Shown: positions 1-64,000 of the stretch, in pieces
How positions within the stretch are numbered: position 1 is the first letter of the stretch
Layout of the letters: the number at the start of each line of letters is the position of its first letter
NCBI GenBank assembly: GCA_050249455.1
Contig: JBFWQM010000002.1
Span: forward strand, 8,888-72,887
Direction: 5' to 3'
Source of the DNA: Rhodospirillaceae bacterium
GTDB lineage: Bacteria; Pseudomonadota; Alphaproteobacteria; MPNO01; VGEU01
Length of the DNA stretch: 64,000 bases
Notes under the pieces: model-generated
Seen by the model: only the letters and a program-made list of their open reading frames with translations
Databases searched by the model: none
What the model was told of the DNA's origin: nothing
Position numbers and translations under genes: made by a program

Positions 1-98
1 CCGCCGGGCTCCTGTTTCGGCGCTTCGTCGGCGGCACGCGCCGGGACCGTCGCGCCGGCGATCAGCGCGGCAGCCAGCCACCTCGCAGGCTTCAGCAT
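1..98 (-). CDS. 5' end of a secreted or periplasmic protein gene (partial, runs off the window start)
   Basis: Minus-strand ATG at about 96-98 preceded by GGAGGA. It translates to MLKPARWLAAALIAGATVPARAADEAPK, which looks like a signal peptide. Only about 32 codons are visible. Confidence 0.35.
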   Translation of the reverse strand, partial: MLKPARWLAAALIAGATVPARAADEAPKQEPG

Positions 99-222
99 GG
101 CGTCCTCCCGGCGGCCCTGCCGGGCGGGTCGCTGGCGCCGGCGGGCCGGTTTTGTTAAGGGTGCATCATAGCACCCGATGATTGCGGCCCTTCCATGACC
201 GTCGCACCATGACTGTCCCGCC

Positions 223-1236
223 ATGCCCATCCTGAGCGTGCTCGACCAGTCGCCGATCCGCCACGGCGCGACCCCGGCGGATGCCCTGCGCGAGACGCTG
301 GCGCTGGCGGAGGCCGCCGATCGGCTGGGCTACCACCGCTACTGGCTGGCCGAGCACCACAACAGCCAGGGCCTGGCCGGCACCGCGCCGGAGATCATGA
401 TCGGCCAGGTGGCGGCCCGGACGCGCAACCTGCGGGTTGGTTCCGGCGGGGTGATGCTCAGCCACTACAGCGCCCTCAAGGTGGCGGAAAGCTTCCGCCT
501 GCTGGAAGCGCTCTACCCCGGGCGGATCGACCTCGGCATCGGCCGCGCGCCCGGCAGCGACGGACTGACCGCGGCGGCGCTGCAGCACGGCCCCGGCGCG
601 CTCGGGATCGAGCAGTTCCCGGCCCAGATCCGCGACGTGATCGGCTACCTCCACGACGACCTGCCGGACGGCCACCCGTTCCGCCAGATCCAGGCCATGC
701 CGCGCATCGAGACCCAGCCGGAGCTGTGGCTGCTCGGCTCCTCAGACCAGAGCGCCGCCTATGCCGCCCATTTCGGCTGCGCGTTCTCGTTCGCCCACTT
801 CATCAACCACCAGGGCGGCGAGCACGTGATGCGCGGCTACCGCCACCATTTCCAGCCGTCGGAGAGTCTCGCGGCGCCGGCCGGCGGCATCGGCGTGTTC
901 TGCGTCTGCGCCGAGACGGAGGCGGAGGCCGACCGGCTGCGCGCCTGCCGCGAGCTGTGGATGCTGCGCCTGGCGCGCGGCGAGCTGCGCGCGTTCCCGA
1001 CCGCGGAGGAGGCGCTGGCGCAGAACTACTCGCCGCGCGAGCGCGCCTTCCTCGACCACCAGGCCGGCCGCACCATCTCCGGGACGCCAGCCCAGGTGCG
1101 CCACCGCCTGCTCGCGTTGGGGCGGGAGTACGAGGTGGACGAGTTCGTGGTCGTCACCATCTGCGCCGACTTCGAGGCGCGGCTGCGCTCCTACGAGCTG
1201 CTGGCCGCGGCCTTCGGATTGACCGCGCGGGGGTAG
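223..1236 (+). CDS. LLM-class (luciferase-like) flavin-dependent oxidoreductase
   Basis: Blocks SVLDQSPI, LGYHRYWLAEHHN, VGSGGVMLSHY and PGRIDLGIGRAPGSD match the luciferase-like monooxygenase family. Full ORF with TAG at 1234-1236. Confidence 0.85.
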   Translation: MPILSVLDQSPIRHGATPADALRETLALAEAADRLGYHRYWLAEHHNSQGLAGTAPEIMIGQVAARTRNLRVGSGGVMLSHYSALKVAESFRLLEALYPGRIDLGIGRAPGSDGLTAAALQHGPGALGIEQFPAQIRDVIGYLHDDLPDGHPFRQIQAMPRIETQPELWLLGSSDQSAAYAAHFGCAFSFAHFINHQGGEHVMRGYRHHFQPSESLAAPAGGIGVFCVCAETEAEADRLRACRELWMLRLARGELRAFPTAEEALAQNYSPRERAFLDHQAGRTISGTPAQVRHRLLALGREYEVDEFVVVTICADFEARLRSYELLAAAFGLTARG

Positions 1237-1261
1237 CAGGAGCCGCCGGGCCCGGGCGCCG

Positions 1262-1831
1262 TCAGTCCAGCGCCACCGGCGTCCGGTCCACCCGCTCGCC
1301 GACCCGCGGCACCAGGAACGGCACCAGCTTCCGCGCCACCGTCCACGAGTCGATGCCGCGCAGGTCGTGGTTGGCCTCGCCCTGCCACAGGCAGCGGCCG
1401 TTGGCCTTGTCGTGGATCATGACCGTCAGGCGCACCGTGTCGTCGCGCGCCGCCGCGCCGCCGCGCCCCGAGGGGCCGGTCCAAAGGGGCACGCGCACGC
1501 GCTCCTGGCCCTCGCGGTAGCTCTCGACGTCCGCCGGGTCGACCGCCTGGCCGCCGCGCAGGCCGGTGCCGTTGTTCACCGAAACCTCGAATCCGGCGCG
1601 CAAACCGGCCACGGGGGCGACCTGATGCCCGGCGCGCGTCAGCGCCTCGCCGATTGCCGCCGCGAGGTCGACGTACTCCGGCGCGTTGTCGGGCAGCACC
1701 AGGTCGATGGGCGCCCCCGCCGGCACGACGCCGCAGTTGATCGCCACGACATAGCCGTCCTCCGCCCCCGCCCGGGCCGCGACGGCGGCCATGACCAATC
1801 CGATCAGCAGTGCGATCGACAAGGCGCGCAT
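1262..1831 (-). CDS. secreted hypothetical protein
   Basis: N-terminus MRALSIALLIGLVMAAVAARAGA is a signal peptide. Composition looks natural. I recognise no catalytic motif. Confidence 0.6.
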   Translation of the reverse strand: MRALSIALLIGLVMAAVAARAGAEDGYVVAINCGVVPAGAPIDLVLPDNAPEYVDLAAAIGEALTRAGHQVAPVAGLRAGFEVSVNNGTGLRGGQAVDPADVESYREGQERVRVPLWTGPSGRGGAAARDDTVRLTVMIHDKANGRCLWQGEANHDLRGIDSWTVARKLVPFLVPRVGERVDRTPVALD

Positions 1832-1957
1832 GTGGCCCCCCGGTTCCCCGCTTGGTGTAGGCGTTTGCGACGCTGCGTGGAAGGGCCTTCGCGACGGCCG
1901 GCCAACCGTTCGTTAACCCTGTCGCAATAGCGTGGCCGGACCTGCGCACCGGGACCG

Positions 1958-3190
1958 ATGATGAGCGAACTCGCGCTCGATTACGAAACCGCCAAGGAGA
2001 TCGCCCGCAACGGCGCGGAAGGCGCGCGGGCGACGCTCGCGGCCGACCCGGCGACCGCGCCGGAGCTGCTCTATTTCCTGTCGCAGGACGCGTCCGCCGC
2101 CGTCCGCCGGGCCGTGGCCGGCAACCCGGCGACGCCGCGCCAGGCGGATTCGATGCTGTCGCGCGATTCCGACCACGGCGTGCGGGTGGCGCTGGCGCGC
2201 AAGGCGGTCGGCGTCGGCCTGTCCGACGGCGAGCGGAAATCGCTGTGGCGCATGACCTTCACACTGCTCGAAACGCTGGCGACCGACGCGGTCGTCCAGG
2301 TCCGTCGCTCGCTCAGCGATGCCCTGCGCAGCCTGGCCGACGCGCCGCGCGCGGTGGTTCTCAAGCTGGCGCGCGACCCGGCGCCCGACGTCGCGGTGCC
2401 GATCCTGCGCAGCTCGCCCGCCCTGACCGACAGCGACCTGATCGAGCTGGTGCAGGAGGCCTCGACCGACTGGGCCCAGGCGGCGATCGCCGACCGCCCG
2501 ACGGTGTCGGCGGCGGTGTGCGACGCGCTGGTGGCCCGCGGCTCGGTGCCAGCGATCGCGACGCTGCTCAACAACCGCAATGCGTCGATCAGCGATATGG
2601 CCCTGGAACGCATCGTCGACCAGGCGCAAGGGGTCGAGGCGTGGCACGCGCCGCTGGCGCATCGCCCGTCGATGCCGCAGCGGCTGCTGGAGCGGATCGG
2701 CCTGCTGGCAGCCATGCCGCGGCGCGGCGCCGCTGCGGCCAAGGCGGCCGTCTACGCCCCGGGCGGCGAAGCCCGGCGTCCGGCCGCGGCCGGGGCCGCC
2801 GACTGGGCCAAGGGCACGCCGGCCGAGCGATCGGCGCGGGGCTGGGAGACGCCCACCGAGCGGGCACGGCGGCTGTTCGCGGCGGGCCAGCTCACCGAGG
2901 AGCTGGTCGCCATGACGCTGGAGAACGGGCGGCGGGAATTCGCCGTCGAATCGCTGGCGCTCAAGGCGGGCCTCGGCCAGGACGCGGTCCGGCGGATCCT
3001 CGATTCGCGCAGCCCGCGGTCGATCACCGCGCTGTGCTGGAAGGCTGGCTTCACGATGCGCTTTGCGATGGAGGTGCAGCGGACCCTGGGCGGGGTGGCG
3101 CCGTCCGAGCTGCTGAACGCCCGCCACGGCATCGACTACCCGCTGACGCCGGAGCAGATGACCAGCCAGCTCGCGATGTTCGCCGGCTGA
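1958..3190 (+). CDS. DUF2336-like repeat protein
   Basis: 410 aa with HEAT-like repeated segments (AVRRAVAGNPATP, GVRVALARK, VQVRRSLSDAL), laid out as in alphaproteobacterial DUF2336 proteins. Confidence 0.65.
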   Translation: MMSELALDYETAKEIARNGAEGARATLAADPATAPELLYFLSQDASAAVRRAVAGNPATPRQADSMLSRDSDHGVRVALARKAVGVGLSDGERKSLWRMTFTLLETLATDAVVQVRRSLSDALRSLADAPRAVVLKLARDPAPDVAVPILRSSPALTDSDLIELVQEASTDWAQAAIADRPTVSAAVCDALVARGSVPAIATLLNNRNASISDMALERIVDQAQGVEAWHAPLAHRPSMPQRLLERIGLLAAMPRRGAAAAKAAVYAPGGEARRPAAAGAADWAKGTPAERSARGWETPTERARRLFAAGQLTEELVAMTLENGRREFAVESLALKAGLGQDAVRRILDSRSPRSITALCWKAGFTMRFAMEVQRTLGGVAPSELLNARHGIDYPLTPEQMTSQLAMFAG

Positions 3191-3197
3191 CGCCGCG

Positions 3198-3950
3198 CTA
3201 GCGCAGCGGGTGCGCCGTCGTCAGGGCGTCGATTTCCTCGGCCGGCATCGCCCAGGCCAGCATCTCGCTGCGCATCCGCACGCGCTGGACGCTGACCTCG
3301 TGAAGCGCCGTCCTCATCCGGGCGAGGTCGTCCGGCGCTGCTGCTGCTGCGGCGGCGTCCCTGGCGGCGCGGGTGTAGTGGTCCTTCTCGTCGACGTAGA
3401 TGACCTTCATCGCCGCCGCCAGCAGCTCCTCGAACGCGCCGCCGGAAAGGCGCGACATCTCGCGGAAGGTGCTCGAGCCGCCGCCCTCGGTCAGGCCCAT
3501 CACCGCTTTCAGGCAGGGGTCGCCCGACTCGACGTAGCGCCTGCGCATCGCATTGAGGATCTTGTCCTCCGGCAGCTGCTGCGGATCGTCGGGCGTCAGG
3601 TCGCGGCCGAGCAGGTACTCCAGCACCTCGGCGAGCACGAGGTAGTGGTTGAACTCGTCGGTCATCATGTGCATGCGGGCGTAGATCTCGCGCCGGTCGA
3701 TGCCGCGGTCGAGCTGCGGGAACATCGCGCACACCTCGGCGAACTCCATGTGCAGCGCGTTGGCGTAGCCCTCGGTCGAGCCGTAGCCGATCGAGGGGTT
3801 GAGCTCCTTGTAGATCGCCGCGCGCAGGTAGCGCACCCAGTCCTCGCGCGTCGGCCTGCCGGCGCAGAAACGGCGCGCCACCTCGGCCTCGGCATCCCAG
3901 AACGGCCGGGCGACGGCGATCAGCTCCTCGACGGTCCGGTCGGTATCCAT
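3198..3950 (-). CDS. uncharacterised ferritin-like (putative di-iron carboxylate) protein
   Basis: Start taken at the internal ATG (MDTDRTVEEL), which follows a GGAG. Two ExxH motifs (TDEFNHY, VDEKDHY) plus candidate partner glutamates (HMEFAE, LTEGGG) fit a four-helix-bundle di-iron site. Confidence 0.55.
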   Translation of the reverse strand: MDTDRTVEELIAVARPFWDAEAEVARRFCAGRPTREDWVRYLRAAIYKELNPSIGYGSTEGYANALHMEFAEVCAMFPQLDRGIDRREIYARMHMMTDEFNHYLVLAEVLEYLLGRDLTPDDPQQLPEDKILNAMRRRYVESGDPCLKAVMGLTEGGGSSTFREMSRLSGGAFEELLAAAMKVIYVDEKDHYTRAARDAAAAAAAPDDLARMRTALHEVSVQRVRMRSEMLAWAMPAEEIDALTTAHPLR

Positions 3951-4074
3951 CCGCGACTCCGCTCTCCGCTTAAAGCGGCGCGATTGTCGGGCCGGCGGCG
4001 TCCGGATGCAAGCGGCCACCGGCTGCGGCATAGCGCCCGTGACCCCCTTTCGGCGGCCACGGGCGCGGCGATGG

Positions 4075-5100
4075 CTATTCGATCGCCTTCTTGAACTTGG
4101 CGACCATCTCGGCCGGGGTCTTTGCGGCCTTGACGACGATCTTCTGGACCTCCTCCCCGCTCATCGGGTCGAGGTCCATCTTGCGCTTCTCGGCCTCGGC
4201 GATGAAATCGCGGTCCTTCATGGTGTCGGCGAAGGCCTTGCGCAGGGCGGCGGCGCGGTCGGCCGGCACGCCGGGCGGCAGGATGAAGACGCGCCCGACG
4301 GCGGTGGTGGAGGCCATCAGCTCGAGCAGGTCGCGGGCTTCTTCCGTCTTGGCGAGGTCCTTGACCACCGGGATGTGCTTGGCGTCGGGCGCCGGGGTCA
4401 GCGACACCATGGCGACCGGGATCAGCTCCTTCTTCTCCAGCTTCTGGGTCATCACCGACTTCACGCTGGCCCAGCTGTTGGCCATGCCGTGGACCTCCCC
4501 GCGCTCCATCGCGAGGTTGACCTCCTTCGAGCCCGTGTAGCCCAGGACGACCCGGTACTTCATGCCGAGCAGGTTCTTCATCAGGGTCGGATTCATGTAG
4601 TCCTGGCTCGCCTTGCCGGTGCCGCCGAACAGGACCTCCTTGGTCTCCATCTCCTTCAGCGTGGTCGCCGGCGCGGTGTGCCAGACCATGATGGCGCTGT
4701 TCATGTTGTCGATGCGGCCCAGGTGATAGGCCTCCGCCGCGTCGTACTTGATGCCGCCTTCCTGCAGCGCCTGTCCCAGCGCGTAGGAATTCGACGGCAT
4801 GCCGACATACGAGCCGTCCTTCGGCGCGACGTTGAACAGGTAGTTGGCGGCCTTCACCCCGCCGGCGCCGGGCATGAACTGGACGATGACGTTGGGGTGG
4901 CCCGGGATGTGCTTGCCCCAGAACTGGGCGAGCGTGCGCGCGTAGATCGAGTAGCCGCCGCCTTCCCCGAAGGCGACCACGACGGTGATGTCCTTGTCCT
5001 TGTAGAAATCGGAGACGGCGTCGGCGCGGGCCGCCGGCGCGGCGCAGAGCGTTGCGATCGCGGCCGCCGCGACGGTGCCGGCAAAAAGACGGTTCAGCAT
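4075..5100 (-). CDS. Bug/TctC-type tripartite tricarboxylate transporter substrate-binding protein (orphan)
   Basis: Signal peptide ending in ARADA. Blocks GEGGGYSIYART, PGHPNVIVQFMPGAGGVKAANYL and APKDGSYVG are as in Bug-family receptors. No TctA or TctB gene is in the window. Confidence 0.7.
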   Translation of the reverse strand: MLNRLFAGTVAAAAIATLCAAPAARADAVSDFYKDKDITVVVAFGEGGGYSIYARTLAQFWGKHIPGHPNVIVQFMPGAGGVKAANYLFNVAPKDGSYVGMPSNSYALGQALQEGGIKYDAAEAYHLGRIDNMNSAIMVWHTAPATTLKEMETKEVLFGGTGKASQDYMNPTLMKNLLGMKYRVVLGYTGSKEVNLAMERGEVHGMANSWASVKSVMTQKLEKKELIPVAMVSLTPAPDAKHIPVVKDLAKTEEARDLLELMASTTAVGRVFILPPGVPADRAAALRKAFADTMKDRDFIAEAEKRKMDLDPMSGEEVQKIVVKAAKTPAEMVAKFKKAIE

Positions 5101-5216
5101 AATTCACTCTCCCAGACTTATCCCTTGAACCCCTTCTAGCAGAACTTGGGCGAGTTGACATCCTGCGGCGGCGGCGCGGATCATGCCCGCCCGTTCCGCT
5201 GAGTGCAGGTAATCCC

Positions 5217-6869
5217 ATGGCCACCACCGCCCGACGCGTCGCCCCGATCCCGCCGCCGCGCGGGTACCGCGACCTGCGCGAGCACCTGGACGCGCTGAAG
5301 GAGGCGGGGCTGCTGCGCACCATCGACGCGCCGGTGAACAAGGACACCGAGCTGCACCCGTTGGTGCGCTGGCAGTTCCGCGGCGGCATCGCGGAAGCCG
5401 AGCGGACGGCGTTCCTGTTCACCCACGTGGTCGACGGCAAGGGGCGGCGCTACGACATGCCCGTGGTGGTCGGCGCGCTGGCCACCAACCCGGCGATCTA
5501 CGGCATCGGCATGCGGGCCGAAGTGGCCGACATCGGGGCGACGTGGACGCGTGCGATCGCCAGCCCGATTCCGCCGGTCGTGGTCGAGGATGCGGCCTGC
5601 CAGCAGGTGGTGTGGACCGGCGCCGACCTCGACGGCGAGGGCAGGGGGCTGGACGCGCTGCCGGTGCCGGTGTCGACCCCCGGCTTCGATGCGGCGCCGT
5701 TCCTGACCGCGACCTGCTGCATCAGTAGAGACCCTGATACCGGGGTCCAGAACATGGGCACCTATCGCTGCCAGATCAAAGGCTCGCGCAAGCTGGGGCT
5801 CAAGATGTTCCTGAACATCCGCGCCGGCGGCTACGAGCACTGGAGGAAGTACAAGGCCAAGGGCGAGCCGATGCCGATGGCGATCGTGGTCGGCTGCCCG
5901 CCGCCGGTCGCCTATCTTGGCCCGCAGAAGCTGCCGCACGGGATCGACGAGATCACCGTGGCCGGCGGCATCGCCGGCGAGCCGATCCACGTCGTGCGCG
6001 CCAAGACCGTGGACCTGAACGTCCCCGCGGAATCGGAGATCGTGATCGAGGGCCTGGTCGACACCGCGATCCTCGAGCCGGAAGGTCCGTTCGGCGAATC
6101 GCATGGCCACGTCAACCTGGAGGAATACAACTTCGTGGTCGACGTCACCGCGATCACGATGAAGAGCGACGCGGTGCTGTGCTCCATAATCTCGCAGGTG
6201 ACGCCGAGCGAATCCTCGGTCATCAAGCGGGTCGCCTACGAGCCGCGCTTCCTCGCCCACCTGCGCGACCACTTGGGCGTCAAGGGCGTGACGCGGGTCG
6301 CGATGCACGAGCCGCTGACCAATCTGCGCAAGCTGATGATCGTGCAGTTCGAGGCCGGGGTGCCGCGGACCGAGGTGTGGCGCGCGCTCTACGGCGCGGC
6401 GAGCTACGACCCGATCTGCGGCAAGTACGTGATCGCGGTGAACCAGGACATCGACCCCGACAACGCCGACGCGGTGTTCTGGGCGATGGCCTACCGTGCC
6501 GACCCGGGGCGCGACAGCCAGCTCCTGCACCACCGCCCGCCCGGCCACGGGCCGAAGCACGGCAACGACGAGGAGTCCGCGCTCCTGATCGACGCCACGT
6601 TGAAGGCGGCGTCGGCGCCGGTGGCGCTGCCGACGCGGCCCTACATGGAGAACGCGCGCGCGCTGTGGGAGAAGCTCGGCCTGCCGGCGCTGCGCCCGGA
6701 ATCGCCGTGGCACGGCTACCAGCTCGGCGACTGGTCGGAGAAGTGGGACCAGGACGCCGCCCGCGCCGCCGCCGGCGACTATCAGGAAAACGCCCGCCGC
6801 GCCGCACAGGACCGCCGCGGCGACGTGGCGCCCAACACCTATATCAGCGCGGCGCCGAAGCGGACCTGA
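5217..6869 (+). CDS. UbiD-family (prFMN-dependent) decarboxylase, paralogue 1
   Basis: N-terminal block YRDLREHLDALKEAGLLRTIDAPVNKDTELHPLVRWQF, the GVQNMGTYR block and the EGPFGESHGH block are typical of the UbiD fold. There is a C-terminal extension of about 60 aa. Confidence 0.85.
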   Translation: MATTARRVAPIPPPRGYRDLREHLDALKEAGLLRTIDAPVNKDTELHPLVRWQFRGGIAEAERTAFLFTHVVDGKGRRYDMPVVVGALATNPAIYGIGMRAEVADIGATWTRAIASPIPPVVVEDAACQQVVWTGADLDGEGRGLDALPVPVSTPGFDAAPFLTATCCISRDPDTGVQNMGTYRCQIKGSRKLGLKMFLNIRAGGYEHWRKYKAKGEPMPMAIVVGCPPPVAYLGPQKLPHGIDEITVAGGIAGEPIHVVRAKTVDLNVPAESEIVIEGLVDTAILEPEGPFGESHGHVNLEEYNFVVDVTAITMKSDAVLCSIISQVTPSESSVIKRVAYEPRFLAHLRDHLGVKGVTRVAMHEPLTNLRKLMIVQFEAGVPRTEVWRALYGAASYDPICGKYVIAVNQDIDPDNADAVFWAMAYRADPGRDSQLLHHRPPGHGPKHGNDEESALLIDATLKAASAPVALPTRPYMENARALWEKLGLPALRPESPWHGYQLGDWSEKWDQDAARAAAGDYQENARRAAQDRRGDVAPNTYISAAPKRT

Positions 6870-6874
6870 GTTTT

Positions 6875-6903
6875 TGTATACATAAATCGTAGTTTGTATA
6901 TCA
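6875..6903. promoter_or_regulatory. GntR-type operator candidates upstream of the GntR gene
   Basis: In an AT-rich island: the perfect palindrome TGTATACA (6875-6882) and TTGTATATCA (6894-6903). Confidence 0.5.
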
Positions 6904-6935
6904 TTGGGGCGGGGACAACCGCTCGGGTGGCCGCG

Positions 6936-7628
6936 ATGGCGCCGCAGGATGCGGCCGAGACGCTGGCGGACGAGATCTTCCGCCGGCTGGCCGACGAGAT
7001 CGTGACCGGGGCGCTGGCGCCCGGCGCCAAGCTGGACGAGCAGGCGGTGGCGCAGCGCTACGGGGCGTCGCGAACGCCGGTGCGCGAGGCGCTGCGCCGG
7101 CTCGGCGGCGCCGGGCTGATCGAGCTGCGGCCGCGCCGCGGCGCGGCGGTGGCGCATATCGCGGTGGAGCAGCTCACCGACATGTTCGACGCGATGGGCG
7201 AGCTCGAGGGGCTGTGCGCCCGCCTCGCCGCGCAGCGCATGACCATGATGGAGCGGCGCCGGTTGGAGATGCTCGGCGAGCGCGCCAAGGCGGCGCTGCA
7301 GGCGGAGAGGCCGCCGGACTACGCGCGCCTCAACGACGAGTTCCACGACCTGATCTACCAGGGCGCGCACAACGCGACGATCGCCGCGCTGGCCATCGGG
7401 CTGCGCCAGCGCCTTGCCCCGTTCCGGGTGCTGCAGTTCGTGCGCGGCCACACCGAGGACTATTTCGTCGAGCACGAGGAGATCGCCGCCGCCATCGCGG
7501 CCGCCGACGGCGAGCGCGCCTATCGCGCCATGCGCAGCCACATGGCGAGCGCCAGCGTGCTGGTGATCGAGCATTTCGCCGGCGAGGCGGCGCCGGGTCC
7601 GGCCGCGCGGCGGGCCGGCGCGACTTGA
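6936..7628 (+). CDS. GntR-family transcriptional regulator (FadR/FCD subfamily)
   Basis: Winged-HTH block LDEQAVAQRYGASRTPVREALRRLGGAGLIELRPRRGAAV followed by an all-helical FCD-like domain. The ATG at 6936 is preferred over the TTG at 6894, which lies inside an operator-like site. Confidence 0.85.
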   Translation: MAPQDAAETLADEIFRRLADEIVTGALAPGAKLDEQAVAQRYGASRTPVREALRRLGGAGLIELRPRRGAAVAHIAVEQLTDMFDAMGELEGLCARLAAQRMTMMERRRLEMLGERAKAALQAERPPDYARLNDEFHDLIYQGAHNATIAALAIGLRQRLAPFRVLQFVRGHTEDYFVEHEEIAAAIAAADGERAYRAMRSHMASASVLVIEHFAGEAAPGPAARRAGAT

Positions 7629-7659
7629 CTTTGTATACACGATCTCCCAAACGTATACG
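7625..7659 (+). promoter_or_regulatory. promoter and operator candidate upstream of the Rieske oxygenase operon
   Basis: The sequence is TTGACT-TTGTATACA-N12-CGTATACG. TTGTAT-N17-TATACG has sigma70-like spacing, and both hexamers overlap GTATAC palindromes. Confidence 0.45.
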
Positions 7660-7683
7660 CCTGAGCAGGACGGAGCCCGCCCG

Positions 7684-8943
7684 ATGACCCAGCCCGCCAC
7701 AGTCTGGCCCGCCGACGACTTCTCGCGCGTACCCTATGGCCTCTACCACGACGCCGACGTCTACCGGCAGGAGCACGACCGCATCTTCCGCGGGCCGACG
7801 TGGTGCGTGCTGGCGCTGGAGGCGGAGCTGCCGAAGCCGGGCGACTTTCTGGTCAGCCACGTCGGCGACATCCCGGTGGTGGTCAACCGCACCGCCGCCG
7901 GCGCCATCGCCGCCTTCGTCAACCGCTGCGCCCACCGCGGGGCGGAGATCGTGCGCGTGCCGCGCGGCAACGCCCCGGACCACACCTGCATCTACCACGC
8001 GTGGTGCTACAGCCAGACCGGCGAGCTGCTCGGCGTGCCGTTCCAGCGCGGCGCCAACGGCAAGGGCGGCATGCCGGCCGGCTTCGACCGCAAGAAGCAC
8101 GGCCTCACGACATTGCGCATCTCGGTGTGGAAGGGGATCGTCTTCGGCAGCTTCAGCCCGGACGCCGAGCCGATCGAGGGCTACCTGGGACCGCTATTGG
8201 TCGACCACCTGGGCGAGCTGTTCGACAAACCGGTGCGCATCATCGGCTACCAGCGCCAGCGGGTGGCCGCCAACTGGAAGCTCTACCTGGAGAACGTGCG
8301 CGACGGTTACCACGGCAGCCTGCTGCACGAATTCAACCGCACCTTCGGGCTCAGCCGGCTGACCCAGGTGGCGCACAGCTACATGGACGCCGAGCATCGC
8401 CACAGCGTGCTGTTCCAGTTCGCCGGCTCCGACGACACCGGCGCTGCGCGCGGCGCCTACGCGCAGGAACGGGTGCATCAGGGCAACTACCTGACCCTGG
8501 AGGACAACGACATCGTCACCTTCGTGCCGGAAAACCCGCGCGGCATCACCACGCGGATCATCTCGGTGTTCCCGTCGGCGGTGTTCAACCAGATCTCGAA
8601 CTGCCTCGCGATGCGCCGCGTGCGCCCGATCGGTCCGGGCGAGTTCGAGGTGGTGTTCACCCTGTTCGGCTACGAAGACGACGACGAGACGATGACGGCG
8701 CACCGGGTCAACCAGTGCAACATGGTCGGCCCGTCCGGCCTGATCTCGATGGAGGACGGCGAGGCGCTGGAGCTGATCCAGCGCTCCACCGCGCCCGACC
8801 AGGACAACGCCGGCGTGGTGGAGATGGGCGGCACCGGACCGATCGTCGATCTCGACACGCGGGTGTGCGAGAACACGATCCGCGGCTTCTGGGCCTATTA
8901 TAGCCGGCTGATGGGCAACGCCCCGGCAGGAGCGCAGCGATGA
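7684..8943 (+). CDS. Rieske aromatic-ring-hydroxylating oxygenase, alpha subunit
   Basis: Rieske motif CAHRG...CIYHAW (CxH-N17-CxxH) followed by a catalytic domain. The stop overlaps the start of the next gene (ATGA at 8940-8943). Confidence 0.9.
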   Translation: MTQPATVWPADDFSRVPYGLYHDADVYRQEHDRIFRGPTWCVLALEAELPKPGDFLVSHVGDIPVVVNRTAAGAIAAFVNRCAHRGAEIVRVPRGNAPDHTCIYHAWCYSQTGELLGVPFQRGANGKGGMPAGFDRKKHGLTTLRISVWKGIVFGSFSPDAEPIEGYLGPLLVDHLGELFDKPVRIIGYQRQRVAANWKLYLENVRDGYHGSLLHEFNRTFGLSRLTQVAHSYMDAEHRHSVLFQFAGSDDTGAARGAYAQERVHQGNYLTLEDNDIVTFVPENPRGITTRIISVFPSAVFNQISNCLAMRRVRPIGPGEFEVVFTLFGYEDDDETMTAHRVNQCNMVGPSGLISMEDGEALELIQRSTAPDQDNAGVVEMGGTGPIVDLDTRVCENTIRGFWAYYSRLMGNAPAGAQR

Positions 8944-9416
8944 CCGTGACGCCGGAAGTCCGCGCGCTGGCGGAAGACCTGGTGCTGAAGAGCGCCTACC
9001 TGATCGACAACGACGAGCTGGAGGCGTGGCTCGACTGCTTCGACGACGACGGCAGCTACATCGTGATGCCGCGCGACAACCGCGACCTCGGCCTGCCGGT
9101 GGCGCTGATCCACTGCGCGACCAAGGCGCGGCTGCGCGACCGCATCGTCTGCCTGCGCCAGGCCAGCAAGGTCAACCCGCACGTCGACCGCCACATCGTC
9201 AGCCGGTCGCTGGTCACCGGCTGCGACGACGGCGTCGCCACCGTGCAGTCGAGCTTCATGGTGGTGCAGACCAGCCTGTCGGGGCTGTCGAAGCTGTTCT
9301 GCGCCGGGGTCTACGAAGACCGCATCCGCATCGCGAACGGCGCCGCCCGCTTCGCCGCGCGCACGGCGGTGGTCGACACGTTCTCGATCCCGACCATGCT
9401 CGGCACGCCGATCTGA
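8940..9416 (+). CDS. ring-hydroxylating oxygenase beta subunit (SnoaL-like fold)
   Basis: 158 aa. The block LIDNDELEAWLDCFDDDGSYIVMPRDN and the translational coupling to the alpha subunit support the call. Confidence 0.8.
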   Translation: MTVTPEVRALAEDLVLKSAYLIDNDELEAWLDCFDDDGSYIVMPRDNRDLGLPVALIHCATKARLRDRIVCLRQASKVNPHVDRHIVSRSLVTGCDDGVATVQSSFMVVQTSLSGLSKLFCAGVYEDRIRIANGAARFAARTAVVDTFSIPTMLGTPI

Positions 9417-9457
9417 CCGGCGGGCGCCGCCGGCCATCCCGCAACAGGAGGAAACCA

Positions 9458-9859
9458 ATGGCCCGTCTGCGTCACTTCGCGATAGTCGTCGGCGACCTGG
9501 AGAAGTCGGCGGCGTTCTACGAGAGCGTGTTCGAGCTCAAGCGCGTCGGGCAGGAGAAGCTCGACTTCGCCGCCGCGATCTACCTCAGCGACGGCGTGAT
9601 CAACCTCGCGCTGCTCAACTATTTCGGCAAGCGCGGATCGGGGCTGGACGACGCGGCGAAGTTCGTCGGCGCGCACCATTTCGGCTTCCAGGTCGACGAC
9701 ATCGCCGACGCCCAGAAGCGCATCGAGGCGGCCGGCGGCACGTTCTTCTTCGACCTCGGCGACGACCCGGAGAAGGAGAACTTCGAGCGCAAGTTCAAGG
9801 ACCCCGACGGGATCATCTTCGACGTCTCGCGCAAGGGCTGGCTCGGCGCGTCGGGCTAG
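9458..9859 (+). CDS. VOC (glyoxalase/bleomycin-resistance/dioxygenase) family protein
   Basis: Internal ATG preceded by AGGAGG. Contains LRHFAIVVGDLEKSAAFYESVF and HHFGFQVDD. Single-domain VOC of about 133 aa. Confidence 0.8.
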   Translation: MARLRHFAIVVGDLEKSAAFYESVFELKRVGQEKLDFAAAIYLSDGVINLALLNYFGKRGSGLDDAAKFVGAHHFGFQVDDIADAQKRIEAAGGTFFFDLGDDPEKENFERKFKDPDGIIFDVSRKGWLGASG

Positions 9860-11244
9860 CGCCGCGGCGTCGCGGCGGCGGGCGCGAAGCGGCGGACCAT
9901 GCCGTCGTACTTGGTCAGCACGTAGACCTCGCCGTCCTCGCCGATGCCGAAGCGCAGGTCGGCCCGCGGCGCGTCGCCCATCAGCGACAGCAGCGTGACC
10001 GCGCGGCCGTCGCGCAGCAGGGTCAGCTCGCCGATCCGCGGGTCGCGGCCGGCGATCAGGTCGGCCGCGGTCGCATGGAAGACGCGGCCGCCGAACAGGT
10101 CGCCGAACACATACTCGCCGGCAAGGTCAGGCACGCGCGCGCCGCGGTAGACGTAGCCGCCGACGATCGACCGGCCTTCGTCGTGGTCGTACTGCGCCAG
10201 CGGGTAGACGAAGCCGTGCCGCGCGTCGTCGGCAGGCAGCGGATACAGCGTCTCCGGGTTGGCGCGGTCGAGCACGAAGCGGCCCTCGCGCAGCGGCCAG
10301 CCGTAGTTGGCGCCGGCGCGGCCCAGGTCGATCTCCTCCACGTTGTCCTCGCCGATGTCGGCGATCAGCATCGCGCCGCTGTGGCCGACGTCCCAGCCGA
10401 AGCGCTGCGGGTTGCGCAGGCCGTAGGCCCAGACCTCGCCCAATGCGCCGCCTTGCGCGGCGAACGGGTTGTCCGGCGGGATCGCGTAGGCGCGGCTGCC
10501 AGCGGCGCGCGGGTCGATGCGCAGGATCTTGCCGAGCGGCGCCGACAGGTCCTGCGCGCGGCTGCCCGACGGCGGGAAGGTGCCGTCGCCGACGCCGACA
10601 TAGAGCATGCCGTAGCCCGCATCGCCCGGCCGCAAGGTCGGGTCGAACGCGAGCTGGCCGACGTTGTGGCCGAAGTTCGGGAACGCGACGCGCAAGAGCT
10701 CGCGCCGCGACGACGGGTCGGCGCGGTCGGGCGCGGCCGGGTCGACCCGCCACTCGGCGACCACGTCGACATGGTTCACCTTGGCCATCAGCGCCTCGCC
10801 AAGCGCGGGCAGCGCGGGGTCCGGGCGCTCCGAGCTGACGGTGTAGAACCGGCCCTCGCCGGGCGCGCCGCGCCGCGCATAGTCGGGGTGAAAGGCGATG
10901 GTCTTGGCGCCCTTCTCGCGGCTGTCGTCGAGGAAGCGGTCGCCGCGCGCGACGGCGAGGTCGAGGAACACGGCGGGGCGCGACATGCCGGGGCGGAAGA
11001 CGTAGATGCGCCCGCGCATGTCGACCACGAACAGCCGGCCCGAGCCGTCGCCGGCGTGGGTCAGGAAGTCGAGGCGCGCGCGTGGCGGGTCGGGGCTCGA
11101 CGGCGGGATGCGCACGACGTCGACCAGCTCCGCCGCCCGGCCGCTCGGCGCGATGCGCTGCGGGATCGGATCCGGCGTGACCGGCGCCTGCGCCGCCGCC
11201 GCGCCGGCCCACAGCGCGAGCGCGAAGACGGCCGCGCGCCTCAT
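9856..11244 (-). CDS. PQQ-dependent sugar (glucose/sorbosone) dehydrogenase-family beta-propeller, secreted
   Basis: Start at MRRAAVFALALWAGAAAAQA (signal peptide). Blocks HAGDGSGRLFVVDMRGRIYV, GVGDGT, ILRIDP, GLRNPQRFGWD and GANYGWPLREG are present. The upstream part of the 743-aa track ORF is not coding in this frame. Confidence 0.85.
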   Translation of the reverse strand: MRRAAVFALALWAGAAAAQAPVTPDPIPQRIAPSGRAAELVDVVRIPPSSPDPPRARLDFLTHAGDGSGRLFVVDMRGRIYVFRPGMSRPAVFLDLAVARGDRFLDDSREKGAKTIAFHPDYARRGAPGEGRFYTVSSERPDPALPALGEALMAKVNHVDVVAEWRVDPAAPDRADPSSRRELLRVAFPNFGHNVGQLAFDPTLRPGDAGYGMLYVGVGDGTFPPSGSRAQDLSAPLGKILRIDPRAAGSRAYAIPPDNPFAAQGGALGEVWAYGLRNPQRFGWDVGHSGAMLIADIGEDNVEEIDLGRAGANYGWPLREGRFVLDRANPETLYPLPADDARHGFVYPLAQYDHDEGRSIVGGYVYRGARVPDLAGEYVFGDLFGGRVFHATAADLIAGRDPRIGELTLLRDGRAVTLLSLMGDAPRADLRFGIGEDGEVYVLTKYDGMVRRFAPAAATPRR

Positions 11245-12152
11245 GATCCCTTGGCCGGCGGCCGCCCGGCGCGCGATTCGCGCATGGTGTTGTAGTACGT
11301 CGCGCCGAAGATGACCGCGCCGCCGACGAACGCCCACTCGTCGGGAATCTCGTCGTAGAGGAAGAAACCGACCATCGCGTTGAACGGCAGCCGCAGGAAG
11401 TCGAGAGAGATCACCAGGCTGGCGTCGGCGATGCGCAGGCCGCGCGTGAACAGGTAGGGAGCGATGGTGCCGGCGACGCCGATGATCAGCAGGCCCTGCA
11501 GGCCGCGCCAGTCCGGCGTCTGCCAGTAGTAGACCGTCGGCGCCAGCGTGAGCAGCCCCAGCCACAGATGCTGGTGCAGGATGACGGCCGCCGGCGAGTC
11601 GGTGCGCGTCAGCACCTTGGTCATGATCATCGACGCGGCGTAGAGCGCGGCCGATCCCAGCACGGCGAGCGCCGGCAGCCCAACCTCCGTCGCCCCGGGA
11701 CGCAGGATGATCACGACGCCCGCGAAGCCCACGATCGTCGCGACGACGCGGCTCATGGTCAGCCGCTCCTTCAGCAGGAACACCGCCAGCACGATGGCGA
11801 ACAGCGGCAGGGTGAAGTGCAGCGCGACGGCCTGGTCGAGCGCGATCTGCGTCATCGCCCAGAACCACATCACCATCCCGGTGCCCTGCATGAACGAGCG
11901 GGTGAGATATTGCCCGGTATGCCGCGTTCCGATGCCGCGGAACCCGGAGACGGCGAAGAACGGCAGCAGGATCAGGCAGGCGAGGAACCCGCGCAGGCAC
12001 ACGATCTCCACCGTCGGCACCGACTCGGAGGCCATGCGCACGCCGATCGGCACGATCGCGAACACCGCCGTCGACACCACCGCCCACACGATGGCGCGCA
12101 CGTTGGCCGGCAGCGCCTCGAACCGGGCGACGGCGGAGCGGATGGCGTTCAT
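11241..12152 (-). CDS. DMT-superfamily (EamA-like) transporter
   Basis: Ten predicted hydrophobic helices arranged as a duplicated EamA layout. The stop overlaps the next gene start (ATGA). Confidence 0.8.
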   Translation of the reverse strand: MNAIRSAVARFEALPANVRAIVWAVVSTAVFAIVPIGVRMASESVPTVEIVCLRGFLACLILLPFFAVSGFRGIGTRHTGQYLTRSFMQGTGMVMWFWAMTQIALDQAVALHFTLPLFAIVLAVFLLKERLTMSRVVATIVGFAGVVIILRPGATEVGLPALAVLGSAALYAASMIMTKVLTRTDSPAAVILHQHLWLGLLTLAPTVYYWQTPDWRGLQGLLIIGVAGTIAPYLFTRGLRIADASLVISLDFLRLPFNAMVGFFLYDEIPDEWAFVGGAVIFGATYYNTMRESRAGRPPAKGS

Positions 12153-12258
12153 GGCTGAAGGTTTAGCAGGTTTCGGCGGCGCGGGGGGCGCGTTGTCCTT
12201 GCTTTACCAAGGAGTCATGCGCGGGCGTGGGCGAGGGGCTCGTTCCGGAATAATAGTG

Positions 12259-12466
12259 GTCATGCGCGGACTTGATCCGCGCATCCAGCGCGCACGGTCA
12301 GTGCGCAAGAGACTCGTCTGCGCCGCAAGGCCGCGCTGCTGGATACGCGGATCGGGGACCGAAGGTCACCGATGCCCGCGTACGACTCCATTACTGGGGC
12401 AGATGGCGATTCCAATACCGTGTGTCGGCGGCTACCGGTAAGCCGCGGGTCGAGCCCGCATATGAC
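12259..12466. repeat. ~210-bp MITE-like element with hairpin-forming ends
   Basis: The left end GTCATGCGCGGACTTGATCCGCGCAT forms a 9-bp stem. The right end GCGGGTCGAGCCCGCATATGAC is, when reverse-complemented, a degenerate copy of the left end. Confidence 0.4.
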
Positions 12467-12470
12467 GAGC

Positions 12471-12507
12471 GGTGAAAAGAAGAAGGGGCGGGTCCGAGAC
12501 CCGCCCC
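12471..12507 (-). terminator. rho-independent terminator after the Mo-hydroxylase large-subunit gene
   Basis: A 10-bp GC stem (GGGGCGGGTC-cga-GACCCGCCCC) is followed on the minus strand by TTCTTCTTTTC. Confidence 0.7.
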
Positions 12508-12532
12508 TTCGACCCGCCGATGTTTAGTCGGC

Positions 12533-14806
12533 CTAGGCTTTCCCCGCCTCCTCGATCAGCTCGAGAATCTTCGGCGGCGACATGGGCAGCGAGCGCGGGC
12601 GGACGCCGATGGCGTTGCCGATCGCGTTGCCGATGGCGGCCATGGTCGGCACCACCGGCACTTCGCCGACGCCGCGCAGGCCGTAGGGGTGGCGCGGGTT
12701 CGGCACCTCGACGATCACGGTGTCGACCATCGGCACGTCGGAGGCGACCGGCATGCGGTAGTCGAGGAAGGTCGGGTTCTGCAGCCGCCCGTCGGGGCCG
12801 TAGACGTACTCCTCGTTCAGCGCCCAGCCGATGCCCTGCACCGCGCCGCCCTGGTACTGGCCTTCCACCTGCAGCGGGTGGATCGCCTTGCCGGCGTCCT
12901 CCACCACGGTGTAGCGCTTGATGTCGACCCTGCCGGTCTCCTTGTCGACCTCGACGTCCACGATGTGCAGGCCGAAGCCCGGGCCCTCACCGGTGACGTT
13001 CATCTCCGAGTGGCCGGCGATGGCGCCGTGGCTGGCGCTGGTCTTGGCCGCGATCTCGGCGATCGACAGCGGCGGGAACTCGCCGACGTTGGAGCTCGCC
13101 GGGCGGCAGAAGCCGTCCTCGAACACGACGCCTTCCTCCGGCACCTTCCACAGGATGGCGGCGCGCCGGCACAGTTCCTTGATCACCTTGCGCGCGCTGT
13201 CGACGATCACCATGCCCGACGAGAACGTGGTGCGGCTGCCGGCGGTGACCCGGTTGTTGCCGATCGACGAGGTGTCGGCCAGGATCGCGCGCACCTTCTC
13301 CAGCGGCACGCCGAGCTCCTCCGCAGCCATCATGCTGATCGACAGCCGCGAGCCCGCGACGTCGGAGGTGCCGAGCATGATCGTCACCGACCCGTCGGGC
13401 GTGACGGTCAGCGAGCCGGTGGTGTCGCCGCCGCGGTTGAACCAGAAGCCGGCCGCGACGCCGCGGCCCTGTCCCTTCGGCACCGGCGAGCGGTAGTGGT
13501 CGCAGTTCTTCGCCGCCTCCAGGGTCTCGACGAAGCCGATCACCTCGAAGGTCTGGCCGTAGATGGTGGTGTCGCCTTCCTTCATCGCGTTCTTGAGCCG
13601 GAAGTCGATCGGGTCCATGCCGACCTTCTTCGCCATCTCGTCGATGACGTGCTCGACGCCGAACACGATCTGCGGCACGCAGGGCGCGCGGAAGGAATTT
13701 ACCTTGGGCCGGTTCGACACCACCTCGTAGGACACCGTGCGGATGTTCTTCAGCGCATAGCGTGTGAACATCGCGTGCGGCGCGTTGAAGAACATCGAGC
13801 CGGTGAAGGCGCCGGTCTGGAAGATGAGCTCCGCCTCGGCGGCGGTGATGCGCCCGTCCTTGGTGCAGCCCATCTTGATCTTCGACCGGGTGCCCGACAC
13901 CGGGCCGGTGCCGCGGAAAACCTCGTTGCGGGTCAGCACGATCTTGACCGGCCGGCGCGCCTTCTTCGACAGCACGACGGCCAGCGGCTCGCCGTAGAAG
14001 CCCGTCTTGCCGCCGAAGCCGCCGCCCATCTCCGACTGCGTGACGCGGATCTTCGCCGACGGGATCTTCAGGATCTCGGCCAGGCGGTCGCGGAACACGT
14101 GGGTGCCCTGGGTGCAGCACCACAGCTCGATCTCGCCGTCGTCGCCGTAGTTGGCGACGCAGCCCTGCGGCTCGATGTAGCCCTGGTGCATCGGCTGGCT
14201 GTCGTAGTCGTACTCGACGATGACGTCGGCCTCGGCGAAGCCCTTGTCGGCGTCGCCGATGGCGAGCGCGAGACGCTCGACCACGTTGGTCTGCTTGTCG
14301 GCCGCGCCCTCGACGCCCTTGGTGCGGATGTGCGGGTGCAGGATCGGCGCGCCGGCCTGCATCGCCTCGACCGGGTCGATGACGTGCGGCAGCACCTCGT
14401 AGTCGACCTTGATCAGCTTGAGCGCGCGCTTGGCAATGGCCTCGCTGGTGGCGGCGACCGCGGCGACCGGATGGCCGTCATAGAGCGCCTTCTCGCGTGC
14501 CAGCGCGTTGCGCGTCATGTCGCCGCCATTGGTCCCGGCGGGGAGGTCGGGGAAGTCGTCGCGCGTCACCACCGCGCGCACGCCGGGCAGCGCCTCGGCG
14601 GCCGAGGTGTCGATCGACCGAATGATCGCGTGCGGGTGCGGGCTGCGCAGCACCTTGCCGAACAGCATGCCCGGCAGCATCAGGTCGGCGCCGAACTTCG
14701 CCCGGCCGGTGACCTTGTCGGGGCCGTCCTGCTTGACCGGGTTGCTGCCGACGATCTTCAGCTTGCGGTCGGGATTGAAATCGGGCTTCTCCAGGATCGT
14801 CGCCAT
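12533..14806 (-). CDS. xanthine dehydrogenase/aldehyde oxidase-family molybdopterin-binding large subunit
   Basis: Start at MATILEK, preceded by GAGGAGG. The N-terminal block VGSNPVKQDGPDKVTGRAKFGADL is typical of the family. 757 aa. Confidence 0.9.
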   Translation of the reverse strand: MATILEKPDFNPDRKLKIVGSNPVKQDGPDKVTGRAKFGADLMLPGMLFGKVLRSPHPHAIIRSIDTSAAEALPGVRAVVTRDDFPDLPAGTNGGDMTRNALAREKALYDGHPVAAVAATSEAIAKRALKLIKVDYEVLPHVIDPVEAMQAGAPILHPHIRTKGVEGAADKQTNVVERLALAIGDADKGFAEADVIVEYDYDSQPMHQGYIEPQGCVANYGDDGEIELWCCTQGTHVFRDRLAEILKIPSAKIRVTQSEMGGGFGGKTGFYGEPLAVVLSKKARRPVKIVLTRNEVFRGTGPVSGTRSKIKMGCTKDGRITAAEAELIFQTGAFTGSMFFNAPHAMFTRYALKNIRTVSYEVVSNRPKVNSFRAPCVPQIVFGVEHVIDEMAKKVGMDPIDFRLKNAMKEGDTTIYGQTFEVIGFVETLEAAKNCDHYRSPVPKGQGRGVAAGFWFNRGGDTTGSLTVTPDGSVTIMLGTSDVAGSRLSISMMAAEELGVPLEKVRAILADTSSIGNNRVTAGSRTTFSSGMVIVDSARKVIKELCRRAAILWKVPEEGVVFEDGFCRPASSNVGEFPPLSIAEIAAKTSASHGAIAGHSEMNVTGEGPGFGLHIVDVEVDKETGRVDIKRYTVVEDAGKAIHPLQVEGQYQGGAVQGIGWALNEEYVYGPDGRLQNPTFLDYRMPVASDVPMVDTVIVEVPNPRHPYGLRGVGEVPVVPTMAAIGNAIGNAIGVRPRSLPMSPPKILELIEEAGKA

Positions 14807-14808
14807 CG

Positions 14809-15288
14809 TCAGGCCCTCCTCATCTCTTCGGCGGCCGCCAGGACCGACCGGATGATCTTGTCGTAGCCGGTGCACCGGCACAGGTTACCCGCCAGCCAGA
14901 AGCGGACTTCCGTTTCCGTCGGATTCGGGTTGCGCCCCAGGAGCGCGCGCGCCGCCATCAGGATCCCGGGGGTGCAGATGCCGCATTGCAGCCCGTTCAT
15001 CTCCAGGAACGTGCGCTGCAGCGGGTGCAGCGTCTCGCCGTCGGCCATGCCCTCGATGGTGTCGACCGACTTGCCGTCGGCCTCCACCGCCAGCACCAGG
15101 CACGAGCAGACCAGCGCGCCGTCGACCAGGACGGTGCAGGCGCCGCAGTCGCCGGTGGAGCAGCCTTCCTTCGTCCCCGTGAGCTCGAGCTCGTTGCGCA
15201 GCACGTCGACCAGCGTCTGGCCGGGTTCGCACAACACCTCGTACTCGTCACCGTTCACGGTGATCGTGACGTGAGCCTTCTTGGCCAT
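14809..15288 (-). CDS. (2Fe-2S)-binding small subunit of the Mo-hydroxylase
   Basis: Contains GCSTGDCGACTV and CGICTPG...CRCTGY, the two [2Fe-2S] cysteine clusters. 159 aa. Confidence 0.9.
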   Translation of the reverse strand: MAKKAHVTITVNGDEYEVLCEPGQTLVDVLRNELELTGTKEGCSTGDCGACTVLVDGALVCSCLVLAVEADGKSVDTIEGMADGETLHPLQRTFLEMNGLQCGICTPGILMAARALLGRNPNPTETEVRFWLAGNLCRCTGYDKIIRSVLAAAEEMRRA

Positions 15289-15302
15289 CCGTTCGGTCCT
15301 CC

Positions 15303-16172
15303 TCAGTTGGCGCGGGCGCGTTCGAGCGCCTTCTCGGCCGCGCGCCGCGCCATGACCGCGGCAGTCTTGATGCGGTACTCCTTGGTGCCGCGCTTGTCGC
15401 TGATCGGGTTGCACGCCGCGCTCGCCGCCGCGCCCAGCTTCGCCAGCGCCGCGGCGTCCACCTTGGTCCCGACGATCGCGTCCGCCGCCGGCTTCACCAG
15501 GAGCGGGGTCGGCGCCACCGCGCCGAGCGACACGCGCGCCGCGGTGCAGGTGCCGGAGCCGTCGAGGGTCAGGCTGACGCCGGCGCCGACCACGGCGATG
15601 TCCATCTCGGTGCGCGGGGTCAGGCGCAGGTAGCAGTCGCCCGAATGCGGCGGGCGCTTCGGGAAGAAGAACGACGTGATGATCTCGCCCGGCGCCAGCG
15701 AGGTCTTGCCCGGCCCGGTGACGATGCTTTCCACCGGCGCCTCGCGCCGGCCGTTCGGCCCGACAATGGTGGCGACCGTGCCGGCGGCGATGATCGCCGG
15801 CACGCTGTCGGCGGCCGGCGATGCGTTGCACAGGTTACCGGCGATGGTGGCGCGGCCCTTGACCTGGATCGAGCCGATCAGCGCCACTCCCTCCACCACG
15901 CCCGGCCACGCGGCGCGGAAGGCCGCGTGGTCGAGGATCGCCATGCCCGGCACGGCGGCGCCGATGCGGAAGCCGCCGTTCTCGGCGGCGATGGCGCGCA
16001 GCTCCGGGATGTTCTTGATGTCGACGATGAGCTCGGGCTCGATCAGGTCGGCGTGCAGCTGGACCAGGACGTCGGTCCCGCCGGCCAGCACCTTGGCCTT
16101 GCCCCCGCCGCGCGCCAGCAGTGCGACCGCCGCGTCCAGTGTGTCCGGCGCCTTGTACGCCAGTTCCGCCAT
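15303..16172 (-). CDS. FAD-binding medium subunit of the Mo-hydroxylase
   Basis: Block AGGTDVLVQL and a CO-dehydrogenase-flavoprotein-like C-terminus. The ATG at 16172 (MAELAYKAP) follows GGGGAGG; an alternative start lies at 16187. Confidence 0.85.
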   Translation of the reverse strand: MAELAYKAPDTLDAAVALLARGGGKAKVLAGGTDVLVQLHADLIEPELIVDIKNIPELRAIAAENGGFRIGAAVPGMAILDHAAFRAAWPGVVEGVALIGSIQVKGRATIAGNLCNASPAADSVPAIIAAGTVATIVGPNGRREAPVESIVTGPGKTSLAPGEIITSFFFPKRPPHSGDCYLRLTPRTEMDIAVVGAGVSLTLDGSGTCTAARVSLGAVAPTPLLVKPAADAIVGTKVDAAALAKLGAAASAACNPISDKRGTKEYRIKTAAVMARRAAEKALERARAN

Positions 16173-16321
16173 GTCGTGCCTCCCCATCGGTAGCGTTCGT
16201 TGCCGCGATGATGGCCAAACCGGCGGGCAAAATCGAGTCCGGCCTGAGGCCGCACGCGAATTAGCGCGGCTGCCGCCCTTTCGCGGGTGCAGCAGCCGTT
16301 AGAGGGTGAAGGGTCGCGGAT

Positions 16322-17344
16322 TCAGCGGGCGGCGCGGCGCAGGGTGAACAGGGTCGCCTCGCCGCGCGAGTTGAAGCGCACCGGCAGGCACGACACCCCC
16401 GCGCCGGCGCTGGTGTAGCCGACCATCGGGCCGCACTGCCACAGACCGGCGCAGAATTCCTTGTGCGCGGTCAGGTTCCGGATGATCGGCCGGCCGCCGG
16501 GAAGGCAGACCTGGCCGCCGTGGGTGTGGCCGGTCAGGTAGAGCGCGATGCCGGCGTCGGCCGCCGCCTGCGCCAGCTCCGGGGAATGGACGAGGCCGAT
16601 GCGGAAGCCGTCGGGCATCGCGCCGAGCGCATGGTGCGCCTCGTCGGAATAGTAGTTGTGCACGTCATCGACGCCGGTAAGGTGGATGGCGGCGTTGCCG
16701 CGCGCAACCGATGCCGTCTCGTTGACCAGCACGCGCACGCCGATCGACTCCAGCGGCTCGACCATTTCCACCGAATCGTGGTTGCCGAGCGTCGCCAGCA
16801 CGCCGTCGGCGGTGGCGATCCCGTCGAGCAAGTGCGCGAGGTTGTCGATGACGCCCTGGTAGGGACCGCGCTTGCGGAAGCGGTAGTCGCCGGTCATGAC
16901 GCACAGGTCCACCGCGACGCCGTCGAACAGGGCGCGCAGCCGTTCGGCGAGGCCGGGCAGGCCGTCGATGTGGAGATCGGTCAGGTGCAGGACGGTGTAG
17001 CCGTCGAACGCGGCGGGCAGGTGGGGAAAGCCGAGCTCGATCCGGTTGACCCTGATGTCGAGCGCATTGCGGACGCCGCGCTCGTAGAGCCCCAGGCACC
17101 ACAGGCCGACCCCGGCCTTGTGGACGGCGCGGTCGAACAGCTCCCACGGCCGCAGGCTGCGGCGGCCGTCCGGCGTGCGCCGCTCCAGCCGCGCCTCCAT
17201 GCGCGCGCGCGCGATCGCCCATCGGGTGAACGCGGTCGGCTGACGCAACGAAGGTGCCGCGCCGGCCGGGACCGCCCCGACATGCGGGTTGGAAAGCGTC
17301 GCCGCTTCCTCGATGTCCCAGACCTTGACCTGCCGGCCTGACAT
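16322..17344 (-). CDS. metallophosphoesterase
   Basis: Ordered motifs DLHID, GDY, GNHD and GHTHGG. Start taken at MSGRQVKV. Confidence 0.8.
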   Translation of the reverse strand: MSGRQVKVWDIEEAATLSNPHVGAVPAGAAPSLRQPTAFTRWAIARARMEARLERRTPDGRRSLRPWELFDRAVHKAGVGLWCLGLYERGVRNALDIRVNRIELGFPHLPAAFDGYTVLHLTDLHIDGLPGLAERLRALFDGVAVDLCVMTGDYRFRKRGPYQGVIDNLAHLLDGIATADGVLATLGNHDSVEMVEPLESIGVRVLVNETASVARGNAAIHLTGVDDVHNYYSDEAHHALGAMPDGFRIGLVHSPELAQAAADAGIALYLTGHTHGGQVCLPGGRPIIRNLTAHKEFCAGLWQCGPMVGYTSAGAGVSCLPVRFNSRGEATLFTLRRAAR

Positions 17345-17433
17345 GCGACTACCCCGCTCTACCCGCGCTACGACGCTACGCAATTCGACTGCCCTGACCC
17401 TCGGGCCCCCGCCGGAGGTATAGCGCAAACCCT

Positions 17434-17461
17434 ATTCACATGGGGTGAAACGAACGTGAAT
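17434..17461. promoter_or_regulatory. repeat motif upstream of the metallophosphoesterase gene
   Basis: The sequence is ATTCAC-atggg-GTGAA-acgaac-GTGAAT. It contains a direct GTGAA repeat with 11-bp periodicity and an outer inverted repeat. Confidence 0.2.
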
Positions 17462-17498
17462 CAAAGATCGGGCCCCGTCCCGGCGGTCCGACGACGCC

Positions 17499-19001
17499 TT
17501 ATTGGGTCATCGAGAGGACGAGGCAGCCTTGTTTCGAGTCACGCGACTGGATGTTAGCACAGATCGTCCTGGCCTGGTCGCGCTGTTCGAACGGACCCAG
17601 GTAGACGCGGGTGAACGTGCCGCGGCCGCTCAGCTCCACCGTCTTGTAGACGGGCGTCTGGCCGGCCAGGGCGTCGGGAAACGCCCGGCTGACCGTGGTC
17701 CAGGTCTCGCGCGCCAGAGCCTCGGACGGTTGCGAGCCGAGCTGGACCATGAAGACGCGGCTGCCTGCGCGGGGGGCCGGCGTGGCGCTGGCGACCGCGA
17801 CCGGCGCCGGGTCGGCAGGTTTCGCTGCGGCCTCGGCCGGGCGCGGCGTCGGGATCTTGACGCTGGGGGTGGCCTCGGACGCGGCGACTGCCGCAGGGGT
17901 CGGCGACGGTTCGGCGGGCCTGGCGGGCGCCGGCTCGGCGGCCTTGACGGGGGCCAGCGGCGGCGCGGCCGGCTTTACGGCGGGCGGCGGCGCGGCCGGC
18001 TTTACGGCGGGCGGCGGCTCGGCCGGCTTTGCGGCGGTCTGCGTCGCGGCAGGCTTGGCCGGCTGGGGCTCGGCGGGCCGGGCGGCGGGCCGAGACGGCT
18101 CCGGCTTGACCACCGAGGCCGTTTGCGACGCCGGCGCCGGCCGGCCGGGGATGGCGTCGGTCATCGTGACGGCCGGCTTGTCCGCACGCGGCACGGCGGC
18201 GTGGCCGGTCTCCTTCGCCGTGCGGATGAAGGTCGGGATGCCGCCCAGCGCATCATTGCGCCGCGCATCCTCGCGGCTCGCCGCTCGCATCGGCGGCAGG
18301 TCTTCCAGGTTCGCCAGGCCGGTGCGCGCGATGATCGACTTGACCCGCTCGCGGGCGCGCGGGTGGCCGCCCGCCGCGGCGCGCTGGTACCAGTTCAGCG
18401 CCCGCGCCGGGTCCGCCACGACGCCGACGCCGTTCTCGTAGATCACGCCGAGCTGGTAGGCCGCCGGCATGAATCCCTGGTCGGCCGACTTCTGGATCCA
18501 GCCCAGCATCTCGCCGACATCGCGCTGCACGCCTTCGCCGCGATAATAGAGGACGCCGAGGTTGAACTGCGCGTTGGGCACGCCCTGCTCGGCCGCCTTG
18601 GCGAACCAGCGCGCGGCCTCGGCGTAGTCGCGGGCGACGCCGGCGCCGCGGTAGTAGAGGACCGCCAGGCCGTGCTGGGCCAGCGGCACGCCCTGCTCGG
18701 CGGCCTTGCGGAACCAGAAGGCCGCCTCGCGCATGTTGCGCTCGACGCCGCGGCCTTCGAAAAACATGCCCCCGACATTGAATTGCGACACCGCGTCGCC
18801 GGTCTCGGCAGCGCGCTGGAAATCGCGATAGGCCGCGTCGAACTCGCCACGCTCATAGGCGGCGATCCCGGGACCCTCGTCGGCGGCGCCCGCCAGGCCA
18901 GGCGACAGCGCCAGCAGCGCCGCGACCGAGACGGCGGATAGGATGCGCCGCAGCGACGCCGGACGGGACGGATATCGGTTCATGATGCGGTTGCCTTCCA
19001 T
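17499..19001 (-). CDS. Sel1-repeat protein with a Pro/Ala-rich linker and a C-terminal SPOR domain
   Basis: Signal peptide, then five Sel1-like units (A..W..KAAEQG...AQ..LG.LY..G.GV). A PAxKPA-rich linker follows, and the SPOR-like end FMVQLGSQPSEALARETW...YLGPF. An alternative start at 18983 (MNRYPS) has the better RBS. Confidence 0.8.
   Translation of the reverse strand: MEGNRIMNRYPSRPASLRRILSAVSVAALLALSPGLAGAADEGPGIAAYERGEFDAAYRDFQRAAETGDAVSQFNVGGMFFEGRGVERNMREAAFWFRKAAEQGVPLAQHGLAVLYYRGAGVARDYAEAARWFAKAAEQGVPNAQFNLGVLYYRGEGVQRDVGEMLGWIQKSADQGFMPAAYQLGVIYENGVGVVADPARALNWYQRAAAGGHPRARERVKSIIARTGLANLEDLPPMRAASREDARRNDALGGIPTFIRTAKETGHAAVPRADKPAVTMTDAIPGRPAPASQTASVVKPEPSRPAARPAEPQPAKPAATQTAAKPAEPPPAVKPAAPPPAVKPAAPPLAPVKAAEPAPARPAEPSPTPAAVAASEATPSVKIPTPRPAEAAAKPADPAPVAVASATPAPRAGSRVFMVQLGSQPSEALARETWTTVSRAFPDALAGQTPVYKTVELSGRGTFTRVYLGPFEQRDQARTICANIQSRDSKQGCLVLSMTQ
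17958..18038 (-). repeat. 27-bp in-frame tandem repeat (three units) in the Pro/Ala linker of the Sel1-SPOR gene
   Basis: CTTTAC recurs at 17973 and 18000, with the variant CTTTGC at 18027, giving a period of 27. The units encode the repeated A-V-K-P-A-A-P-P-P nonapeptide (P-A-V-K-P-A-A-P-P register). Confidence 0.7.
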
Positions 19002-19140
19002 GCCTGCGGCACGGAGAGTGCATTATGGTTATTTCCGGTTGGTTTCGAAACCGTCGATTCTGCGCCCCGGCCCGATCCGGATGAGCGCGTAGGGCGTCGC
19101 CTCCCTATCTTCCGTTCTTACACGTATAAGTAGTATTCAT

Positions 19141-19166
19141 AAAAAGCCTGCGTCTGCAGGTTTTTT
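19141..19166. promoter_or_regulatory. terminator-like hairpin inside the AT-rich leader/promoter region of the RTX gene
   Basis: AAAAAGCCTGC-gtct-GCAGGTTTTTT has an A-run before and a T-run after the stem. It lies 28 nt upstream of the RTX start codon. Confidence 0.4.
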
Positions 19167-19193
19167 AGATATTTAATCAATTGGGAGGCTTCG

Positions 19194-21668
19194 ATGGCGA
19201 CCAAGATCGGGTCAGAGTTCGCAGTCAATTCCACCACCTCGGGCAAACAGGTGCCCGGCGGCGTCACGGCTCTCAGCAACGGCCACTTCGTCGCCGGCTG
19301 GTACGACACCAGCGGCGCCGGTGCCGACACGTCCGTCTCCGCGCTGCGGGCCCAGATATTCGACGGCGACGGCGATGCCGTCGGGAGCGAGTTCCAGCTC
19401 AACACCAGCGCCTCGGGCGAACAGGGGCACGAGCGCGTCACCGCGCTGGGCGACGGCCGTTTCGTCGCCACCTGGTCCGACTGGGGCTCCAACGGCGGCG
19501 GCGATTCCAGCAGCGACGCCGTGCGCGGCCAAGTCTTCGATTCCGACGGCGACAAGGTCGGCAGCGAGTTCCTGATCAATACCACCACGGCGAACAGCCA
19601 GATGTGGCCGCGCGCGACCCTGCTGACCAACGGCAACTTCCTGGTCACCTGGGACGACTACAGCGCCTCGGGCGGCGACACCTCGGGCGTGGCGGTGCGC
19701 GCCCAGATCTTCGATCCCGACGGCGACAAGGTCGGCAGCGAGATCTTGGTCAACGCGACGACGTCTTCGAACCAGCAGCACAGCTACGTGGCGGGCCTGG
19801 CGGGAGGCGGGTTCGTTGCCGTGTACAACGACCTCAGCCAATCCGGCGGCGACATCAGCAGCTACGCCATCCGCGCCCGGCGCTTCGACGGCTCCGGCAG
19901 CGCGGTCGGCAGCGAATTCCTGGTCAATTCCACCACTTCGGGCGCGCAGCAGGAAGCGTCCGTCGCCGGCCTGGCTGGCGGCGGCTTCGTGGTGGTCTGG
20001 GAGGACCATTCGAGCGGCACCTGGTCGCGCGACGTGAAGGGCCGGGTGTTCGACGCATCCGGCAGCGCGGTTGGCGGCGAGTTCACGGTCAACACCACGA
20101 CTACGGACACGCAGAACCATCCGGAGGTCGCGGCGCTGCCGACCGGCGGTTTCGTCGTCGTGTGGGGCGACGTCCATTTCAATACCGGCGTTTCCGAGTA
20201 CGACACCGGCGAGGTGCGCGGGCAGGAATTCGATGCCGACGGCGACAAGGTGGGCTCGGAGTTCCTGGTCAACACCACGACCGCCGGCGTCCAGATGAAC
20301 CCGCACATCGCGGTGTTCGACGACGGCCGCTTCGTCGTCGCATGGCGCGACAACAACGACACCGGGGCGGTCACCGCGGCATGGGACGGGCGCGCCCAGC
20401 TGTTCATCGCGGAGAACGCGGTGACGCCGCCGGAGCTGGTATCGACCGCGCCGGCCGACGACGCCGGCGACGTGGCCGCCGCCGCCGACATCGTGCTGAC
20501 CTTCGACGAGGACGTGATCGCCGGCACCGGGTCGATCACGATCGTCAACGCCGACGACGCCGACGACAGCCGCGTGCTGGCGGCGGACGGCGCGCAGGTG
20601 ACATTCGACGGCGACACCGTGACCCTCGACCCCACGGCGGACCTTCGGATCGGCGAGCGCTACTACGTCCTGGTCGGCGACGAGGCGGTGACCGACCTGC
20701 TCGGCACGCCGTTCGCCGGCATCGCCGATCCGACGACGTTCAATTTCTCGATCGGCCCGGACGAGGCGGAAGTCGTGCCGGGCGAGGACGGCGACACCCA
20801 TCTCGGCACCACCGGGGCCGACACCGTGAGCGCCGGGGCGGGCACGGACACGATCGTCGCCGGCGCAGGGGCCGACTCGCTCGACGCGGGCTCGGGCGAC
20901 GACTCGGTCTCCGCCGGCCCGGGCAACGACACGGTCGCCGGGGGCTCGGGCGACGACTGGATCGACGGCGGCGCCGGCGCGGACTCGATGGACGGCGGCA
21001 GCGGCGCCGACGCCATCGCCGGCGGCAGCGGCAACGACACCATCCTGGGTGGGCTCGGCGACGATTCGATCGACGGCGGCGGCGGCCGGGACTCGATCGC
21101 CGGTGGCAACGGCGCCGACACGATCCTGGGCGGCGAAGGCGACGACACGATCGATGGCGGCGCGGGTGATGATTCCATCATCGGCGCCGCCGGCCAGGAT
21201 ACCGTCGTGGCGGGATCCGGCGACGATTCGGTCGACGGCGACGTCGGCAACGACGACCTCGCCGGCGGCCTGGGCAGCGATGTCCTGATCGGCGGCGACG
21301 GCGATGACACGCTCGACGGCGGCAACGGCGACGACAGCCTGTCCGGCGGTTCGGGCGGCGACGAACTGGTCGGCGGCCTCGGCGCCGATACGCTCAACGG
21401 AGGCGCCGATGACGACGATCTCTACGGCGGCGCCGGCAACGACGTTTTCGTGCTCGCCGCCGGCTGCGGCGACGACACGATCCACGACTACGCGGCCGAC
21501 CGCGACCAGGTCGATCTGTCGGCCTTCGCCTTCGCGGACTTCGCCGCGGTGCTGGCGGCGACCGCTTATGCCGGCGGCGACAGCACGATCGACCTCGGCG
21601 GCGGCCACAGCGTCGTGCTGGTCGGGGTCACATTGAGCGGCGCCGACGCCGACTCGTTCGTCCTTTAG
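19194..21668 (+). CDS. RTX (hemolysin-type calcium-binding) repeat protein with a 7-repeat N-terminal module and an Ig-like (SbsA/Big_5-type) domain
   Basis: No signal peptide. Seven units of about 58 aa begin GSEF.VN(T/S)TT. An Ig-like segment follows (LVSTAPADDAGDVAAAADIVLTFDEDV). Then about 24 GGxGxD nonapeptides. RBS GGGAGG. Confidence 0.9.
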   Translation: MATKIGSEFAVNSTTSGKQVPGGVTALSNGHFVAGWYDTSGAGADTSVSALRAQIFDGDGDAVGSEFQLNTSASGEQGHERVTALGDGRFVATWSDWGSNGGGDSSSDAVRGQVFDSDGDKVGSEFLINTTTANSQMWPRATLLTNGNFLVTWDDYSASGGDTSGVAVRAQIFDPDGDKVGSEILVNATTSSNQQHSYVAGLAGGGFVAVYNDLSQSGGDISSYAIRARRFDGSGSAVGSEFLVNSTTSGAQQEASVAGLAGGGFVVVWEDHSSGTWSRDVKGRVFDASGSAVGGEFTVNTTTTDTQNHPEVAALPTGGFVVVWGDVHFNTGVSEYDTGEVRGQEFDADGDKVGSEFLVNTTTAGVQMNPHIAVFDDGRFVVAWRDNNDTGAVTAAWDGRAQLFIAENAVTPPELVSTAPADDAGDVAAAADIVLTFDEDVIAGTGSITIVNADDADDSRVLAADGAQVTFDGDTVTLDPTADLRIGERYYVLVGDEAVTDLLGTPFAGIADPTTFNFSIGPDEAEVVPGEDGDTHLGTTGADTVSAGAGTDTIVAGAGADSLDAGSGDDSVSAGPGNDTVAGGSGDDWIDGGAGADSMDGGSGADAIAGGSGNDTILGGLGDDSIDGGGGRDSIAGGNGADTILGGEGDDTIDGGAGDDSIIGAAGQDTVVAGSGDDSVDGDVGNDDLAGGLGSDVLIGGDGDDTLDGGNGDDSLSGGSGGDELVGGLGADTLNGGADDDDLYGGAGNDVFVLAAGCGDDTIHDYAADRDQVDLSAFAFADFAAVLAATAYAGGDSTIDLGGGHSVVLVGVTLSGADADSFVL
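19209..20420 (+). repeat. seven tandem ~58-codon repeats (blade-like) in the RTX gene
   Basis: The unit GSEF.VN.TT...Q..P.V..L..G.FVV.W.D......GV.G..FD..G recurs seven times. Confidence 0.75.
20806..21450 (+). repeat. RTX nonapeptide array (~24 GGxGxD units)
   Basis: An uninterrupted run of G-x-G-x-D-x-(I/L/V)-x-G nonamers. Confidence 0.85.
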
Positions 21669-21678
21669 CGGGGGGCGG

Positions 21679-22977
21679 TCAGCGGTACAGCGGCACCGCG
21701 GCGATGCGGCGGTCGATCTCCTGGATCGCCGCCGCATAGGCCGGGCTGTTCAGGTCGCCGTAGCGGCGCTTGAAGACGGCCTCGCTCAGGCCCTCGGGCA
21801 GGTCGCCGACCTTGGGGAAGAAGTCGGCCTCCTTCGGCTGGCCGGCCAGCGCCTGCTGGACCCGGCGGGCGGCGTCGGCGCCCGCGGTCGCCCGCTCGGC
21901 CAGCCGCACCCCGGTGCGGTCGGCGGCGATGTCGGTCAGGCTGAAGCCGGACGGGCCGTCGGCGTCCTTGATCTCCTTCACCTCGCCGATCACGTTGGCC
22001 GCGCCGGTGCCGCCGACGACGGTGAGCGCCGCCGAGATGGTGAAATGCTGCACCCAGTCGTGGCGGCCCTCCAGCTTGACGTGGCGGCTGTCCGGCATCG
22101 GGCCAGCCAATGCGCCGGTGCGCACCGGGCCGACCACCCGCTCGAAGCGGTCGTCGCCGAAATACGTCGCCAGCGCCAGGAGGAGGGCGCCGTTCTCCGC
22201 CGCCGGGTCGCCGTTGCGCGACCGTTCGGCGGCGAGCTGGAACAGGGGGCCCACGAAGGCGGCGAACGACACCGGCCGCGGGCCCGGGTTGGCCTTGGCG
22301 AGGCGCGCGATCTCGGCGTAGTACGCGCGCACCGTCTCGGCGTTGGCGATGTCGAGCGCGCGGCGGGCGGCGGACTTCACGTCCTCCGCCAACGTCGGCG
22401 GGGGGCGGAATCCGACGGTTATGCGGTTGCCCGTCACCGCGACCGAGCGCACGCTCGCCAGCATCTCCTCGCCCTTGCCGGGGCCGGCCAGCCGGTCGAA
22501 GGCGCGGGCGGCGGCATAGCGCACCAGCGCCGGCGGCACCTCGATGCGGCCGATCGAGAACTGCGCGATCTCGAGGCCTGCCGTCGACGGCGCGACGATG
22601 GCGTGCAGGTTGAGGTAGCGGCCGAACCGCTCGAGCTGGCCCGGCAGCTCCACCGTGGCGCCCATCTGCACCCCGGCGCGCGACGCCGCGACCCCGCCGG
22701 AAACCCGCCACACGGCGGTCAGCGCGGTGGCGATCGCGGCGTTGACCTCGCGGTCGGTGGCGGTGACGGTGGAGACGCGGTCGGGCGGCATCTCGCGCGG
22801 GTCGGCGCGCTGCAGCAGCGCCCGCGCGCGCGTCACCTCGTCGAACGCGAGGTCGCCGGTCTTGGTGTAGATCGGCGCCTTGTCGAGCCCCCACAGCACC
22901 AGCGCCGCCGGCACGGCGAGCAGCGCCAGCGGCACCAGGATGACGACCAGGACGATCAGGCGGACGATCAGGCGCAT
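21679..22977 (-). CDS. membrane-anchored hypothetical protein
   Basis: Start at MRLIVRLIVLVVILVPLALLAVPAALVLW (an N-terminal TM helix). The soluble domain of about 400 aa has natural composition. I do not recognise the family. Confidence 0.6.
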   Translation of the reverse strand: MRLIVRLIVLVVILVPLALLAVPAALVLWGLDKAPIYTKTGDLAFDEVTRARALLQRADPREMPPDRVSTVTATDREVNAAIATALTAVWRVSGGVAASRAGVQMGATVELPGQLERFGRYLNLHAIVAPSTAGLEIAQFSIGRIEVPPALVRYAAARAFDRLAGPGKGEEMLASVRSVAVTGNRITVGFRPPPTLAEDVKSAARRALDIANAETVRAYYAEIARLAKANPGPRPVSFAAFVGPLFQLAAERSRNGDPAAENGALLLALATYFGDDRFERVVGPVRTGALAGPMPDSRHVKLEGRHDWVQHFTISAALTVVGGTGAANVIGEVKEIKDADGPSGFSLTDIAADRTGVRLAERATAGADAARRVQQALAGQPKEADFFPKVGDLPEGLSEAVFKRRYGDLNSPAYAAAIQEIDRRIAAVPLYR

Positions 22978-23044
22978 GGCGGCAGGTTGTCGCCCGGGGG
23001 TGAAGGTTTGGTCAATCGCGGGCCGCGTACCGGACCCGGTGACG

Positions 23045-23115
23045 CCCCCTCCCGCGAGGGGGGGGCTAGTAGAGACTTCCCCTCCCCTCACGGGAGGGGG
23101 TTGGGGGGAGGGGGC
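23045..23115. repeat. ORF-less derivative of the DUF559-cassette repeat (truncated right arm, 12-nt spacer, full left arm)
   Basis: 23045-23066 is CCCCCTCCCGCGAGGGGGGGGC. The spacer is tagtagagactt. 23079-23115 is CCCCTCCCCTCACGGGAGGGGGTTGGGGGGAGGGGGC. Confidence 0.6.
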
Positions 23116-23130
23116 GGAAAAATGGAGTCT

Positions 23131-24690
23131 TCAGCCGCGCCCCTGCTTCCACAGGGCGACCAGGCCGTTGCGGTCGACCTTGCCGCGGTCGGTCTTGAGG
23201 ATGGTCTCGACGAAGACGATCTCCTTCGGCCGCTTGAAATCCGGCAGCGCGGCGGCGCAGTGTGCCTGCACGGCGGCGGCATCCAGCGCGCGGCCGGCCT
23301 TCGGCGCGACGTAGCACACCACCGCCTCGCCGTAGATCGGGTCGGGCACGCCGACGGTGGCGGCCTCCGCGATGTCGGGATGGGTCATCAAGAGGTTGTC
23401 GATCTCCAGCGGCGCGATGTTGACGCCGCCGCGGATGATCAGGTCCTTGGCGCGGCCGGTCACGTAGAGGAAGCCGTCCGGGTCGAGATAGCCGAGGTCG
23501 CCGGTCTTCAGCCGGTTGCCGCGGATCTGCTGCACGGTGCCGTCCTCCAGCAGGTAGCCGAAGGCGTTCTGCGCGCCGCCGATCTCAATTTCGCCGACCG
23601 CGCCCTGCGGCAGCTTCTGGCCGTCCTCGCCGACGATGCGCAGGTTCTGGTAGAGCCCCGGCCGGCCGACCGAGCCGATGCGCCGCGTCTCCGGGCTGTT
23701 GCCGGCGACCACGCCGCCTTCGCTCATGCCGTAGAGCTGGACCAGGCGGATGCCGTAGGTCTCCTCGAACCGGCGGTGCTGGTCGAGCATCAGCGGCGCG
23801 GTCGACGACGACATGAAGCGCAGGCTGCCGAACTGCCGCGTCCGCACGTCGACCGGGCGGTCGAGCAGCATGTTGATGACGGTCGGCACGCCGATCGCGA
23901 TGGTCGGCTTCAGGTCGCGCACCCAGTCGAAGAACCGGCTCTGCGAGAAGCGCTTTGCGAACAGCAATGTCGCGCCCGACAGCAGGCACGGGTGCAGGCA
24001 CAGCATGTGCGACGACGCCCAGCTGAACGAGCGGTATTCCAGGATGCGGTCGGCCTCGCTCAGTCCCCACATCGCGACCGTTTGCTCGGCGATGCGCTGG
24101 TAGTCGTCGAAGCTGTGCATCACGCCCTTGGGCTTGGCGGACGTGCCCGAGGTGAAGCTGATCAAGGCGAGGTCGTCGGGCGCCGCGGTGCACGCCAGCT
24201 CCGGCGCATCCGGCAGCGCATCGACCGCCGCGAACAGCCCGCCGTCGTCGCTGCCGAACGCGCCGAACGGGATCCAGTCGCCGGGCGCGCCGACGCCGAG
24301 CGCCTCCGGGTCGAGCGTCCTGTCCCACAGCACCAGCTTCGGCTGCAGCCGCGACAGCATCTCCTTCAGATGGGCCGACTGGATCTCGACGTTGACCGTG
24401 CAGTAGGTCGCGCCGGCGCGCATCACCGCGTAATAGAGGACGACGTTCTCCAGCGAGTTGTCCGTCATCACGGCGATGCGGTCGCCCGGCCCGATGCCCC
24501 GGTCCGCGCAGAACCGGGCGAACCGGTTGGCGAAGCGATAGAGCGCGTCCCAGCCGACCGAGGTGCCCTGGTCGATCGAATGCAGGAACGTCCGCCCGCC
24601 GTGCCGCGCCGCGCCGGCGCGCAGCAGGTCGAGCACGCTGCGGAAGCTGCCCGGCGGCGGGGCGGCGGGGATGTCTGCGGTCAAGCTCAC
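23131..24690 (-). CDS. AMP-dependent synthetase/ligase (acyl- or aryl-CoA ligase)
   Basis: Contains SFTSGTSAKPKGV (the AMP-binding motif), YGMSEGG, TGDLGYLDPDGFLYVTGRAKD and the terminal K in GKVDR. A GTG start at 24690 after GGGAGA is preferred, because the longer track ORF runs through the DUF559 cassette in another frame. Confidence 0.85.
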   Translation of the reverse strand: MSLTADIPAAPPPGSFRSVLDLLRAGAARHGGRTFLHSIDQGTSVGWDALYRFANRFARFCADRGIGPGDRIAVMTDNSLENVVLYYAVMRAGATYCTVNVEIQSAHLKEMLSRLQPKLVLWDRTLDPEALGVGAPGDWIPFGAFGSDDGGLFAAVDALPDAPELACTAAPDDLALISFTSGTSAKPKGVMHSFDDYQRIAEQTVAMWGLSEADRILEYRSFSWASSHMLCLHPCLLSGATLLFAKRFSQSRFFDWVRDLKPTIAIGVPTVINMLLDRPVDVRTRQFGSLRFMSSSTAPLMLDQHRRFEETYGIRLVQLYGMSEGGVVAGNSPETRRIGSVGRPGLYQNLRIVGEDGQKLPQGAVGEIEIGGAQNAFGYLLEDGTVQQIRGNRLKTGDLGYLDPDGFLYVTGRAKDLIIRGGVNIAPLEIDNLLMTHPDIAEAATVGVPDPIYGEAVVCYVAPKAGRALDAAAVQAHCAAALPDFKRPKEIVFVETILKTDRGKVDRNGLVALWKQGRG

Positions 24691-25172
24691 GCGCGTCTCC
24701 CAGGAGCGAAAGCCCCCTCCCCTCGCGGGAGGGGGTTGGGGGAGGGGGTGTCCGAAGCGCATCGCCGCTCGACCGTCTCCGCGATCGTCTGCACCACGCT
24801 TTCGAGATTGGTCAGCACGTCGTGGTTCCAAAATCGCATGATTTCGTAACCTTGCGCGACAAGCCACGCGTCGCGCTCCGCATCGCGCCGACGATCCGGT
24901 GCACGCGTGTGCTGTCCGCCATCGATTTCGACCGCGATGCGCGCGGGAAAGCAGACGAAGTCGACAACGTAGGGGCCGAGCGGTACTTGACGGCGGAAGC
25001 GCAGTCCGCCGAGGGCGTGACGGCGGAGCGCAAACCACAGACGAGTCTCGGCTTCGGTCATGCGCTTGCGCAGCGAGCGTGCCCGCCCGGTGAGGTCGGC
25101 GGACGGCACCGCCCCCTCCCCCAACCCCCTCCCGCGAGGGGAGGGGGCTCTTCCTCGCGCGGTCGGGCTCAT
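24687..25172 (-). CDS. DUF559 (Vsr-like / PD-(D/E)xK-type endonuclease fold) protein, copy 1
   Basis: Core block TEAETRLWFALRRHALGGLRFRRQVPLGPYVVDFVCFPARIAVEIDGGQH...RDAWLVAQGYEIMRFWNHDV. Both protein termini are encoded by the flanking G/C repeats (PSPRGRGLGEG, PSPNPLPRGEG). The ATG at 25061 is an alternative start. Confidence 0.75.
   Translation of the reverse strand: MSPTARGRAPSPRGRGLGEGAVPSADLTGRARSLRKRMTEAETRLWFALRRHALGGLRFRRQVPLGPYVVDFVCFPARIAVEIDGGQHTRAPDRRRDAERDAWLVAQGYEIMRFWNHDVLTNLESVVQTIAETVERRCASDTPSPNPLPRGEGAFAPGRRA
24712..25148 (-). mobile_element. DUF559 cassette 1: ORF bounded by perfect 37-bp inverted repeats
   Basis: 24712-24748 is GCCCCCTCCCCTCGCGGGAGGGGGTTGGGGGAGGGGG. 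25112-25148 is its exact reverse complement. The DUF559 core lies between them. Confidence 0.5.
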
Positions 25173-25176
25173 TGCT

Positions 25177-26685
25177 TCACGCGAACCCGGTGTCGCCCAT
25201 GAACCGCAGATATTCCGACTGCTGCGCCTTCATCTGGCGGATTTCCTCGGGCGTGAACCACTTGGTGAAGTCCATCTGCTGGACCGGGTAGACCGCGCGG
25301 GTGAAGTGCTCCTTGGCGGCGAGCGGGACGGTGGCGTCGATGCCGAGGCCGCCGTCGAACATCGAGACCTGCTCGGCGGCCGACATGCGCTCGGCCGGCA
25401 TGTAGGCGTGGCCCTTGCCGCCGGCGGCACCGGTGATGATGTCGGTGTGCGGGTTGACCCGGGTCGACATCGCCCACAGCACGTCCTCGGGCTGGTAGAT
25501 GTCGATGTCCTCGTCGACCACCACCACCATGCGCATGCCGCGCGCCAGGCCCATCACCGCGGCCAGCAGGTTGCGCTGCAGCCCCTCGTCGGAGCGGCGG
25601 CGCTTCTTCACCTGGATCACGATGCCGCCCCACATCATGAACGCGGTCGGCGCGGTGACGTCCAGCACGAAGCCGGGCGCGATGCGCTCGCACAGCTCGA
25701 AGTAGTTGGCCGCCGCGAACGGCACCCACTGCCAGATCGAGCCGAGATGCGGCACGAAGTAGATCGGCTTGTCCTTGCGATGGGTGATCGCCGTCACCTC
25801 GAACCGCCGCGCGCGGTAGGCGCGGCCCATGTAGCGCGCCCATTCCGGGTGGAACATCGCGGTGCCCTGCGATGCGGTGCGCTCCGCCTCCTCGGTCTCC
25901 CAGACCCGCTGGCTGGGCACGATGTAGCCCTCGATCACGTACTCGGCGTTGGCCACCGCATAGGCGTCCACCGTCTTCGCCTTGACGATCTCGATCGGCG
26001 CGCCGCCCATCCGCCCGGCGCAGCCGAGCTCGTCGTCCACCGTCGGGAAGATCGCGGCGTTGAGGAAGCCCATCCCCATCAGCTCGACCATCGGCGGCGG
26101 CGAGACGTTGACCGTGCACGGGATGCGCTGGTCGTAGTTGGCGTCGGCGATCTGGTCGCCGTGGCCGCCCGGCACCATGTTGATCGAGGCGTAGTCGTTG
26201 CCGCGGAAGCTCATGCGGTAGAACGACAGCTGGTTGCCGCCATTGGCCCACTTGCCGCTGATGCAGTGGACGCCGGAGCCGAAGAAGCGGCCGCCGTCGA
26301 GCGGGGTGTGCTGCACCATCGGCAGGACCGCGAAGGGGTTCACCTCCTCGCGCGGGATCACCACCTCCTGGCACGGCGCGTCCTTGACCTCGACCGGCGG
26401 CAGCGGGTTCTTGATGCCGTCCAGCACCTTGAACTTGGTGTCGCGCATGTGGTCGACGCCGAGCAGCTTGCACAGCCGCTCGCGCCGGCCCCACAGGCTC
26501 GCGATCAGCCGCGCGTTGGGATAGCCGGTGACGTTCTCCATCAGGAACGCGGGCCCGTCGTCGAAGGCCTTGTTGATGGCGGTCGCCTCCAGCACCGGGC
26601 TGACCGGGGCGGCGACCTTCTTCACGTCGGGCCCGAGCCAGTCGAGCGTGGTCCTGAGGCTCTTGAGCGCTTCCTCGCGGTTCAT
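25177..26685 (-). CDS. UbiD-family decarboxylase, paralogue 2 (divergent)
   Basis: Start at MNREEALK. UbiD-like blocks are AFLMENVTGYP, GGRFFGSGVHCI, NQLSFYRM and the GGIVIQVKKRR region. About 502 aa. Confidence 0.8.
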   Translation of the reverse strand: MNREEALKSLRTTLDWLGPDVKKVAAPVSPVLEATAINKAFDDGPAFLMENVTGYPNARLIASLWGRRERLCKLLGVDHMRDTKFKVLDGIKNPLPPVEVKDAPCQEVVIPREEVNPFAVLPMVQHTPLDGGRFFGSGVHCISGKWANGGNQLSFYRMSFRGNDYASINMVPGGHGDQIADANYDQRIPCTVNVSPPPMVELMGMGFLNAAIFPTVDDELGCAGRMGGAPIEIVKAKTVDAYAVANAEYVIEGYIVPSQRVWETEEAERTASQGTAMFHPEWARYMGRAYRARRFEVTAITHRKDKPIYFVPHLGSIWQWVPFAAANYFELCERIAPGFVLDVTAPTAFMMWGGIVIQVKKRRRSDEGLQRNLLAAVMGLARGMRMVVVVDEDIDIYQPEDVLWAMSTRVNPHTDIITGAAGGKGHAYMPAERMSAAEQVSMFDGGLGIDATVPLAAKEHFTRAVYPVQQMDFTKWFTPEEIRQMKAQQSEYLRFMGDTGFA

Positions 26686-26821
26686 TCGTAAGTTCCCTAT
26701 CGAAATGGCGGGCGCACTGTAGCGCCGCGGGCGGCGGAAATGAAAGGCTCGACCGGCTTGACCGCGCTCGCGCGGCGACGCAAAAGTGGATGACCGACAG
26801 GCATCATAAGGGGAAGCCGCC

Positions 26822-28153
26822 ATGGACGGGAACGGACGCCGCCTCGACCTCGCGCCCCTGGTCGACGACCGCCTCGAAGACGGCGTGTTCCGGGTCGACC
26901 GCTCGATCTACCTCGACCCGGCGATCTACGAGGCCGAGATTGACCTGTTCTTCGAGCGCGGCTGGGTGTTCCTGTGCCACGAGAGCCAGATCCCCAAGGC
27001 CGGCGACTACTTCGCCACCTGGATCGGCCGCCAGCCGGTGTTCGCCGTGCGCAAGCCCGATGGCGGCTTCGCCGCCTTCATCAACGCCTGCGCCCACCGC
27101 GGCGCGGTGCTGACGCCCTACCAGTGCGGCAACGCCAAGGCGTTCACCTGCCGGTTCCACGGCTGGACCTACGGCCTCGACGGCCGCTGCATCAAGATCA
27201 AGAACGAGGAGACCGGCTTCCCCGGCCCCGGCTTCGACCGCAGCAAGTACAACCTGACCGCGGTGCCGCAGGTGGAGCACTACCGCGGCTTCGTGTTCGG
27301 CTGCCTGGATGCGCACGCGGCGCCGCTCGGCGACCACCTGGGCGACACCCGGCCGTTCATCGACCTGTTCGCCGACCAGTCGCCGGCCGGCATCGAGGTG
27401 CTGCCTGGCGCGCAGACCTATGTCTGCGACCACAACTGGAAGCTCCAGGCCGAGAACGTGACCGACGGCTACCACGTCTCCACCGTGCACCGGAACTTCA
27501 TGACCACCGTGCTGCACCGCGAGGAGCGCGACGGAACCTCGGGCCTCCTGAAGACCGAGGTCGGGCGCATCCAGGGCGGCGTGATGAACGGCCAGTACGA
27601 CCTCGGGCGCGGCCACAACGCGCTGTGGGCGGACCGGTCGAGCCCGGAGGCGGCGCCGATCGCGCCGCTGGCCGCCGAGGTGGCGGCGCGGGTGCCGCCC
27701 GGCCGAGCCAAGTGGATGCTCAAGCGCGGCCGCAACCTGCTGGTGTTCCCCAACATGGTGCTGAACGACCTCGCCTCCACCCACATGCGCACCCACCGGC
27801 CGCTGGCGGTGGACAAGACGGAGGTGACGATCTGGTGCGTCGCGCCGAAGGGCGAGTCCAAGGAGGCGCGCTACGCCCGTCTGCGCAAGTTCGAGGACTT
27901 CTTCCTCGCCACCGGCATGTCGACCTCCGACGACATCGTCTCGCTCGACACCGCGCACGCCGGCTACTTCGCCCGCCATGCGCGGTGGTCGGACATGACC
28001 CGGGGCCTCGCCGGCCTCAGGCCCGGCCCCGACGATGCGGCGCGCGAGCTCGGCATCGACCCGCCCTACCACGGCGCGAGCTGGGACCACGAGGGCATCT
28101 ATGTCGGCTTCTACCGCTACTGGCGCGATGCGCTGATGCGGGGCGAAGTTTGA
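26822..28153 (+). CDS. Rieske non-heme iron oxygenase alpha subunit (no adjacent beta subunit)
   Basis: Rieske motif CAHRGAVL...CRFHGW. Catalytic-domain block NWKLQAENVTDGYHVSTVH. Divergent from UbiD paralogue 2. Confidence 0.9.
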   Translation: MDGNGRRLDLAPLVDDRLEDGVFRVDRSIYLDPAIYEAEIDLFFERGWVFLCHESQIPKAGDYFATWIGRQPVFAVRKPDGGFAAFINACAHRGAVLTPYQCGNAKAFTCRFHGWTYGLDGRCIKIKNEETGFPGPGFDRSKYNLTAVPQVEHYRGFVFGCLDAHAAPLGDHLGDTRPFIDLFADQSPAGIEVLPGAQTYVCDHNWKLQAENVTDGYHVSTVHRNFMTTVLHREERDGTSGLLKTEVGRIQGGVMNGQYDLGRGHNALWADRSSPEAAPIAPLAAEVAARVPPGRAKWMLKRGRNLLVFPNMVLNDLASTHMRTHRPLAVDKTEVTIWCVAPKGESKEARYARLRKFEDFFLATGMSTSDDIVSLDTAHAGYFARHARWSDMTRGLAGLRPGPDDAARELGIDPPYHGASWDHEGIYVGFYRYWRDALMRGEV

Positions 28154-28166
28154 AGAATGTTGCGTA

Positions 28167-28236
28167 GGGGCGGGTTTCAAACCCGCCCGTGACCCTCTCC
28201 GTGCGCACGGCGAAAGGGCGGGTCTGAGACCCGCCC
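28167..28236. repeat. twin GC-rich hairpins (GGGCGGG-N-CCCGCCC family) between convergent genes
   Basis: The hairpins are GGGGCGGGTTTcAAACCCGCCC (28167-28188) and GGGCGGGTCtgaGACCCGCCC (28216-28236). There is no downstream T-run on the plus strand; an A-run follows the second hairpin. Confidence 0.55.
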
Positions 28237-28270
28237 CTACAAAAAAATCGGTGTGAACGTGCGTCCCGGC

Positions 28271-29053
28271 TCAGCGCGGCTGGGCGTCGAGGAACTTCGC
28301 CACCGTCGTCGTGAACCCGGCCGGGTTGTCGAGGTTGGCGAGGTGGCCGGCGTTTGGGATCACCTCCAGGGTCGCGCCCTTCACGGCGTCGCGGATCTTC
28401 TCCGACATCGGCATCGGGGTCGACTTGTCCTGGTCGCCGATCAGCACCTTGGTCGGCACGGTGATCTTCGGCAGCACGGGCGACAGGTCGTCGGTGAACA
28501 CCGACCGCACGGTCGCGAGGTAGTGCGCCTTGTCGATCTTGGCGATCGCGGCGGCGAGATCGTCGTGCGCGGCCCTCGACGTGGTCTTGAGCAGGCGGTC
28601 GTCGGCGTACCACGCGCCGAAGTCCTTCATCGTGGTCTTGCCGAGCGCGGTCTCCATGCCCTTGATGCGGTCCTGGCCGCCGATGTTCTGCTCCGCGAAC
28701 GAGTCGGCGATGATCATCGAGCGCACCATCTGCGGGTGCTTGTCGTAGAAGGCGAGCGCGATCGGCCCCCCCATCGAGAGACCCAGGATGTGCGCCTGCT
28801 TGACGCCGCAGGCGTCCAGTACCGCCTTCAGGTCGGCCGCCGCCTTCGCCACCGTCCACTGGCCGCCGTTGCAGGTGGAATCGCCATGGCCGCGGGTGTC
28901 GTAGGCGATGCAGGTGTAGCGGTCCTTCAGCGCGTCGATCTGGTCGCGGTAGAGGTAGAGGCCGGTGCCCAGGCTGTGGATGAAGGCGAGTGCCGGGCCC
29001 GTGCCCTCCTTGACGTAGGCGATGCGTTCGCCATCGGTTTCGACGAAGGGCAT
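28271..29053 (-). CDS. alpha/beta hydrolase
   Basis: Start MPFVETDG after AAGGAGG. Contains HSLG, the nucleophile elbow GLSMGG, and a C-terminal GH (NAGHLANL). Confidence 0.85.
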   Translation of the reverse strand: MPFVETDGERIAYVKEGTGPALAFIHSLGTGLYLYRDQIDALKDRYTCIAYDTRGHGDSTCNGGQWTVAKAAADLKAVLDACGVKQAHILGLSMGGPIALAFYDKHPQMVRSMIIADSFAEQNIGGQDRIKGMETALGKTTMKDFGAWYADDRLLKTTSRAAHDDLAAAIAKIDKAHYLATVRSVFTDDLSPVLPKITVPTKVLIGDQDKSTPMPMSEKIRDAVKGATLEVIPNAGHLANLDNPAGFTTTVAKFLDAQPR

Positions 29054-29091
29054 GGAAGCCTCCTTTGCGCTGATCCGTTGTCGCGGGCGTT

Positions 29092-29901
29092 CTAGCACCC
29101 GCCGCCGGCGCGGTCGAGGAACGCGGCGAGCGCCGTATCGAACGCCGCCGGGTCCTCCAGGCAGCCGTAATGTCCGACGCCGGGAAGGAGGGCGAACGCC
29201 GCGCCCAGCGCATCCGCCACCGCGCGGCAGGCGGCTTCCGGCGCCACCTTGTCGGCGCCGCCGCACATCACCAGCGCCGGCGCCGCAATGCGCGGCGCGT
29301 CGGCGATCACGTCGGCGCGCGCCAGCATCTCGACCATGCCGCGATAGCCGGCAGGGCGCACCGCCGCCATCGTCGCCACCACGTCCGTGACCAGCGCCGG
29401 CGCGGCGCCGGGCCCCAGGACGCCCGGCCCGCGCGCCGCCGCGAAGCCGGCCGGCCCCAGCGCCGCGAACGGCTCCAGCCGCGCCCGCCTGGCGGCCTCG
29501 CGCGCCTCGGGGGCCAGCATCGCGGTGCCGGCGAGGCCATGGCAGAACGTGAAGCTCAGCGCGCGGGGCGGGAACAGCCGGCAGAACGCGGCTGCGATCG
29601 GCGCCCCGGCGGATTGCCCGACCACGTGCGCCCGCTCGACCTTCAGCTTATCGAGCAGGCCGGCCAGCGCCCGCGCATAGTCGTCCGGCGACGGCGTTTC
29701 GTGGGCCAGGTCGTCCGACCCGCCATATCCCGGCGCATCCCACGCGATCACCTTGAACCGCGCCGCGAAGCTGTCGAGCTGGTTCGCCCACGTCTGCGAC
29801 GCGCCGCCGATCCCATGCAGCAGGACCAGCGCGGGACCGGCGCCGGCCTCGCGGAAGGCGATGGTGCGGCCGTCGACTCGAGCTTTCCGGAGCGGCGCCA
29901 C
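29092..29901 (-). CDS. alpha/beta hydrolase
   Basis: GTG start. Contains LLHGIGG, the nucleophile elbow GQSAG and GVGHYGCLE. Confidence 0.8.
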   Translation of the reverse strand: MAPLRKARVDGRTIAFREAGAGPALVLLHGIGGASQTWANQLDSFAARFKVIAWDAPGYGGSDDLAHETPSPDDYARALAGLLDKLKVERAHVVGQSAGAPIAAAFCRLFPPRALSFTFCHGLAGTAMLAPEAREAARRARLEPFAALGPAGFAAARGPGVLGPGAAPALVTDVVATMAAVRPAGYRGMVEMLARADVIADAPRIAAPALVMCGGADKVAPEAACRAVADALGAAFALLPGVGHYGCLEDPAAFDTALAAFLDRAGGGC

Positions 29902-30329
29902 TACTTCCCCTCCCCTCGTGGGAGGGGGTTGGGGGGAGGGGGTGCCTGCCCCAGAGATGCTCTATCGCGCACGATGGAATCGATGCGCTGCAGGACGCCC
30001 TCCAGGTTCTCCATTACGTCGTTGTTCCAGAAGCGGAGAACGATGAACCCGCTCAGGCCGAACCAGGCGTCGCGCTTGCCATTCGCGTCACGGCCCGCAT
30101 CGGTGTTGTGCTGTCCGCCGTCGATCTCGATGACGACGCGGGCTCCGTAACAGACAAAATCCGCGATGTAGGGGCCGAACGGTACCTGGCGGCGGAAGCG
30201 CAGGCCGGCGATCTGCTTCGATCGGAGTGCCTGCCAAAGCTTCTTTTCCGCGTCGGTCATGGCGACGCGGAGGGCGCGGGATTTGGAAATGGGTGGGATC
30301 GAGTCCGTGGCTGGCGCCCCCTCCCCCAA
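29901..30329 (-). CDS. DUF559 (Vsr-like endonuclease fold) protein, copy 2
   Basis: Core block TDAEKKLWQALRSKQIAGLRFRRQVPFGPYIADFVCYGARVVIEIDGGQH...RDAWFGLSGFIVLRFWNNDV. The track start is a TTG inside the repeat; the ATG at 30260 is an alternative. The C-terminus PPPPNPLPRGEGK is repeat-encoded. Confidence 0.75.
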   Translation of the reverse strand: MGEGAPATDSIPPISKSRALRVAMTDAEKKLWQALRSKQIAGLRFRRQVPFGPYIADFVCYGARVVIEIDGGQHNTDAGRDANGKRDAWFGLSGFIVLRFWNNDVMENLEGVLQRIDSIVRDRASLGQAPPPPNPLPRGEGK

Positions 30330-30353
30330 CCCCCTCCCACGAGGGGAGGGGGC
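29907..30353 (-). mobile_element. DUF559 cassette 2: ORF bounded by the same repeat family
   Basis: 29907-29942 is CCCCTCCCCTCGTGGGAGGGGGTTGGGGGGAGGGGG. 30317-30353 is CCCCCTCCCCCAACCCCCTCCCACGAGGGGAGGGGGC. The arms are near-identical to cassette 1, and the single loop substitution is mirrored in both arms. Confidence 0.5.
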
Positions 30354-30360
30354 TAATAGT

Positions 30361-31182
30361 TTAGGCCGCGGTCGCCTTCTGCGATGCGGCCTTGTAGAGG
30401 CCGTAGGCGGTGTCGAGGGCGGCGAGGCAGTCGGGGTCGAAGTCGCGCGTCGGGGTCGGCTCGACGTTCCAGAAGCCGTGGGTGTCGCGGCCGCGGCAGA
30501 CCATGGCGGTGGCGCCCTCGAACAGGGTCTGGCGCACGTTGGGCGCGATGTAGTGGATCGAGTAGCCGATGCGCCGGTCGTCGGAGCCGTTGGGCGGCGA
30601 GGCGTGGAAGGTGAGCTCGCTGTGGAACGAGAACTCGCCGGCCTTGAGCACGACGTCGACCGCCTTGGACTCGTCGATGCCGCGGATGGTCTGGCCGCGC
30701 GACAAGAGGTTGTTGGGGTCGAACGTCTCGTCGTGCGTCGCCTGTGTGCCGTCGCGGTGGCTGCCCGGCAGCATCTTCATGCAGCCGTTCTCGGTGTTCG
30801 CGTCGGTGAAGGCGACCCAGGCGGTCAGCGTATCGCGCGGCTTCAGCCCGTAATAGGTGGTGTCCTGGTGCCAGGAGACGTAGCGCGGGTCGCGCGCGTT
30901 CTTGGAGAAGAAGCTCGAGCCCCAGCATAGGATATTGGGGCCGATCATGTCCTCCACCGCGTCGAGCAGCTTGGGATGGCGGATCAGGTTGCACAGCCAC
31001 GGGAACGGCAGATGCGCCTTGATCTTGTAGCGGACCTGCGCCTCCTCGCCGATGTGGGCCTCCAGCGTCTCGAACCGCCGGCGCAGCTCGCGCGCCTCCG
31101 GGCCGTTCAGCAGGGGCACCGGCGCAAGGAACCCGTCGTGCTTGTAGCGCGCGACCTGCTCGTCGCTCAGAACTCTTCCCAT
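30361..31182 (-). CDS. phytanoyl-CoA dioxygenase (PhyH) family Fe(II)/2-oxoglutarate oxygenase
   Basis: Start MGRVLSDEQVARYKHDGF. Contains the HxD motif (WHQDTTYY) and a distal His in FHSELTFHAS. Confidence 0.85.
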   Translation of the reverse strand: MGRVLSDEQVARYKHDGFLAPVPLLNGPEARELRRRFETLEAHIGEEAQVRYKIKAHLPFPWLCNLIRHPKLLDAVEDMIGPNILCWGSSFFSKNARDPRYVSWHQDTTYYGLKPRDTLTAWVAFTDANTENGCMKMLPGSHRDGTQATHDETFDPNNLLSRGQTIRGIDESKAVDVVLKAGEFSFHSELTFHASPPNGSDDRRIGYSIHYIAPNVRQTLFEGATAMVCRGRDTHGFWNVEPTPTRDFDPDCLAALDTAYGLYKAASQKATAA

Positions 31183-31193
31183 GACGCCCTCCG

Positions 31194-32048
31194 CTATGCC
31201 GCCGCTTCGACCGGGCGGTCCTGGCCCTGGACGGTGGTGCGGCGCAGGAGGCGCCGCTCGGTTTCGGGAAAATCGGTGCGCGCGTGCGTCGAGCAGCGGT
31301 TGTCCCACATGACGAGGTCGCCCGGGCGCCAGCGGTGCTCGTAGACGAATGCGCGGTTCTCGCAGTGGTCGCACACCGCGGCGATCAGCGCCTCGCTCTC
31401 GGCCGGGTCCATGTCGATGATGTGATGGGTCATCAGGCGGTTCATGTAGACCGCCTTGCGCCCGGTCTCCGGGTGCGTCCACACAACCGGGTGCTCGCTC
31501 TTGCCGAACGCCGGCGTGCCCTTGCCGTCGCCGCGCTGCGTCGAGCCGTAGTGGTAGTGGACATAGGCGCGCCGGCCGGCGAGCTTGTCCTTCAGCCGCT
31601 GCGGCAGCGTCTCGTAGGCCTTGTACATGTTGGCGAACATCGTGTTGCCGCCGACCGACGGCACCTCGATCGCATACAGCAGGGTCGCCTTGTCGGGCGT
31701 ATCGATATGCATCATGTCGTGATGGAACATCATCTCGCCGTCGGGCAGCGAGCCGATCGGCTTGCCGTTCTCGCGGATGTTGGAGATCAGCATCGTCGCC
31801 GGGTGCAGGTCGTCGGACTCGGCGCGGAACTCCTTCGGCCGCGGGCGGATGCCGGGGGTGCCGAAGATCTCGGTGAACCGGATCTGGTCCATCTCGGCCA
31901 GGTTCTGGCCGCGGAACAGGACGATCACGTTGTCGAGCCACGCCTGATAGACCGCGCGCTTCGTGGCGGCGTCGATCGGCTTGGTCAGGTCGACGCCGCG
32001 GATCTCCGCCCCGATCGCCGGTGACAGCGGCACCACCTCGATCGTCAT
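31194..32048 (-). CDS. TauD/TfdA-family Fe(II)/2-oxoglutarate dioxygenase, copy A
   Basis: Start MTIEVVPLSPAIGAEIRGVDL after GGGAGG. Contains FHHDMM (HxD), NTMFANMY and WDNRCSTHAR. Confidence 0.9.
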   Translation of the reverse strand: MTIEVVPLSPAIGAEIRGVDLTKPIDAATKRAVYQAWLDNVIVLFRGQNLAEMDQIRFTEIFGTPGIRPRPKEFRAESDDLHPATMLISNIRENGKPIGSLPDGEMMFHHDMMHIDTPDKATLLYAIEVPSVGGNTMFANMYKAYETLPQRLKDKLAGRRAYVHYHYGSTQRGDGKGTPAFGKSEHPVVWTHPETGRKAVYMNRLMTHHIIDMDPAESEALIAAVCDHCENRAFVYEHRWRPGDLVMWDNRCSTHARTDFPETERRLLRRTTVQGQDRPVEAAA

Positions 32049-32067
32049 CGATAGCCTCCCTGCAGGT

Positions 32068-32946
32068 TTATTCGTGAAGCGGCTGGCCCAGGATCGTGCA
32101 GCGGCGCAAGAGCCGCCGTTCGCTGGCGGGGAAATCGGTGCGCGCATGGATCGAGCACCAGTTGTCCCACATCATCAGGTCGTCCTTGCGCCAGACGTGC
32201 TCGTAGTACACCGCCGGATCCTCGGCGTGCTGGAACAGCTCCTCCAGCAGCGCGTCGCTCTCCGCCGGCTCCAGCCCCTCGATCCAGCCGGTGATCAGCC
32301 GGTTGACGTAGAGCGCCTTGCGGCCGGTCAGGGGGTGGGTGATCGCGATCGGCTGCGCGCGGTGCGCCACCTTGGACAGGTCGGCTTCGCGCTTCAGCTT
32401 CTCGCTGGTGCCGTAGTCGTAGAGGTGCATCGCCTTCAGGCCGCGGATGCGCTCCTTCGTCTTCGACGGCAGGTTGTCGTAGGCCTTGTACATGTTGGCG
32501 AAGCGCGTGTTGCCGCCGGTCGACGGCAGCTCTATCGCGTACAGGAACGTGCCGCGATACGGCGCCTCCACGTATGACATGTCGTGGTGGAACCACATCT
32601 CGCCGTCCGGCAGCGAGCCGATCGGCACGCCGTTCTTGCGGATGTTGGAGATCAGCATCACCGCCGGGTTCATCTCGGCGCCTTCGGGCCGCCGCTCGAC
32701 CGGGCGCGAGCGCGCGCCCAGCGGGCCGAACAGCCCGGCGAAGGCGAGCTGCTGGTCCTGGTCGATGGTCTGGCCACGGAACAGCAGGATGACGTGGTCG
32801 AGCCACGCCTGCTCGATCGCGGCGAACGTCGCGGCGTCGAGCGGCTTCGCCAGGTCGACGCCGCGGACCTCGGCGCCGATCGCCGGCGACAGCGGGACGA
32901 TCTCCAGGGCCGAAGTCCGCGTGGCGGTGGTGAGCGTCATGCGCAT
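32068..32946 (-). CDS. TauD/TfdA-family Fe(II)/2-oxoglutarate dioxygenase, copy B
   Basis: Contains LEIVPLSPAIGAEVRGVDL, FHHDMS, NTRFANMY and WDNWCSIHAR. It is a tandem paralogue of copy A. Confidence 0.9.
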   Translation of the reverse strand: MRMTLTTATRTSALEIVPLSPAIGAEVRGVDLAKPLDAATFAAIEQAWLDHVILLFRGQTIDQDQQLAFAGLFGPLGARSRPVERRPEGAEMNPAVMLISNIRKNGVPIGSLPDGEMWFHHDMSYVEAPYRGTFLYAIELPSTGGNTRFANMYKAYDNLPSKTKERIRGLKAMHLYDYGTSEKLKREADLSKVAHRAQPIAITHPLTGRKALYVNRLITGWIEGLEPAESDALLEELFQHAEDPAVYYEHVWRKDDLMMWDNWCSIHARTDFPASERRLLRRCTILGQPLHE

Positions 32947-33041
32947 CCTCTCCGGAAGTCGATTACCTGCTTAGCCGAATAGTCCGGCAACGCGAATTCT
33001 TATAGCACCGGTCGGCGCTGGCGTTGCACCCGTTCGGGATA

Positions 33042-33055
33042 GTAAGCTAGCTTAC
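33042..33055. promoter_or_regulatory. MarR operator candidate in the tauD/marR divergent region
   Basis: The perfect 14-bp palindrome GTAAGCTAGCTTAC lies 23 nt upstream of the MarR start, and AAGCTT is repeated just downstream. Confidence 0.45.
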
Positions 33056-33077
33056 AAAAGCTTGGCAAGGGATACCC

Positions 33078-33557
33078 ATGCGCGGCGACGTGCCGGAAAG
33101 CGACGATGTGCAACGCAGCATCGGCTTCCTCATCGGGGAAGTGTCGCGGCTGCTGCGCATCGTCTACGACCGCCGGGTGGAGCCGCTGGGGCTAACCCGC
33201 TCGCAATGGCGGCTGCTCGTCCACCTGCGCCGGCGCGAGGGCCCGACCCAGTCGGAGCTCGCGGCGGCGCTGGAGATCGAGCGGCCGACCGCCGGGCAGC
33301 TGATCGACCGGCTGGAGGCGAAGGGCTGGGTCGAACGGCGCGCCGACGATCGCGACCTGCGCACGCGGCGCGTGTTCATCGCCGAGGCGGTGCAGCCGCT
33401 GCTGCACGACATGATGGAACTCGCCGAAAGCGTCCACGCCGACGCGCTGGACGGCCTGCCCGCCGGCGACGCCGAGCGGCTGGTCGACATCCTGCTGCAC
33501 ATCAAGGGCAACCTGTCGCGCATCGCCGCCGACGGCGGCGGCAACGGCCGGGGCTGA
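33078..33557 (+). CDS. MarR-family transcriptional regulator
   Basis: Contains LTRSQWRLLVHLRRREGPTQSELAAALEIERPTAGQLIDRLEAKGWVERR, a winged HTH. Confidence 0.9.
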   Translation: MRGDVPESDDVQRSIGFLIGEVSRLLRIVYDRRVEPLGLTRSQWRLLVHLRRREGPTQSELAAALEIERPTAGQLIDRLEAKGWVERRADDRDLRTRRVFIAEAVQPLLHDMMELAESVHADALDGLPAGDAERLVDILLHIKGNLSRIAADGGGNGRG

Positions 33558-33560
33558 GCG

Positions 33561-34628
33561 ATGGTCCGGCTGCGCCGCGGGCTGATCCGCTTCCTGCTGC
33601 TGGTGGTCGTGCCGCTGGCCGTGGTGTTCGCCGGCGTCCAGTACTACCTCGCCAACAGCCGCTACGTGACCACCGAGAACGCCTACGTCAAGGCGACCCA
33701 GGTCGCGGTCAGCGCCGAGGTGTCGGGCCGCGTGATCGCCGTGCCGGTCGACACCAACCAGCGGGTTCGCGCGGGCGACGTGCTGTTCCGCATCGACCCG
33801 GAGCCGTTCGCGCTGGAGCTCGCTAAGTCGGAGGCGGAGATCGGGCGCATCCGCAACGAGATCGAGGTGATGCGCGCGGCGTGGCGCGAAGCCTCGATGG
33901 CGCTTGCGGAAGCCGAGCAGAACCTGCAGTACAACCAGCGGGCGTTCGAGCGCCAGCGCACCCTGGAAGGCGCCGGCGTCGCCTCGCGCGCGCGCTACGA
34001 CGAGGCGCAGAACGCGCTGGCGACCAATCGCGAGCGGGTGCGCGCGCTGCGCCAGAAGATGAACGGCATCCAGGCGAGCCTGGGCGGGCGCATCGACCTG
34101 CCGACGGCGGAGCACCCGATGTACCTGGAATCGGTGGCCAAGCGCGACCGCGCCGCGCTCGACCTCGACCATGCGGTGGTGCGCGCGCCGGTCGACGGCG
34201 TCGCGGGCAAGGTGAACGTCGAACTCGGCGAGTTCGTCAACCGCGGCCAGATGGTGATCGCGCTGGTGCAGAGCCACGAGCCGTACCTCGAGGCCAACGT
34301 CAAGGAGACCCGGCTGACCCACGTGCGGGTCGGGCAGCGCGCGACGATCACGCTCGACACGTTCCCCGACCTGGCGATCCGCGCGCGGGTGAAGTCGATC
34401 AGCCCATCCACGGGCGCGGAGTTCGCGATCCTGCCGCCGCAGAACGCGACCGGGAACTGGGTCAAGATCGTCCAGTGGGTGCCGATCCGCCTCGAGTTCG
34501 ACGGCCTCGACGAACGCGTCCCGCTGCGCGCCGGCATGACCGCCACCGTGCGCATCGACACCGAGCGCGAAACCTCGCTCGGCGACTTCCTCGCGCCCGC
34601 CGTGGCGTGGACCGGGTTCGGGAAGTGA
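33561..34628 (+). CDS. HlyD/EmrA-type membrane fusion protein
   Basis: An N-terminal TM helix, then a coiled-coil region and lipoyl-like and beta-barrel blocks (VSGRVIAVPVDTNQRVRAGDVLFRIDP). Confidence 0.85.
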   Translation: MVRLRRGLIRFLLLVVVPLAVVFAGVQYYLANSRYVTTENAYVKATQVAVSAEVSGRVIAVPVDTNQRVRAGDVLFRIDPEPFALELAKSEAEIGRIRNEIEVMRAAWREASMALAEAEQNLQYNQRAFERQRTLEGAGVASRARYDEAQNALATNRERVRALRQKMNGIQASLGGRIDLPTAEHPMYLESVAKRDRAALDLDHAVVRAPVDGVAGKVNVELGEFVNRGQMVIALVQSHEPYLEANVKETRLTHVRVGQRATITLDTFPDLAIRARVKSISPSTGAEFAILPPQNATGNWVKIVQWVPIRLEFDGLDERVPLRAGMTATVRIDTERETSLGDFLAPAVAWTGFGK

Positions 34629-34701
34629 CGCGGCGGCGCGCAATGCTTTCTGCGCGCTGTCGCGCGGGCATCGGTCCATGTGAAGAGTCGGCGCCGCCGC
34701 C

Positions 34702-36219
34702 ATGACCGACGGCGCGCATCATCACGTCTCGCCGTCGGAGCGGCGGCTGATCTCGATCACGGTGGCGCTGGCGACCATCGTGATCATCCTCGACATGAAC
34801 ATCGCCGGCATCGCGCTGCCGCACATGCAGGGCAGCCTGTCGGCGAGCCAGGACCAGATCATCTGGGTGATGACGGCGTTCTTCGTCGCCCAGGCGCTGA
34901 TGACGGCGTGCGGCGGCTGGCTGGCCGGCATGCTGGGGCGCAAGCGGCTCTACATGATCGCGCTGATCGGCTACTCCGTCTGCTCGCTGCTGGCGGCGCA
35001 GTCGTCCAGCCTCGGCGAGCTGGTGCTGTTCCGCGCCATGCCGGGCGCGTTCGGCGCGCCGATCGTGCCGCTGTCGCAGGCGGTGCTGCTCGATATCTAC
35101 CCGCGCGAGAAGCATGGCATCGCGCTGTCGGTGTGGGGCATGGGCGTGACGGTGGCGCCGGTGATGGGGCCGGTGCTGGGCGGCTGGCTGACCGACGCCT
35201 ACAGCTGGCGGGCGATCTACTTCATCGGCGCGCCGTTCGCGGTGCTCGCCTGCGTCGGGGTGTGGGCGTTCTTCCCCGGCGGCGAGCGCGACTCGCGCCG
35301 GCCGCTCGACTGGAAAGGCTTCGGCTTCCTCGCCATCGGCCTCGCGGCGCTGCAGCTCGTGCTCGACCGCGGCCAGATAAAGGGCTGGTTCGACTCGAGC
35401 GAGATCGTCATCGCCGCCAGCTTCGCCGCGTTCGGGTTCTACGCCTTCGTGGTGCACAGCATGACGACCGACCGGCCGTTCCTCAGCCCCGCCCTGTTCG
35501 CCGACCGCAACTTCGTGCTCGGCGTGATCTTCGTCTTCCTGGTCGGGGCGATCGTGTTCTCGTCCAACGTCATCATGCCGCTGTTCCTGCAGAACCTCGC
35601 GGGCTATCCGGTGCAGACGGCAGGCCTCCTGATGGCGCCGCGCGGCGTCGGCACACTGATCGCGCTGTTCGTCGCCGGCCGTCTGGTCAACCGGATCGAT
35701 CCGCGCATCCTGACCGCCGCCGGTTTCGTCGCCGTGGCGCTGTCGTCGTGGGAGCTGTCGGTGATGAACTTGGAGGTGGAGGCGTGGCATTTCATCCTCG
35801 CCTCCATCGGCAACGGCATGGGGATCGGGCTGGTGTGGGTGCCGCTGACCACGCTGGCGTTCGCCACCCTGGCGCCGCATCTGCGCAACGAGGCGGCCAA
35901 CCTGTGGTCGCTGGTGCGCATCTACGGCAGCGCGGTCGGCATCTCGCTGCTCAACAACCTGCAGATCACCACACGCACCGAGACGCGGGCGCGGCTGGTC
36001 GACCACGTCAACCCGTTCAACAGCATCCTCACGGCGCCCGACGTGCCGTCGCAGTGGGACCCGGCGACCACCACCGGCCTTGCGGCGCTGGCGCGCGAGA
36101 TCGACCGCCAGTCGTCGATGATCGGCTACCTCGCCGACTTCAACCTGATGCTGATGATGTCGGTCGCCATGCTGCCGTTCCTGATCTGGCTGCGCATCGG
36201 CGCCCGGCCGGCGCGGTAG
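34702..36219 (+). CDS. MFS transporter, DHA2 (EmrB/QacA-like, 14-TMS) type
   Basis: 505 aa and multi-helical. Contains GWLAGMLGRKRLY (the MFS motif A region). It directly follows the MarR and HlyD genes. Confidence 0.85.
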   Translation: MTDGAHHHVSPSERRLISITVALATIVIILDMNIAGIALPHMQGSLSASQDQIIWVMTAFFVAQALMTACGGWLAGMLGRKRLYMIALIGYSVCSLLAAQSSSLGELVLFRAMPGAFGAPIVPLSQAVLLDIYPREKHGIALSVWGMGVTVAPVMGPVLGGWLTDAYSWRAIYFIGAPFAVLACVGVWAFFPGGERDSRRPLDWKGFGFLAIGLAALQLVLDRGQIKGWFDSSEIVIAASFAAFGFYAFVVHSMTTDRPFLSPALFADRNFVLGVIFVFLVGAIVFSSNVIMPLFLQNLAGYPVQTAGLLMAPRGVGTLIALFVAGRLVNRIDPRILTAAGFVAVALSSWELSVMNLEVEAWHFILASIGNGMGIGLVWVPLTTLAFATLAPHLRNEAANLWSLVRIYGSAVGISLLNNLQITTRTETRARLVDHVNPFNSILTAPDVPSQWDPATTTGLAALAREIDRQSSMIGYLADFNLMLMMSVAMLPFLIWLRIGARPAR

Positions 36220-36272
36220 CGGGGCGCGGCGCACATCTGCTAACAACGGCGTCGCGGTGTTGCGGAGAGGCT

Positions 36273-36420
36273 GGCGGCCGCCCACCTCACCCTCCCCATC
36301 GCGTTGCGATGGGTCCCCTCCCTCTCCCCCCATGGCGGGCGGAGAGGGACGCTTCATGCCCTCTCCGCCCATTGGGGGAGAGGGTGCGAGCGCAGCGAAC
36401 GGGTGAGATGGGCGGCCGCC
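36273..36420. repeat. 148-bp composite palindromic (MITE/REP-like) element
   Basis: The 20-nt termini GGCGGCCGCCCACCTCACCC and GGGTGAGATGGGCGGCCGCC are inverted repeats (19/20). Inside are two CCCTCTCC...GGAGAGGG hairpins. Confidence 0.6.
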
Positions 36421-36469
36421 GGCTTATCCGCGCCGCGATATTCCTGCCGCCGCGGGGTGCCTGTCCGCC

Positions 36470-37240
36470 ATGCCGTCGTTCGACAAGCCGCGCCTGCGCC
36501 AGATCTGGCGGCGCCTCGCCGCCGTGCCGGCTGCGGCGTCCGACGCGGACACGCAGGCCGAGGCGGCGCAGGAACGGCTCGATTTCGTCGCCATGCTGGC
36601 CGGGCTCAAGCCGGCCTACCTGCTCGGGCGCGGCTACGACGACCCGACGTGGCGCGAGGCGGTGCTGAACCTGGCCAGGGACCTTGGCCTCCACGTCGTG
36701 ATCGGCCCGTTCTGGCAGGCGATCGGCACCGAGGGGACGTGGCCCGACTGGTACGCCGCGCATGTGCGCGCGGAGACCACGGGGCTGTCGGCCTGGTACA
36801 TCTGCCGCGCCCGCGCCGTCGCGGCGGAACTGCAGGGGCTCGCCGCGACCGGCCGGCCGACGGTGGCGCAGGAGGCGCGCCTGCTCGGCTATCCCGAATG
36901 CTGCGTGCGCGCGCACTACGAGCGTGCGCGGATCTTCCACGAGCTGTGGCTCGCCATGCTGGACCGCGCGGCCGGCGGCGACGTGGCGGCGATGCAGCAG
37001 ATCCTGCGCGCCGGCACCTGGATCGAGCCGGCGACCGACGCGGAGCGGGAGACGATGGCGGCGGCGCTCGACATGGCGCCGGCACCGTTCACCTCGGTCA
37101 ACATGTGCGCCGCCTGCGCGGCGGACCCCGACGGCCCCGCGCGCCGGCTGTCGGCGAAGTACCGGGCGCTGCTGACCAGCCTTGACCCCCTCGCGGCGGC
37201 CGCGGCGGAACCACCGCCGCGCGCGCTGCCGCGGCACTGA
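36470..37240 (+). CDS. hypothetical protein with paired Cys motifs
   Basis: 256 aa with natural composition. Contains LLGYPECCV and NMCAACAAD (four Cys in two pairs). I do not recognise the family. Confidence 0.5.
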   Translation: MPSFDKPRLRQIWRRLAAVPAAASDADTQAEAAQERLDFVAMLAGLKPAYLLGRGYDDPTWREAVLNLARDLGLHVVIGPFWQAIGTEGTWPDWYAAHVRAETTGLSAWYICRARAVAAELQGLAATGRPTVAQEARLLGYPECCVRAHYERARIFHELWLAMLDRAAGGDVAAMQQILRAGTWIEPATDAERETMAAALDMAPAPFTSVNMCAACAADPDGPARRLSAKYRALLTSLDPLAAAAAEPPPRALPRH

Positions 37241-37243
37241 CCG

Positions 37244-38695
37244 TTAGGCCGCCCGCGAGTCGGTCAGCCAAGCCCGCGCGGTCTCGAGGTCGCCGACCAG
37301 CCGCGCCAGTTCGTCGGCGCGCGCCGACTCTTCCGGCAGCCGCAGCACGTAGGACGGGTGCGCCGTGACCAGCACCGGGCCGCTGTCGTCGGCGGCGGCC
37401 AGGATGCGCCCGCGCATCCGCGCGATGGCGACCGGCCGGCCGAGGAGCGCCCGCGCCGCGGTGGCACCCAGCGCCACCGTCAGCCGCGGCGCGACCAGGC
37501 GGCGCTCCTCCGCCAGCCACCATTTGCACGCCTCGATCTCGGCGGCCTCCGGGCGCTGGTGCAGCCGGCGCTTGCCGCGGCGGACGTGCTTGAAGTGCTT
37601 CACCGCGTTGGTCAGGTAGACCGCATTGCGGTCGATTGCGGCGGCAGCCAGCGCGCGGTCGAGCACGCCGCCGGCCGGCCCCACGAACGGCCGGCCCTGC
37701 AGATCTTCCTGGTCGCCCGGCTGCTCGCCGACCAACATCAGCTCGGCCGTCGCCGGCCCCTCGCCGAACACAGTCTGCGTCGCGTCGCGCCACAGCGGGC
37801 AGTGGCGGCAGCCATCTGCCGAACGGCGCAGCTCCTCGACCGAGAGCGCCGGCACGTCGAGCTCGGCCAGGCGCTCGCGCCGCGTCGCTAGCCGGTCGTG
37901 GAACGGCGGCGGCGCGCCGGGCGGCGCGGCGACCATCGCGTCGGTGCGCCGCGCGGCGTCGGCGACCAGGTCCGGGATCAGCGCTGCCTCCGGCAAATTG
38001 CGCCAGTACTTCTTCGGCATTTCGCGCGTCATCGCGTCCACGTTCAGCCGTGCCGGGTTGAACGTGCTGGCGTAGTAGGTGCGCCACAGCGCTTCCAGCT
38101 CGTCGTCCGGCGGGGCGCTGCGGCGCGCCACGCCGGGCGAGTAGGCGAGCGTCTTGCCGTCCCAGTGGGCGCACTTCTCCGGCGTCAGGATCGACCAGCG
38201 CATGGTGGCGAAGCGTTCGGCGAAGAACGGCGCGGCGCGCGCGACGATGTGGTGCTCCGGCTCGAACCAGGCGACATAATGCGGCCCGTCGTCGGCGTCG
38301 ACGCGGCGGAACCGGACGAAAGCGTGCATCTTGTGCACGTCGCGGCGCACCGCCTTCGCCATCGCCTCGGCGGCGGCAACGTCGGGGTCGGCGGCGTAGT
38401 CGAGCATCTGCGGCACCGCGCGCAGCCGCCACAGCAGGCGATAGAGCAGGGCGAAGCGCTCCGCGTCGCGGTGGCACACGACGTCCGCGGCGAGGTCGCG
38501 GAACCGGCGCGGCACCGTGAAGCTCGCGTCGGGTGCCGCCGCCGGCGGCAGCACGGTGTCGGCGAACAGGTCCTCGGACTCGCCCGGCGCCACCCAGCTC
38601 ACCGCGTCGGGCACCACGTCGGCCCGCACCAGCGCGCGGGCGGCATTGCGCCAGCCGTCGAAGTCGTCGGGCGCGGCGAGGCGGACCTGGTGCAT
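37244..38695 (-). CDS. DUF4130-type domain fused to a UdgX-like family-4 uracil-DNA glycosylase domain
   Basis: Start MHQVRLAAPDDFDGWR. The C-terminal half has GEQPGDQED (UDG family-4 motif A), the KRRLH loop (compare KRRIH in UdgX) and HPSYVLR (motif B). The start overlaps the stop of the radical SAM gene (TGATG). Confidence 0.8.
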   Translation of the reverse strand: MHQVRLAAPDDFDGWRNAARALVRADVVPDAVSWVAPGESEDLFADTVLPPAAAPDASFTVPRRFRDLAADVVCHRDAERFALLYRLLWRLRAVPQMLDYAADPDVAAAEAMAKAVRRDVHKMHAFVRFRRVDADDGPHYVAWFEPEHHIVARAAPFFAERFATMRWSILTPEKCAHWDGKTLAYSPGVARRSAPPDDELEALWRTYYASTFNPARLNVDAMTREMPKKYWRNLPEAALIPDLVADAARRTDAMVAAPPGAPPPFHDRLATRRERLAELDVPALSVEELRRSADGCRHCPLWRDATQTVFGEGPATAELMLVGEQPGDQEDLQGRPFVGPAGGVLDRALAAAAIDRNAVYLTNAVKHFKHVRRGKRRLHQRPEAAEIEACKWWLAEERRLVAPRLTVALGATAARALLGRPVAIARMRGRILAAADDSGPVLVTAHPSYVLRLPEESARADELARLVGDLETARAWLTDSRAA

Positions 38696-39945
38696 CAGAA
38701 CAGCGCCATCTGGCGCGGCCGCGGCGGGGGCGGTCGCAGTGACGCGCGGTCGGCGAGGCCGGTCGGCCGCCAGCCGTCGGCGACGATGAACGGGCGCGCG
38801 CGGCCGAGCGCGCGGGTCAGTCGGCCGACGTCGGCGAGCGTCAGCCGGGCGTGGCGGCGCGAGGCGATCATGCGGTCGACCGCGCGCACGCCGAGGCCCG
38901 GCACGCGCAGCAGCACCTCGCGCGGGGCGCGGTTGACGTCGACCGGGAAGGCGCCGCGGTGCTTCAGCGCCCACGCCAGCTTGGGGTCGATGTCGAGGTC
39001 CAGCATGCCGCCGTCCGTCCCGGCCACCACCTCGTCGAGATCGAAGCCGTAGTATCGCATCAGCCAGTCGGCCTGGTACAGGCGATGCTCGCGCCGCAGC
39101 GGCGCCGGCTGCAGCGGCAGCCGCGGGCTGGCGTCGGGGATCGGGCTGAACGCCGAGTAGTAGACCCGCTTCAGCCCGTGGTCGCGGTAGAGACCGGCGC
39201 TGCGCGTCAGCAGCCGCGCGTCGTCCAGCCCGTCGGCGCCGACGATGAGCTGCGTGCTCTGCCCAGCGGGCGCGAAGCGCGGCGGCCGCGCGCGCGCCGC
39301 CCGGTCGGGCTTCGCCGCGTCAATCCAGCCGCGCAGCCGGCCCATCGCGCCGACGATCGCGCGCTCGTCCTTCTCCGGGGCCAGCCTCTGCAGTGCCGCG
39401 GCGGAGGCGAGCTCGATGTTGATCGACAGCCGGTCGGCGTGCCGCCCCGCCTCGCGCAGGAGCGCCGGGTCGGCATTGGGGATCGCCTTCAAGTGGATGT
39501 AGCCGCGGAAGTCGTGGCCCTCGCGCAGCGTGCGGACCACGTCGATCAGCGCCTCCATCGTGTAGTCGGGGCTCTGGATGATGCCGGAGGAGAGGAACAG
39601 CCCCTCGATGCAGTTGCGCCGGTAGAAGGCGAGCGTCAGGCCGACCAACTCGTCGGTGGTGAAACGCGCGCGCGGCGTGTTGCTCGACGACCGGTTGATG
39701 CAGAAGGCGCAGTCGTAGATGCAGAAATTGGTCAGCAGCACCTTGAGCAGCGAGATGCAGCGCCCGTCCGGCGCATAGGCGTGGCATATCCCCATGCCGT
39801 TGGTCGAGCCGATGCCGTGGCCCCCCAACGAGTTCCGCCGCTCCCCGCCGCTCGACGCGCAGGAGGCGTCGTACTTCGCCGCGTCGGCGAGTACCGCGAG
39901 CTTCGCGGCCAGCGGATCGGCGTTGTCGGAGACCGAGATGTTCAT
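38695..39945 (-). CDS. putative DNA modification/repair radical SAM protein with a C-terminal helix-hairpin-helix region
   Basis: Contains CIYDCAFC (CxxxCxxC), a TIM-barrel-like middle region and LLRVPGLGVRAVDRMIASR (HhH-like). Confidence 0.8.
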   Translation of the reverse strand: MNISVSDNADPLAAKLAVLADAAKYDASCASSGGERRNSLGGHGIGSTNGMGICHAYAPDGRCISLLKVLLTNFCIYDCAFCINRSSSNTPRARFTTDELVGLTLAFYRRNCIEGLFLSSGIIQSPDYTMEALIDVVRTLREGHDFRGYIHLKAIPNADPALLREAGRHADRLSINIELASAAALQRLAPEKDERAIVGAMGRLRGWIDAAKPDRAARARPPRFAPAGQSTQLIVGADGLDDARLLTRSAGLYRDHGLKRVYYSAFSPIPDASPRLPLQPAPLRREHRLYQADWLMRYYGFDLDEVVAGTDGGMLDLDIDPKLAWALKHRGAFPVDVNRAPREVLLRVPGLGVRAVDRMIASRRHARLTLADVGRLTRALGRARPFIVADGWRPTGLADRASLRPPPPRPRQMALF

Positions 39946-39954
39946 GTTTTGTAC
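39940..39954. promoter_or_regulatory. SOS-box-like motif overlapping the radical SAM start codon
   Basis: GTTCATGTTTTGTAC reads as GTTC-N7-GTAC. This is one mismatch from the GTTC-N7-GTTC direct-repeat LexA box reported for alphaproteobacteria. Confidence 0.3.
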
Positions 39955-40070
39955 ACTTAGGGCGAGGCCCGTCGTCCGTCAATGTCTCCCCTGTAACGCG
40001 CCATCTGCGGTTTCGGGTGAGTCGCGCCGGCAAGCGGCCGGGCGGTGACGAGGGACGCCGCCGGCTCCGG

Positions 40071-40101
40071 ACAAACAAAAGGGCGGGTCGATGACCCGCC
40101 C
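40071..40101 (-). terminator. rho-independent terminator after the DapA-like gene
   Basis: The stem GGGCGGGTC-gat-GACCCGCCC is followed on the minus strand by TTTTGTTTGT. Confidence 0.7.
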
Positions 40102-40142
40102 TCCGTCACCTTCGCCTTGAGCGAGGCGGGCGACCTCGCCGC

Positions 40143-41039
40143 TCAGAGCAGCTTGGCGCGCTTCAGGACGCCGTCGAGGCGTTCCTCCAGCTCCTTCGTG
40201 GCGGGCACCATCGGCAGGCGGTGCTCGTTGCGCGGGATGACGCCCAGCTTCTTCATCATGTACTTGATGGCGATCGGGTTGGTGTCGAAGAAGACCGCCT
40301 GGTTGAGCTCGAACAGCTCGTAGTGGAGGTCGCGGGCGCCCTTCATGTCGCCGGCGAAGACACGCTCGCACAGCTGCGAGACCTTCTTAGGCAGCACGTT
40401 GCCGACCGCGTTCATCAGCCCGCAGGCGCCGACCGCCATCATCGGGTAGGACAGCTCCTCCAGCCCGACGAAGATGCGGAAGTCCATGCCGAAGCGGTCG
40501 AGGCACTTGGTCACGAACTCCAGGTCGTTGACCGCGTGCTTGATGCCGACCAGCTGCGGGACCCGGTCGCAGATCGCCGCCACCGTCTCGACGGTGACGT
40601 TGACCGCGGCGCGGCCGGGGATGTGGTAGATCATCATCGGCAGCTGGGTGCGCTTGCCGAGGTCGGCGTAGTACTCCACCAGCCCGCGCTGCGGCGGGCG
40701 GATGTAGTAGGGCGTGACGATCAGCAGCGCGTCGGCGCCCGCCTTGTCGGCATGCGTCGTGAGCTCCACCGTCTCGGCGTGCGACTGCGAGCCGGTGGCG
40801 GCGACGATCGGCTTCCTGCCCTTGGCGATCGCCACCGCGATCTCGAGGAGCTTCTTGCGCTCCTCCACCGCCAGGGTGGAGGGCTCCGACGTCGTGCCGC
40901 ACACCAGGATGCCGTGCGAGTCCTTGGCCTGGATCTCGACCAGCTTCTGGTAGGTGTCGTAGTCGACCGCGCCGTCCTTGAACGGCGTGATGATCGGCGG
41001 GTACGAGCCGCGCAGGAAGTCCTTGTCGAGCGACATCAT
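40143..41039 (-). CDS. DapA/NAL-family class I aldolase-type enzyme (dihydrodipicolinate synthase family)
   Basis: Contains GTTSE (GTTGE-like), the IYHIPGR block (Y.P) and a Schiff-base Lys context (VGIKHA). Confidence 0.85.
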   Translation of the reverse strand: MMSLDKDFLRGSYPPIITPFKDGAVDYDTYQKLVEIQAKDSHGILVCGTTSEPSTLAVEERKKLLEIAVAIAKGRKPIVAATGSQSHAETVELTTHADKAGADALLIVTPYYIRPPQRGLVEYYADLGKRTQLPMMIYHIPGRAAVNVTVETVAAICDRVPQLVGIKHAVNDLEFVTKCLDRFGMDFRIFVGLEELSYPMMAVGACGLMNAVGNVLPKKVSQLCERVFAGDMKGARDLHYELFELNQAVFFDTNPIAIKYMMKKLGVIPRNEHRLPMVPATKELEERLDGVLKRAKLL

Positions 41040-42154
41040 CGCTTGGCGCCCACCTTGGCGCGGTTGGTGTCGAAGCCGGTCTCGGCGCCGAGCACGTGGA
41101 ACGGCAGCTTGAGGTCCTCCTGCCAGAGGAGGGACTCCATCATGATGTTGAGCGGCTGGTCCTGGATGGTCAGCTCATAGACCGGGTCGTCGTAGGACGC
41201 GTGGTTGTGCACGCCCCAGCCCGGCGCCGACAGCATCAGGTCGCCGGCGCTCCATTCGTAGACCTTGCCGTCCACCGTCGAGCGCCCGCTGCCGGCGAAG
41301 TAGTAGTTGATCGCCGCCGAGATGTGGCGGTGCGGCCGGTCGACGATCTTGCCGGGGCGGATGGTCATGGTGGCGAAGAAGTTCGGCGTCGTGCCGTTGG
41401 TGCGCCCGGTCATCGGGTTCCACAGCAGATACAGCCGGCGGCCCTTGTAGTCCTTGCCCAGCGCGACCAGCTTGTCGAGCTCCGCCTTCACCGTCTGCCA
41501 CGGCCAGTGCAGCGCCTTCGATTCGACCGACGGCGGGTTGATCAGGATCTCGTAGGGCATCAGCCAGGCGCCGTCGTCGGTGAGCTGGAAGGTGCCGTAG
41601 GGGCTCTTGCGCGTCGGGTCGTCGGCGTGCGCCTCCTCGTGGCTCTCGCCGCCCACCGCCTCGAGCTCGGCCGGCGGGGCCTCGTCGATGATGTGGACGT
41701 TCATCTTCTCCAGCAGCGGCGCGTTGGAGTAGCTGAACCGCGCCTGCACCTGGTCGGTGTCGTTGACGTGGCGATAGGTCAGCATCGACGGGAAGTTGTA
41801 GACGTCGTACTGCTTGAAATCGATGCGCTTGCCGCCGACGATCGAGTGGCCGCCGCCCAGGATGCAGAAGTTCACCTGGGTCGAGTTGTGGCGGATCGGC
41901 GCCGACTGCTCGCCGGGGTTCAGCACCTCCAAGGTCACGCGGATGCCGGGCGCCAGGCCGGGGCCGACGCCGAGTTCCTGCCACTGCGGATGGACGATCA
42001 GCGAATGGCGGCGGCCATTGGCCGGGCGCGGCAGCGCGCTGAGCCGGCCGATCTCGTCGTCGATCGCCGACTTGGGGATCACCACGGGGGGCCACAGCTT
42101 CATATCCGGCGCGGTCCAGCCGGTGCGGTCCATGAAGAACGGGTTGGCGCTCAT
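41036..42154 (-). CDS. bicupin protein (gentisate-1,2-dioxygenase-like architecture)
   Basis: Start MSANPFFMD after GAGGAGG. Two cupin barrels. The C-terminal one carries PHRHISAAINYYFAGSG...WGVHNH (an HxH...H metal site). ATGA overlap with the downstream DapA-like gene. Confidence 0.7.
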   Translation of the reverse strand: MSANPFFMDRTGWTAPDMKLWPPVVIPKSAIDDEIGRLSALPRPANGRRHSLIVHPQWQELGVGPGLAPGIRVTLEVLNPGEQSAPIRHNSTQVNFCILGGGHSIVGGKRIDFKQYDVYNFPSMLTYRHVNDTDQVQARFSYSNAPLLEKMNVHIIDEAPPAELEAVGGESHEEAHADDPTRKSPYGTFQLTDDGAWLMPYEILINPPSVESKALHWPWQTVKAELDKLVALGKDYKGRRLYLLWNPMTGRTNGTTPNFFATMTIRPGKIVDRPHRHISAAINYYFAGSGRSTVDGKVYEWSAGDLMLSAPGWGVHNHASYDDPVYELTIQDQPLNIMMESLLWQEDLKLPFHVLGAETGFDTNRAKVGAKR

Positions 42155-42176
42155 GCTCGAAGTCCTCCTCTGAATG

Positions 42177-43205
42177 TCATTCCGCGGCCTGCAGCCGCGG
42201 CGCCGCCCGCTCGCGCGTCGGCAATGGCCGGCCGGCGCCCGCCCGTTCGGCGCGCGCCAGAAGTTCGATTCCCATCGCAAGGTCGGACAGGCCCATGCCC
42301 ATCGCCTTGAACAGGGTCAGGTCGGCGCCGGCCGGGCGTCCCGCGCCGGCGGCGACGATGGCGGAGATCGGCCGCACGTCGGCCCAGTCGCCGCCGCCGC
42401 CGTCATAGTAGTCGCGAAACTCCTGCGACAGGTTCCGCACCGTCGCCGGCTCGTCCACCGCCACCACCGTGCAACGCGGGAACACGTCGCGCGCCAGTTC
42501 GATCCGCGCCGGCACGATGGCGCCGACCGCGTTCACGTGGGTTCCCGCCGCCAGCATGCGCGCCGACAGGATCGGCGCGGTCGCGCGAGTCACCACGGTG
42601 ACGATCGGCGCGTCCTTCGCCGCCGCCTCGGCCGTCTCGGCGACGACCGCCTCGAACCCGAACTGCGCCGCCATGCGCTCGGCGAAGGAGCGACGGTTGG
42701 CCGCGGTCGGGCTGAACACCCGCAGCCGCTTCAGCGGCCGCACGGCGTGCACGGCCGCGACCTGGGTCACTGCCTGCGGGCCGGTGCCGATCACCGCCAT
42801 CTCGTCGGCGTCCGGCCGCGCGAGCCAGCGGGTGGCGAGGCCGGAGATGCCGCCGGTCCGCATCTGGCCCAGCGCGAACGCCTCCACCACCGCCCTCAGC
42901 GCGCCGGTCTTCGAATCCCACAGGATCAGCGTCGGCGCCGCGCCGCCCTCGGTATGCGCCCAGGTCTTGGTGCCGACCAGCCCGGCGCCGGGCACCGCCG
43001 CGCCCAGCGCGTGCAGGCTGTCATGCGCGTTGAAGCCGACCTGTGTCTTGGTCAGGTTGACCGCGGCGCCCTGGGATTCAAGCGGCAGCGTGCGCTCAAG
43101 CGCGTCGATGGCGTCCCCCAGCGTCATCAGGGAAACCACCTCGGCCTCGGTCAGCCAGATCGGCTCGCGCGCGCTCATATCCCGGAACTTAGACTCCCGT
43201 TCCAA
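42177..43205 (-). CDS. ornithine cyclodeaminase/mu-crystallin family protein
   Basis: Contains the Rossmann block MAVIGTGPQAV, GQMRTGG and a family-typical C-terminus LFKAMGMGLSDLA. An alternative ATG lies at 43178 (MSAREPIWL). Confidence 0.85.
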   Translation of the reverse strand: MERESKFRDMSAREPIWLTEAEVVSLMTLGDAIDALERTLPLESQGAAVNLTKTQVGFNAHDSLHALGAAVPGAGLVGTKTWAHTEGGAAPTLILWDSKTGALRAVVEAFALGQMRTGGISGLATRWLARPDADEMAVIGTGPQAVTQVAAVHAVRPLKRLRVFSPTAANRRSFAERMAAQFGFEAVVAETAEAAAKDAPIVTVVTRATAPILSARMLAAGTHVNAVGAIVPARIELARDVFPRCTVVAVDEPATVRNLSQEFRDYYDGGGGDWADVRPISAIVAAGAGRPAGADLTLFKAMGMGLSDLAMGIELLARAERAGAGRPLPTRERAAPRLQAAE

Positions 43206-43229
43206 GGGTAAACGGCCGGTAAGCCGGGG

Positions 43230-46200
43230 TCAAACCGGGCGAACCGTCGCACCGGCGGCGAGCGCGGCGTCGAGGGCGGGCAGGGCGGCGGCCATGTCGA
43301 GGCGGCGGGCCTCCGCCGCCACGGCGGCGAGCCGCGCGCGGACGGCGTCGTCCGGGGCGGCCCCCCCGGCGTCGGCCAGTGCGCGGCCGCGGGCGACCAG
43401 GAAGTCCGACAGCGGCAGCGGCTCGGCGCGGGTATAGGCCTCCAGCGCGTCGGCGAAGCGGCGGGCGGCGGCCCAGTCGCCCAGGCCGGCGGCGGCGTCG
43501 ATGGCGAAATAGGCGAACCAGAAGTGATTGTGGCTGGCCGCGGTGCCGCCCAGCGCCGCCTCGCCCTCGGCCAGCGCGGCGCGCCGTCCGGCCGGGTCGT
43601 CGATGGCGCTCGCCAGGACCGCGAAGGCCATGGCGCCGCCGAAGCTGTAGCCGATGTCGCGGCACACCGCGATCGCCTCCTCGGCGAGCCCGCGCGCCCC
43701 GGCGCGGTCGCCGCGGCGCAGCGCGCACGCCGCGCGCTGGACCAGCAGGATCGATTCGAACCGGCGCGAGCCGAGCGCGCGGGCCATCTCGAGCGCCGGC
43801 GCCTGCTCGGCCTCCGCCGCCTCGTCGGCGCCCCAGAAGGTCAGGATCATGCCGGCGGACTGGCGGGCGAACATCTCGCCGAACCGGTTGCCGGCGCGTC
43901 GCGCGGCCTCGGCCGATTCGCGGATCAGCGCGACGCCGGCATCGGGCTCGCCGAGATAGAGCAGGCAATGGCCGATCATCACCCGGTTGGACGCCGCGAC
44001 CCGGCCGAGGCCCAGCCGCTCGGCCAGCGCCACGCAGCGCGCGAACATGTCGCGCGCCGAGCGCATGCGCCCGACCGAATAGAGCGCATCGCCCAGCCCG
44101 CTCAGCGCGCGCGCCTGCAGCTCCGGCGCGTCGGCGGCGGTCGCGGCGGCCAGCGCCGCCTCGTGCGCAATGCGGCATTCCTCGGTCAGGCCGCGCGCGA
44201 AGTGCAGGCTGCCGCGGTGGTAGTGAATGGCCGCGAGGTCGGGGGTCAGTCCGTCGCGCGCGGCGATCGCCTCGGCGCGGTCCAGCGCGGCGTGCGCCTC
44301 GTCCACCGCGCCGAGCTGCCGCTCCGCCGCCGCGACGCCGATCAGCGCGGCGCAGCGCGCCCGGTCGTCGGGCGCCAGCGCCAGCGCCTCGCCGTAGGTG
44401 GCGCGCGAGGCGCGGGCGTCGCCCGATTCGCGCTCGATCTCGCCGACCAGCGCGAGCAGCGCGAAGCGCTCGCCGTCCGTCGCCGCCAGCGCCATCCCGC
44501 GGCGCGCCGCGGCCGTCGCCTCCGCGCCGCGGTAGTCGGCGGCCAGGCCGCGCGCGGCGGCCAAATAGGCGCCGGCCGCCTCCGGCGCCTCGGCGCGCTC
44601 CAAATGCTCGGCGCGGAGCAGGGGGTCGCGGCCGTCGTACCAGCGCGCGGCCGCGGCGTGCAGCTCGCGCCGGCTGGCGCGGGTGAGCGAGGCGTAGATG
44701 CCGTCGCGGATCAGCGCATGGTCGAACAGCATCTCGGCGCCGAGCGGCCGCACCAGGCCGGCGGCGCTCAGCCCGGCGCAGGCATCGCCCGGCGCCGCCA
44801 GCACGGCGGCGAGGCCGTCGGGCGGGAAGCGCTGGCCGAACACCGCCGCCGCCTGCGCGGCGCGGCGGTCGGCCGGCGGCAGCCGGTCGAGGCGGGCGAG
44901 CACCAGCCCGTGCAGCGTCTCCGGCATCGCCTCGCCGCCGCGGTCGGCGGTGCGCGCGAGCTGCTCCAGGAACAGCGGGTTGCCGCCGGCCCGCGCGACG
45001 CAGCGCGCCACCGCCTCCGGATCGGCGCCGTGGGCTGCGGCAAGCGCCGCGGCGTCGCCGGCGTCGAGCGGCGCCAGGGTGATCGCCGCGACGTCGTCGA
45101 CGCCCTGCGACGCCCACCAGTCCGGGCCGGTCCGCTCGCCTTCGAGCCGCGTGGTGGCGACCAGCGCGATCGGCGCCGCACGCGCCGTGCGGCCCAGCGC
45201 GGCGAGCGCGTCGGCCGTCGCGTCGTCCGCCCAATGGGTGTCCTCCATGACCAGCAGGACCGGCCGGCGCTCGGCCGCGGCGCGCGCGACGCGGTCGATC
45301 GCGGCCTGCTGCCGCGCGCCGCGGATCGCCGGCGCCATCGATTCGTAGAGGCCGCGCTCGTCGTCGGGCAGCGCGAGGCCCAGCACGGCGCGCAGCGGCG
45401 CGGCTTCCTCCGGCGCCAGGCGGCCGGCGGCGCGCAGCGTGTCGATGCCGTGCGAGTCCGCGGTCGCGTCCCAGGCGGCCGTCACGAGGCCGCGGACCGT
45501 CGCGCCGATCGCCCCGGCATCGCGTGCGGCGCCGAAGTCGAGGACGAGGCCGGTGACGACGGCCAGGCCGGCGGCGGTCGCGGCGGCGCGCGCCGCCTCG
45601 GTCAGCCGCGACTTGCCGATGCCCGCCTCGCCGCGCAGCACGGCGACCCCGCCGGCGCCGCGCGCGGCGCAGCCGTCGATCAGCGCCCGCAGCCGGGCGA
45701 GCTCGCGCTCGCGGCCGACCAGCGGTCGGTCGGTCGGCTCGGCGATGCGGCCCACCGCGTGCAGCCGGTGGACCCCGACCGGCCGGTCGAGGCCCTTGAT
45801 CTGCCGTTCGCCGGCCGGCGCGCAATCGATGCGGCCGCGCGCCGCCTCGACGGTCGCCGCGCATACCAGCGTCTCGCCGGCGCCCGCCTCGCCCTGCAGG
45901 CGCGACGCCAGGTTCACGGCGTCGCCGGTGACGGTGTATTCGCTGAACCGCGCGCTGCCCAGCGTGCTGGCCACCACCGTGCCGCTGGCGACGCCGACGT
46001 GCAATTCGAGCGGCAGCGCGATGCTGCGCCCGAGCGCGGCCACCGCCTCGTGCATCGCGAGCGCCGCGGCGCAGGCGCGCTCGGCGTCGTTGCCGTGTGA
46101 GACCGGCGCGCCGAACACCGCCATGACGTTGTCGCCGATGTGCTTGTCCACGTGGCCGCCGTAGCGCGTGACGATGCCGTCCAGCGTCTCGAACAGCCGG

Positions 46201-46403
46201 CCGAGCATGTCGCGGGTGTCTTCCGGGTCGCGCGCGGCGGTCAGGCGGGTGAAGTCGGCAAGATCGGCGAACAGCACGGTGACGTGCCGGCGTTCGCCGG
46301 TCGGGCCGCTCGATGCGCCGGGCAGCGCGCCGCCGCAACCGCCGCAGAAGCGGTTGGCCTGGGCATTGTCGAAACCGCAAGCGGGGCAGCGCATGGTGCG
46401 CAT
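43230..46403 (-). CDS. multidomain signalling protein: zinc ribbon, class III adenylate/guanylate cyclase, AAA/STAND-type ATPase, TPR-like repeats
   Basis: Start MRTMRCPACGF..CGGCG. Cyclase blocks are RRHVTVLFADLADFT and GDNVMAVFGAP. A Walker A follows (GEAGIGKS), then a long Ala-rich helical repeat region. The 1223-aa track ORF has a non-coding-looking N-terminal extension. Confidence 0.85.
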   Translation of the reverse strand: MRTMRCPACGFDNAQANRFCGGCGGALPGASSGPTGERRHVTVLFADLADFTRLTAARDPEDTRDMLGRLFETLDGIVTRYGGHVDKHIGDNVMAVFGAPVSHGNDAERACAAALAMHEAVAALGRSIALPLELHVGVASGTVVASTLGSARFSEYTVTGDAVNLASRLQGEAGAGETLVCAATVEAARGRIDCAPAGERQIKGLDRPVGVHRLHAVGRIAEPTDRPLVGRERELARLRALIDGCAARGAGGVAVLRGEAGIGKSRLTEAARAAATAAGLAVVTGLVLDFGAARDAGAIGATVRGLVTAAWDATADSHGIDTLRAAGRLAPEEAAPLRAVLGLALPDDERGLYESMAPAIRGARQQAAIDRVARAAAERRPVLLVMEDTHWADDATADALAALGRTARAAPIALVATTRLEGERTGPDWWASQGVDDVAAITLAPLDAGDAAALAAAHGADPEAVARCVARAGGNPLFLEQLARTADRGGEAMPETLHGLVLARLDRLPPADRRAAQAAAVFGQRFPPDGLAAVLAAPGDACAGLSAAGLVRPLGAEMLFDHALIRDGIYASLTRASRRELHAAAARWYDGRDPLLRAEHLERAEAPEAAGAYLAAARGLAADYRGAEATAAARRGMALAATDGERFALLALVGEIERESGDARASRATYGEALALAPDDRARCAALIGVAAAERQLGAVDEAHAALDRAEAIAARDGLTPDLAAIHYHRGSLHFARGLTEECRIAHEAALAAATAADAPELQARALSGLGDALYSVGRMRSARDMFARCVALAERLGLGRVAASNRVMIGHCLLYLGEPDAGVALIRESAEAARRAGNRFGEMFARQSAGMILTFWGADEAAEAEQAPALEMARALGSRRFESILLVQRAACALRRGDRAGARGLAEEAIAVCRDIGYSFGGAMAFAVLASAIDDPAGRRAALAEGEAALGGTAASHNHFWFAYFAIDAAAGLGDWAAARRFADALEAYTRAEPLPLSDFLVARGRALADAGGAAPDDAVRARLAAVAAEARRLDMAAALPALDAALAAGATVRPV

Positions 46404-46450
46404 CGTACACCCTGCGGCCGGCGCGTGCACGCCGGCGTAGTGCCTGCGGC

Positions 46451-46933
46451 TCAGCCGCGCTCGGCGGCCAGCCGCTCGGCGAGCGCCGCCAGAGCGTCCT
46501 GCTGTCCGCGCGCCTCGACCGCGCCGGGACGGGCGCGGCGCACCCGCTCGATCGCCTCGGGGGCGCTCAGGCGCGCGCGGCGCATCCAGTAGGCCGCGGC
46601 CATCAGCCCGGTTCGCCCCACGCCGGCGTAGCAGTGGACCAACACCTTGCCGGCGCGCAGCCCGTCGCCCACGAAGTGATAGAACAGGTCGAACTGGGCC
46701 GGCATCGGCGCGCCGAAATCGCGGACCGGCAGGTTGTGGCGCGCGAAGCCGAGCGCCACCGCCTCCGCCACCGGATAGCCGGGCGGCTGGCCGGGCTCGT
46801 CGAGCAGGCTGATGACGGTCGCGAAGCCGTTCTCGCGCAACGTCCGCAGCGTCTCGATCGACGGATTGGCGCCGCCGGCAAGGCGGTCCTCGTCGATCCA
46901 CCAGAGATCGTAGCCGTAGGGGAAGCTCGCCAT
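46451..46933 (-). CDS. dual-specificity/tyrosine protein phosphatase family protein
   Basis: Contains the CX5R signature VLVHCYAGVGRTG. Confidence 0.8.
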   Translation of the reverse strand: MASFPYGYDLWWIDEDRLAGGANPSIETLRTLRENGFATVISLLDEPGQPPGYPVAEAVALGFARHNLPVRDFGAPMPAQFDLFYHFVGDGLRAGKVLVHCYAGVGRTGLMAAAYWMRRARLSAPEAIERVRRARPGAVEARGQQDALAALAERLAAERG

Positions 46934-46959
46934 CGCCGTCTCCAGCGGGAGGCGGCCCG

Positions 46960-47418
46960 TCAGCGCTGGGCCTCGACGTCGCGGGAGAGATTGTCGCGGA
47001 TCTTGCGCAGCGTCGAGCGCAAGCCCGACAGCTCGTCCGCGCCGATGTCGCCGCCCGCCACGGCGTTCACCTCGAGGTGGCAGTGGTGGACGGTCGCCAG
47101 CAGGCTGCGCGCCTCGTCAGTCAGGAAGACGTTGATCGTGCGGCGGTCGGCGGCATTGCGCACCCGCCGGATCATGCCGTCGCGCTCCAGCAGGCGCAGC
47201 GCCGCGACCGTACTGGGCTCGGTGGTGCCGACGCGGCGGCTGAGCTCGCGCTGGCTGACTCCTTCCTCCAGCGACAGCATGCGCAGCACGAACCACTGCC
47301 CCGGCGTCAGGCCGTAGGGGTGCAGCCGCGTGCGCAGGGCCTTGGTCATCAGGTTGTCGGTGTCGCGCACGATATAGCCTAACGATAATTCGGGGTCTTC
47401 GGACTCATGGACGTTCAT
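46960..47418 (-). CDS. MarR-family transcriptional regulator
   Basis: Start MNVHESED. Contains LTPGQWFVLRMLSLEEGVSQRELSRRVGTTEPSTVAALRLLERDGMIRR. ATGA overlap with the upstream UbiD gene. Confidence 0.85.
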   Translation of the reverse strand: MNVHESEDPELSLGYIVRDTDNLMTKALRTRLHPYGLTPGQWFVLRMLSLEEGVSQRELSRRVGTTEPSTVAALRLLERDGMIRRVRNAADRRTINVFLTDEARSLLATVHHCHLEVNAVAGGDIGADELSGLRSTLRKIRDNLSRDVEAQR

Positions 47419-48815
47419 GTCAAGAACTCGCTGATATCGATCTGGCCATGGTTGGTCGGCATCGCCTTGGCGAAGCGCGCCCGGTCGGGCGACGTGACCG
47501 GCGGCCGCGTCGCATCGATGATCCACTTGGTGCCGACGCGGTACATCGCGCTCATGCCGGGCACGATGTCGGAGATGTTGTCGAGCGACCAGATGCGGCT
47601 GTTCGGCAGCTTCACGATGTCGTCTTCGGCGTGCACCCGTGTGGTCAGCGACCAGAACACCTGGCGCAGGTCGGACGCGTCGATGTCGTCGTCCACCGCG
47701 ATGGCGAGCTTGGGATGCATGTAGGGGCTCGACAGCGCGGCGATCAGCGCGGTCTTGGCTTGGCCGGCCACGCGCGGGCGGATCTTCAGCACCACCGCCA
47801 TCAGCCCGGCGATGCCGAGGCAGCGCACGTCGAGCAGGTCGAGCCCGCCTTCGACGTTCTTCAGGTGGTCGGTGATCACCGTCTCGATGCAGGTCGCGGT
47901 GATCGACTGGGTGTCGGTCATCGGCGCGCCGCACTGCATGCCGTAGAAGATCGGGTCGCGCCGGTGGGTGATCGCCTTGACGACGAACACCTCGGTGGAG
48001 CCTTCCATCGCGTAGTTGCCGCTGGCCTCGCCGAACGGGCCCTCCGGCGTCATCTCCTCGGGCAGGATCTCGCCCTCGATCACCAGCTCGGCGTCGGCCG
48101 GCACCTCGATGTCGATGGTCTCGCACTTGACCATCCGGATCGGATCCTCCAGCAGGCCGCCGGCCACCTCCAGCTCGTCGAGCCCGTAGGACGAGGTGAA
48201 GCCGGCGGCGTAGTAGAGCGCCGGATGGGCGCCGACCACCACCGCCGCGGGCATCGGCTGCTTCTTCTTCTGATACATCTCGTAGATGCGCAGCGCGTGC
48301 CGCGGGCAGATCAGGAAGCCGGTGCGGTCCGGCCCCAGGATCTGCTGGCGGTGGATCGACATGTTGCGGATGCCGGTCTCCGGATCCTTGATGATGACCA
48401 TGCCGGCGGCGATGTAGGGGCCGGGGTCGGCCTGCGAGGTCCACATCGCCGGGAGCTTGGTGAGGTCGGCGTCCTTGCCGAGCTTGATGACCTCCTTGCA
48501 CGGCGCGGTCGCGCGCTCGACCATCGCCGGCTTGACCGGCTTCTTGATGCGCTCCACCAGCGTGGAGATCAGGCGGTCCGGCTCCACCCCCAGCGCGATC
48601 GACCACTTGGTGCGGTCGGCGATCGCCTGGTTGACGACCTGCCAGCCGGGGAAGCCCTTCAGGTTGGTGAACAGCGTGGACTTCGCGAGCCGGTCGTAGG
48701 CCTTCCAGCCGACCGCCGAGAGGTTCTCATGAGGGTCGACTTCCTTGGTGATCCGAAGCAGCTCTCCCTGCTGCTCCAGGTTCCGGACGTGGGCCCGTAG
48801 AGACTGGTCACGCAT
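47415..48815 (-). CDS. UbiD-family decarboxylase, paralogue 3
   Basis: Contains LRITKEVDPHENLSAV, GIRNMSIHR, EGPFGEASGNY and the IAVDDDID block. 466 aa. Confidence 0.85.
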   Translation of the reverse strand: MRDQSLRAHVRNLEQQGELLRITKEVDPHENLSAVGWKAYDRLAKSTLFTNLKGFPGWQVVNQAIADRTKWSIALGVEPDRLISTLVERIKKPVKPAMVERATAPCKEVIKLGKDADLTKLPAMWTSQADPGPYIAAGMVIIKDPETGIRNMSIHRQQILGPDRTGFLICPRHALRIYEMYQKKKQPMPAAVVVGAHPALYYAAGFTSSYGLDELEVAGGLLEDPIRMVKCETIDIEVPADAELVIEGEILPEEMTPEGPFGEASGNYAMEGSTEVFVVKAITHRRDPIFYGMQCGAPMTDTQSITATCIETVITDHLKNVEGGLDLLDVRCLGIAGLMAVVLKIRPRVAGQAKTALIAALSSPYMHPKLAIAVDDDIDASDLRQVFWSLTTRVHAEDDIVKLPNSRIWSLDNISDIVPGMSAMYRVGTKWIIDATRPPVTSPDRARFAKAMPTNHGQIDISEFLT

Positions 48816-48877
48816 GCGGTTCGGCCTTCTCTAGGACAGCGGGGCCATGGGACAAAAAAGACCGCAAGTTCTATGTT

Positions 48878-48911
48878 GAGTCGTTGTGTTTAGGCAACGA
48901 AGTTTCGACTC
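48878..48911. promoter_or_regulatory. nested inverted repeat in the UbiD3-MarR / MetE-like divergent region
   Basis: The sequence is GAGTCG-TTG...CAACGA...-CGACTC. The outer pair is GAGTCG/CGACTC and the inner pair is TCGTTG/CAACGA. Confidence 0.3.
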
Positions 48912-48972
48912 CGAACGATGTGCTACAACGCCGCAGCGCATGCGTTTCACCGGTGAATTTTTTGGAGACCCT

Positions 48973-50019
48973 ATGTCGATCCCCATCCTTCCCACTACCG
49001 TCGTCGGCAGCTACGTGCAGCCCGACTGGCTGGTCGACCGCGAAAAGCTGATCGGGCGGTCGCCGTCGCGGGTGCGCACCGAGGACATCTGGCGCATCCC
49101 GCCGCCGTGGCTGGAGGCGGCGCAGGACGACGCCACGCTGCTCGCCGTGCGCGACCTGGAGCGCGCGGGGATTGACGTGATCACCGACGGCGAGATCCGG
49201 CGCGAAAGCTATTCGAACCGGTTCGCGACCGCGCTGGGCGGCATCGACAACGCCAATCCGGCGGTGATCCCCGGCCGGTCGGGCCGGCCAAACCTGGTGC
49301 CGCGAATCACCGGCCCGATCCGCCGCACCGGCCCGGTCGAGGTGCGCGACGTGGCGTTCCTGCGCGCCGCGACCGACCGGGCGATCAAGATCACCATCCC
49401 CGGCCCGTTCACCATGCTGCAGCAGGCGGTCAACGAGCACTATCCGGACGAAGCGTCGGCGGCGATGGACTACGCCGCGGCGGTGAACGAGGAGGTCAAG
49501 GCGCTGTTCGCCGCCGGCGCCGACGTGGTGCAGATCGACGAACCCTACGTCCAGGCCAACCCGGACAAGGCGCGCGCCTACGCGGTGCCGGCGATCAACC
49601 GGGCGCTGGAAGGGACGAAGGGTCTCGGCGCCACCTGCGTCCACCTGTGCTTCGGCTACGCCTATGTCGTGTTCGGCAAGCCCGGCGGCTACTCGTTCCT
49701 GCCGGAGCTGGAGGCCTGCGCGGCCGACCAGGTCTCGATCGAGGCGGCGCAGCCGAAGCTCGACCTCGAGATCCTGAAGGCGCTGCCGTCGAAGACCATC
49801 GTGCTCGGCGTCATCGACAACGGCGACCCGGCGGTGGAGACCGCGGAGACGGTGGCGGGCCGCATTCGTGCCGCGCTGAAGGTGCTGCCGGCGGAACGGC
49901 TGGTGCTGGCGCCCGACTGCGGCATGAAGTACCTGCCGCGCGAGACCGCGTTCGGCAAGCTGAAGGCGATGGCGGACGGGGCGAGGATCGTGCGGCGCGA
50001 GATCGGGGCGGCCGGCTGA
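48973..50019 (+). CDS. cobalamin-independent methionine synthase (MetE C-terminal domain)-like Zn-dependent transferase, copy 1
   Basis: Start MSIPILPTTVVGSYVQP after GGAGA. Contains DGEIRRESY, VQIDEP, HLCFGY (HxC) and APDCGMKY, consistent with MetE-type Zn ligands. Confidence 0.8.
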   Translation: MSIPILPTTVVGSYVQPDWLVDREKLIGRSPSRVRTEDIWRIPPPWLEAAQDDATLLAVRDLERAGIDVITDGEIRRESYSNRFATALGGIDNANPAVIPGRSGRPNLVPRITGPIRRTGPVEVRDVAFLRAATDRAIKITIPGPFTMLQQAVNEHYPDEASAAMDYAAAVNEEVKALFAAGADVVQIDEPYVQANPDKARAYAVPAINRALEGTKGLGATCVHLCFGYAYVVFGKPGGYSFLPELEACAADQVSIEAAQPKLDLEILKALPSKTIVLGVIDNGDPAVETAETVAGRIRAALKVLPAERLVLAPDCGMKYLPRETAFGKLKAMADGARIVRREIGAAG

Positions 50020-50032
50020 GCCCGGCCGCCGG

Positions 50033-53000
50033 TCAGACGAACGTCGCGTCGATGGCGAGCACCTGGAGCTGCTGGATGTTCGCCAGCCCGCCGGTCCCCG
50101 CGCCGAAGCCGAGATAGGCGAACTCGGAGTTGCCGAGGTAGCTCGACATCATGTCGGTGGCGAGCGAGCCGCGCGACACGCCGTCGAAGGTGTAGCTCAG
50201 CACCTTCAGCGCCGAGTCCCAGTTGACGACGACCGTGTGCCACAGCCCGTCCTCGATGTTGGGCAGCGCGACCGGCGTGGTGCCCGTCAGGGCGTCGGGG
50301 TCGAGGAAGCCGGTGTGGTCCGCGGCGATGTCGGCGACGCCGATGGTGCGGTTGCCCGCCGGGCTGTTGTAGGTGTCGAACTCGATCGCGAGGCCGTTGC
50401 GGATGCCGGCGATTCCCAGGCCGCTGCCGGCGCCGCCGTTGACCGTCGCGCCGGCCGGATCGTTGTGGATCACGAAGGCCATGCCGTCGGCGGCCCAGTC
50501 GGCGTCGCCGAAGTTGAGCTTGAAGCTGGCGGAGAAGTCCTCGCGGACGTCGACCCGGGCGGAGGTCGTCACCCCGCCAGACTGGCCGGTCGTGGAAGTC
50601 AGGGTGTAGGTGTCCGTCGCCGCGTTGAACGTCGCGCTGCCGTGCGCGACCAGGGTGACGGCGGGCGGCGGCGTGACTGTGACGCTGACGGTGGCCGCGC
50701 GCTGCGCCGCGCCGTCGCTGATCGTGTAGCTGAAGCTGTCGGGACCGGAATAGCCGGCGGCCGGGGTGTAGACGATGAAGTCGTCGGCCGGGTTGGCGGC
50801 GGTGCCGTTGTTGTTGATCGTGGCGGTGCCGTGGCCCGGCGCGGTCACGCCGACGATCGTCAGCGGGTCGTTGTTCGGATCGCTGTCGTTGCCCAGCACG
50901 TTGACCGAGACCGGGGTGCCAGCGGCGGTCGTCGCGCTGTCATTGTTGGCCACCGGCGGGCTGTTGGGCGGCGGCACGGCATTGACGGTGACGTTCACCG
51001 CCCCAACCGTCGAGGCCTTGCCGTCGGAGATCGTGTAGCTGAAGCCGTCGGGGCCCGAGTAGCCGGCGGCCGGGGTGTAGACGATGAAGTCGTCAGCCGG
51101 GTTGGCGGCGGTGCCGTTGTTGTTGATCGCGGCGGTGCCGTGGCCCGGCGTGGTCACGCCGACGATGGTCAGCGGGTCGCCGTTCGCGTCGCTGTCGTTG
51201 GCCAGCACGTTGACCGAGACCGGCGTGCCGGCGACGGTGGCGGCGGTGTCGGTGTTCGCCACCGGCGGCGTATTGGGCGGCGGGGTGATCGTCACGCCGA
51301 CGTTGCCCACCGTCGTGGCGGTGCCGTCGGAGATCGTATAGGTGAAGCCGTCCGGTCCGGAATAGCCGGCCGCCGGCGTGTAGACGACGGTGTCGTCGGC
51401 CGGGTTGGCGGGCGTGCCGTTGTTGTTGATCGTCGCCGTGCCGTGCGCCGGCGCGGAGACCGCGACGATGGTGATCGGGTTGGCGTCGGCATCGCTGTCG
51501 TTGGCGAGCACGTTGACCGTGACCGGCGCGCCGGCGGCGGTCGTCGCGGAGTCGGCGTTGGCGACCGGCGGGGTATTGGGCGCCTGGCCCTGCACGGTCG
51601 CGCTGATGTTGTGGACGCGCAGCTTCTGCACGTTGTCGAGGCCGCCGGTACCGGCCCCGAAGCCGAGATAGGCGAACTCCGAATTGCCGAGGTACTGCGA
51701 CATCATGTCGGTGGCGAGCGAGCCCATCGACACGCCGTCGAAGGTGTAGCTGAGGACCTTGGTGGCGGCGTTCCAGTTGACCGAGACGGCGTGCCACAGG
51801 CCGTCCTCGATGTTCGCCAGCGCGACCGGGGTGGTGCCGGTCAGGCTGTCGGTGTCGAGGAAGCCGGTATGGTCGGCGGCGATGTCGGCGACCCCGATCG
51901 TGCGGTTGCCGGCCGGGCTGTTGTAGGTATCGAACTCGATCGCGAGTCCGTTGGCGAGGCCCGCGATGCCCAGGCCGCTGCCGCCGCCGCCCACGGCGTT
52001 CGCCCCCGCGGCGGCGTTGTGGATCACGAACGCCATTCCGTCGGCGGCCCAGTCGCGGTCGCCGAAGTTCAGGTCGAAGGCGAGGGAGAAGTTCTGCCGC
52101 ACGTCGACGCGCGCGGTGGTCATCACCGTGCCGGCCTGGCCGGTGCTCGACGTCAGGGTGTAGACGCCGGTGCCGCTGTCGAACGTCGTGCTGCCGTTTG
52201 CCTTGAGCGACAGCGTCGCGGGCGGCGGCGCGGTGACCGTCACGCCAACGCTGCCGACGGTCGAGGCCTTGCCGTCGGAGATGGTGTAGGTGAAGCCGTC
52301 CGGCCCGGAATAGCCGGCCGCCGGGGTGTAGACGATGGTGTCGTCGGCCGGGTTTGCGGGGGTGCCGTTGTTGTTGATGACGGCGGTGCCGTGCGCCGGG
52401 GCGGAGACCGCGATGATGGTGATCGGGTCGGCGTTGGCGTCGCTGTCGTTGGCGAGCACGCTCACCGTCACCGGCGTGCCGGCGGCGGTCGACGCGGTGT
52501 CGGGGTTGGCCACGGGCGGGGTGTTGGGCGGCGGCACCGCGTTCACGGTGACGCTGACCGATCCGACCGTCGAGGCCGTCCCGTCGGAGATCGTGTAGGT
52601 GAAGCTGTCGGGTCCGGCGTAGCCGGACGCCGGCGTGTAGACGATGAAGTCGTCGGCGCCGTTTGCGGGCGTGCCGTTGTCGTTGATGGTCGCCGTGCCG
52701 TGCGCGGGGTTCGCCACCGAGATGATGCTGAGCGGGTCGAGGTTCGGGTCGGAATCGTTGGCCAGGACGTTGATGCTGACCGGGGTGTTGGTCGCCGTGC
52801 TCGCGCTGTCGGCGATCGCGACCGGCGCGCCGTTGCCCGGCGTCTCGTTCTCGTAGGTGGCGGCGATGCTGGTCAGCTTCACCATCTGGAGATTGGCGAG
52901 CCCGCCGGTGCCGCCGCCGACGCCGAAATAGGCGAACGACGAGCCGCCCAGGAAGGTGGTGACCAGGTCGGTCGTCAGCGACCCCATCGACACGCCGTCG

Positions 53001-53500
53001 AGGGTGTAGGACAGCGTCTGCGCCGACGCGTCCCAGCTCACCACGACGGAGTGCCACTGGTTGTCCTCGAGGTTGGCCAGCGCGACCGGCGTGGTGCCGG
53101 TCTTGCTGTCGGTGTCGAAGAAGCCGGTATGGTCGGCCGCGATGTCGGCGACGCCGGAAACCCAGTCGATCGGCAGGTTGTTGTAGGTGTCGAACTCGAT
53201 GCCGATGCCGTTCTTGATCAGCATGGTGCCGAGGCCGCTGCCGTCGACGCCCACGACGTTGTAGCCCAGCGGGTCGTTGTGGACGACGAACGCGATGCCG
53301 TCGGCGCCGCTGTCGCTGGCGCCCAGGTAGGCGTCGAACGCGATGGTGAAGTCCTCCCGCACGTCGATGCGGTCGGTGGACGACACCATGCCGGCCTGGT
53401 GGCTTCCGGCGGCGGTGGTCAGCGTGTAGACGTCGTCGTCGGGGTTGTAGAACGCGTTGCCGCGCGCCACCAGGTCGAGCTCGTCGATGTCGGCGATCAG
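50033..53500 (-). repeat. intragenic repeats in the giant gene: ~309-bp Ig-like units (x3 at ~50665-51590, x2 at ~52225-52850) and ~640-bp lectin-like units (x3)
   Basis: Adjacent Ig-unit DNA copies (for example 50760-51065 versus 51070-51375) and lectin copies (50095-50500 versus 51655-52060) align at roughly 85-90% by eye. Confidence 0.75.
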
Positions 53501-55240
53501 CAGCCGCCCCACCTCGCCCGAGAACAGGTTGGCATAGTAGACATAGCCGTCCGGGCCCTGCGTGAAGTGGACCGGGCCATCATTGCTGGAATAGAGGAAG
53601 CGGACCTCGCGGCGGTCGTTGACGTCGATGACGTAGACTTCGCCGTCGACGATGTCGCTGAAGAAGTAGTCGTTGAGGAACTCGGCCGGATAGCGCGAGC
53701 CGGAATAGACCACGTCGCCGCCGACGATCGCCTGAACCTCGTAGCCCGGCGCGCCCTCGGAATGGTTGAAGGCGCGATAGGCCGGCGTGATATCGATCGA
53801 GCCGTTGGCGACCGCGGCATAGAACGCCGGCGCGGTGGAGAGGTTTTGGTAGCTCGGCGTCTTCTCCAGGACGCCGTTGTCGCCGCCTTCGTAGTACGGC
53901 CAGCCGAAGTTGGCGCCCGGCGGCCCGCTCTCGATCTCCTCCCAGGTGTTCCACCCGGTGTTGGTCATGTAGAGGCGGCCGTCGGAGTCGAACCCCATGG
54001 AATAGGAGTTGCGCAGGCCGAGCTGGTAGACCTTGGCGTGGTTCGACGACAGGTCGTCGCCGGGCTGGACGAACGGGTTGTCGGCGAGGCCGAGGCCGGT
54101 GATCGGATCGACGCGCAGGATCTTGCCCGACAGGCTGTCGATCTGCTGCACGCTGTGGCTACGCGGGTCGGCGGTGTTGTAGGAGGTCCCGTCGCCGACC
54201 GAGATGTACAGCATGCCGTCGGGGCCGAACGCGAGCGCGCCGCCGGCATGGCTGAGCGAATCGACCTTGATGTAGTTGTCGGTGTAGACGCCCGTCTGCG
54301 CGTTGTAGCCGGATTCCGCCTGGCTGATGTTGTCGGTGCTGTTGACGGTGCCGCCGCCGCTGATGTCGGAGAGCGAATCGCCGGCGCCGCCGACCAGGAT
54401 CGTCTTGCTGCCCGGCAGCGGCGTCGTGTAGCCGGTCGCCGGGTCGAGCGTCCAGCGCACCACCCAGGCGAAGCGGTTGCCGTCGCCGTCCGGGCCGGCG
54501 TTGCCCGTGCGCCCGGCGGTGTCCGGCGGGTCGACCACGTAAAAGGCGTAGAGGTAGGGGTTGTTCGCGAAGTCGGGGTGGAACGCGATGTCCATCAGGC
54601 CGCGGTCGGCCGCGTGGTTGACCTCCGCGCTCAGGTTCACGAAGTTCGGCAGATAGGTGCCCGTGTCGAGGTCGAAGACCCGCAGCACGCCGTCCTTCTG
54701 GGGAATGAAGACGATCGAGGGGTCGTGCGGCGAGAACTCCAGCCGCATGGGATTCTCGAGCCCGGTGATCAGCGTCTGCTGGGTGACGGCGTAGGGCGAG
54801 CTGAGCGGCGGCGCCGGCGGGTCGACCACCGGATTCTCGTCGTCCAGGATCGCCACGGTCGCCGTGCGCGGGAACAGCAGCGTCGATCCGCTGTCCACGC
54901 TGATGATCGAAAAGGCGATGGTCTCGGTGGGCTCCGACAGGCCGTCGTTGAGGATCTGCACCGGGACCAGGATGCGGTCCTGTCCGGCGGCCATCGTGAC
55001 GCTGCCGTTCCCGGCGACGAAATCCACGCCCTCGGTGGCGCTGTTTCCCGTCACGCCGTAGTTGACGACGGCGGAGCCGCTGAGATCCCCGGTGCGGACC
55101 ACCGGGACGTAGACGATGCCGTTGGCCTCGCCGACGCTGATCTCGCTTTCTTCCAGAAAGACTGTACCGGTCATGACCGGACCATGACCGGAACCGGCAC
55201 GTTCACGCATCACCCGTTCGGGTGATGCGGCAAAAAGCAA
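50033..55240 (-). CDS. giant multidomain surface or secreted protein: Calx-beta, PQQ-sugar-dehydrogenase-like propeller, three L-type-lectin-like domains interleaved with five Ig/cadherin-like domains
   Basis: Calx-beta-like block VVNYGVTGNSATEGVDFV...VQILNDGLSEPTE. Propeller blocks are DIAFHPDF, GDGT, ILRVDP, GLRNSYSMGFD and GANFGWPYYEG. ConA-like blocks (DGIAFVVHN...IEFDTYN...AADHTGF) occur three times. Units of about 103 aa (PPVAN.DSA.T..GTPV.VNVLANDSD...YTISDG) occur five times. No signal peptide. In-frame alternative starts lie at 55210 and 55174. Confidence 0.85.
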   Translation of the reverse strand: MLFAASPERVMRERAGSGHGPVMTGTVFLEESEISVGEANGIVYVPVVRTGDLSGSAVVNYGVTGNSATEGVDFVAGNGSVTMAAGQDRILVPVQILNDGLSEPTETIAFSIISVDSGSTLLFPRTATVAILDDENPVVDPPAPPLSSPYAVTQQTLITGLENPMRLEFSPHDPSIVFIPQKDGVLRVFDLDTGTYLPNFVNLSAEVNHAADRGLMDIAFHPDFANNPYLYAFYVVDPPDTAGRTGNAGPDGDGNRFAWVVRWTLDPATGYTTPLPGSKTILVGGAGDSLSDISGGGTVNSTDNISQAESGYNAQTGVYTDNYIKVDSLSHAGGALAFGPDGMLYISVGDGTSYNTADPRSHSVQQIDSLSGKILRVDPITGLGLADNPFVQPGDDLSSNHAKVYQLGLRNSYSMGFDSDGRLYMTNTGWNTWEEIESGPPGANFGWPYYEGGDNGVLEKTPSYQNLSTAPAFYAAVANGSIDITPAYRAFNHSEGAPGYEVQAIVGGDVVYSGSRYPAEFLNDYFFSDIVDGEVYVIDVNDRREVRFLYSSNDGPVHFTQGPDGYVYYANLFSGEVGRLLIADIDELDLVARGNAFYNPDDDVYTLTTAAGSHQAGMVSSTDRIDVREDFTIAFDAYLGASDSGADGIAFVVHNDPLGYNVVGVDGSGLGTMLIKNGIGIEFDTYNNLPIDWVSGVADIAADHTGFFDTDSKTGTTPVALANLEDNQWHSVVVSWDASAQTLSYTLDGVSMGSLTTDLVTTFLGGSSFAYFGVGGGTGGLANLQMVKLTSIAATYENETPGNGAPVAIADSASTATNTPVSINVLANDSDPNLDPLSIISVANPAHGTATINDNGTPANGADDFIVYTPASGYAGPDSFTYTISDGTASTVGSVSVTVNAVPPPNTPPVANPDTASTAAGTPVTVSVLANDSDANADPITIIAVSAPAHGTAVINNNGTPANPADDTIVYTPAAGYSGPDGFTYTISDGKASTVGSVGVTVTAPPPATLSLKANGSTTFDSGTGVYTLTSSTGQAGTVMTTARVDVRQNFSLAFDLNFGDRDWAADGMAFVIHNAAAGANAVGGGGSGLGIAGLANGLAIEFDTYNSPAGNRTIGVADIAADHTGFLDTDSLTGTTPVALANIEDGLWHAVSVNWNAATKVLSYTFDGVSMGSLATDMMSQYLGNSEFAYLGFGAGTGGLDNVQKLRVHNISATVQGQAPNTPPVANADSATTAAGAPVTVNVLANDSDADANPITIVAVSAPAHGTATINNNGTPANPADDTVVYTPAAGYSGPDGFTYTISDGTATTVGNVGVTITPPPNTPPVANTDTAATVAGTPVSVNVLANDSDANGDPLTIVGVTTPGHGTAAINNNGTAANPADDFIVYTPAAGYSGPDGFSYTISDGKASTVGAVNVTVNAVPPPNSPPVANNDSATTAAGTPVSVNVLGNDSDPNNDPLTIVGVTAPGHGTATINNNGTAANPADDFIVYTPAAGYSGPDSFSYTISDGAAQRAATVSVTVTPPPAVTLVAHGSATFNAATDTYTLTSTTGQSGGVTTSARVDVREDFSASFKLNFGDADWAADGMAFVIHNDPAGATVNGGAGSGLGIAGIRNGLAIEFDTYNSPAGNRTIGVADIAADHTGFLDPDALTGTTPVALPNIEDGLWHTVVVNWDSALKVLSYTFDGVSRGSLATDMMSSYLGNSEFAYLGFGAGTGGLANIQQLQVLAIDATFV

Positions 55241-55413
55241 TCGACTTTCCTGTGAGCAAGTCCCGAATCGGCGACGCGCCGCCGGAGGTCGGGATTTCCC
55301 TTATCCGCCAAGCCTCCGGCGCCGTCGCGCGCGCCAATCCGCCGTCGCGCCTTCCCCGACCATCGCCTATAGTCGGCGCAAACCGATTCGCCGCTTGCCA
55401 GGGAGCCGCCCTC

Positions 55414-56451
55414 ATGCCCGAACTTCTGCCCACCACCGTCGTCGGCAGCTACGTCCAGCCCGACTGGCTGGTCGACCGCGACAATCTGAAGGGCCGTCTG
55501 CCGCCGCGGGTGCGGGCGAAGGAGATGTGGCGCATCCCGGCGCCGTGGCTGGAGGAAGCGCAGGACGACGCGACCCTGCTCGCCATCCGCGACATGGAGC
55601 GGGCGGGGGTGGACATCATCTCCGACGGCGAGGTGCGGCGGGAGAGCTATTCCAACCACTTCGCCACCGCGCTGGACGGCATCGACATCGACCGGCCGGG
55701 CACCGCGATCGACCGCACCGGCCATGCCAACCCCGTGCCTCGCATCGCCGGGCCGATCCGCCGCACCCGCCCGGTGGAGCGGCGCGACGTCGAGTTCCTG
55801 CGCGCCAACACCGACCGGCGGATCAAGATCACCATCCCCGGCCCGTTCACCATGACCCAGCAGGCCCAGAACGACCACTACGCGGACGACGCCGCGGCAG
55901 CGATGGACTATGCGGCGGCGGTCAACGCCGAGATCAGGGACCTGTTCGCCGCCGGCGCCGACGTGGTGCAGCTCGACGAGCCCTACATGCAGGCGCGTCC
56001 GGACAAGGCCAAGACCTACGCCATCAAGGCGATCAACCGGGCGCTGGAGGGGGTCGGCGGCACCACCGCGGTGCACCTCTGCTTCGGCTACGCCCACATC
56101 GTCCACAACCGGCCGTCGACCGGCTACTCGTTCCTGCCTGAGCTGGAGGATTGCGCCGTCCAGCAGGTCTCGATCGAGGCGGCGCAGCCCGACCTCGACG
56201 TCGCGGTGCTGAAGTCGCTGCCGACCAAGACCGTCATCCTCGGCGTCATCAATAACGGCGACCCGGCGGTCGAGACGCCGGAGACGGTCGCCGCGCGCAT
56301 CCGCAAGGCGCTCAAGGCGGTGCCGGCGGAGCGCCTGGTGATCGCGCCGGACTGCGGCATGAAGTACCTGCCGCGGGCGACGGCGTTCGGCAAGCTCAGG
56401 GCGATGGTCGACGGCACCCGCATCGTGCGCCGCGAGCTCGGGGGCGGTTGA
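55414..56451 (+). CDS. MetE C-terminal-domain-like Zn-dependent transferase, copy 2
   Basis: Start MPELLPTTVVGSYVQP. It aligns with copy 1 along its whole length at roughly 70% identity by eye. HLCFGY and APDCGMKY are conserved. Confidence 0.8.
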   Translation: MPELLPTTVVGSYVQPDWLVDRDNLKGRLPPRVRAKEMWRIPAPWLEEAQDDATLLAIRDMERAGVDIISDGEVRRESYSNHFATALDGIDIDRPGTAIDRTGHANPVPRIAGPIRRTRPVERRDVEFLRANTDRRIKITIPGPFTMTQQAQNDHYADDAAAAMDYAAAVNAEIRDLFAAGADVVQLDEPYMQARPDKAKTYAIKAINRALEGVGGTTAVHLCFGYAHIVHNRPSTGYSFLPELEDCAVQQVSIEAAQPDLDVAVLKSLPTKTVILGVINNGDPAVETPETVAARIRKALKAVPAERLVIAPDCGMKYLPRATAFGKLRAMVDGTRIVRRELGGG

Positions 56452-56531
56452 GGCGGTGGATCGCCGGGCTTTTCGAGCGGCCCGGCGGTTGGATAAGATG
56501 ATGTCTCGCGAAACGACCGCGGAGCGAACGG

Positions 56532-56840
56532 ATGGACGAGAGGCGCTATCACGACATGGGCGGGCTGACGGCCGGTCCTGTGGAGGCATCGACGCATGAT
56601 GCCGAGCCGTGGCAGAAGCTGCTTACCGCCTCCCGCAACGCGCTGGGCGACCGCTACTGCCGGGTGGACGAACTGCGCCGGGCGATCGAGGACCTGCCGG
56701 CGGCGCAGTACGACCTGCCCTATTTCGAGAAGTGGGCCTGCGCGCTGGCGAACCTCTACGTCGAGAAGGGGCTGTTCACCCGCGAGGAGCTGACGGCGAA
56801 GATGGACGCGGTGCGGCGGCGGATGCGCGAGGCGGCATGA
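56532..56840 (+). CDS. nitrile hydratase-family beta subunit, N-terminal-half polypeptide
   Basis: Contains YHDMGG (compare the HDLGG start of NHase beta), EPWQ and DELRRAIEDLPAAQYDLPYFEKWACALANLYVEKGLFTREEL. 102 aa. ATGA overlap with the next ORF. Confidence 0.75.
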   Translation: MDERRYHDMGGLTAGPVEASTHDAEPWQKLLTASRNALGDRYCRVDELRRAIEDLPAAQYDLPYFEKWACALANLYVEKGLFTREELTAKMDAVRRRMREAA

Positions 56841-57121
56841 GCCTGAGATACGCCGTCGGCGACCGGGTCACCATCAAGCGGACGCACCCACCCGGCCACC
56901 GCCGCACGCCGTTCTACATCCGCGGCAAGACCGGCGTGATCGAGCGCTACGCCGGCGCCTTCCCCAACCCGGAGGAGCTGGCCTACGGATTCGACGGGCT
57001 GCCGGCGCGCCCGCTCTACCGGGTGCGCTTCAGACAGAAGGACATCTGGCCGAAATACGACGGGCCGGAACACGACACCCTCGACCTCGAGGTCTTCGAG
57101 CACTGGCTGGAGCCGGCGTGA
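56837..57121 (+). CDS. nitrile hydratase-family beta subunit, C-terminal-half (SH3-like) polypeptide
   Basis: Contains GDRVTIKRTHPPGHRRTPFYIRGKTGVIE...YRVRF...LDLEVFEHWLEP, which matches the C-terminal domain pattern of NHase beta. 94 aa. Confidence 0.75.
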   Translation: MSLRYAVGDRVTIKRTHPPGHRRTPFYIRGKTGVIERYAGAFPNPEELAYGFDGLPARPLYRVRFRQKDIWPKYDGPEHDTLDLEVFEHWLEPA

Positions 57122-57146
57122 CCGGCACGGCGCGAAGGAGCAGGCG

Positions 57147-57806
57147 ATGAGCGACGAACGCGACACCCACGGCCACGCGCACGGCCACGACCACCCGCAC
57201 GACCACAACCATCCGCACGAGGCGATCGAGGCCGACGAGTCGGCCAACGAGTTCGCGGTGATGGCCGAGGCGATGAAGGAGCTCCTGATCGAGCACGGCT
57301 ACATCACCGCCGACGACGTGCGCACCGCGCTGGAGTACATGGACAGCCGCGACCCCGCGATGGGCGCGCGGGTGGTCGCCAAGGCGTGGACCGACCCGAC
57401 CTTCAAGGCGCGGCTGATCGACGACGCGCCGTCGGCGTGCAAGGAGCTCGGCATCGACGTCAGCCCCGCGCACCTCGTGGTGGTGGAAAACACGCCGCAG
57501 ATCCACAACGTCATCGTCTGCACGCTGTGCTCGTGCTACCCGCGCACGCTGCTGGGCCTGCCGCCCGACTGGTACAAGTCGCGCGCCTACCGCTCGCGCG
57601 TGGTGATCGAGCCGCGCACGGTGCTGAAGGAGTTCGGCACCGAGCTGCCCGGCAACGTCACCGTGCGGGTGCACGATTCCAACGCCGACCTGCGCTACAT
57701 CGTGCTGCCGATGCAGCCCAAGGGCACCGAGGGCTGGAGCGAGGACAGGCTCGCCGCCCTGGTCAGCCGCGACGCCATGGTCGGCGTCACGCTGCCGCAC
57801 GCTTGA
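57147..57806 (+). CDS. nitrile hydratase-family alpha subunit (Co-type-like VCTLCSCYP centre) with a His-rich N-terminal extension
   Basis: Contains the metal-binding claw IVCTLCSCYPRTLLGLPPDWYKS. The N-terminus is MSDERDTHGHAHGHDHPHDHNHPHE. Confidence 0.85.
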   Translation: MSDERDTHGHAHGHDHPHDHNHPHEAIEADESANEFAVMAEAMKELLIEHGYITADDVRTALEYMDSRDPAMGARVVAKAWTDPTFKARLIDDAPSACKELGIDVSPAHLVVVENTPQIHNVIVCTLCSCYPRTLLGLPPDWYKSRAYRSRVVIEPRTVLKEFGTELPGNVTVRVHDSNADLRYIVLPMQPKGTEGWSEDRLAALVSRDAMVGVTLPHA

Positions 57807-57825
57807 CCGCAAGGGAGCGACATCG

Positions 57826-58200
57826 ATGCCGCGCGCGCGCCTGCGCCATCTCGCCATCCTGACCGAGGACGTCGACAAGCTGGTGAAGTTCTACATGGAC
57901 TCCTTCGGCATGGAGATTGTGGACGGGGTCGGCACCGCCACCTACCTGACCGACGGCCACATCAACCTCGCGATCATCCCGATCGGGCCGGAGCGCGAGA
58001 TCGAGGGCGACCACCTGAGGGTCGGCATCAACCACTTCGGCTTCGAGGTGGAGAGCGTCGCGGAGGTGGCGCCGGTTGCGCTCGGCTCCGGCGCCTCCGA
58101 CCAGGTGCGCAAGCGCCCGCCCAACCGCGAGGCCGAGTATCGCGTCCACGACCCCGACGGCAACCCGATCGACCTGTCCCAGCACGGCTGGCCGCACTGA
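57826..58200 (+). CDS. VOC (glyoxalase-fold) family protein
   Basis: Contains LRHLAILTEDVDKLVKFYMDSFGM and INHFGFEVES. It resembles the VOC gene at 9458-9859. Confidence 0.75.
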   Translation: MPRARLRHLAILTEDVDKLVKFYMDSFGMEIVDGVGTATYLTDGHINLAIIPIGPEREIEGDHLRVGINHFGFEVESVAEVAPVALGSGASDQVRKRPPNREAEYRVHDPDGNPIDLSQHGWPH

Positions 58201-58228
58201 CCCGGCGCTGATGCATCGACGGTGCGAG

Positions 58229-58257
58229 GGGGCGGGCGACGAACCCGCCCCTTTTTT
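58229..58257 (+). terminator. rho-independent terminator after the NHase/VOC operon (between convergent genes)
   Basis: The stem GGGGCGGG-cgacgaa-CCCGCCCC is followed by TTTTTT. Confidence 0.75.
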
Positions 58258-58269
58258 ATTTCGGGCGGC

Positions 58270-59190
58270 CTATGTGGTCTGCGGCCGTGCGGGCGCGGGA
58301 CGGGCGGGCATCCAGGTGGCGAGCACGATGCCGCCGAGGATCAGCGCCGCCGCGGCGATGTGGAACCAGGCGAACGTCTCGCCCAGGAACAGTATCGCGA
58401 ACAGCGAGCCGAACACGGGGTAGAGGTTGCCGAGATAGCCGGCCGCCGCCGCGCCCGCCCGCAGGACGCCCAGGTTCCACAGGGTGAACCCGAACACGCT
58501 GGCGACGACGCCGACATAGGCGAGCAGCGCGATCGTCGTCGGGTTCAGCGGCATGGTGCCGACGGTGGCCATCTCCCACGCCAGCAGCGGCGCCAGCGCC
58601 ACGAGACCGACCACGAACATCACCACCTGGAAGCCCATCAGGTCCATGCCGGGCGGCATCTTGCGCAGCAGCAGGATGTGCCCCGCCCACATGACGATGG
58701 CGCCCATGATCCACACGTCGCCGACATTGAGCTGCAGCCGCAACAGCACGGACGGGTCGCCGCGCCCGACGATCAGCACCAGCCCGCCGAAGCACAGCAC
58801 GATGCCGGCGACCTGGCGCGGGGTGATCCGGCTGCGGAAGAACAGCCATGCGCCAGTCAGCACCATCGCCGGCAGCGCGCCCGCCATCAGCGACCCCTGC
58901 ACCGCCGTCGTCGTCTGCAGCCCGATGTAGTAGAACGTGTTGAAGCCGGCGATGGCGACCAGGCCGATCGCGACGCAGAACCGCCAGTGCCGGACGTAGA
59001 GCAGGCGGTCCCGGCGCAGGCCGCGCAGCGCGAACGGCAGCACCACCACCAGCGCAATGGTCCAGCGCGCGAAGTTCAGCGCGACCGGCGGGATGTCGAC
59101 CGACGACGCGGCTCGGCCGATCACCGCATTGCCGCCCCACAGGGCGACGGCGAGGATCGCGAAGACGTAACCCCAGGCGCTGCGGCTCAT
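58270..59190 (-). CDS. DMT-superfamily (EamA-like) transporter
   Basis: Start MSRSAWGYVFAILAVALWGGN. Ten hydrophobic helices. The upstream part of the 435-aa track ORF looks non-coding. Confidence 0.8.
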   Translation of the reverse strand: MSRSAWGYVFAILAVALWGGNAVIGRAASSVDIPPVALNFARWTIALVVVLPFALRGLRRDRLLYVRHWRFCVAIGLVAIAGFNTFYYIGLQTTTAVQGSLMAGALPAMVLTGAWLFFRSRITPRQVAGIVLCFGGLVLIVGRGDPSVLLRLQLNVGDVWIMGAIVMWAGHILLLRKMPPGMDLMGFQVVMFVVGLVALAPLLAWEMATVGTMPLNPTTIALLAYVGVVASVFGFTLWNLGVLRAGAAAAGYLGNLYPVFGSLFAILFLGETFAWFHIAAAALILGGIVLATWMPARPAPARPQTT

Positions 59191-59296
59191 GTGCCTGTCT
59201 AGCCCAGCCGCAGCGGCGGGTCCACCTTGGTCATGTTGTCGCAGCGACGCGGCCGCATGCGGCCGCGCGTCGTCGGCCGCCTTATCTTCGATTTCC

Positions 59297-60022
59297 ATGG
59301 ACGATGGGACCAGGACCTGGTCGGCCGCGTCTGAAACGGCCGAATGCGTGAGCGCCCCGCCGCGGCCGACCCGGCCGGTGGTGGTTTGGGACCTACCGAC
59401 GCGCGTCTTCCACTGGACCGTCGTCGGCGCCGTGCTGCTGGGCTGGCTGACCGCCGAAGCGCCCGGCATCTGGTTCGCGCTGCACAAGCTCGCCGGCTTC
59501 GTAATCCTGGTCGCGCTGCTGTTCCGCGTGGTGTGGGGCATCGGCGGCAGCCGCCATTCGCGCTTCAGCGACTTCATCTATTCGTGGCCCGCGGTGCGGG
59601 CGCAGGTTGCGGACGCCATCCGTCTCCGCGCGCGGCCGCACGTGGGGCACACGCCCGCCGGCGGCTGGATGATCGTCGCGCTGCTGCTGACATTGGCCAC
59701 GATCGCGATTTCCGGCCTGTTCGCCGCCGCGCGCGATGTCGCCGGCCCGCTGGCGGCCGTGCTGCCCGCGGCGCTGTCGCACCTCGCGAAGGAAGTGCAC
59801 GAGACCGCGTTCAACATCCTGCTGTTCCTTGTCGTCGTGCATGTCTGCGGCGTCGTCGCAGAAGCCGCGCTGACCGGCGCGCGGCTGGTGCGTGCGATGT
59901 GGACCGGCCGCAAGGACCTGACGCCCGAGCAGGCGGCGGGGGAAGGGCGCCTCGTCGCCGTACGTTGGGCGGTCGCCGCGGCGGTCGCGGCCGCGGTGCT
60001 CGTCCTCGGCGCGTTCGGCTGA
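59297..60022 (+). CDS. cytochrome b (b561 / Ni-Fe-hydrogenase b-type cytochrome-like) membrane protein
   Basis: Start MDDGTRTW. Four TM helices carry conserved His residues (VFHWT, LHKLAG, VHETAF, VVHVCG). Confidence 0.7.
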   Translation: MDDGTRTWSAASETAECVSAPPRPTRPVVVWDLPTRVFHWTVVGAVLLGWLTAEAPGIWFALHKLAGFVILVALLFRVVWGIGGSRHSRFSDFIYSWPAVRAQVADAIRLRARPHVGHTPAGGWMIVALLLTLATIAISGLFAAARDVAGPLAAVLPAALSHLAKEVHETAFNILLFLVVVHVCGVVAEAALTGARLVRAMWTGRKDLTPEQAAGEGRLVAVRWAVAAAVAAAVLVLGAFG

Positions 60023-60025
60023 CCG

Positions 60026-60400
60026 ATGGGCCGCTGGCTGATCTGGGCCGGCCTCAACGGCCTGATCGCTGTGGCGGCCGGCGCTTTCGCCGCGCATGCG
60101 CTGCAGGCGACGCTGGAGCCGAAGGCGCTCGGGTGGATCGAGACTGCCTCGCGCTACGAGCTTGCGCATGCGCTGGCGCTGCTTTGGGTCGCGGTCCTGG
60201 CGCGCGACGACGTCTCGCCGTGGATCGCCCGCGCCGGTTGGCTGTTCGCCGCCGGCACGGTGCTGTTCTGCGGCAGCCTCTACGCGCTCGCCTTCACCGG
60301 GATGCGTCCGTTCGCGTGGGTCACGCCGCTCGGCGGGCTTGCCTTCCTCGCCGGCTGGGCCGCGCTGATCGCGGCGGGGCTCGCCGCGAAGCGTCGCTAG
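60026..60400 (+). CDS. DUF423 (YgdD-like) small membrane protein
   Basis: 124 aa with four TM helices. Contains GAFAAHAL...ASRYELAHALAL. Confidence 0.75.
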   Translation: MGRWLIWAGLNGLIAVAAGAFAAHALQATLEPKALGWIETASRYELAHALALLWVAVLARDDVSPWIARAGWLFAAGTVLFCGSLYALAFTGMRPFAWVTPLGGLAFLAGWAALIAAGLAAKRR

Positions 60401-60500
60401 AGCTTTATCCGATCAGGTTTGATCGGATACCGCTCTCGGTTCTTCGTTGGTCGCATTCTCTGCGGCGAACCGGATTCCACTTCGCCGGATAATGCTCTAG
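60397..60500. repeat. 104-bp MITE-like element with 15-bp terminal inverted repeats
   Basis: The left TIR is CTAGAGCTTTATCCG. The right TIR is CGGATAATGCTCTAG, a 14/15 inverted match. The internal perfect hairpin is TATCCGATCA-ggtt-TGATCGGATA (60406-60429). Confidence 0.55.

Positions 60501-64000: not shown

Follow-up and report, generated by a model that had tools for sequence, protein, structure and literature searches.

A DUF559-family nuclease gene bracketed by inward-facing BoxC/PIT/TM repeats: a candidate two-part repeat-nuclease system in bacterial genomes

BoxC, PIT (potential intrastrand triplex) and TM_ECO are names for one kind of bacterial repeat (Bergler 1992; Hoyne & Maher 2000; both as cited by Holder et al. 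2015, PMC4666352), which has been known since the early 1990s, occurs in hundreds of genomes and marks unstable loci (PMC4666352). As single-stranded DNA, the E. coli unit folds in vitro as an intrastrand triplex that is stable, as established by CD and NMR, and neither in double-stranded DNA nor in vivo was a triplex detected (Holder et al. 2015, PMC4666352). The same authors state that a purine-motif triplex of this kind does not form in RNA, summarise that PIT elements have neither promoter nor terminator activity and do not affect RNA polymerase, and report that the genes flanking the units share no consensus function (PMC4666352). No function, origin, partner protein or link to a mobile element is given for these repeats in the literature (PMC4666352).

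The DUF559/YcjD family of small nucleases comprises 25,805 representatives of 50%-identity clusters and has a solved structure and no agreed function. The Caulobacter DUF559 protein VsrA is genotoxic and SOS-induced, and a role as a nickase of T:G mismatches, linked to a cytosine methyltransferase, has been proposed for it (PMC12907096). Here we describe a locus at which a DUF559 gene and BoxC/PIT/TM repeats occur together, and we show that this association, which appears to have gone unreported so far, recurs in many bacterial phyla.

The locus lies in a stretch of 64,000 nucleotides from a Rhodospirillaceae bacterium, referred to below as the window, in which a DUF559 gene sits between genes for a UbiD protein and a CoA ligase, all three on the minus strand (cassette 1, Table 1). 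The ORF matches Pfam DUF559 (PF04480) with 132.1 bits (cut-off 20.6, E 9.5e-39) over residues 27-134, and the only domain matches of its product are DUF559 and MTES_1575, both of them PD-(D/E)xK. The D...ExDGxxH core is intact (VVDFVCFPARIAVEIDGGQH in cassette 1 and IADFVCYGARVVIEIDGGQH in a second cassette described below), with D42, E53, D55 and H59 invariant across 25 homologues. The cassette 1 protein also matches the Vsr-fold structure PDB 3HRL (E 5e-22), and the DUF559 core profile weakly reaches the homing endonuclease I-Bth0305I (3R3P, E 0.005). Because the protein scores 97 bits against the NCBIfam YcjD equivalog PRK09767, below the equivalog cut-off of 218, we consider it a member of the YcjD/DUF559 family and not a YcjD orthologue.

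Translation of this nuclease probably starts at the GTG at 25109, right behind the G-rich tail of the upstream repeat, which would yield a protein of 140 aa; an equivalent GTG is called as the start in the close relative L001. The ATG at 25172 merely gives the longest ORF, translating through the upstream arm, and the terminal peptides of that ORF (APSPRGRGLGEGA at the N-terminus and TPSPNPLPRGEGA at the C-terminus) are translated arm sequence. Many DUF559 proteins are annotated with N- and C-terminal extensions of the PSP..GEG type; these are translated repeat DNA and not protein features. At the other end of the gene, its TGA (24689-24687) overlaps the GTG of the ligase (24690-24688) as GTGA, in agreement with an earlier reading of this locus made from the sequence only. 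The GC3 of the ORF is 0.736, compared with a host mean of 0.933. Inspection of the neighbouring genes revealed no cytosine methyltransferase gene adjoining either cassette, and there was no recombinase gene among the neighbours. A search for defence systems returned weak domain-level PADLOC matches only. Exact-sequence look-ups gave no record for the DUF559, UbiD or ligase proteins of the window.

The DUF559 gene is enclosed by exact reverse complements of 37 nt, one in the downstream arm (24712-24748) and one in the upstream arm (25112-25148), or of 38 nt counting 24711 and 25149. In a repeat search the pair stretches to 45 nt at 93% (24704-24748 and 25112-25156). The sequence-only reading had placed a perfect 37-nt inverted repeat around a DUF559 ORF in the gap between UbiD and the ligase, and this description holds in every detail. 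A 36-mer of the arm gave 0 matches in 100 dinucleotide-preserving shuffles and occurs three times in the window, the third copy being that of cassette 2. The same reading had described the arms as built from CCCCCT/GGGGGA words; these are not ad hoc words, and the arms are instances of the known BoxC/PIT/TM motif (Holder et al. 2015, PMC4666352), in which a pyrimidine strand, its complementary purine strand and a third, purine-rich mirror block are connected by short loops. The blocks of the window arms read CCCCCTCCC-CTCGC-GGGAGGGGG-TT-GGGGGAGGG(GG). In the upstream arm of cassette 1, the hairpin CCCCCTCCC-CTCGC-GGGAGGGGG is followed by a TT linker and by the tail GGGGGAGGGGG, which faces the ORF, and the tail of the downstream arm faces the ORF as well. 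Across the repeat family, the tail fits a mirror of the G-strand better in 56 cases and a direct copy of it better in 17 (p 5e-6). By analogy with the E. coli unit, we would expect that the window unit can fold as an intrastrand purine-motif triplex in single-stranded DNA. Column counts gave a positive signal of covariation in the hairpin, made less sharp by slips of register within C/G runs.

Table 1. Positions of the two cassettes, the repeat units and the insertion limits in the window (scores from covariance model R1)
Feature	Position	Strand	Details
Cassette 1 DUF559 ORF (YcjD-family, Vsr-like PD-(D/E)xK)	24687..25172	-	longest ORF, 161 aa; PF04480 match
Cassette 1 upstream arm, one BoxC/PIT/TM unit	25109..25153	-	45.5 bits, E 4.8e-9
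Cassette 1 downstream arm, BoxC/PIT/TM unit, opposite strand	24707..24751	+	49.1 bits, E 6.7e-10
Insertion limits relative to the empty site	24688..25179	-	UbiD stop (TGA) 25179-25177; ligase GTG 24690-24688
Cassette 2 upstream arm	30314..30358	-	48.1 bits; 1 of 36 positions differs from the cassette 1 arm
Cassette 2 DUF559 ORF	29901..30329	-	142 aa; 50% identical to the cassette 1 protein
Cassette 2 downstream arm	29900..29944	+	49.1 bits
ORF-less tail-out doublet, downstream of the ligase	23045..23116		full unit 23072-23116 (+); truncated partner 23045-23065
ORF-less tail-out doublet	61503..61587		61503-61547 (-), 41.2 bits; 61543-61587 (+), 35.8 bits

As expected of BoxC/PIT/TM repeats, the motif is multi-copy, intergenic and found in inverted pairs: model R1 detects 7 full units in the 64 kb of the window, including 2 doublets, and 4 of these units flank the 2 DUF559 genes. 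The second of these genes, which is also annotated in record L093, ends in a TAG that overlaps the GTG of a downstream hydrolase gene. The arms of the two cassettes are nearly identical even though the ORFs between them share just half of their residues. The two doublets contain no ORF, and their tails point outwards. In the doublet downstream of the ligase, the partner that is truncated in the window is complete in L001, and the whole doublet is absent from the relative L082.

L082 also lacks cassette 1. Its UbiD is 89% identical to that of the window, and its UbiD and ligase genes overlap directly (ATGCGTGA), with no cassette and no arms, so that the window carries ~480 nt at this junction that are missing from L082. 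The junction is likewise empty in the more distant relatives L084, L086 and L087; it was at such ubiD-ligase loci that the sequence-only reading had proposed to look for empty sites. The comparisons were made at 77-89% protein identity, with the exact ends of the element beyond their resolution, and on this footing they show that the whole of cassette 1, arms included, came in between two formerly overlapping genes. Since a relative as close as L082 has the two genes in direct overlap, the cassette cannot be regarded as a device by which the host couples its catabolic genes. The absence of arm sequence from the empty UbiD/ligase site further indicates that the arms are cargo and not the split halves of a target, and it rules out homing into a pre-existing palindrome for cassette 1. 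At the cassette 2 site, the relative L094 carries a hairpin remnant only, a weak solo hairpin of 10 bits, and for that site a landing-pad model may apply.

Local alignment of the outer flanks revealed no target-site duplication at cassette 1 (p = 0.13), where the sequence-only reading had proposed to look for target-site features, or at cassette 2 (p = 0.51). Among 34 loci, 4 reached p < 0.05 against 1.7 expected, and those 4 are due to adjacent repeat units. The hexamer GCGTGA is present at both edges of cassette 1, but this is better explained by stop/start constraints than by a target-site duplication. These results bear on the idea of a classical transposon or MITE, whose terminal inverted repeats would be the arms and whose transposase, acting by cut-and-paste or copy-and-paste, would be the DUF559 protein. 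Such an element would fit the inverted repeats at the ends of a single ORF, the presence/absence polymorphism and the existence of ORF-less derivatives. However, there is no excess of target-site duplications in the 34 loci, and the tails of the ORF-less doublets point outwards, where simple internal deletion of a cassette would leave the reverse arrangement, and we therefore find this explanation very hard to credit. To our knowledge, the PD-(D/E)xK domain of ~110 aa has no known strand-transfer activity, and TnsA cleaves only. An integron gene cassette (attC) was also set aside, as the arms are inverted on both sides, there is neither an array nor an integrase, and catabolic genes adjoin the cassettes. 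Between the window and L001, in which the cassette has the same orientation, the cassette is not significantly more conserved than its flanks (96.2% vs 94.4% identity, p = 0.14). The divergence between the two sequences is mosaic, which hints at gene-conversion tracts.

We assembled a survey set of 80 DUF559 loci from many phyla, in which 70 genes could be tested. Inward-facing units were present on both sides of 34 of the 70 DUF559 genes, compared with 2 of 217 neighbouring genes at the same loci (p 3e-22). A bracketing inverted repeat with a best score of at least 14 was found at 49/69 DUF559 loci and at 1/405 shifted controls, and a hairpin on both sides at 55/70 loci and 0/405 controls. 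Counted from the side of the repeat, a census with the covariance model placed 97 of 175 units at most 160 nt from a DUF559 core and in the orientation of arms. The orientation rule is that the tails of the units point to the ORF. One or both arms are missing in about a fifth to a half of the loci, depending on the detector. The arm-DUF559-arm architecture was found from Chloroflexi to Proteobacteria, and the arm pattern is also present in the independent viral loci L099 and L109. Proteins with the same arm type are slightly more similar to each other (55.4% vs 53.0% identity, a 2.3-point difference), but this weak relation is confounded by phylogeny, and co-evolution of arm type and protein was set aside on both grounds. 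The multi-domain DUF559 proteins P0241 and P0242 lack arm-derived linkers and were considered not relevant.

Two lineages illustrate how genes and repeats are distributed within genomes. Azospirillum has one DUF559 gene per replicon, in a locus that is collinear and in the same orientation in 7 replicons, and doublets occupy 409 places in 40 replicons, all of them Azospirillum. In E. coli, ycjD adjoins BoxC copies, of which there is a median of 19 units per genome, and the unit beside ycjD is identical to a TM_ECO entry in Table 1 of Holder et al. 2015 (PMC4666352). The ycjD locus is collinear and in the same orientation in 3,377 E. coli genomes. Units persist in strains that lack ycjD, where eefRABCD has taken the place of the gene and no clean empty site is left; the ycjD-positive phylogroups are A/B1/C, and B2 is eef-positive. 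In both Azospirillum and E. coli, the DUF559 gene thus occupies a fixed locus with no trace of recent movement. By analogy, one or few nuclease genes together with many dispersed ORF-less units would amount to REPIN/RAYT-like behaviour.

This constancy of orientation argues against an invertible switch, in which recombination between the 37-nt arms would flip the ORF relative to the operon promoter and so turn the nuclease on or off. The arms are indeed perfect inverted repeats, and predicted targets of programmed inversion show an enrichment of the annotations 'DUF559 domain-containing protein' (odds ratio 14.3) and 'Endonuclease domain-containing protein' (9.6; Milman 2023, PMC9881135). That enrichment, however, reflects inverted-repeat geometry and not observed inversions of DUF559 genes (PMC9881135). 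With a single orientation in the window and L001 as well as in the Azospirillum replicons and E. coli genomes above, and with no recombinase gene adjacent, we give a switch next to no weight.

Another explanation is that gene and repeat have no functional link. The DUF559 protein would then be an ordinary Vsr-like repair nickase of the host, and BoxC/PIT units would be unstable non-B DNA that gathers in permissive short intergenic gaps, those beside this small gene among them; or else the host enzyme would merely tidy structures to which the units give rise. This would agree with the mismatch nicking proposed for the DUF559 protein VsrA (PMC12907096), with the absence of a consensus function among unit-flanking genes (Holder et al., PMC4666352), with the survival of units in ycjD-negative E. 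coli and with the fixed gene locus in Azospirillum and E. coli. On the other hand, the two-sided, orientation-specific arms, so much rarer at neighbouring genes than at DUF559 genes, and the recurrence of the architecture from Chloroflexi to Proteobacteria speak against it. Moreover, arms and ORF arrived together at the UbiD/ligase junction, and neither cassette adjoins a methyltransferase gene. Weighing both sides, we regard the absence of any link as unlikely.

The sequence-only reading had also raised the possibility of a device acting in RNA. The arms would pair in the operon mRNA to form a ~40-bp duplex with the ORF in its loop. This duplex would mask the ribosome-binding site of the nuclease and offer RNase III a substrate, thereby coupling or uncoupling the flanking genes. 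Thermodynamically this is possible, since the arms are paired with each other in the predicted minimum-free-energy fold (-301.8 kcal/mol, z = -8 vs shuffles). The arms agree with one another even at their loop bases, a GGAGG lies in the upstream tail ~5 nt 5' of the GTG at 25109, and a GGAGG-bearing tail shortly before the start codon is seen at many other DUF559 loci too. Nevertheless, the mirror rule that the tail follows is the one for a purine-motif triplex, a structure stated not to form in RNA (PMC4666352), and not that for a Watson-Crick switch, and the inactivity of PIT elements as promoters or terminators and towards RNA polymerase (PMC4666352) also speaks against the idea. Most viral DUF559 genes have no arms, and the empty site indicates that the host operon does not need the cassette in order to work. 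A search of Rfam over 22.5-31.5 kb found no family at the locus at E <= 1 and two chance-level matches elsewhere. Control of this mRNA cannot account for ORF-less units, and hundreds of such units and doublets would be left unexplained. An RNA duplex is therefore a secondary matter and not the best account of the arms, and we consider it quite improbable as the basis of the locus.

The explanation we favour, with moderate confidence, is that cassette 1 belongs to a two-part system of wide distribution, composed of a DUF559/YcjD-family nuclease gene and two inward-facing BoxC/PIT/TM units, that would behave like REPIN/RAYT and probably operate by nicking and homing-like gene conversion. The sequence-only reading had likened the locus to REP/RAYT elements, as a nuclease gene with a Vsr-like fold nested in its own repeat; the association across phyla, the ORF-less doublets and the empty site support this arrangement, while for the action of the enzyme we infer recognition, nicking and repair-driven spread of the units. 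The nuclease would recognise the unit, most probably in a folded or extruded form while replication or repair leaves the DNA single-stranded, and would nick at or near it. The break would then be repaired by copying from another unit-bearing locus. Such copying would homogenise the units and spread ORF-less copies, and it might occasionally carry along the ORF that lies between two inward-facing units. Within the operon, the G-rich tail may act as a Shine-Dalgarno sequence for the nuclease, and the overlapping stop and start codons may keep the downstream ligase translated.

A broader proposal, which we put forward tentatively, is that YcjD-type DUF559 proteins are the missing cognate enzymes of BoxC/PIT/TM repeats. 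As PD-(D/E)xK nickases specific for the structure of the intrastrand triplex or hairpin, they would, via break-induced gene conversion, create, homogenise and spread the repeats and occasionally themselves. Two orphans, the repeats and the protein family, would thus explain each other. If this is true, it would reveal a second class of repeat-nuclease system beside REPIN/RAYT, mechanistically independent, with another fold and a non-B DNA structure, and occurring in E. coli K-12 as well as in many phyla. It would also identify the first enzyme family with a triplex-forming repeat as its natural substrate, suggest how the reported genome instability at BoxC/PIT/TM repeats comes about, and show that small nuclease cassettes can settle within operons, between genes coupled in translation, and leave the operons intact. 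As E. coli K-12 has both ycjD and ~20 BoxC copies, the hypothesis is directly testable.

The locus can be compared with several described systems. Like free-standing or intron-borne homing endonucleases (I-Bth0305I, EDxHD family, 3R3P), it consists of a small nuclease gene in the gap between co-oriented conserved genes, with stop/start overlaps, an empty allele in a relative, no target-site duplication and a Vsr-like fold. Unlike them, it has arm copies without an ORF dispersed in the same genome, and the flanks of cassette 1 are not target halves, the empty site being devoid of arms. We know of no homing endonuclease genes that carry their own inverted repeats. With the Vsr and VsrA nickases it shares the fold family (PF04480 in the Vsr/DUF559 group), small size and a probable nicking activity, VsrA being genotoxic when deregulated (PMC12907096); it differs in being repeat-bracketed, in having no adjoining cytosine methyltransferase gene, and in being lodged in a catabolic operon with a composition atypical for the host. 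Its units resemble published BoxC/PIT elements in that they are intergenic, multi-copy and often in tandem inverted pairs, with deletions that leave hairpin remnants, but they depart from the published descriptions in bracketing DUF559 genes in fixed orientation across phyla and in having come with the gene to a new site. The likeness to REPIN/RAYT (Bertels & Rainey 2011, PMC3116915) lies in a nuclease gene flanked by inverted copies of a short palindromic repeat whose other copies are scattered through the genome, often as inverted doublets, and in a gene that some lineages, here Azospirillum, carry as a single, vertically inherited copy. In contrast to REPIN/RAYT, the enzyme is a Vsr-like PD-(D/E)xK protein and not an HUH/Y1 (IS200/IS605-like) tyrosine transposase, and the repeat has a triplex-type third strand in place of a GTAG/CGTC tag. 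The architecture of the unit is conserved across phyla instead of being lineage-specific, and in this genome two diverged paralogues have one arm type in common.

We found that the two 37-nt stretches enclosing the DUF559 ORF of cassette 1, which lies between a UbiD and a CoA ligase gene, are exact reverse complements, as the sequence-only reading had reported; counting a further flanking base lengthens the match to 38 nt, and tolerating mismatches lengthens it to 45 nt. A 36-mer of the arm gave 0 matches in 100 dinucleotide-preserving shuffles. The enclosed ORF was confirmed as DUF559 (Pfam E 9.5e-39), retains the D...ExDGxxH core and matches the uncharacterised structural-genomics protein 3HRL (E 5e-22). 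The claims that UbiD, DUF559 and the AMP-binding ligase share one strand, and that the DUF559 TGA and the ligase GTG start are joined as GTGA, also held. GC3 of the two DUF559 ORFs in the window (0.736 and 0.838) is atypical against a host mean of 0.933. The cassettes are set in a dense aromatic/alkyl catabolic cluster (window 21.6-31.9 kb; L093) with two UbiD-family decarboxylases, an AMP-dependent ligase, a Rieske oxygenase, two hydrolases, and TauD and PhyH dioxygenases; GC3 of the host genes is extreme (0.96-0.98). A Rhodospirillales MAG (GCA_050187845.1, contig JBFWXC010000004.1) was identified as the source of the sequence.

Each arm is a copy of a three-part unit of ~40-45 nt, consisting of a 9-bp hairpin (CCCCCTCCC / GGGAGGGGG), a TT linker and a G-rich tail (GGGGGAGGGGG) that on either side is directed toward the ORF. 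With a covariance model built on the unit (R1), we identified 7 full copies in the window, including copies in doublets that contain no ORF and whose tails point away from each other. A very close relative (L001) has the whole 23-kb doublet, the window has lost part of it, and a metagenomic relative (L082) lacks it. A related yet distinct composite repeat (window 36288-36385), built of CCCTCTCC/GGAGAGGG hairpins and a CCCATCGC..GCGATGGG hairpin, scored only 11-12 bits with R1 and is similar to the outer unit that precedes the Azospirillum DUF559 gene (L088 1840-1900).

Coordinates of the cassettes, repeat units and neighbouring features in the window
Feature	Position	Strand	Remarks
Cassette 1 DUF559 ORF	24687-25172	minus	
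Cassette 1 inverted-repeat core of each unit copy	24712-24748, 25112-25148		two arms; covariance model
UbiD gene	end at 25177	minus	Pfam UbiD_N/UbiD/UbiD_C
AMP-binding ligase	start at 24690	minus	GTG start
Cassette 2	29900-30358		between PhyH-like dioxygenase and alpha/beta hydrolase genes; DUF559 TAG overlaps hydrolase GTG
Cassette 2 unit copies	29900-30358		two arms; covariance model
Unit copies in ORF-less doublets	23.05-23.12 kb, 61.50-61.59 kb		three full copies; covariance model
ORF-less tail-out doublet	23045-23116		one unit 12 nt shorter than in L001
ORF-less tail-out doublet	61503-61587		slightly different stem subtype, CCCTCCCCC
Weak DUF559 match	12289-12426	plus	first 46 residues of core

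The arms of the two cassettes differ at 1 of 36 positions and their DUF559 proteins are only 50% identical, which indicates that homogenisation or replacement of the arms proceeds separately from the ORFs. A weak tblastn match elsewhere in the window (37.5% identity, E 0.058), with no unit nearby, is due to chance or else represents a decayed fragment.

A search for empty sites at the UbiD-ligase locus showed that L082 (UbiD 89%, ligase 79% identical) has neither DUF559 nor arm sequence, its UbiD and ligase genes overlapping directly as ATGCGTGA. This junction is also empty in three more distant relatives, and the site is filled in L001; the whole of cassette 1, with its arms, is therefore a derived insertion of ~480 nt. 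No target-site duplication was found at the cassettes, and we regard a classical transposon as very improbable. At the cassette 2 site, a relative with TauD-TauD-PhyH-hydrolase synteny (L094; 77% protein identity) shows only a spacer of 32 nt, in which there is one weak hairpin without a tail. Since the cassette hairpins are palindromic, they are also direct repeats of each other, and a single hairpin would remain if the stretch between them were deleted; the L094 hairpin could thus be a footprint of cassette loss or, alternatively, a landing pad. When the window was compared with L001, conservation of cassette 1 did not significantly exceed that of its flanks, where the genes are 93-96% identical. 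Divergence within its ORF (window 24752-25108) is mosaic, with 237/239 identical positions in the 5' part and 105/118 in the 3' part; a gene-conversion tract may end here.

The pairing of gene and repeat extends far beyond this genome. We sampled 80 DUF559 loci, one per species, with a core-only alignment as query, so that arms could not bias the search; they cover Alpha-, Beta- and Gammaproteobacteria, Desulfobacterota, Chloroflexi, Planctomycetota, Nitrospirota, Omnitrophota, Spirochaetes and others. A bracketing inverted repeat (best score at least 14) was present at 49 of 69 DUF559 loci compared with 1 of 405 shifted positions, and C-rich hairpins lay on both sides at 55/70 loci and at 0/405 controls. 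Inward-facing units flanked 34 of 70 DUF559 genes but only 2 of 217 other genes of the same loci (p 3e-22). Among 175 R1 matches in 445 kb, 97 lay no more than 160 nt from a DUF559 core and had the orientation of an arm. An account without any functional link, in which a host repair enzyme happens to occupy repeat-prone gaps, seems to us unlikely. Many loci have the layout (-)(+)[ORF](-)(+), in which the gene is flanked by two tail-out doublets of the kind found elsewhere without an ORF. The same gene-unit pattern was seen at L099 and L109, two independent loci of viral or proviral nature, but most viral DUF559 genes lack arms. The family comprises 25,805 cluster representatives at E <= 1e-3. 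At a Luteimonas wenzhouensis locus (L015; NZ_VOHE01000001.1, locus 1406-3755), 12 units of alternating orientation, spaced ~65-70 nt start to start, surround the gene in what looks like a BIME-like cluster.

Terminal peptides such as PSPxxGEG or PLPRGEG in many of the 120 best homologues are translated arm DNA, that is, read-through of the repeat, probably arising from start-codon or annotation choices. In public annotations (P0003-P0120), many DUF559 proteins are lengthened by such peptides at the N- and C-termini, and Bradyrhizobium-like members have two or three blocks each.

For arms with asymmetric stems, we compared the tail with the mirror of the hairpin G-strand (purine-motif triplex) and with its direct copy (Watson-Crick switch). 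We counted 56 cases with the mirror as the better fit and 17 with the direct copy (p 5e-6), with 50 and 13 perfect G/non-G masks, respectively; the linker is usually 3 nt. This mirror-type three-strand covariation indicates a structure at the DNA level. The RNA duplex proposed in the sequence-only reading survives in part: cassette 1 sense RNA is predicted to pair its arms (z = -8), and 2-10 nt often separate the tail from the start codon, so that the tail can act as a Shine-Dalgarno sequence, making RNA effects on nuclease expression plausible. However, such effects leave the ORF-less copies unexplained and are not needed by the host operon; an RNA device is distinctly improbable.

The repeat itself is a motif already described in the literature. 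The C-terminus of YcjD, the type member of the family, reads RSPSP* and continues into a degenerate arm, beyond which, ~160 nt upstream of fabI, lies a canonical unit, CCCTCGCCCCTCTGGGGAGAGGGTTAGGGTGAGGGG. This sequence is among the TM_ECO motifs listed in Holder et al. 2015 (PMC4666352), who treat it as the same element as BoxC and Hoyne and Maher's PIT elements. They report 23 copies in MG1655 and the motif in more than 260 genomes, always intergenic and often in tandem inverted pairs; single-stranded DNA forms very stable intrastrand triplexes in vitro, and none were detected in duplex DNA or in vivo. Promoter or terminator activity was absent, the loci were unusually variable, with deletions leaving hairpin remnants, and the authors explicitly report neither a mobile-element link nor a shared flanking gene (PMC4666352). 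That paper nowhere uses the words endonuclease, DUF or ycjD, and full-text literature searches found no paper joining the DUF559/YcjD family to the BoxC/PIT/triplex repeat. The only indirect hint comes from a study in which DUF559 annotations are statistically enriched among predicted targets of inversion, a result not pursued there (PMC9881135); an invertible switch is, in our judgment, scarcely credible. The pairing appears unreported, each part being known singly. In E. coli K-12 (L091; NC_000913.3 1351200-1351410), a partial copy of the ycjD 3' end (GAGACGGTGCTGGAGAATATTC..GAACCG) lies between ycjD and fabI, flanked by the degenerate arm and the canonical unit, and suggests a past rearrangement or a decayed second copy.

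Our own count gave a median of 19 units per E. coli genome (5,426 genomes). The sapF-fabI slot holds ycjD and units in phylogroups A, B1 and C and eefRABCD in the others (PMC12817139); strains without ycjD still have units. The Azospirillum DUF559 gene exists as a single copy, whose locus is the same in seven replicons, and is therefore vertically inherited. The doublet on its upstream flank recurs at 409 places across 40 replicons, all Azospirillum.

On balance, we favor, by a modest degree, the reading that the DUF559 protein is the cognate nuclease of the unit. With less confidence in the details, we propose that the nuclease would recognise and nick the unit, probably in a form folded within single-stranded DNA, and that gene-conversion repair would then spread and homogenise units, occasionally taking the ORF along. 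This proposal draws on the nicking chemistry of the Vsr family, a profile match, weak yet specific, with I-Bth0305I, a homing endonuclease of the Vsr fold, the genotoxic and SOS-induced Caulobacter VsrA, and the lack of target-site duplications. The pairing allows two old questions, the nature of BoxC/PIT repeats and the role of DUF559/YcjD proteins, to be tested in E. coli K-12. The analogy with REP/RAYT elements drawn from the sequence alone is apt in its logic. The Azospirillum pattern of a single gene and many dispersed doublets is that of REPIN/RAYT systems, but the DUF559-unit pairing has a different enzyme fold and repeat structure and probably works by a different mechanism.

Follow-up and report, generated by a model that had tools for sequence, protein, structure and literature searches.

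What kind of element is formed by a small DUF559 gene that is enclosed between two 36-nt inverted arms and placed between two co-oriented host genes? The question is raised by cassette 2 (29901-30353, minus strand), one of two such DUF559 cassettes in the window, i.e. the whole 64-kb stretch of DNA that was analyzed. As given in a preliminary description of this DNA, cassette 2 lies between a PhyH dioxygenase gene (30361..31182) and an alpha/beta hydrolase gene (29092-29901), all three being encoded on the minus strand. The upstream PhyH gene ends with a TAA stop codon 8 nt before the 5′ arm. At the downstream side, the DUF559 stop codon (TAG, 29903-29901) overlaps the GTG start of the hydrolase gene (29901-29899) in the sequence TAGTG (29899..29903, minus strand), and base 29901 is common to both codons, again as described before.

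The DUF559 ORF of cassette 2 (29901..30329, minus strand; 142 aa; Pfam DUF559 E=2.7e-36) starts with a TTG inside the linker of the 5′ arm, with an alternative ATG at 30260. The 3′ arm is translated throughout, resulting in the C-terminal tail PPPPNPLPRGEGK. Read on the minus strand, the 5′ arm (30317..30352) is CCCCCTCCC-CTCGT-GGGAGGGGG-TT-GGGGGAGGGGG, consisting, in that order, of a pyrimidine block, a loop, a purine block, a linker and a third G block. The 3′ arm (29907..29942), read on the plus strand, is CCCCTCCC-CTCGT-GGGAGGGG-GTT-GGGGGGAGGGGG, and the terminal inverted repeat of the cassette measures 35 nt with 94% complementarity. On the mRNA strand, the 3′ arm terminates in GGGGAGGGG, 5 nt ahead of the hydrolase GTG; judged by its position, it can be regarded as a possible Shine-Dalgarno sequence for the hydrolase. 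The same 5-nt spacing recurs in relative L001, in which the orthologous cassette 2 is present, and at the solo hairpin of relative L100.

Cassette 1 (24687..25172) is located 4.8 kb from cassette 2 on the same strand, between a UbiD-like gene and an acyl-CoA ligase gene of which the GTG starts at 24690. Its DUF559 ORF runs from an ATG at 25172 to a TGA stop (24689-24687), in a frame that spans both the 5′ arm (25112-25147, minus strand) and the 3′ arm (24713-24748, plus strand). Pairwise alignment of the two cassettes confirmed the earlier estimate by eye that the proteins are about half identical (53-54% of amino acids), as well as the far better conservation of the arms: 39 of 40 positions match between the 5′ arms and 36 of 38 between the 3′ arms (one substitution and one extra C), compared with 63.8% nucleotide identity in the interiors. 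In all four arms, identity ends abruptly at the borders of the 36-nt motif. The loop substitution is indeed mirrored: both loops read CTCGC in cassette 1, and both read CTCGT in cassette 2. Such near-identical arms around ORFs that are only 54% identical are unusual. Among 668 cross-species pairs with comparable protein identity, none has arms closer than those of cassettes 1 and 2, and in two other genomes with equally diverged cassette pairs (L032 and L049) the arms differ.

The arms had been described correctly, without being recognized as a known repeat: by sequence, they are copies of BoxC / PIT / TM, the intrastrand-triplex motifs. The BoxC / PIT literature reportedly comprises a first description by Bergler in 1992 and work by Hoyne & Maher in 2000 and 2002. 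Hundreds of bacterial genomes contain BoxC/TM motifs, among them those of E. coli, Neisseria, Pseudomonas and Microcystis, and the motifs have been tied to genome instability. To our knowledge, no origin or function has been assigned to BoxC in the approximately 30 years since it became known. TM denotes a G/C-rich intrastrand triplex motif, for example TM_ECO of E. coli, and the E. coli BoxC/TM unit folds in vitro into an intrastrand triplex of the purine-motif type (Holder et al. 2015, PMC4666352). The 5′ arm of cassette 2 is one such unit and matches the TM consensus architecture (Holder et al.), the general plan being CCCTCNCCC-N3-6-GGGNGAGGG-N3-GGGNGAGGG. All four cassette arms and three further copies in the window could be parsed as three-block units, with a third block that is at least 88% G.

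Like their E. coli counterparts, the arms are units of approximately 36 nt made up of a pyrimidine block, a 3-6-nt loop, a complementary purine block, a short linker and a second G-rich block. Also shared are an intergenic position, a multi-copy nature, frequent inverted pairing, variable loci and a lack of promoter or terminator signals. In place of the CCCTCNCCC and N3 linker of the E. coli consensus, the window variant shows CCCC(C)TCCC blocks with TT as a 2-nt linker. Since the exact consensus letters are not matched, the window arms are taken as a sequence variant of BoxC/TM. As published, BoxC/TM has no associated gene or mobility function, whereas here two copies bracket a predicted nuclease gene; near E. 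coli TMs no mobility genes were reported and loci were mostly stable (Holder et al., PMC4666352). A role of the arms as terminators or promoters was rejected, as a motif search of the cassette arms found neither and published reports on PIT elements likewise describe no such activity. ViennaRNA folding of the arms gave hairpins only, with energies between −10 and −15 kcal/mol and z-scores between −1.2 and −2.9, triplexes being outside its predictions. No Rfam family was matched by the arms at gathering score, the only matches being at chance level (E about 0.5-0.75).

In the 64-kb window, the arm pattern occurs seven times, against 0.00 expected. All seven full units are of the CCCC(C)TCCC type and lie between host genes, though some are read through by DUF559 ORFs. 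The arms are thus not private to the cassettes, which corrects the earlier picture, because copies also occur in two pairs without an ORF. One pair (23045..23114), in the spacer that separates the ligase gene from the next one, consists of a hairpin alone (23045-23065, without third block), 13 nt, and a full plus-strand unit (23079-23114) with loop CTCAC; its two loops differ. The other (61506..61582) is a head-to-head pair of diverged units, on the minus strand at 61506-61541 with loop CTTGC and on the plus strand at 61549-61582 with loop TCGAC.

The proteins scored 124.2 bits (cassette 2) and 133.1 bits (cassette 1) against Pfam DUF559 (PF04480), of which the gathering cut-off is 20.6 bits. 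Only DUF559 and MTES_1575 were matched in Pfam at E<=0.01, and no match to the Vsr model was obtained. The catalytic pattern D ... E-x-D-G-G-x-H of the PD-(D/E)XK type is present, residues D57, E68, D70, G71, G72 and H74 being invariant in an alignment of 20 family sequences. PDB entry 3HRL was matched by sequence (E=1.5e-22) and by fold (E=4.5e-8), followed in the fold ranking by the catalytic domain of I-Bth0305I (TM 0.80 on target) and then by Vsr, for which the match to 1VSR was weak (E=0.06, TM about 0.5). From its sequence and fold matches, the ORF of cassette 2 is a predicted YcjD-family, Vsr-fold PD-(D/E)XK nuclease. DUF559/Vsr-type enzymes are known as repair nickases, not as transposases. 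Comparison with the L001 ortholog yielded a dN/dS of 0.23, indicating purifying selection on the ORF. In homologous proteins, the N- and C-terminal ends include peptides encoded by the arms, and E. coli ycjD has a degenerate arm at its end and adjoins TM#9.

Sites lacking the cassettes were found by protein searches and contig look-ups. Relative L103, with a 79% identical ligase and the same gene order, carries neither cassette 1 nor the 23045-23114 pair, and cassette 2 is absent from L101 and L102. Because relatives without cassette 1 (L103) and without cassette 2 (L101) exist, both cassettes are insertions. Together with the neighboring pair without an ORF, they are, as read from these alignments, insertions at gene junctions of an operon cluster, junctions that are uninterrupted in close relatives. 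No BoxC pair is present where cassettes 1 and 2 are missing. At the cassette 2 site, L100 carries a single hairpin with the same spacings of 8 nt to the stop and 5 nt to the start. A metagenome scan for empty sites with the hydrolase returned only relatives of at most 37% identity and one 43-residue fragment at 56%.

Insertion at operon junctions with stop/start overlap had been called unusual. The insertion itself is borne out by the empty relatives, and the overlap is not conserved, L001 having TAA directly followed by GTG. The GTGA overlap of cassette 1 appears to be inherited from the ancestral UbiD/ligase junction. The statement that the arms do not look like neutral decay is qualified by L001, in which an 18-nt insertion disrupts the 5′ hairpin and the 3′ arm has four changes, while its ORF stays under purifying selection. 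With decaying arms and a conserved ORF, the protein may serve the host or act in trans. No target-site duplication was found for cassette 2, and the 7-nt CGCGTGA of cassette 1 was matched or beaten in 455 of 2000 shuffles and is not significant. The best flanking direct repeats of the cassettes overall were 7 nt, equaled or exceeded in 455-510 of 2000 shuffles. Within the cassettes no transposase was recognized, DUF559 being the sole ORF.

The association between gene and repeat was surveyed at 80 DUF559 loci from 80 species, covering Proteobacteria, Chloroflexi, Planctomycetota, Nitrospirota, Elusimicrobiota and other phyla. At least one flanking BoxC/TM motif was detected at 66 of the 80 loci: 41 carry two full motifs, one on each side and inverted relative to each other, and a further 25 carry one on a single side. 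The linkage between gene and repeat thus holds across the phyla sampled at sequence level, and suggests that the DUF559 family and the BoxC repeat form one selfish element. In the literature searched, no paper was found on a link between DUF559 and BoxC. The upstream gene was co-oriented with the DUF559 ORF at 28 of 37 loci (28:9). Five cassette copies, 93-97% identical, form tandem arrays in L066. Alternating motif arrays were present in L050, with spacers resembling the inner-end sequence of the cassette, and 13 tail-to-tail motif pairs without an ORF were found in other genomes. Copies were rare on plasmids (45 of 72,556 records) and on phages (4).

In the preliminary description, the mirrored substitution was taken to mean that the arms of a cassette co-vary, to be checked in a larger, independent set of copies. 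This was found to be so: loops were identical in both arms in 22 of 40 cassettes from different species, against 1.6 expected, and 0 of 20,000 permutations reached this count. Concordance was 26/45 for ORF-bearing cassettes versus 14/56 for other adjacent motif pairs of the same genomes (Fisher p=0.001); loop co-variation is specific to ORF-bearing cassettes. All five E. coli pairs without an ORF in Holder's Table 1 (PMC4666352) are discordant. Multi-base loop variants were mirrored too (GAATC, GCAGGC, TTCA, AGC, ATT and ACTCGT).

Selection on arm pairing, or copying of one arm from the other, had been proposed as the cause. The co-variation stands, and whole-arm copying is unlikely as the source of the matched loops, since the linkers between the G blocks rarely match (identical in only about 5 of 40 cassettes). 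The mirrored change between cassettes 1 and 2 is likewise real, yet as a C-to-T transition at a recurrently polymorphic site it is weak evidence by itself. Across the eight arms of the L066 cassettes this loop position is either C or T (5′ arms T,C,C,C; 3′ arms T,T,T,C), and of the seven single-base differences between the loops of a cassette, six are C/T transitions. Arm type and protein similarity were barely correlated (Spearman −0.08), which counts against tight co-evolution of protein and arms. Three further candidates were rejected. Target-site duplication of a pre-existing hairpin does not account for the loops, which were inverted rather than direct in 40 of 40 cassettes, with the flipped relation in 0 of 40. 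An RNA kissing-loop reading gave no signal, discordant loops being wobble-compatible on the mRNA strand in about half of the cases, by eye. Linker type (TT or CC) was consistently tied to the 5′ or 3′ arm within L066, and to no consistent side across species.

Cassette 2 is probably best explained, though with reserve, as a copy of a widespread two-part selfish element that combines a YcjD-family DUF559 nuclease gene with two inverted BoxC / PIT / TM ends. The nuclease would recognize or cut the structured ends, folded as hairpin, cruciform or triplex, and would thereby help the cassette to be copied or to move, whether through homing into BoxC pairs without an ORF or through cut-and-repair. 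Units, pairs and lone hairpins without an ORF would be non-autonomous derivatives or deletion relics, possibly arising by slippage between the three direct C blocks and the three direct G blocks of the cassette. If one protein, or loop-loop pairing, reads both ends in the same way, loops would stay matched while linkers drift. Tolerance within operons may follow from the lack of a terminator, from one continuous ORF through the element's own ends and from a last purine block that supplies a possible ribosome binding site downstream. Counting against homing, the pairs without an ORF in the window are head-to-head and not tail-to-tail as expected of an empty homing site. The rarity on plasmids and phages, the stable TM loci of E. 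coli (Holder) and the lack of a clear target-site duplication were counted against the selfish-element reading.

Other explanations have to be weighed against this one. DUF559 might be a domesticated Vsr-like nuclease of host repair that nicks T:G mismatches or resolves triplex or hairpin blocks at BoxC, the repeat accumulating for reasons unrelated to gene mobility and the C/T loop polymorphism resulting from deamination at methylated CG. This is considered unlikely, although Caulobacter VsrA, a DUF559 protein, is functionally tied to a solitary 5mC methyltransferase according to published work, PIT elements are published to stall DNA polymerase in vitro, and copies are few on plasmids and phages. 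Selection on the L001 ORF despite its decaying arms, and a variable loop base that is a C in CG context and switches between C and T among recent copies, point the same way. Left unaccounted for, however, are the insertion of gene and both arms as a unit at operon junctions that are empty in relatives, the tandem arrays of whole cassettes and the read-through of both arms by the ORF; moreover, a match to the Pfam Vsr family is lacking, and none of the adjacent genes encodes a methyltransferase. Quite unlikely is a coincidence under family-wide constraint, in which BoxC positions are structurally constrained and the mirrored CGCG-to-CGTG change represents two independent C-to-T events at a hypermutable loop site, with no process linking the arms. 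The C/T toggling in L066, the excess of transitions within cassettes and a BoxC identity that is still approximately 73% across phyla (edit distance between cassettes 9.6 of about 36 nt) agree with it, but one hot spot cannot yield 22 of 40 against 1.6 expected, nor mirrored multi-base variants. The lowest arm distance of 668 cross-species pairs at equal protein divergence, and the differing arms of diverged same-genome copies in L032 and L049, also argue against it.

Concerted evolution, i.e. homogenization of inverted arms and nearby BoxC copies by gene conversion or template switching independently of function, would explain the near-identical arms on 54% identical ORFs in one genome and the single block type of all seven window motifs; a published survey also lists DUF559 genes as over-represented among predicted inversion targets with flanking inverted repeats. 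It is nevertheless judged improbable, as matching of linkers in about 5/40 but of loops in 22/40 means that exchange is not whole-arm, identity stops exactly at the motif borders of all four arms, pairs without an ORF in the same genomes are mostly discordant, and 36 nt is near the minimum length for RecA-dependent exchange. The same enrichment (odds ratio 14.3 for 'DUF559 domain-containing protein' and 9.6 for 'endonuclease domain-containing protein' in the programmed-inversion survey) could be taken to indicate an inversion switch, with the arms as recombination sites that flip the DUF559 segment. Such a switch is hardly credible: the enrichment follows trivially from flanking inverted repeats, the adjacent genes include no recombinase gene, the orientation tends to follow that of the upstream gene (28/37), and both window cassettes and that of L001 are co-oriented with their operons.

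Returning to the selfish-element reading, its extension, namely that BoxC / PIT / TM repeats are the ends and relics of bacteria-wide selfish elements mobilized by YcjD-family (DUF559) Vsr-fold nucleases, is tentative, being possible rather than probable. If true, this would be a new kind of mobile DNA, with an enzyme of the PD-(D/E)XK nickase type, ends recognized as folded (hairpin or triplex) DNA and the matched loops of the two ends as specificity determinant. A nuclease type and a non-B-DNA end structure would thereby be added to the known modes of DNA movement. The link between DUF559/YcjD and BoxC offers a testable role for two orphans, a repeat and a common gene family of unknown function, and may explain solo motifs and lone hairpins as what is left of cassettes after deletion. 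For annotation, it matters that DUF559 genes carry repeat-encoded N- and C-terminal tails and that assemblies can break at the arms.

Among known systems, the REP/REPIN-RAYT system is similar in having one small enzyme gene between inverted copies of a short, hairpin-forming dispersed repeat, with enzyme-less singlets and inverted doublets elsewhere and genome-specific repeat variants. RAYT, however, is a Y1 HUH tyrosine transposase, whereas the cassette protein has a PD-(D/E)XK Vsr fold. The GTAG/CGTC tetranucleotide that marks REP is not visible beside the cassette arms, and BoxC carries a third block with triplex or G-quadruplex potential. RAYT genes are usually single and immobile, in contrast to the DUF559 gene, which is inserted with its arms at new sites and in tandem arrays.

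Homing endonuclease genes are approached in two respects: the Vsr-like catalytic domain of I-Bth0305I (PDB 3R3P) is the second-best fold match, and the DUF559 gene lies between two halves of a repeat that exists in tail-to-tail versions without an ORF in other genomes and in E. coli. Unlike these genes, the cassette lacks an intron, intein or phage context, its putative target is a dispersed repeat instead of a unique conserved gene, and its protein has no DNA-binding extension beyond the catalytic core of approximately 100 aa. With MITEs and their parent insertion sequences, the cassettes share terminal inverted repeats, derivatives of approximately 100 bp without an ORF, an intergenic location and, in L050, spacers resembling the inner ends of the full element, but they have no DDE, serine or tyrosine transposase and no clear target-site duplication. 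Vsr and Caulobacter VsrA, finally, have the same fold and catalytic motif, VsrA having a DUF559 domain. Cassette 2 differs from Vsr in its neighbors, PhyH and hydrolase genes instead of a cytosine methyltransferase gene, and in the missing Pfam Vsr match, and the cassette genes differ from both in their structured flanking repeats and in occurring as several diverged copies.

The PhyH dioxygenase gene preceding cassette 2 (29901-30353, minus strand) ends at TAA 30363-30361 (minus strand), followed by 8 nt of spacer and the first (5′) arm (30352-30317, minus strand, 36 nt). The DUF559 open reading frame (ORF, minus strand) runs from TTG 30329 or ATG 30260 to TAG 29903-29901; it reads across the whole second (3′) arm (29907-29942, plus-strand positions) and meets its first stop within the 5-nt spacer, sharing one base with the GTG (29901-29899, minus strand) of the alpha/beta hydrolase gene. 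Both arms form a 35-nt inverted repeat (94% complementary). The start codon is uncertain, since an ATG in the ortholog of a close relative (L001, MDSIPPISK... at ~5001) is ACG in the window (30290-30300): TTG 30329 lies in the arm linker, and a start at the internal ATG 30260 would drop the first conserved helix. Cassette 1 (24687-25172), of the same build, is flanked by a UbiD-like gene and an acyl-CoA ligase gene. Its ATG lies 4 nt past the UbiD stop, 5′ of the 5′ arm, and the ORF is therefore translated across both arms (25148-25172; 24687-24712).

Following direct alignment of the cassettes, 39 of 40 positions were identical in the 5′ arms and 36 of 38 in the 3′ arms; the interiors shared 63.8% nucleotide identity and the proteins 53-54%, with similarity stopping sharply at the arm borders. 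Within each cassette the two arms had the same loop, CTCGC in cassette 1 and CTCGT in cassette 2. The preliminary description, which had reported arms far closer than the ORFs and a loop change mirrored in both arms, was confirmed in every detail.

Each arm consists of a pyrimidine block (CCCCCTCCC), a 4-5-nt loop, a complementary purine block (GGGAGGGGG), a TT linker and a third, G-rich block (GGGGGAGGGGG) that mirrors the second; the hairpin points outward and the third block towards the ORF. This pattern occurs seven times in the 64-kb window, against 0 expected. A full-text search using the blocks as queries pointed to BoxC, a repeat of enterobacteria, to which the arms of cassettes 1 and 2 belong; an Rfam search with the arms returned no family. 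BoxC was renamed "potential intrastrand triplex" (PIT) and later G/C-rich "triplex motif" (TM; PMC4666352), with the consensus CCCTCNCCC-N3-6-GGGNGAGGG-N3-GGGNGAGGG (Holder et al. 2015, PMC4666352). According to the same paper, which does not mention DUF559, E. coli K-12 carries 23 TM copies, five as inverted pairs; pairs always combine one "type A" and one "type B" unit; a TM single strand forms a purine-motif triplex in vitro; PIT elements lack promoter or terminator activity; TM-bearing loci are unusually variable between strains; and palindromic TM pairs were seen cut down to one hairpin. No promoter-like or terminator-like sites were found in 29000-31500. A separate GC-rich palindromic element (36280-36425), with no DUF559 nearby, contains two CCCTCTCC-type hairpins (36319-36349 and 36359-36384) without a third G block inside an outer inverted repeat (GGCGGCCGCCCACCTCACCC ... 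GGGTGAGATGGGCGGCCGCC) and is not a BoxC/TM unit.

DUF559 genes and BoxC are linked across phyla. A species scan, one genome each, confirmed 585 DUF559 relatives among the first 600 candidates, and the best 80 of at least 585 relatives (80 loci, 80 species) served as linkage sample, covering Alpha-, Beta-, Gamma- and Deltaproteobacteria, Chloroflexi, Planctomycetota, Nitrospirota, Elusimicrobiota, Gastranaerophilales and Binatia. Using a simple inverted-repeat finder, the hairpin-plus-G-block design was found to flank most of these loci. A stricter structural scanner placed the full motif, inverted, on both sides of 41, on one side of 25 and at none of 14, several of the last lying at contig ends or having hairpin-only inverted repeats. 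In 27 of 40 cassettes the ORF extends at least as far as the outer border of the 3′ arm, and arm-encoded peptides (...PSPLAGEG..., ...PSPARGEG, ...PLPRGERV, ...TLPRKGGG) occur at both ends of homologues from many sources. In a crude neighbour analysis, co-orientation was significant for the upstream gene (28 of 37 loci, p=0.003) but not for the downstream one (22 of 35). Second DUF559 copies at two scanned loci (L016, 10541-10882; L042, 3974-4339) form a distinct subgroup (motifs FYRQ and LRFSD) without BoxC arms, so that the linkage is specific to one subfamily. At another (L028), N runs stand exactly where both arms are expected (2712-2844 and 3388-3483) and may be assembly gaps or masking at repeats. 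Literature searches for DUF559, ycjD, BoxC and intrastrand triplex yielded no paper in the library searched tying gene to repeat. Repeat and domain are each already known, but no report of their association came up in that library; if the association holds, the repeat, an orphan for 30 years, and the domain, very common yet of unknown function, would share one directly testable explanation.

BoxC was reportedly first spotted in 1992 beside envM (= fabI), the neighbour of ycjD, the E. coli member of this family. The C-terminus of its product (...RRSPSP*) is encoded in a degenerate arm, and TM#9 (numbering of Holder et al.) lies ~170 nt beyond the gene, beside a duplicated fragment of its 3′ end (L083, K-12 1351200-1351420). 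Of 5,426 complete E. coli genomes, 3,378 carry ycjD and 38% lack it; in the latter, an RND efflux island adjoins fabI. In SBF22, the one ycjD-less genome examined, K-12 homology stops ~40 nt from the TM#9 position, with a truncated BoxC motif remnant (CCCCAACCTCCCCCTTGC) at the boundary (L105, 2410-2440). This fits the reported instability at TM motifs; movement is not demonstrated by it.

Insertion polymorphism was observed at three sites of the window. The close relative (L001) carries cassette 2 at the same junction, with amino acid identities to the window of 96% (PhyH), 93% (hydrolase) and 88% (DUF559). The same operon (MarR-TauD-TauD-TauD-PhyH-hydrolase) occurs without DUF559 in a more distant relative (L100, hydrolase 75% identical), its PhyH stop and hydrolase GTG being separated only by GTCTTCCG-CTCCCC-TCG-GGGGAG-AGGGCGTCA, a single hairpin whose spacings to stop (8 nt) and GTG (5 nt) are those of the outer halves of the window's two arms. 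Just 5 nt separate these genes in two further relatives (L101/L102, hydrolase 53% identical). In another (L103, ligase 79% identical), the order hydrolase-Rieske-UbiD-ligase-next gene is kept, UbiD and ligase genes overlap (ATGCGTGA) with neither cassette nor hairpin, and the 33-nt post-ligase spacer is motif-free where the window holds an ORF-less BoxC pair (23045-23114). Both cassettes and the ORF-less pair were therefore either gained in the lineage of the window or lost precisely in the relatives. Two readings suit the L100 hairpin, a deletion footprint or an earlier solo insertion. A footprint is possible because a cassette has a C block and a G block each in three direct copies; slippage between the outermost pair would yield exactly one hairpin, and between other pairs a solo full motif. 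The heptamer CGCGTGA, the UbiD stop/ligase start motif, flanks cassette 1 on both sides and may be a short target duplication, the repeat being not significant (455 of 2000 shuffles).

Insertion at operon junctions with stop/start overlap, as claimed earlier, stood as to the junctions, which are free in relatives, but not as to the overlap, which L001 does not keep (TAA, then directly GTG). The GTGA overlap of cassette 1 looks inherited from the ancestral UbiD-stop/ligase-start overlap. In the window and L001, the last purine block of the 3′ arm (GGGGAGGGG) lies 5 nt before the hydrolase GTG, as does the solo L100 hairpin; this block is probably the ribosome-binding site of the hydrolase gene.

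Both L001 arms carry T, so that the T state is older than the split from L001. In its 5′ arm (4935-4965, ortholog of window 30330-30352), an 18-nt insertion (CTTGGGCCGCAAAGCGGACCAAG), itself a small hairpin, replaces the purine half and breaks the hairpin. The 3′ arm has 4 changes in ~38 nt, most of them derived, since at three of the four sites that differ the cassette 1 arms have the window's base. Set against the synonymous divergence of neighbouring genes (0.15-0.30, window vs L001), these changes indicate that arms at a fixed locus drift at a roughly neutral rate, unlike the ORF, which qualifies the earlier statement that the pattern does not look like neutral decay. The cassette 2 ORF is under selection, with a dN/dS of 0.23 against 0.12 and 0.19 for two neighbouring genes (window vs L001).

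Whole cassettes have undergone tandem amplification elsewhere. In L066 (Parvibaculaceae), two tandem arrays of opposite orientation (1-815 and 8875-10318) together hold five DUF559 copies, the whole cassettes being 93-97% identical, including ~15 nt beyond each arm, with spacers of 67-70 nt. Two copies have N-terminal deletions, and the linkers are always CT in the 5′ arm and TTA, TCA or GTTA in the 3′ arm. In Luteimonas (L050, 9500-10760), a single cassette is flanked on either side by an alternating-orientation BoxC array (unit ~136 nt; 14 motifs in 20 kb), whose ORF-less tail-to-tail spacers, compared by eye, resemble the first/last 15-20 nt of the cassette interior.

Arm co-variation was surveyed over more copies, and the arms proved not to be independent: loops were identical in 22 of 40 cassettes from different species where random left/right pairing gives 1.6 (0 of 20,000 permutations above 8), and in 13 of 23 with identical pyrimidine blocks, vs 7%. 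A flipped loop relation occurred in no cassette. The arms are therefore true inverted repeats, and a duplicated target hairpin was rejected as their origin. Among the 239 motifs of the fetched loci and window, 45 cassettes and 13 ORF-less tail-to-tail pairs were recognised; head-to-head pairs numbered 43, roughly half of them consisting of an extra motif abutting a cassette arm. Loop co-variation is tied to ORF presence: loops were identical in 26/45 ORF-bearing cassettes, 2/13 tail-to-tail, 6/23 free head-to-head and 6/20 cassette-abutting pairs (cassettes vs all others, Fisher p=0.001). Both ORF-less pairs of the window are loop-discordant, as are all five of E. coli (Table 1 of Holder et al.).

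The simplest account, which we modestly favour, is that the nuclease gene is selfish and has BoxC repeats as its ends; ORF-less units would be its non-autonomous or decayed derivatives. The nuclease would act on folded BoxC ends, its action would drive copying, by homing into BoxC pairs or break-and-repair, and loop matching would reflect recognition. Against this account speak the lack of target duplication, the rarity of copies on plasmids (45/72,556 records) and phages (4), the weak correlation of arm type with protein similarity, and the persistence of the L001 ORF while its arms decay. The last is compatible with a role in serving the host or acting in trans. A domesticated repair or structure-processing enzyme appears unlikely. 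Recombinational homogenisation of the arms is improbable: linkers are identical in only ~5/40 cassettes, in agreement with Holder's type A and type B pairing. As loops match while linkers differ, co-variation is position-specific, consistent with both loops having to be read alike, by one protein or loop-loop pairing; copying of an entire arm from its partner, one of the two options first proposed, does not fit this pattern. For an inversion switch, which we regard as very improbable, a survey of inverted-repeat-flanked "programmed inversions" found DUF559 proteins enriched among targets (PMC9881135), the outcome that an arm-flanked architecture would give.

Coincidence plus constraint is slightly more doubtful than domestication as the source of the specific mirrored base, the last loop base (C before G). 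In the Parvibaculaceae arrays this position is C or T over eight arms of very recent copies, other arm positions being nearly invariant, and single-base loop differences within cassettes are mostly C/T; at so labile a site, one mirrored transition in one cassette could be two hits. The mirrored substitution, present in both arms, is weakened as evidence to that extent, and it is the family-wide loop statistic that carries the co-variation argument. The DUF559 tree is star-like (core identity 50-56% in almost all pairs), and by similarity to cassette 2, cassette 1 comes only 10th to 13th out of 41. Their arm distance nevertheless equals the smallest among 668 cross-species pairs of 48-58% protein identity (mean 9.25 edits), and two genomes with two diverged copies (L032, 52%; L049, 54%) have clearly different arms per copy. 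Family-wide constraint alone does not explain the near-identity of the arms of cassettes 1 and 2.

Both ORFs score far over the Pfam DUF559 threshold, and D57, E68, D70, G71, G72 and H74 are invariant in the family alignment. By sequence, the sole solved relative is 3HRL (E=1.5e-22), an uncharacterised Neisseria gonorrhoeae "endonuclease-like protein". Caulobacter VsrA, a DUF559 protein, is a source of DNA damage in the absence of a cytosine methyltransferase (PMC12907096). Taken together with an AlphaFold model (mean pLDDT 77), this makes the DUF559 protein very probably an active Vsr-fold nuclease. Fold matches to this model were headed by 3HRL, with the PvuRts1I/AbaSI nuclease domains third and Vsr fourth; second, with a fold-match TM of 0.80 on target, was the catalytic domain of the homing endonuclease I-Bth0305I.

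Follow-up and report, generated by a model that had tools for sequence, protein, structure and literature searches.

A probable LexA-controlled radical SAM and DUF4130-UdgX operon in a Rhodospirillaceae genome from a landfill metagenome

The window analyzed here, a stretch of 64,000 nucleotides of contig JBFWQM010000002.1, belongs to a Rhodospirillaceae genome assembled from a landfill metagenome and carries on its minus strand two adjoining genes. Gene 1 (38695-39945, stop included) encodes a radical SAM protein of 416 aa assigned to TIGR03916, and gene 2 (37244-38695, stop included) a protein of 483 aa in which a DUF4130 domain (TIGR03915) is fused to a UdgX-family domain (TIGR03914). The two reading frames meet in the sequence TGATG (38693-38697, minus strand), where the TGA stop of gene 1 (38697-38695) and the ATG of gene 2 (38695-38693) have one A in common. 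This overlap is consistent with translational coupling, and overlaps of the same class (-1 or -4) were found at about 30 of 78 orthologous loci. Upstream lies a gene for a DapA/HpaI-like aldolase, which bears no relation to repair, and the intrinsic terminator of this DapA-like operon (40078-40104, minus strand; a 12-pair stem and then a T run) sets the 5' limit of the unit, while a convergent gene bounds it downstream. The neighbors are metabolic and efflux genes, unrelated to the operon. The sequence elements that a first-pass annotation of this DNA had pointed out, namely CIYDCAFC, the TGATG overlap, the uracil-DNA glycosylase (UDG) motifs and a motif at the start of gene 1, were all found where it had placed them.

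The protein encoded by gene 1 scored 523.6 bits with the full-length TIGR03916 model (cut-off 343.5) and 29.1 bits with the general Radical_SAM model PF04055, slightly below the gathering score of 29.5. Its CX3CX2C motif for a [4Fe-4S] cluster and SAM, CIYDCAFC (residues 75-82; 39700-39723, minus strand), provides C75, C79 and C82, which are invariant in 46 orthologues. Three more cysteines and one histidine ahead of this motif (C29, C54, H55 and C63) are also invariant in the same set, and could hold a second cluster. Toward the C-terminus, residues 334-364 approximately (38854-38946, minus strand) make up a helix-hairpin-helix (HhH)-like, presumably DNA-binding segment that includes RVPGLGVRAVDRMI; the matches of this stretch to HHH_3 (E=0.011) and HHH_5 (E=0.044) both fell under the gathering score, and its PGLG hairpin is invariant at P349, G350 and G352 across the 46 orthologues. 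Sequence comparison with the PDB gave no match for this protein at E<=0.1. The predicted structure, of moderate confidence (pLDDT 75.6), displayed a generic radical SAM core, and it matched PFL-AE, viperin, HydG/HydE, MiaB and TYW1 with query-normalized TM values of 0.26-0.41. Since these matches are to generic radical SAM cores alone, nothing about the substrate can be read from the fold.

Two domains share the product of gene 2. Residues 8-237 (37985-38674, minus strand) correspond to TIGR03915/DUF4130 by HMM, with 232.4 bits for TIGR03915 (cut-off 112.25) and E=1.7e-41 for PF13566 (142 bits against 27). Residues 239-472 (37280-37981, minus strand) form a family-4 UDG domain of the UdgX type, as indicated by HMM (TIGR03914, 312.1 bits, cut-off 189.95), homology and fold, the model superposing on UdgX structures with a TM of 0.84. 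It is known that UdgX is defined by GEQPG (with Q replacing A/G), an R-loop KRRIH that carries the crosslinking histidine, and HPS (PMC10359453), and its covalent chemistry has been described (PMC4787834, PMC10359453). The corresponding elements here are GEQPGDQED (motif A, residues 323-331; 37703-37729), KRRLH (R-loop, residues 375-379; 37559-37573) and HPSYVLR (motif B, residues 446-452; 37340-37360), all on the minus strand, and a set of 36 fusions shares G323, E324, Q325, P326, G327, R377, H379, H446 and P447 without exception. The likeness to UdgX that the first-pass annotation had read from the KRRLH loop was borne out by the alignment with the Mycolicibacterium smegmatis enzyme (6ajo, E=1.6e-54), in which H379 falls on the crosslinking His109. 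Identity with the M. smegmatis structures (PDB 6ajo, 6ail and 6iod) was about 50% over the aligned fold matches, and GEQPG, KRR(I/L)H with its aligned histidine and HPS are common to both; however, UdgX as crystallized stands alone, with about 205-230 residues, whereas the domain described here makes up the C-terminal half of a fusion with DUF4130 whose gene is apparently coupled to a radical SAM gene. In the fold search with the whole fusion the UDG half dominated, and the top 50 matches included no solved relative of DUF4130. With TIGR03916, TIGR03915 and TIGR03914 all above their cut-offs, the pair is what it had been taken to be, a radical SAM protein and a DUF4130-UdgX fusion. By the description of the TIGR03916 family, a UDG domain is present in no more than about 40% of the partner proteins; should this hold, the core reaction cannot be one of uracil processing.

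At the start of gene 1 there is a putative LexA (SOS) box, GTACAAAACATGAAC (39940-39954, minus strand; GTTCATGTTTTGTAC on the plus strand), of the type known from alphaproteobacteria, which encloses the ATG (39945-39943) and departs by one mismatch from GAAC-N7-GAAC: seven of the eight core bases match and one half-site reads GTAC instead of GAAC. Counted by pattern alone, sites that match GTTC-N7-GTTC with one mismatch allowed are not rare (26 occurrences in the window against 37 expected), and, as such a count is not significant, full-site and comparative tests were used in its place. The genome carries exact boxes at the starts of its own lexA (TIGR00498), of imuA and of a second radical SAM gene, of the PA0069 family, and two boxes at recA, so that the GAAC-N7-GAAC box is, judging from these positions, in use by the host. 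The operon 15-mer differs by a single base from the imuA box GAACAAAACATGAAC (14/15 identical), and only three sites within one mismatch of the latter exist in 11.2 million genome positions, against 0.02 expected. The proximal recA box GAACAAAACATGTAC has the same spacer as the operon box and a GTAC half-site too. A scan with a weight matrix built from the orthologous sites, of the kind proposed in the first-pass annotation, ranked the operon box 19th of 11.2 million positions. Among 80 orthologous loci, 73 had a box without mismatch in the corresponding position, the start of the radical SAM gene, and the background elsewhere in these loci was 0.0055 per 150 nt. Two others (L010 and L023) displayed one-mismatch boxes there, and a further two (L057 and L080), both betaproteobacterial-looking and one of them binned as Synechococcus, carried a CTGT-N8-ACAG box of the beta/gamma type instead. 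The SOS-box-like motif of the first-pass annotation fits, then, the motif of the host's own lexA, imuA and recA and is conserved at orthologues. We infer that LexA binds at the operon box, in such graded terms because one half-site is mismatched; and, since the mismatch lies in the core and orthologues as a rule have exact half-sites, repression may be weaker.

A putative promoter, read by eye, overlaps this region: TTGACG (39982-39977), a spacer of 17 nt and TAAGTG (39959-39954), spanning 39954-39982 on the minus strand. It would start transcription at or beside the ATG, so that the mRNA would be leaderless, or nearly so, and lack a Shine-Dalgarno sequence. A scan for the E. coli promoter consensus gave no promoter at the operon start, and at orthologous loci a -35-like element (TTGaC or CTTGnC) lies at the matching distance, with a -10-like hexamer within or edging the box. 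A search for sequencing runs containing the operon sequence returned metagenomic DNA only and no RNA run. In a strain about 95% identical, present in other metagenomes, positions 39937-39985 were unchanged, which represents a weak footprint.

With respect to its distribution, the operon is the sole one found among 31 genomes of its order: none of the 30 relatives sampled from this family and order has it, and its presence in the class is patchy (13 of 201 genomes). TIGR03916 matches were obtained in four control genomes, Caulobacter vibrioides among them, two of the four above the cut-off. DUF4130 counts as the obligate partner of the radical SAM protein, and its gene lies directly downstream of the radical SAM gene at 78 of 80 orthologous loci, with a fused UdgX at about 75 of the 80; the joint conservation on which the first-pass reading had been made to depend is borne out by these counts. 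A composition test for recent transfer gave no clear signal (73-77% G+C against about 70% for the genome). The tetranucleotide profile of the contig was the third closest of 80 to the genome mean. A contaminant contig was ruled out, the 148-bp repeat that adjoins the operon being found on 72 contigs. A defence system was also ruled out, with 0 PADLOC families for either protein.

The C-terminus of the gene 1 protein is the pentapeptide QMALF (38698-38712, minus strand). Dalrymple and colleagues reportedly described in 2001 a consensus for beta-clamp-binding pentapeptides, QL[SD]LF, which is said to be typically terminal, and by this pattern QMALF resembles the pentapeptide of a beta-clamp client. 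About 74 of 80 radical SAM orthologues have a Q[LM]xLF sequence as their C-terminal end or close to it. In the alignment of orthologues Q412 and L415 are invariant and F416 is present in at least 90%. Only two of the 4032 predicted proteins of the genome end in a clamp-like manner. The second SOS radical SAM protein of this genome, that of the PA0069 family (NF033668; 'SplB', COG1533), ends in QLDLF. It shares with the gene 1 protein the radical SAM character, the LexA box (also found at 28 of 30 alphaproteobacterial loci) and the clamp-like end. It nonetheless represents a different family, without a DUF4130 or UDG partner, which is much commoner (54 of 101 genomes versus 13 of 201 for the operon), and its box, unlike that of the operon, has the opposite orientation relative to the gene.

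We believe, with a probability of about 0.8, that the locus is a LexA-repressed, stand-alone two-gene operon of the TIGR03916/TIGR03915/TIGR03914 family, that is, the COG4277-COG1573 'UDG repair' operon. The operon is genuine, but among the members of this known family it is unexceptional, and it represents no new kind of system. The gene pairing and its LexA control are already documented, so that the idea of SOS control is not new for this operon: SOS regulation of COG4277-COG1573 has been reported in Alphaproteobacteria, Verrucomicrobia and Bacteroidetes (PMC8565304), that of Caulobacter being credited to da Rocha 2008 as cited there, and DUF4130, radical SAM and UDG proteins have been linked to the SOS response (PMC3765255). 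The present operon agrees with the LexA-regulated pair of COG4277 (radical SAM/HhH) and COG1573 (family-4 UDG) in both families, in gene order and in having the box at the radical SAM start, but differs in the single mismatch of this box and in the ATG that lies inside it. The damage-inducible two-gene system proposed in the first-pass annotation is supported to this extent by the sequence comparisons.

The same mismatch suggests a different reading, which we consider unlikely: the box may have decayed from GAAC to GTAC, leaving the operon expressed constitutively or under another signal, with its SOS likeness a relic of the donor lineage. As the 30 relatives sampled lack the operon and no more than 13 of 201 genomes of the class have it, it may be a horizontal arrival whose regulation was not maintained. 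However, the host's own recA has a GTAC half-site with an identical spacer, the operon box keeps 14/15 identity to that of imuA where 0.02 such sites would be expected by chance, and L010 and L023 carry one-mismatch boxes at the same place; the strain diverged by about 5%, which keeps the box and promoter region unchanged, points the same way as weak evidence. The other two alternatives concern the reaction. A quite improbable one makes gene 1 a light-independent photoproduct lyase, similar to spore photoproduct lyase (SPL), which would split UV pyrimidine dimers while UdgX removes the uracils that derive from deaminated dimer cytosines. A UDG partner would make chemical sense for such dimers, SOS control suits a UV response, and radical SAM proteins of this sort have been placed with 'SplB-like photolyases' (PMC3765255). 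Yet no spore photoproduct lyase family of NCBIfam or Pfam matched gene 1, no SPL structure was among the top 50 fold matches of its model, and what the SOS literature calls 'SplB' (COG1533) corresponds to the genome's other radical SAM gene, that of the PA0069 family.

It is very improbable, in our opinion, that the pair serves to modify nucleic acid instead of repairing it, be it by base modification of RNA or DNA of the MiaB/RlmN kind or by DNA modification in phage defence, with the UDG as an accessory. This proposal draws on a family name that leaves 'modification' open, on the patchy distribution, on the three extra invariant cysteines and one histidine before the cluster motif, with their possible second cluster, and on a preprint that sets the predicted complex beside MiaB and describes a narrow single-strand channel (bioRxiv 10.64898/2026.08.19.745780). 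It is opposed by the conservation of two types of LexA box across lineages, by the lack of a match to defence-system models, by neighbors that are unrelated metabolic and efflux genes, and by the nature of the partners themselves, a DNA-specific UdgX domain and a radical SAM protein ending in a clamp-like peptide.

Under the preferred reading of a LexA-repressed repair operon, LexA would sit on GTACAAAACATGAAC when there is no damage, covering both the ATG and the point where transcription probably starts, and RecA-stimulated cleavage of LexA would free the promoter upon DNA damage. Both proteins would then be made in fixed proportion by virtue of the TGATG overlap. Gene 1 is predicted to encode a radical enzyme of the [4Fe-4S]/SAM type whose HhH-like tail would bind DNA, and, as this protein ends in a peptide resembling those that bind the beta clamp, it is probably brought to the clamps left at stalled forks or gaps. 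The DUF4130 domain, for which a confident AlphaFold 3 complex with the radical SAM partner is available (bioRxiv 10.64898/2026.08.19.745780), would bind this enzyme and help to hold the nucleic acid substrate. The fused UdgX domain would excise uracil and, through the histidine of KRRLH, bond covalently to the resulting abasic site, which it might anchor or shield while the radical enzyme acts. By analogy only, SRAP/YedK/HMCES proteins are also SOS-linked and become covalently attached to DNA at abasic sites, and proteins of this type are associated with translesion polymerases (PMC3765255); they are nevertheless unrelated in fold and chemistry (an N-terminal cysteine thiazolidine versus the His-C1' bond of UdgX), and we claim no homology.

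A bolder conjecture, which at present seems to us a long shot, is that both SOS radical SAM enzymes are clamp clients, the TIGR03916-DUF4130 pair being recruited by clamps at stalled forks or gaps, and, in its boldest form, that this pair reverses or processes the covalent UdgX-abasic adduct or some other replication-blocking lesion. If adduct reversal were true, UdgX would be a resettable shield of abasic sites and not a suicide protein, and there would be a radical-based pathway for the reversal of DNA-protein crosslinks or lesions. The clamp-like tail common to both SOS radical SAM families suggests that the action takes place at the replication fork, and its conservation makes this C-terminus a cheaply testable handle. 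In the same organism, the one-mismatch box set beside the exact boxes of the genome may serve as a calibration of LexA binding, and the promoter geometry, which predicts a leaderless mRNA, offers a usable handle. The family of operons to which these points refer is widespread and forms part of the SOS response in several phyla.

The two genes lie on the minus strand, the radical-SAM ORF (gene 1, 416 codons) at 38698-39945 with its ATG at 39945, and the DUF4130-UdgX fusion ORF (gene 2, 483 codons) at 37247-38695 with its ATG at 38695. The TGA of gene 1 and the ATG of gene 2 have one base in common. An intrinsic terminator on the same strand (40104-40078), 132 nt from the ATG at 39945, closes the upstream DapA-like/bicupin operon, and an orphan gene that gave no match in the family search (36470-37240) is convergent to gene 2. 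From the upstream terminator, the stop/start overlap and the convergent downstream gene, it follows that the two genes form a transcription unit with its own promoter region. With 3 nt between the 3' ends of gene 2 and the orphan gene (37240-37244) and no terminator found, transcripts of the two probably overlap. A 148-bp palindromic element at 36273-36420, of a repeat family present on 72 contigs of the source genome with 84-93% identity, adjoins the operon.

The motifs quoted in the first-pass annotation (CIYDCAFC, TGATG, GEQPGDQED, KRRLH and HPSYVLR) were all found in the sequence, and its proposal that the second half of gene 2 is UdgX-like was borne out by family assignment. Residues 8-237 matched TIGR03915/DUF4130 and residues 239-472 matched TIGR03914 ("UdgX family uracil-DNA binding protein"), both above cut-off, and the UDG half aligned to Mycobacterium smegmatis UdgX structures with E=1.6e-54. 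In this alignment GEQPG corresponds to motif A, HPS to motif B, and the His of KRRLH to His109 of the mycobacterial KRRIH, the counterpart that had been suggested. Residues G323, E324, Q325, P326, G327, R377, H379, H446 and P447 were invariant in 36 aligned fusions; such UdgX residues are those enabling uracil excision and the covalent bond to the abasic site (PMC4787834, PMC10359453). The AlphaFold model of gene 2 (pLDDT 87.5) superposed on UdgX with a TM of 0.84 at about 50% identity. Most family members reportedly lack a UDG domain (TIGRFAM description); if this holds, the removal of uracil is accessory and the core chemistry is a different one.

The motif reported across the gene 1 ATG, GTTCATGTTTTGTAC, is present at 39940-39954. 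It corresponds to the alphaproteobacterial LexA box GAAC-N7-GAAC with one mismatch (GTAC). The bare pattern is not unusual (26 one-mismatch matches in the window vs 37 expected), so that evidence for a LexA box must come from elsewhere. The source genome, which is metagenome-assembled, uses this direct-repeat box: lexA (TIGR00498), imuA and a radical-SAM gene of the PA0069 family each have an exact copy at their start, and recA is associated with two boxes, GAACGTTCTGGGAAC and GAACAAAACATGTAC. Between the window site, GTACAAAACATGAAC, and the imuA box, GAACAAAACATGAAC, there is a single-base difference. Only three sites that close to the imuA box occurred in 11.2 million positions, vs 0.02 predicted from base composition: the window site, one at recA with the same GTAC variant half-site, and a third, 177 nt ahead of a small gene that was called GcrA-like from its N-terminal sequence alone. 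With a weight matrix, as the first-pass annotation had proposed, here built from orthologous sites, the window site ranked 19th in the source genome; the 18 sites scoring above it include two at recA and those next to imuA, the PA0069-family gene and a dnaE-like gene, several others being of uncertain meaning. High-scoring LexA-type boxes were also seen upstream of non-classic SOS genes (contig positions C160:6253, C252:5287, C105:14069, C406:195, C165:3121 and C26:20479), namely mraZ, a gene resembling class II ribonucleotide reductase, dnaE, and HtrA-like protease, thermonuclease-like and GcrA-like genes. The mraZ box had the best score in the source genome, and the ATG of the HtrA-like gene falls inside its box.

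Among 80 orthologous loci, mostly from Alphaproteobacteria and with 62-71% identity, 73 carried an exact box within -120 to +30 of the radical-SAM start, the background rate elsewhere in those loci being 0.0055 per 150 nt, and two further loci had one-mismatch boxes. The loci L057 (Rhizobacter) and L080 (binned as Synechococcus), which look betaproteobacterial, displayed the other LexA motif, CTGTATATTCGTACAG and CTGTATATTTGCACAG. Because regulation has been retained despite the motif change between lineages, this is strong evidence that the box is functional. A strain of about 95% identity, from biofilm and aquatic metagenomes, had several intergenic substitutions and none in 39937-39985, a support that is weak on its own. 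We believe that, on these comparisons, LexA very probably uses the window site as an operator, although one that may be weaker than an exact box. Eight Erythrobacteraceae-type loci (L031, L042, L047, L049, L051, L054, L059 and L063) carry a second exact box of the same sequence type about 2.3-2.9 kb upstream (about -2300 to -2860 from the radical-SAM start), presumably that of a neighbouring SOS unit.

No Shine-Dalgarno sequence precedes the gene 1 ATG, and a consensus scanner found no promoter upstream of it. By eye, a putative -35 element TTGACG (39982-39977) and, 17 nt from it, a putative -10 element TAAGTG (39959-39954) could be recognized on the minus strand, from which the predicted transcription start would lie about 8 nt downstream of TAAGTG, at the ATG. 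The commonest orthologous layout is GAACATATAAGGAAC-NN-ATG, with a -35-like element 12-20 nt before the box, an AT-rich box spacer resembling a -10 hexamer, and the ATG about 7 nt past that hexamer. In L048 and L052, as in the window, the ATG is inside the box and the -35 is displaced upstream equally. Both layouts would fit a leaderless mRNA with its -10 and start under LexA.

The gene 1 product was assigned to the radical-SAM family TIGR03916, with 523.6 bits vs a cut-off of 343.5. The HhH-like C-terminus described for this protein stood as a resemblance of the tail, but the HhH profile match was sub-threshold. No PDB relative was found by sequence, and the model (pLDDT 75.6) matched only generic radical-SAM cores. 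A relationship to spore photoproduct lyase was rejected, this enzyme not being among the top 50 fold matches, as was a known defence system, the defence-model search of both proteins having given no match. Three cysteines and one histidine N-terminal to the CX3CX2C motif (C29, C54, H55 and C63) were invariant in 46 orthologues and could represent a second cluster or metal site, or a hydrogen-atom donor; model confidence around them is low. The protein ends in QMALF, which resembles the beta-clamp motif, QL[SD]LF. A Q[LM]x[L]F peptide occurs within the last few residues in about 74 of the 80 orthologues, Q412 and L415 being invariant and F416 present in at least 90%. Only two of 4032 crudely predicted source-genome proteins end in such a peptide, the gene 1 product and the PA0069-family radical-SAM protein (C99:225-1322, minus strand), which ends in QLDLF and whose gene is also LexA-boxed. 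Likewise, in 30 alphaproteobacterial PA0069-family loci (L088-L117), an exact GTTC-N7-GTTC box was upstream in 28 and the protein end was Q[LMF]x[LF][FLI] in about 26. The literature searched made no mention of radical SAM together with "clamp-binding motif". By this resemblance, QMALF is a candidate clamp-binding peptide and a possible clue to function.

Conservation of the gene pair, which the first-pass annotation had made a point of, was evident: 78 of the 80 loci have a DUF4130 gene next after the radical-SAM gene, with a UdgX domain in about 75. About 30 loci share the stop/start overlap, and in about 20 others 0.3-1.7 kb separate the radical-SAM and DUF4130-UdgX genes; many of these are Sphingomonadales or Aurantimonadaceae by record title. 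Insert-bearing loci include L018, L019, L025, L029, L034, L035, L038-L040, L043, L044, L046, L050, L058, L062 and L064. The family is patchy: of 201 genomes taken from across the class, 13 (about 6%) had a TIGR03916 score over cut-off, whereas all 30 relatives sampled from the same family and order lacked it. That the contig is a binning error was rejected, since it carries the 148-bp repeat found on 72 contigs and its tetranucleotide profile is typical. Therefore, the operon was probably gained by the source lineage or lost by its relatives; base composition gave no clear sign of recent transfer either way.

Family identities, UdgX catalytic equipment, gene pairing and conserved LexA boxes are all supported at the sequence level. 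On this basis, LexA would repress a leaderless promoter, both genes would be translated in a coupled fashion, and the radical-SAM and DUF4130 proteins would form a complex, in support of which AlphaFold 3 has given a strict-confidence prediction for such a pair from Lachnospiraceae (bioRxiv 10.64898/2026.08.19.745780). The radical-SAM protein may be recruited to the sliding clamp, and the fusion may be anchored covalently at uracil-derived abasic sites. SOS control of a COG1573-COG4277 "UDG base excision repair" operon has been stated for Verrucomicrobia, Alphaproteobacteria and Bacteroidetes (PMC8565304, which attributes the Caulobacter case to da Rocha 2008), and DUF4130, radical-SAM genes and UDG have been tied to the SOS network (PMC3765255). 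By its sequence features the locus is a member of this operon family. The reading of the locus as a damage-inducible two-gene system is supported, and the locus is real, a member of a system already known and not a new one. What interest it retains lies in the radical chemistry and the clamp-like motif.
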